The notes under the pieces are model-generated. The model worked only from the letters and a program-made list of their open reading frames with translations, was not told the origin of the DNA and ran no database searches. A stretch of DNA of 13,082 nt from Candidatus Thorarchaeota archaeon (GTDB lineage Archaea > Asgardarchaeota > Thorarchaeia > Thorarchaeales > Thorarchaeaceae), in NCBI GenBank assembly GCA_003345545.1, contig PRDH01000004.1:1-13082 (forward strand), written 5' to 3'. Shown piece after piece: positions 1-13,082 of the stretch (its first letter is position 1; every line of letters starts with the position of its first letter). The position numbers and the translations under genes were made by a program.

Positions 1-218
1 GAACGCACGCTCTTGAAGTGTTCTTGTCCTGCGAGATCCCATATCTGAATGCTTACATCATGGCCGCCATGAAGCTGCATCTTCTTGACTGCAAAGTCAG
101 CACCGATGGTGATCATGTAGTTAGCTCGGAATCCTTCTCCCATGTAGGTCCTACGGAGACTGGTCTTTCCGACGCTTCCATCTCCCATGAGTACGACCTT
201 GAATAGTGCAGTTACCAT
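1..218 (-). CDS. Rab-like small GTPase (Ras superfamily), N-terminal 72 aa; truncated by window edge
   Basis: Manual translation of the reverse complement from ATG at 218: MVTALFKVVLMGDGSVGKTSLRRTYMGEGFRANYMITIGADFAVKKMQLHGGHDVSIQIWDLAGQEHFKSVR. G1 GDGSVGKTS, G2/RabF1-like TIGADF, G3 WDLAGQE. SD-like GGGGTG at 225-230. Not in the supplied ORF track. Confidence 0.95.
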   Translation of the reverse strand, partial: MVTALFKVVLMGDGSVGKTSLRRTYMGEGFRANYMITIGADFAVKKMQLHGGHDVSIQIWDLAGQEHFKSVR

Positions 219-238
219 CTCTTGCACCCCGAACGAGT

Positions 239-261
239 TAGTATCCACTCTTGGGATACTA
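239..261. repeat. Perfect 8-bp inverted repeat TAGTATCC-N7-GGATACTA upstream of the Rab-like gene (operator or hairpin)
   Basis: Arms at 239-246 and 254-261, 20 bp upstream of the start codon. Function is inference. Confidence 0.55.
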
Positions 262-380
262 GGGCGATGAATGTTATTTCCGCTATTTGAGTCTATGCCG
301 ATTGAATAGAGGATGAAGAACAACCCCTTGGACTTGGTTGCTCACATGTGTAGGTGTTATCAAGCATGAACCACTCATCA

Positions 381-851
381 TTATTCTTGAATCATGAATG
401 GTTTTCCGCAGTTTTGACATACCACTGAGCCGTCTGCCTGAACCTTCTCCTTTGAATAGACATAAGCTGAGCCGCAGTTAGGACATTGACTACCTCGAGA
501 TTCTATCTTTGCTTCTTCTATATGTATCTCCCAACCCCGCTCCTTAGCCATACGAACAAGATCCGGCACAGGGCCTGCTTTAGGAGGGTCTAATTCAGCA
601 ACTCCTATCATTGAGCCCCCCGCTCCCAGTATGGTGATGTCACATCTCTCTGAGGCCTTATCATGTTCAAGCGTGATTAGACGGACATACACACCAAAGG
701 GGAAAGGAGTCCCGCTCCTCTCAAATGAGAAGACTCCAATTGTGCGACCATCTATTCGCCACACCCTTGAATAATCAGGGCCGTGCTTCTGTTTGAGGAG
801 TTTGATGATGTCCTCTGCATCTGGACAACGAATTATCACCCTATAGGCCAA
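381..851 (-). CDS. Hypothetical protein with C-terminal zinc ribbon (CPNC...CQNC)
   Basis: 156-aa ORF, TTG start with GGTG-containing SD-like sequence upstream, two CxxC pairs at the C-terminus, stop TAA followed by TGA TGA. N-terminal alpha/beta domain is unassigned. Confidence 0.8.
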   Translation of the reverse strand: MAYRVIIRCPDAEDIIKLLKQKHGPDYSRVWRIDGRTIGVFSFERSGTPFPFGVYVRLITLEHDKASERCDITILGAGGSMIGVAELDPPKAGPVPDLVRMAKERGWEIHIEEAKIESRGSQCPNCGSAYVYSKEKVQADGSVVCQNCGKPFMIQE

Positions 852-896
852 TTCGCAAACACCAAATCATGTCTTAGATGAGGAGTTATAGACTTT

Positions 897-910
897 ACTT
901 TCGGGAAACT
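897..910. promoter_or_regulatory. Candidate operator ACTTTC-GG-GAAACT (inverted ANTTTC pair) in the divergent intergenic region
   Basis: ANTTTC on the + strand at 897-902 and on the - strand at 905-910. Short motif, could be chance. Confidence 0.25.
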
Positions 911-1030
911 GCCCCCCTCGTTCGTATCCTCTTGGACGTACCAATCGCACTAGTAAAACTCACAATCATCGGGGATGCAAGATAATGGTCGGACGAGTCG
1001 AGTTCAGGAATATACTAAGAGGATGCAGAC

Positions 1031-1306
1031 ATGGGACGCACAGTCCGTACATTCAGAGATGCAATCAGGATTGAGGAGGCCCGCTGGAAAGAGTTCAGGC
1101 GTACCCTCAGACCAGCCCAGAGAGAGGTCTTCGATAGAATATTCGATTATGCGAGGAGCTTAGCAGACGCAGGCACGATGATTCCAACGCCGCGCATTAC
1201 GGAGGTCATTCTTCTCTCTGCAGTCCTCAGAATGCAAGAAGAGATTGATCTGATTGGAAAGAGAGTTGAGGCTCTGGAGCAAATGCGGGAGAGGAGCAAC
1301 CCCTGA
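1031..1306 (+). CDS. Small alpha-helical PolB2-associated protein (arCOG07300-like)
   Basis: 91 aa starting MGRTVRTFR..EE..WK.FRR.LR....FD.I...AR, the pattern of the small protein that typically accompanies archaeal polB2. C-terminal coiled-coil tendency, GAGG SD upstream, directly precedes polB2. Confidence 0.85.
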   Translation: MGRTVRTFRDAIRIEEARWKEFRRTLRPAQREVFDRIFDYARSLADAGTMIPTPRITEVILLSAVLRMQEEIDLIGKRVEALEQMRERSNP

Positions 1307-3585
1307 CGAGCACAACTGGATGGCTTCTGGACGCCAATGTGGACAACGAGAAGCAGGCACTGACCCTCTGGATCAAGGCGGAGGGAAAGACCAGAGGCTA
1401 CACCTATCGCGGGTTCAACCCCTCAGTCTTTGTCAGTACAGACATGATTGGAAGCAGGGACTGGACTGAAACAGGCATCCTGCAAACAGTCCTCGAACAC
1501 CCAAGGGTCGTTGACGCAGAAATTGTACACAGATACACAAGTGTCTATGATGAAGAGAAGACACCGGTCCTACAGGTGTTCACTACACCAGATGCACTTC
1601 AGGAAGTGGCAAAGGATTTTGAGCTGCTGCCGGGAGCCACAGTATTCCATGCGGATATTAATCCAGTTCAGCAGTTCTTCATAGCCAATGACATGTTCGC
1701 TTTTGGGCGTGTAGAGTTTGAGCTGAGAGGGGATGAGGTCATCAGTATCAGAGGCCTTGACAAGCGAGAGAACCCAGAGTATGACATTCCAGAACTTGAG
1801 ATGATGGACTTTGAGGTGTTCATAGCCACAGAGCAGATCTTCCCCAAGATGGAGGATAGAATCCAGCATATTGAGGTCTATCATAGAGGTGGGACCGTAG
1901 ATATCCAAGATGATGACGAGGGAGAGATTCTCAGACACTTCCAAGCTGTCACTGATGAGATAGACCCTGATGTGATAATCAGTAGAGGAGGAGATGATGA
2001 CCTCTTTCGATACCTCACCATACGATCCAAGGTCAACGGAGTGGAACTGACACTATCCCGAGACAAGACACCATTGAACGTGATCTTCACTGAACCTCAG
2101 TCGTTCTGGCAATACAATCGAATCATGTTCAGGTCAGGAACGCATGTCATACTGAACGGGAGAGTTCACGTTGACCGAGGAAGGACAGGCATGCATTTCT
2201 ATGCGCCAATGGGGTTGGAGGGAATCGTAGAGAGCTGCAGGCTTGCTCTGGGCCGACCGCACAGGGTCTCACAGATGACGATTGGTGCGGTGAACGCGGC
2301 GGTGCAGTTCTACAACGCCTACAAGATGGACATTCTCATACCACCTATCAAACGGAATCCAGAGTTCTTGAAGACAGTCACTGAACTGACATCCATAGAC
2401 AGGGGAGGTTTGATCTTCCAGCCAAGACCAGACATCTATGAGGACATTGCAGAGTGCGATTTCTCATCGATGTACCCAACACTCATGGTCACCAGGAATA
2501 TCAGCCCGGAAACAATCTGTACGAGAACCAAGTGCCCATATGATTACCAATACTGCATCGAGATTCCTCAGCAGAGCTTTAGAATATGCACACACAGGAG
2601 AGGGATAGTATCCAAGTCATTGGAAATGCTTGTCAATAGACGGACTGACATCAAGAAACTGATAGAACAGGGACGCGACACTGAGAAGTATGAGATTATG
2701 CAGAACACTCTGAAGGGAGTGCTGGTCTCGTGTTTTGGATATCTCGGATTCAAGAACGCAAAGTTCGGAAGAGTTGAGGCGCATACCGCGGTCACTGCAC
2801 TTGCAAGGGAGGTCATGCTTGAAACCCAAGAGATTGGGGAGGAGATGGGGCTTGAGATGCTACACGGCATTGTGGACTCAGTCTGGTTGAGGGCAAATAA
2901 AGAGAGAGTGGAATACAAGGCAGTTGTGGAATTCTGCAAGCGCGTGTCCGAGAGAGTCAACATCAAGATGTCCCCAAAAGGAGTCTACAAATGGATGGTC
3001 ATCCCATCGTCACGACTGCATCCATCAATTGCACCACTAAATCGATACTATGGAGTCTACAGGAACGGGGCAATCAAGACGCGAGGAATAGAGACCCGAA
3101 GAAGGGACACCTGTCTCTATGTCGGCGACTGCCAGATGGCCATGATTAAGACACTAGCACAAGCTAGTGATAAGGCCGGCTTTCTACAGCGTATGCCCGA
3201 GGCATATGAGGTCTGTCGTAGCTACATGGATAGACTCTATGACTATGATGTCGATCTCAGAGACCTCATCCTGAACGCAAATCTGACTAGAGACCCTCAT
3301 GAATATCGTGCCGTGTCAAGAGCCGCTGTTGTCGCTCAACAGCTTGCCAAGGCGGGACAAGAGCTACATGCAGGGCAACGGGTCAGGTACGTCATGGTCC
3401 ATGCAGACTCGACGAATCCATTACGGAGAGTGAAAGCACTGGAACTCTTCGATGAGTCGACAAGATATGATCCAAGAGCGTACTCAGACCTGTGTGAACG
3501 TGCCTTTGAGAATCTGATTCCAGCACAGTACCTCGGGCAAGTGAAAGGAAGAGATCCTGGCCAGCTGCAACTGATTACTCAGTGA
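1303..3585 (+). CDS. polB2: Family B DNA polymerase, archaeal PolB2 (Dpo2) group
   Basis: Motif A DFSSMYP, motif B KGVLVSCFGYLG, motif C HGIVDS (YGDTDS with the first Asp replaced, the PolB2 signature), KTRGIE.RRRD, degenerate exonuclease motifs. ORF track start is GTG 1339, but the frame is open from 1270. CTG at 1303 follows GAGGAG (1291-1296) and restores the N-terminal GWLLD strand. Confidence 0.92.
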   Translation: MTSTTGWLLDANVDNEKQALTLWIKAEGKTRGYTYRGFNPSVFVSTDMIGSRDWTETGILQTVLEHPRVVDAEIVHRYTSVYDEEKTPVLQVFTTPDALQEVAKDFELLPGATVFHADINPVQQFFIANDMFAFGRVEFELRGDEVISIRGLDKRENPEYDIPELEMMDFEVFIATEQIFPKMEDRIQHIEVYHRGGTVDIQDDDEGEILRHFQAVTDEIDPDVIISRGGDDDLFRYLTIRSKVNGVELTLSRDKTPLNVIFTEPQSFWQYNRIMFRSGTHVILNGRVHVDRGRTGMHFYAPMGLEGIVESCRLALGRPHRVSQMTIGAVNAAVQFYNAYKMDILIPPIKRNPEFLKTVTELTSIDRGGLIFQPRPDIYEDIAECDFSSMYPTLMVTRNISPETICTRTKCPYDYQYCIEIPQQSFRICTHRRGIVSKSLEMLVNRRTDIKKLIEQGRDTEKYEIMQNTLKGVLVSCFGYLGFKNAKFGRVEAHTAVTALAREVMLETQEIGEEMGLEMLHGIVDSVWLRANKERVEYKAVVEFCKRVSERVNIKMSPKGVYKWMVIPSSRLHPSIAPLNRYYGVYRNGAIKTRGIETRRRDTCLYVGDCQMAMIKTLAQASDKAGFLQRMPEAYEVCRSYMDRLYDYDVDLRDLILNANLTRDPHEYRAVSRAAVVAQQLAKAGQELHAGQRVRYVMVHADSTNPLRRVKALELFDESTRYDPRAYSDLCERAFENLIPAQYLGQVKGRDPGQLQLITQ

Positions 3586-4927
3586 CCGCGTGAGCCTGCA
3601 TTGCAATCCTCGGTTTCAGTTCACGAATGGGAATGCCGGTTTCACGAGATACACGCTCCACATCATCATCTTCGGGCTTGATGCTGATGATACTTCCATC
3701 TGTTGTGCGAGAGACTTTGACGCGAACCATGTATTCCTTGTCATCGATATTCAGGCCACAGACGATTGTTTCGCGCGCTGCCTTCAGTCGTTGCCAAGTC
3801 GAGTATCGAATTCCAGTTGTCCCCAGATGGCGCATCATGACCTCTGCAACACTCTTCAGACCTGTCTTTGCAGCAATGACTTTCACCAAGAAACACGGTC
3901 GACTCTTCTTGCCAAGAGCTGGTATGACAACGACATCATAGGCCAATCCTTCTACGAGTAGCGTATCAAAGAGGCTACCGAGGGTTTCACCGTCCACATC
4001 ATCGACATTCGTCTCAATGACAACCACTTCGTCGGCACTCCACTCGTCAAGCACTTCCGAACGTTCCTCAGCCTTTGATTTCGAATCCGGTGGTGCCTTT
4101 GCCTCCTTCGCAAGCGCTCTCTTTGATTCTTCTTTTGGAGGTGAAACTGGCTTCTTTTCTTCTTGAACGACAAGCTCGCCAACTACTATCCGCATCATAT
4201 TCGGGATTGCACCCAAGTCACGGGTGCCAAAACCAATTCCCTGATTCTGCGCCACAAAACCATCGTAGGCATCCACATAGACTTTTGTGATGGCTGCCAA
4301 GAGGGCAGCTCCTGTTGGAGTCAGTACTTCGGTCCGGGCCTCGCCATTATGGAAGAGCATGTCGTGCGCTACAAGAATCTCAGCCACTGCAGGTCCCGGA
4401 ACTTCAAGGTCCCCATGCTCAGTTGCAATTGTACCGCTGCCGACCGCAACGCGCGTTGAAACAAACTCGGCATCTTCCAGAAGTCCAGCGCGCTCTAGAA
4501 GATATGCGGTACCCACGAGATCTAACACTGTATCAATGGTTCCGGTCTCATGAAGATGCAGTTCAGATATTGGCTTGTTATGCACCCTGCTTTCTGCCTG
4601 GAAGATGATTGTCAGAGCTTCCTTAGCAAGATTCTTTGCTCGAGGCGCAAGTTCAATCTCTTCTGCAACAGCCATCAGGACTTCCATCATCGAGTCAGGA
4701 TTGAGTCGTATAGCGGGATTACGCGTGATCTGCAGCTGCCGACCCGTGTATCCTGAATGAGACCTGGAGGTCACGGATAGTCTGAAGGAAGGATCGTATA
4801 TCAGAAGACTGGCAGCGACAGGCAAAAGAACGTCATCTTCGCCAATAAGATCAGTCAGCGCAGATAGGAACATGTCCCCAGAGGCGCCTGCATTCGCGAC
4901 ATCGATTAGAACTCTTTTCTTAGCCAA
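3575..4927 (-). CDS. larC: LarC-family nickel insertion protein (nickel-pincer cofactor biosynthesis), full-length LarC1+LarC2
   Basis: Motifs GASGDM, AE..VH, HLHETG..D, HG.L.VP.PA, TPTGAA, ETNVDD, KK.RP, KPE.DD. Start re-called at TTG 4927 (AGGAG at 4939-4943); the ORF track start 5011 adds 28 non-homologous residues. 3' end overlaps polB2 by 11 bp. Confidence 0.88.
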   Translation of the reverse strand: MAKKRVLIDVANAGASGDMFLSALTDLIGEDDVLLPVAASLLIYDPSFRLSVTSRSHSGYTGRQLQITRNPAIRLNPDSMMEVLMAVAEEIELAPRAKNLAKEALTIIFQAESRVHNKPISELHLHETGTIDTVLDLVGTAYLLERAGLLEDAEFVSTRVAVGSGTIATEHGDLEVPGPAVAEILVAHDMLFHNGEARTEVLTPTGAALLAAITKVYVDAYDGFVAQNQGIGFGTRDLGAIPNMMRIVVGELVVQEEKKPVSPPKEESKRALAKEAKAPPDSKSKAEERSEVLDEWSADEVVVIETNVDDVDGETLGSLFDTLLVEGLAYDVVVIPALGKKSRPCFLVKVIAAKTGLKSVAEVMMRHLGTTGIRYSTWQRLKAARETIVCGLNIDDKEYMVRVKVSRTTDGSIISIKPEDDDVERVSRETGIPIRELKPRIAMQAHAVTE

Positions 4928-5060
4928 ATTCGTCGTAACTCCTGCCTGTACTCCACCGTGATGATAGAACACTGCCTGACCTGTTTTTCTTTCGAAGAGG
5001 GACACATACACTCATCGATGAAGTGCACATATTTCATATGACTGGTACTAAATAAGATTG

Positions 5061-5840
5061 TCAGCTCGTATTACCTTGACGCCATTGATTGAAGATAGCC
5101 ATATACATACACTCAGTGGGAGGAATCCACATCTCAGACGAATCAAATGACTCGTCAACAAACTCAGCAGGAGCGTCACGTATCAATGCCGCTGGAATGG
5201 ACTCATTGGACTCGCCAATGACAGCTGTGCATGCAGAGGCCAGATTATCGGCCACAGCTCTTCTCGTAATTCGCAACACATTTCCGAAGAGGTCCTTGCG
5301 TCCGCGATCATCAGCGACAGGTTTGAAACCTGCAACTCCCAGAGCCATGCCGATGTTTCCAAGTCTCAGTGGCTGAGTTCTGCTATCAATAATCATGACG
5401 CCAATGGTCTTCCCTGTCCTCTTCTTCACTTCTGCTCTTAGTCGCTCAGCACTTGCACGGGGATTCAATGGTAGCAGTGATGCGTATCCTGGCGGCGCAT
5501 TCGATTTGTCAATTCCCGCATTGGCCATCAATGTGTTGTTCTTTATTGTGAGGATGACATGAGGGATGCCTCCCAGTATTTCGTCTGCCTCCTGTATGAT
5601 CAACTGAGCAATCTCAGGGATCAGCTCATACCTCTTTGCAAGCTTGGCAGCCTCCTTTGAAACCTTGATGTCTGACAACTTCACGATACGTCCTTCCGTT
5701 GTCCCAAGTGGAGTCTCAGCAATGGTGATGATGTCATTGTCCAAAATCTCCATGTCTGCAAGAGTAAGGCTCTCAAGTAAGACATCAAGGATGTTATCTT
5801 TCTCAGTAATGATGCGAGTCTTGATAGGGTACACAAGCAT
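5061..5840 (-). CDS. cofE: Coenzyme F420-0:L-glutamate ligase family protein
   Basis: Motifs DIITIAET....EGR, ANAGIDKSNA, LLP.NP..SA, IIDS...PLR.G, D.RG.KDLFG..L.IT..AVAD.LA, GE..E.IP. Start re-called at ATG 5840 (MLVYPIKT). Confidence 0.9.
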   Translation of the reverse strand: MLVYPIKTRIITEKDNILDVLLESLTLADMEILDNDIITIAETPLGTTEGRIVKLSDIKVSKEAAKLAKRYELIPEIAQLIIQEADEILGGIPHVILTIKNNTLMANAGIDKSNAPPGYASLLPLNPRASAERLRAEVKKRTGKTIGVMIIDSRTQPLRLGNIGMALGVAGFKPVADDRGRKDLFGNVLRITRRAVADNLASACTAVIGESNESIPAALIRDAPAEFVDESFDSSEMWIPPTECMYMAIFNQWRQGNTS

Positions 5841-5927
5841 TATTGATCGCCAATCAAGACAGACATTGATGTCAAGATAAAGACTGTCAATGAACATCAT
5901 GGACTGTCGTCCAAGGATTCAGAATGA

Positions 5928-7319
5928 TTACGATTTCCTCTTCGCTTGAAGCTTCATCCTCTCAGTCATGATACATCGGTCGCCTTTGCGACCGCCCATT
6001 GGATTGTGTGTCGTCCCCATTGAGTTCATGCACCTTGCAGCTACTGCAGCTCCCATTGCAAGGCCGTCCTCCACAAAGACGAGTTGGTGCGATGCCGTCC
6101 ATAGGCTTCCAGTATTCAACCGAAGCCCACTGGTAATCAATTTTGGTTTCTGGCCGGTCGTGATTGCCCTACCTGTCAGTCCCAAGGAGGTTTCATCAAG
6201 AACTAGACCCTCGGTATCAGCAATGCTTACGATGCGCTGCAGAATCCATGCCTGAAGACTATCGAATAGGGGGAGCAGATACGCTCCATCCTCTGAACCA
6301 CTGAATCTGGAGCCGAATCGCTCCAGCGCAGTGAGGTCAGCGTCCACGCCGATTAGAACGATATTCGACTCTTCTGCGGCGTCTGTGTTGACTGGTACTG
6401 TTCCAAATCGAGACGATCCTCTTGGGACCCGTTCGATCCGGATAATCCGCTTTACTTGTTCGAGCCGCTCCGGGGTGACATCTATCTTTGACAATCTGCC
6501 GCTATGGGGCAAATCAAGAACGCACCCTGTTTCAGATTGAACTAAACCGGACCCACGAGCGATTGCATCCGGTATGGCGCCAGCCAAACCGGCAAACGAC
6601 CCGATAGTCCGTGCGTACGGATATCCGTTGTCAGTGATCCGGCCAGCGAGTGTGGTCCCGAAGTCCAAGGTCATCACAGGGTTCCTGAAGTCGATAGCAG
6701 TTCCCTTGACTGCGCCCTTGATTCCTGCAGTCACCAGTTCGCCTTCCATTTCATTGGCAACGATTTCTGTATTTGCTGGCGGAAGCGAAGACGCAACCGC
6801 CCCATCAAAATACACTTTCTTCAGCCACGTGAAGTCACGCAGGCCTGTGGGCAAGTTCTTGGCTGATATCGACGCAGTCATTTTTCGAGGAGGAATGCCT
6901 GCTTGAATACATCCATCTGCAAGAGCCTGCACAATGACTCCGACATCAGATGGATTGGCGAAGCTAGCAGTGACCCCTGTGGAACGAACAGCAAAGTGAA
7001 GATCACGTTCGATATCGATTCCTGCCCGAGATGTGGCAGCAATCAGCACACTGGAAACCAATTCGGCGACTGATTCCCGTGTCAATTGCACTCCGAACAG
7101 AGTTTCGCCGAATACCTGTTCATCCGTACGCGGAGTTCTCACGTCACGCGTCATCCTAACTTCCTTCTCGATTTCGAATATCTCCGCGGTTTCCAGATTC
7201 GTTGTGACCAGAATGCACTTTGTTGTTGTATTGCCAAGTTCAACAGAGGCGACTGTATAGAATGGACCCATCCTGAGCGATGATAGTCCGATTGCCTTTG
7301 GTCTCAAGACGCCTCGCAT
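5928..7319 (-). CDS. Methanogenesis marker protein 14 (DUF2114), ASKHA-type ATPase-like
   Basis: VASVELGNTTTKCIL, VRSTGV.A.F, VANEMEGELVTAGIK, DFRNP..TLDFGTTLAGRI, DGLA.GAAV.ARCMNS.GT...P.GG..G..C match this family as I recall it. Start re-called at ATG 7319, 8 nt after AGGTGA (7328-7333). Confidence 0.88.
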   Translation of the reverse strand: MRGVLRPKAIGLSSLRMGPFYTVASVELGNTTTKCILVTTNLETAEIFEIEKEVRMTRDVRTPRTDEQVFGETLFGVQLTRESVAELVSSVLIAATSRAGIDIERDLHFAVRSTGVTASFANPSDVGVIVQALADGCIQAGIPPRKMTASISAKNLPTGLRDFTWLKKVYFDGAVASSLPPANTEIVANEMEGELVTAGIKGAVKGTAIDFRNPVMTLDFGTTLAGRITDNGYPYARTIGSFAGLAGAIPDAIARGSGLVQSETGCVLDLPHSGRLSKIDVTPERLEQVKRIIRIERVPRGSSRFGTVPVNTDAAEESNIVLIGVDADLTALERFGSRFSGSEDGAYLLPLFDSLQAWILQRIVSIADTEGLVLDETSLGLTGRAITTGQKPKLITSGLRLNTGSLWTASHQLVFVEDGLAMGAAVAARCMNSMGTTHNPMGGRKGDRCIMTERMKLQAKRKS

Positions 7320-7334
7320 GATTGCCATCACCTA

Positions 7335-8270
7335 TCAGAGAAGTTTCTTGAATGGATGACTATCTCCAGGTTCAATGCCGAACTCCAAGTAAGCGGATTC
7401 TGCCGCAAAAATGTCTGCCAGTGCAGCAACAGGGAACACACGATTAGCATTCTCTATCGGGCCATAGAGCAAGAAATCAGCACCCATCATTTGCACAATG
7501 ACATTCGATGCTGCATCAGTTGTGAAATATGCCTCACGGTCGGTCTTCTTGTGTTTCCTCAGCCAGGTCCATGACGAAGGGGCGTTGTGCACCCCAGACC
7601 CGGTTGGTAGGCCATACACCGTCTTTGAAACAAAGGTGAAGGCCGCCGCAGAGCCTGCTCCAGCACCCATGGCTGTGACAGCTGTGTCGATGAGAGGCTT
7701 CGTCACACCTATGTCACGACACAAGTCTAGGAGGCCCTTCTCTCTCTCCAGAACAGGCTTCTCAAGAACTGCTCGCCGCCCTGCAATCGAGGGGTCCTGG
7801 GGATTGAAGGCTAGAACAATAGCAGATTCGTGATGCATATCTCTCAGGACCTCAATCTCACTAGGCGTTACAGACACGTTGATAGAGTTGTAGATAGCTT
7901 TGTCAGAGAGACCTACTTCTTCGGAGTGCTTCAATCCAGCAATTCGGACTCGAGGTTCCGTCGAGTCGATAAGAAACGGGGCATCAGACAGCTTGGTGAC
8001 AAAATCAATGTAGCGGACCACAGCCTCTTCAGACTCTGCGAAAATCTGCACAAGTGCAGGATTGCCTGTCATATCAGACATCTCATCCTGTTTTAGCAGG
8101 AGGTTTCTTGCTGAGTTCTTGTCAAAAATGCCTCTCTCCGCACTCTCAACAATCTTGTGCCCGCTGTAGAAGATGGTTCCTGCAAGAACAGTTGGGGTCT
8201 CGCCGAAATTTCCTCCAATCTTGACTCCGCCAATGTTATGGATTATTTGTTCTTTCTCGAAGACAAACAA
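7335..8270 (-). CDS. mtrH: MtrH-family methyl-pterin:corrinoid methyltransferase (paralog 1, canonical-like)
   Basis: MFVFEKEQ....IGGVKIGG..GE.PTVLAGTIFY.GHKIV, PFLIDST, IYNSIN, GSGVHNAPS.W.WL, GADFLLYGPIENA. TTG start with GGAGG SD inside the end of mtrA. Confidence 0.92.
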   Translation of the reverse strand: MFVFEKEQIIHNIGGVKIGGNFGETPTVLAGTIFYSGHKIVESAERGIFDKNSARNLLLKQDEMSDMTGNPALVQIFAESEEAVVRYIDFVTKLSDAPFLIDSTEPRVRIAGLKHSEEVGLSDKAIYNSINVSVTPSEIEVLRDMHHESAIVLAFNPQDPSIAGRRAVLEKPVLEREKGLLDLCRDIGVTKPLIDTAVTAMGAGAGSAAAFTFVSKTVYGLPTGSGVHNAPSSWTWLRKHKKTDREAYFTTDAASNVIVQMMGADFLLYGPIENANRVFPVAALADIFAAESAYLEFGIEPGDSHPFKKLL

Positions 8271-8275
8271 AGATG

Positions 8276-8962
8276 CTATGCCTCCTTGCCCACGAGAATA
8301 GTGCCAGTATCGCTTTCCCTCACTTCGATGACGATAGAGGAGGGGTGTTCTGTGACAATCGCGTGAGCCTCTTGTTTGGCCATTAAGGAGCTGTTACTCT
8401 CTAGGAGCAAATCGTACTCGGGAAGGATAATGATGGTGGCAGATGAAATCGCTCTCCGTGCTTCTCCAGATGCAGGTTTGAACTCAATCCATAGTGCGTC
8501 CTTTGAAAAGAGTCCAGGATTCTGCCCAGCAAGCTGCTCCACTTTCTCTGTAATCTGACTCAGACTGAGCACATTGATCATATCTATGAGCTCAATCTGC
8601 TCCCTAAATCGATCAATGCCTTCCGGTGGCACATTCTCGATATAGGGTATCGCCCCCTCAGCACCAATTATCTTTCTTGTATCTGGATCTACACCGTTAA
8701 GGAATAGCGCACGTAGAGACCTGCCCGTCAAATGACCAGGAACCTCGGGACCAGCAACGATGAGATATCGAATGTTAGGGTTTGATATGATATTAATGAT
8801 GATGCGTTCAATACCAATATTCTCAGTCTTGCACGAGCCTGCAATCGAATACTGTCCAGGAATCTCAATTCGTTTTCCCAGCGTGCAAATAGCCACACAA
8901 TGTGAGGGGTCATTGACATCAAAGTCGCCAGCGACCGGTGGCCATTCATGATCGTTGTTCAT
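8276..8962 (-). CDS. mtrA: Soluble MtrA/MtxA-like corrinoid protein with C-terminal extension and no membrane anchor
   Basis: WPPV.GD, VAICTLG, CKTENIGIE..I.NIISNPNIR, G.EV.GH.TG (cobamide-ligating His77, codon 8732-8734), IIGA.GAIPYIEN, RFR.Q. No hydrophobic helix at the C-terminus. AGGAGG SD at 8971-8976. Confidence 0.92.
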   Translation of the reverse strand: MNNDHEWPPVAGDFDVNDPSHCVAICTLGKRIEIPGQYSIAGSCKTENIGIERIIINIISNPNIRYLIVAGPEVPGHLTGRSLRALFLNGVDPDTRKIIGAEGAIPYIENVPPEGIDRFREQIELIDMINVLSLSQITEKVEQLAGQNPGLFSKDALWIEFKPASGEARRAISSATIIILPEYDLLLESNSSLMAKQEAHAIVTEHPSSIVIEVRESDTGTILVGKEA

Positions 8963-8974
8963 CTCTTCAGCCTC

Positions 8975-9892
8975 CTATTCAAATGTTGGCGGGATGAAGA
9001 GAGGTCTCTCAATGCCTAGAACATTGATTGCCTCCGCAACGGCAGCTGCAATAGCATTCGAAATGAGCGCAACTGCTGCAAACACTTCTTTGGTCCGTAT
9101 CATTGAACCATACATGATTGAGTCCGTAGCGAATAGCTGGGCGGCCACAGTGGATGCAACTACTGTCGCCATATGTGTAGATTCATCATCAAGACCGGGT
9201 TGCTTAATGAATCGCCAGGCCGAGGGAGCATTGTGCGGGGCAAGGCAGGTTGGAAGGCCCAGTTCTGATTTTATTGCTATCATTGTTCTGAGTTCGAGGC
9301 CATATCCTGCACCAACAGGCATAGTTGCCGGGTCGATGAGCACCTTTTCCATCGCCAGGTCTCTTGCTGTTTCAAGCATATCCCCGACAGTCTTCATTCT
9401 ATCCTGCAGAGACGTCGCGCGAGGTGACCAACCAAGAACAACAGCCATATTGAGCCCGCTGTCTTTCAGGACCTGCTTTTCATCGTCTTTCATTGACAGA
9501 TTGATTGAGTTGTAGATCATGCGTTCTTGAAGACCGGTTTCATGACTGTATTCGATAGCTCTTACCCTTGCATCGGCATTAGTGGATTCAAACATTATTG
9601 GACCACTGAAGTTTTCCGAGAGCCAAGCGAGATGATTCTCCATTGCAGCAGGAGTCCTCCCAAATGCCTGAATTATGAACGGATGGCCTGTCTTCTCGAC
9701 CATATCCATGGCGATGTCAATCCAATCCAAAGCCAGGCTCTTATCGAATGTGCCCTCTTTTGTGTCCTTAACGATGGGCTGTCCCTTGAAGAAGAGACCT
9801 CCAATCAAAACGGTCGGATTCTGCCCCGGGTGGCCACCAATCTTGACTCCACCGAAGTCGTATGTCTGTTGTTCCTTCTTGAAGATGAACAA
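8975..9892 (-). CDS. mtrH: MtrH-family methyltransferase (paralog 2, divergent)
   Basis: MFIFKKEQ....FGGVKIGG.PG.NPTVL, IYNSIN, LIDP, HNAPSAW, YG. Aligns by eye end to end with paralog 1. TTG start after GAGGTGA overlapping the metF stop. Confidence 0.88.
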   Translation of the reverse strand: MFIFKKEQQTYDFGGVKIGGHPGQNPTVLIGGLFFKGQPIVKDTKEGTFDKSLALDWIDIAMDMVEKTGHPFIIQAFGRTPAAMENHLAWLSENFSGPIMFESTNADARVRAIEYSHETGLQERMIYNSINLSMKDDEKQVLKDSGLNMAVVLGWSPRATSLQDRMKTVGDMLETARDLAMEKVLIDPATMPVGAGYGLELRTMIAIKSELGLPTCLAPHNAPSAWRFIKQPGLDDESTHMATVVASTVAAQLFATDSIMYGSMIRTKEVFAAVALISNAIAAAVAEAINVLGIERPLFIPPTFE

Positions 9893-9899
9893 ATCGCTT

Positions 9900-10832
9900 T
9901 CACCTCACTTCTGGCCTGGGATAGAGGCCCGCACTCTTCACAATCTCTGGGATACTCTCTTCCCAGTCTATACCCATCAAGTGCACACCGTGTATCCCCT
10001 TTATGCGCCTGACTGCCCTAATCACTTCTGTCGCTATCAAGAGCCCTTCTGCCCGAGTTGCCTCACGCTTCTTTTCACCCTTAAGACCCCTACCCGCAGC
10101 CTCTAATCGTTTGATGACCTCTTCTGGAATCTTGATACCAGGCACAGACTTGTTCATGAAGTTGGCCATGATGGGACCCTTGAGTGGAGTGATGCCAGCA
10201 AGCACTCTTAGCTTCAGGTCAGCTGCCTTGTCCATGAAGGTCTCTAATCGGGCCGTGTCAAAGATGGCTTGAGTCTGGAAGAACTTGGCTCCCGCGTCAC
10301 GTTTCTTTTCTGCTCGTATCACATGTAACTCCAAGGGATCCGCATAAGGATTGAAGGTAGACCCCAAGAAGAACTCTGGTGTGCCCTCGAGTTTGTCACC
10401 AGCCAAGTCAGTACCACCCATAAGATGGCTCGCCAGTCCAAGCGCCTGAATTGAGTCTATGTCATAGACGGTCTTCGCTTCGGGATGTGAACCAAGAAGG
10501 GTATGGTCTCCAGTGATGAATAGAATGTTGCGGATGCCAAGCGCATATGCACTGTAAAGCTCGCTCTGTATGGATATTCTATTCCTGTCACGTGTCGACA
10601 TCTGCATGATTGGCTCTGCACCAGCATCTAGGACAAAGTGAGCACAGGTAGCACTGCTCATGGATGGTATACCACGTATGTTGTCGGTGATGTTGATTGC
10701 ATCGCAGTAATCCATGACTAGACGCGTTCGCTCAAGAACAAGCGTCTTGTCTGCTCCTCTGGGAGGCCCGATCTCAGATGTCACGACGAAATCGTTGGAC
10801 TCCAATACATGCATCAGCTTTGTTCCTAACAG
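9900..10832 (-). CDS. metF: Methylenetetrahydrofolate reductase, MetF (MetVF-type large subunit)
   Basis: FVVTSEIGPPRG, DAINITDN, EPIMQMSTRDRNRI, NILFITGD, VYDIDS, KK.DAGA.FFQTQ..FD, GVHLM. ORF track start is ATG 10814. Upstream in-frame CTG at 10832 lies 9 nt from AGGAG (10842-10846). Confidence 0.93.
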   Translation of the reverse strand: MLGTKLMHVLESNDFVVTSEIGPPRGADKTLVLERTRLVMDYCDAINITDNIRGIPSMSSATCAHFVLDAGAEPIMQMSTRDRNRISIQSELYSAYALGIRNILFITGDHTLLGSHPEAKTVYDIDSIQALGLASHLMGGTDLAGDKLEGTPEFFLGSTFNPYADPLELHVIRAEKKRDAGAKFFQTQAIFDTARLETFMDKAADLKLRVLAGITPLKGPIMANFMNKSVPGIKIPEEVIKRLEAAGRGLKGEKKREATRAEGLLIATEVIRAVRRIKGIHGVHLMGIDWEESIPEIVKSAGLYPRPEVR

Positions 10833-10864
10833 AATAGAACTCTCCTATGCTTTAGATTGCGTGA

Positions 10865-10906
10865 AGAACACTGAGCTCCTTAATTTCCTTTTGTTGAGAA
10901 CACTGA
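10865..10906. repeat. 10-bp direct repeat AGAACACTGA x2 (32-bp spacing) flanking a BRE/TATA-like tract between metV and metF
   Basis: Copies at 10865-10874 and 10897-10906. Between them the minus strand reads AAAAGGAAATTAAGG. Confidence 0.55.
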
Positions 10907-10909
10907 CAA

Positions 10910-11569
10910 TCACTCACTGGGCGTGTGAATGATATTTCTAGGACTCTGAGCAGGCCTCCAATCCCGAATCTCCCAGATTCTGGAGATGTTGTCCAACTTA
11001 TCTAGCTTCTTCAAACGGTCAAATATCAACTGCCAGACACATTCCGTGTCGGCATCGCGTTCACATCTGCCATCCATCGATCCGCCGCAGGGACCATTCA
11101 GAATTCCCTTGGAACAGCGAGCAATCGGGCAGATACCCGCAGTGAGGTCAAGGATGCATTCACCACACATGGCGCAGCGTTCTTTGTGGTAGAATCGCTC
11201 GGGCATTGTTCCGAGGAATTTGGAGTCCGTGGCAGGAAAAGACTCCTTCTCGGGAAGGATTTCAGAGAGATTCTGTGTCGCGACGCCACATGCCTGAACG
11301 AGAAATGCATCTGCTTTGTCAATGATTGCCCTTTTTTCCTCTATCTCTTTCTTGAGAGCACGCTCATCACATATCCCACCCTCGACGAAGACAGAGCCCA
11401 AGACTTCCTTTCCATTCTTGGTCAGAAAGTCCTCCATGTCCTCCAACTGGAGAATCCCGCCGACATCGCAGAGCTGCGCGCATCCAGAGTCGCCGAATAA
11501 TACGATTCGGTTGTACCCATCAAGCATCTCAAGGATCTTTTCCTTTGATTTTAGGTTCATGACGATCAT
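10910..11569 (-). CDS. metV: Methylenetetrahydrofolate reductase Cys-rich small subunit MetV (MTHFR C-terminal-like domain protein)
   Basis: MIV..K..E.I...L, GDSGCAQLCDVGG, ACG, ERCAMCGEC.L..T.GICPIARCSKG.LNGPCGG..DG.CE.D...CVW; directly upstream of metF. Start re-called at ATG 11569. Confidence 0.9.
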   Translation of the reverse strand: MIVMNLKSKEKILEMLDGYNRIVLFGDSGCAQLCDVGGILQLEDMEDFLTKNGKEVLGSVFVEGGICDERALKKEIEEKRAIIDKADAFLVQACGVATQNLSEILPEKESFPATDSKFLGTMPERFYHKERCAMCGECILDLTAGICPIARCSKGILNGPCGGSMDGRCERDADTECVWQLIFDRLKKLDKLDNISRIWEIRDWRPAQSPRNIIHTPSE

Positions 11570-11624
11570 AAGCTGCAACCCTACATTCAGTGATTCTGCG
11601 ACCAAGACCTAAAAATCTGTGCTT

Positions 11625-12941
11625 CTAGACAGCCGTAGCCGCCTTGGAACTAGCTTGAAGTTTCTGAAGACTGGTGACTGGTAGCAGTTTCGATATCTTC
11701 TGTTCTGCCTCAAAATCGAGCAGAGCGATGACTTGAATTGAATCCTCAGAATATGACTCGGATTCGATAACAGCCACTTCGTGTAGCAGAGATAGGACAG
11801 ACATCCCTTCATCACCATAGGGCAGCGTAATGGCATATCTCCAAAGGCTTGGCAAGGCCTTCTCAATGGCTTTGATGAGCTCGTCAATATTCGTTTTGTT
11901 CTTGGCCGAGATTGGAATGACACTGTTTGAAACATCCTTTAGGAGCTCGCTTCTTGAGGCTATTGAAGAATCATCCAATAAGTCAATCTTATTCAGGGCA
12001 GCGATGATGGGCACTCCGTTTGCTCCAATCTCACTGAATGTGTCAAGGCATGTACGTATCTTGCGATTCATCTCCTCGACCTGCTCAGATGCGTCTACGA
12101 CCAGAATGATGATATCTGCAGATCCAATCTCCATCAGAGTTGTGTTGAATGCTTCCAAGAGGGCATGGGGCAAGTTGCTAATGAAGCCAACAGAATCAGA
12201 GAGTACAATGTGCCTGCCGGGCAAATTCAGTTCAGCAGCCTTTGTTGAAAGGGTTGTAAAGAGCTCATCGGCTATCTCTACTCCTGAGCCTGTGAGTGCA
12301 TTATGAAGAGTGCTCTTCCCAGCATTAGTATACCCAGCCAAGGCTATCTCTATGTATCCCATGCTCTCGCGCTTTTTCTTCAGAAGTGCCTGCGATTCAG
12401 ATATCTTCTCTAGTTTGTCAGAGATTAGTGCTATCCGTCGTCTTATTTCATGAACTCTAAGGTTGAGCAGGTCTTCACCTGCACCGATCTGCTCAGCAAT
12501 TGGTCGGTCGCCTGTATGCTCTTTCTGAAGTCTCATTCTAAGCTGGTGTCGTTCAAACGGCAATTCATAGTTCAACCGAGCTTGTTCGATTTGTAGTTTT
12601 GCCTGTTGCGTCCTTGCATGCAAGTCAAAAATCTCAAGAATCACCTGTGTCCGATCTCTCACCTCGGTGTCCCACGTCTCCATGAGCCTGAAGAGCTGGC
12701 TTGATTTCAGGTATGGAGAAAACAAAACAAAGTCGGGCTTGTTAACACCAATCCATGTCTTTATCTCTTCTACCTTTCCGCTTCTTATCCCATACTTGGC
12801 AGCTGGTGCAGCAATAATATCGTATGTACCTATAATGCGATAGTGAGCTGTATTTGCAAGAGCAGCAAACTCGTCGAGCAGGTCAGGTTCATTGTATCTT
12901 CTCTGCTGGACCAGTACTGCAGTAGCATCGACCATTGCCAT
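11625..12941 (-). CDS. hflX: GTPase HflX (ribosome-splitting factor)
   Basis: EF..LA.TA, G...GKVEEI, DRT.VILEIF..HA....AKLQIE.A.L.Y.LP, G1 GYTNAGKST, LFTTL, G3 DSVGF, G4 NKID, ISAK. Start re-called at ATG 12941 (GGAG at 12949-12952); ATG 12935 is an alternative. Confidence 0.95.
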   Translation of the reverse strand: MAMVDATAVLVQQRRYNEPDLLDEFAALANTAHYRIIGTYDIIAAPAAKYGIRSGKVEEIKTWIGVNKPDFVLFSPYLKSSQLFRLMETWDTEVRDRTQVILEIFDLHARTQQAKLQIEQARLNYELPFERHQLRMRLQKEHTGDRPIAEQIGAGEDLLNLRVHEIRRRIALISDKLEKISESQALLKKKRESMGYIEIALAGYTNAGKSTLHNALTGSGVEIADELFTTLSTKAAELNLPGRHIVLSDSVGFISNLPHALLEAFNTTLMEIGSADIIILVVDASEQVEEMNRKIRTCLDTFSEIGANGVPIIAALNKIDLLDDSSIASRSELLKDVSNSVIPISAKNKTNIDELIKAIEKALPSLWRYAITLPYGDEGMSVLSLLHEVAVIESESYSEDSIQVIALLDFEAEQKISKLLPVTSLQKLQASSKAATAV

Positions 12942-13043
12942 TAGGCAACTCCATATTGTCTTAAAGTGTGGTATTAGTGACAAGTCCAAATCATGGCAGA
13001 GAAAGGTTCTTTGGTAAGCCGAAGACTCCCCAGGTGAGCATGC

Positions 13044-13082
13044 ATGGCAAACTTCGAGATAAAGGCAAAGGATGGTCTTGCC
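13044..13082 (+). CDS. Probable archaeosine tRNA-guanine transglycosylase (TgtA/ArcS family), first 13 codons only
   Basis: AGGTGA SD at 13032-13037, then ATG 13044: MANFEIKAKDGLA, matching the FEI...DG.(A/G)R.G N-terminus of Tgt-family proteins. Truncated by the window edge, so TgtA and ArcS cannot be distinguished. Confidence 0.6.
   Translation, partial: MANFEIKAKDGLA

Follow-up and report, generated by a model that had tools for sequence, protein, structure and literature searches.

The soluble MtrA of Thorarchaeia carries a conserved C-terminal tail that resembles the MtrH-binding arm of MtrB

The soluble corrinoid protein MtrA encoded in a 13,082-nucleotide stretch of Thorarchaeial DNA (referred to below as the window) lacks a membrane anchor. 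In place of the anchor, as a preliminary description of the DNA had claimed, the protein has a tail that resembles the N terminus of MtrB; the tail is conserved, and the likeness lies in its first ~27 residues. We propose, with a probability that we put at roughly two in three, that this MtrB-like arm gives soluble MtrA one built-in tether for MtrH. The docking is inferred from homology. The docking element of MtrB, a stalk subunit that has been lost, would in this case have moved onto MtrA, which would account for how a membrane-free MtrA–MtrH system that is widespread among Thorarchaeia, and has so far only been listed as ‘MtrAH remnants’, could remain assembled. The proposal names precise candidate residues, E182 of MtrA and R202 of MtrH paralog 1, and it bears on the linking of folate- and methanopterin-bound C1 units in Asgard archaea and on the evolution of Mtr.

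What is new here is the MtrB-like tail on MtrA; the MtrAH genes of the lineage were already known. In the literature that we searched, MtrAH genes are reported and the tail is not described. The presence of MtrA and MtrH in Thorarchaeia was noted, and a methyltransferase role suggested, in 2022 (PMC9635834); that article concerns the same gene set and lineage, and the text consulted describes neither the tail, nor its likeness to MtrB, nor the complementary residues of the two MtrH paralogs.

Architecture of the Thorarchaeial MtrA

The corrinoid domain is recognized by the Pfam MtrA family (PF04208) at 196.1 bits over residues 4–166, compared with a gathering cut-off of 25. This core is 42–55% identical to solved MtrA domains, on which its AlphaFold2 model superposes at about 1 Å (54% identity and an rmsd of 0.9–1.3 Å in the case of PDB 5laa), and H77, which aligns with the cobalt ligand His84 in the GH(I/L)TG motif of 8q3v_A, is invariant in 115 orthologs. 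The protein scores 191.3 bits with the equivalog model TIGR01111, below the cut-off of 249.15, and its alignment to NF010654 (PRK14053) spans residues 5–195. Like canonical methanogen MtrA (TIGR01111; 5laa, 5l8x, 8q3v_A and 9qtr_A), the Thorarchaeial protein has a corrinoid domain with a His ligand followed by a flexible linker; unlike canonical MtrA, it has no C-terminal stalk helix and no membrane anchor. Positions of the features discussed here are collected in Table 1.

Table 1. Positions of the genes and protein segments discussed, numbered along the window
Feature	Position	Strand	Basis
MetV-like DUF5981	10910-11605	-	window gene row
MetF/MTHFR	9900-10814	-	window gene row
mtrH paralog 1 (305 aa, divergent; upstream of mtrA)	8975-9892	-	Pfam MtrH 238 bits
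mtrA, soluble corrinoid protein MtrA, 228 aa	8276-8962 (stop codon counted)	-	Pfam MtrA 196 bits
Corrinoid-binding MtrA domain, residues 4-166	8465..8953	-	Pfam MtrA; model pLDDT mostly > 90
Flexible linker, residues ~162-174, KPASGEARRAISS	8441..8479	-	low pLDDT, variable sequence
MtrB-like arm, residues 177-203, IIILPEYDLLLESNSSLMAKQEAHAIV	8354..8434	-	profile and fold similarity to MtrB
Invariant Glu182 codon	8417-8419	-	within MtrB-like arm
Conserved C-terminal beta-hairpin region, residues 204-228	8279..8353	-	predicted strands, invariant residues
mtrH paralog 2 (311 aa, canonical-like)	7335-8270	-	Pfam MtrH 388 bits; TIGR01114 396.7 bits, above cut-off
Methanogenesis marker 14/DUF2114	5928-7331	-	584 bits
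CofE	5061-5900	-	window gene row
LarC	3575-5011	-	window gene row

The linker, which includes KPASGEARR at residues 162–170, is predicted to be disordered (AlphaFold2 pLDDT < 50 at residues 164–175), and its sequence varies between MtrA orthologs. It is followed by the tail, for which the preliminary description gave the correct coordinates (8279–8440 on the minus strand, coding for residues 175–228) and quoted two segments that are both found in the translation: TIIILPEYDLLLESNSSLMAK at residues 176–196 (nt 8375–8437) and SIVIEVRESDTGTILVG at residues 209–225 (nt 8288–8338). The tail has no transmembrane helix, again as described: its highest 19-residue Kyte–Doolittle mean is 1.07, whereas the anchor of canonical MtrA reaches 2.24. 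AlphaFold2 predicts no helix of any kind in the tail and models residues 176–228 as five short strands, at a pLDDT of only 68–78. Three of the strands are in the arm (residues 176–180, 185–188 and 193–196) and two form the hairpin (210–217 and 220–227).

This region is a conserved module and not junk. Across 115 sequences, eight of its residues do not vary at all (P181, E182, P207, E213, G220, T221, L223 and E227), so that conservation among orthologs, one of the checks suggested at the outset, is found; close orthologs of this MtrA are, moreover, all 228 aa long.

Comparison of the tail with MtrB and other Mtr subunits

We assembled an MtrB reference set from genes fetched from the mtr operons of Methanobacteria and Halobacteriota, comprising 43 and later 98 sequences. 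The N-terminal MtrB pattern given in the preliminary description is real and is present in these sequences. When a profile of 167 distinct Thorarchaeial tails was compared with the 43 MtrB sequences, hhalign aligned tail residues 177–197 with MtrB 8–28 at a probability of 75% (P 2.6e-5, score 29.8), while 200 column shuffles of either profile averaged 11 ± 2.3 and never exceeded 21.8. A separate hhalign comparison using alignments derived from DNA references gave a probability of 81% (P 1.2e-5). Against the 98-sequence profile the alignment covers 27 columns, pairing MtrA 177–203 with MtrB 8–34, and reaches a probability of 92.5% (P 4.9e-7); its score of 37.6 lies about 12 SD above that of 200 column shuffles (10.3 ± 2.2, maximum 19.2). 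The signal rises with the diversity of the MtrB set, and control comparisons of the same tail profile with MtrF, MtrG and the canonical MtrA C terminus gave P values of 0.15–0.67. The profile similarity to MtrB anticipated in the preliminary description is thus found for the first segment, well above chance; the window's own copy of the arm is degenerate, reading LLLESNSS where its relatives have L.LDP..S.

Searches of whole databases also point to MtrB, with E-values that are each non-significant when taken alone. Among 177,635 distinct PDB sequences, the best match to the tail profile is M. marburgensis MtrB (8q3v_B, E 0.22), aligned between tail positions 7–26 and MtrB 7–26. When a template-free model of the tail by itself was compared with 350,542 PDB chains using Foldseek, M. 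mazei MtrB chains ranked 2–4 (E 2–3) and had higher probabilities than any other chain listed, and the model superposes on the 27-residue MtrB chain 9qtp_E with an rmsd of 1.5 Å over 26 columns. When 68 tails were each compared with the whole of Pfam, 19 matched MtrB (PF05440), with a best E-value of 0.0029 and all scores below the gathering score of 27 bits. These matches cover only profile positions ~2–27 of 94, and any family other than MtrB was matched by at most 3 of the 68 tails.

The window's own tail gave no match to Pfam MtrB. Searches with this single sequence returned nothing meaningful from Pfam or NCBIfam and only a trypsin (phmmer, E 0.29) from the PDB, and a word-index search for short proteins that have words in common with residues 165–228 yielded no candidate. 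A search of 1.84 billion representative proteins with the tail profile gave 10 matches, all of them C termini of Thorarchaeial MtrA, and no MtrB at E ≤ 0.001, as is to be expected of a signal of ~25 residues.

The features shared with the MtrB arm (residues ~1–30; M. mazei 9qtp, 9qtq and 9qts) are a pattern of hydrophobic-strand / PE(Y/F/L) / x-L-x-L-D-P-x-(T/S)-(G/S)-h-h, a predicted three-strand unit, and a Glu equivalent to MtrB Glu9, together with an equivalent of its MtrH partner Arg211 in the neighboring MtrH paralog 1. The likeness is limited to ~27 residues. Whereas the arm of MtrB is N-terminal on a separate, membrane-anchored subunit, the Thorarchaeial arm is C-terminal on MtrA, is followed by an unrelated 25-residue hairpin and then the end of the protein, and comes without the MtrB stalk helix, the GREG motif, a transmembrane segment or a basic residue equivalent to MtrB Arg5. 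Taking all of these comparisons together, the most economical reading is that segment 177–203 and the MtrB arm share common descent.

The same mtrH1–mtrA–mtrH2 cassette occurs in a different Asgard family (locus L242, G492:C86:300-3778). The first tail segment of the L242 protein is far more MtrB-like (INLLPEFNINLDPYTGLV...), and the remainder is divergent. This tail is identical to a Methanobacterial MtrB N terminus at 15 of 30 positions (50%; BLASTP E 2e-7), and hhalign aligns it with MtrB at a probability of 90%.

The second segment behaves differently from the first. It had been read as the ‘TG.I’ half of the MtrB motif, so that the tail would hold one or two MtrB-like motifs; of these the first stands (177–203, P 4.9e-7), whereas the second (209–225) does no better than chance. 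Residues 199–228, the second half of the tail, give P values of 0.15–0.34 with MtrB, and their comparison with the first half, as an internal repeat, gives P 0.25. Residues 204–228 are not a second copy of MtrB. These values also tell against two tandem MtrB-derived tethers, one for each MtrH paralog, an arrangement suggested by the position of mtrA between two mtrH genes and by the two conserved, hydrophobic, strand-rich segments of the tail. Without a detectable relative for the second half, the suggestion of one tether per paralog falls away. In M. mazei, moreover, a complete MtrH dimer is served by one MtrB arm bound between its two subunits (PMC12774963), and a single arm is therefore enough for both. 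We therefore consider tandem tethers very improbable. The last ~25 residues make up an additional hairpin, which probably completes or stabilizes the small sheet.

A copy of MtrF is fused to MtrA in TACK archaea and ANME-1 (PMC9982363), which made MtrF a worthwhile candidate for the second half. A weak collinear signal with a profile restricted to Methanobacterial MtrF (P 0.01–0.04, reached by 0 of 150 shuffles) was lost with 78 diverse MtrF sequences (P 0.15–0.67, with 9 and 48 of 150 shuffles reaching the score) and with 39 [AF]-type MtrA C termini (P 0.3–0.9). A true relationship should strengthen as more diverse sequences are added, which is what happened with MtrB; the MtrF signal vanished, and we reject this reading. 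Comparisons with MtrG and the canonical MtrA C terminus gave P values of 0.2–0.65, and the hairpin region resembles neither of them. An MtrF-like motif, Y(K/R)xQL(I/L)ARDxKL, does occur in the MtrA C terminus of L073 (DATKWH010000131.1; L194-L238), which is of the [AF] fusion type of ANME-1 and TACK. The L073 MAG, titled ‘Candidatus Bathyarchaeia’, sits in a GTDB phylum with MtrB in 226 of 401 sampled genomes, and its NCBI label may be a mis-assignment.

MtrH paralogs and the putative docking site

In the 2.1-Å structure of the M. mazei Mtr complex, MtrH homodimers are each bound to a three-stranded sheet formed by MtrB residues 1–23, which occupies a hydrophobic pocket where the two MtrH subunits meet and is secured there by two salt bridges, Arg5(MtrB)–Asp5(MtrH) and Glu9(MtrB)–Arg211(MtrH) (PMC12774963). 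The same interface was predicted by AlphaFold2 for M. marburgensis (PMC10998594); in the M. marburgensis structure 8q3v the MtrB arm is disordered. The structure and the prediction both bear out, for MtrB, the statement in the preliminary description that MtrH is held by N-terminal segments of the stalk.

In the M. mazei MtrB sequence, Glu9 is the E of the PE motif, and it aligns with the invariant Glu182 of the tail. Alignment to 9qtp_o identifies Arg202 of MtrH paralog 1 (codon 9287–9289) as the equivalent of Arg211, and this residue is Arg in all 52 Thorarchaeial paralog 1 sequences. The corresponding residue of paralog 2 is Ala210 (A/S/G among 50 orthologs), and MtgA, which has no MtrB partner, has a Glu at this position. 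The second salt bridge has a different fate. At position 5, paralog 1 has Lys5 in place of Asp5 (Lys in 51 and Arg in 1 of 52 Thorarchaeial orthologs), while paralog 2 retains an acid, Glu5 (E/Q/D among 50 orthologs). None of the tails has a basic residue at the position equivalent to MtrB Arg5 (tail position −4), where I, M, S, A, L or T is found. Because of this, and because of Lys5 in paralog 1, we conclude that the Arg5–Asp5-type bridge is not conserved. In 102 of 166 tails, although not in the window's own, the same face of the strand carries an Asp two residues further upstream, and it is speculation that this Asp pairs with Lys5 as a charge swap. The contact residues are thus split between the paralogs, with paralog 1 retaining only the Arg211-type residue and paralog 2 only the Asp5-type acid.

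Relative to methanogen MtrA, the C-terminal stalk helix and membrane anchor are replaced in Thorarchaeia by a flexible linker and a β-strand module of ~53 residues. The arm of this module probably docks MtrA onto a dimer of the two flanking MtrH paralogs, with Glu182 pairing with Arg202 of paralog 1 as MtrB Glu9 does with MtrH Arg211; the alignment of these residues is observed, and the contact is what we infer from it. The linker of ~13 residues could then let the B12 domain swing into the active site or sites of MtrH, which would preserve the ‘tethered shuttle’ topology of Mtr minus the stalk, the membrane and the Na+ pump. Where the methanogen chain runs from B12 domain to flexible linker, stalk, MtrB arm and MtrH dimer, the Thorarchaeial linker would be joined straight to the arm. 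With the stalk and membrane parts gone, a single polypeptide would hold both the shuttle domain and the MtrH clip. An arm kept under selection after the rest of MtrB was lost in turn supports the recent finding that this arm is the MtrH anchor.

The tail could instead be a self-contained folding or oligomerization module, for example one that pairs MtrA with MtrA through β-sheets in place of the trimerizing stalk and does not dock MtrH, its likeness to the MtrB arm reflecting common descent or convergence. The five-strand sheet into which AlphaFold2 folds the isolated tail with moderate confidence is compatible with such a role, as are the failure to conserve one of the two MtrB–MtrH salt bridges and the equal conservation of a second half unrelated to MtrB. 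However, the conserved part coincides exactly with the MtrB residues that contact MtrH, Glu9 among them, and the adjacent MtrH paralog always has the partner Arg, whereas the stalk-forming helix of MtrB is precisely what is missing. We regard an oligomerization role without MtrH docking as unlikely.

Both paralogs retain the pterin-binding residues, that is, the equivalents of Asp/Glu103, Asn129, Asp196 and His-Asn229/230. The equivalent of the pterin-pocket Asp103 is a Glu in paralog 1 (residue 102, window 9587–9589) and an Asp in paralog 2.

Gene neighborhood, distribution and C1 metabolism

The window genes form a tightly packed row on the minus strand (MetV-like DUF5981, MetF, MtrH1, MtrA, MtrH2, marker 14, CofE and LarC), within which mtrH1, mtrA and mtrH2 are three separate ORFs, each with its own stop codon and with gaps of 5–12 nt. 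The order MetF–MtrH1–MtrA–MtrH2–marker14–CofE–LarC was found again in most of 68 species-level Thorarchaeial loci, and that of mtrH1–mtrA–mtrH2 is preserved in essentially all of them; the nearest proteins to those of the window likewise carry the name Candidatus Thorarchaeota. DUF2114 directly follows mtrH2 in 61 of the 68 loci, with CofE and LarC next in most, and MetF precedes mtrH1 in 59. DUF2114 is a conserved partner of this cassette, and a role in corrinoid activation is conceivable.

Such constant neighbors raise the alternative that the tail docks not to MtrH but to DUF2114, as a possible corrinoid activase, or to MetF/MetV, the more so as nothing proposed above gives the second half of the tail a partner. 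This alternative has no precedent in sequence or structure, however, and the sole detectable relative of the tail is an arm that binds MtrH, so we consider it quite improbable and retain MtrH as the proposed partner.

Of 76 genomes sampled from the window's own family, 70 have the tail module, compared with 1 of 224 sampled across 29 other Asgard families, and among the 1.84 billion representative proteins the module is found only on MtrA of the Thorarchaeial type. Other membrane-free ways to pair an MtrA-type domain with an MtrH-type methyltransferase are represented by soluble Methanobacterial MtrA paralogs and by the MtrA–MtrH fusion proteins of Atabeyarchaeia and Freyarchaeia (PMC11291895). 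The one soluble Methanobacterial paralog that we inspected has a charged tail end without the motif. In the fusions the two domains are joined covalently, whereas the Thorarchaeial proteins are encoded by separate ORFs and have a putative docking peptide.

The whole genome (92.9% complete) encodes one copy of MtrA and no MtrB. Its C1 genes include Mch of the methanopterin branch and, from the folate branch, adjacent Fhs and FolD genes, as well as the MetF/MetV genes adjoining mtrH1 (positions from the survey of Mch, Fhs, FolD and Mer: C81:14025-14957, C9:5062-7551 and C39:123542-124468). A true Mer was not found in the whole genome, where the best score is 182.5 bits compared with an equivalog cut-off of 348.7. 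This gene content is compatible with a relay of methyl groups between two C1 carriers but does not demonstrate one.

The active sites of the solved MtrH dimer point in opposite directions, and a soluble complex would leave both of them accessible. Such opposite-facing sites, together with pterin-binding residues in both paralogs, could allow methyl groups to be shuttled between two C1 carriers. A fuller scheme, which we offer only tentatively, is that MtrH1 and MtrH2 always pair with each other, as an asymmetric heterodimer clasped by the single arm, and that the tethered B12 domain shuttles methyl groups between methyl-H4folate, from the adjacent MetFV, and methyl-H4MPT. The complex might then be a relic of Mtr, soluble and without the pump, that substitutes for the missing Mer step.

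A third gene of the MtrH family lies away from the cassette (contig C37:11539-12384, minus strand; locus L240; 238 bits). Two further genes of the window are unrelated to the tail: a fragment of a small Ras/Rab-like GTPase (GDGSVGKTS...DLAGQE) at the window edge (3–323, minus strand) and a family-B DNA polymerase gene (1339–3585, plus strand).
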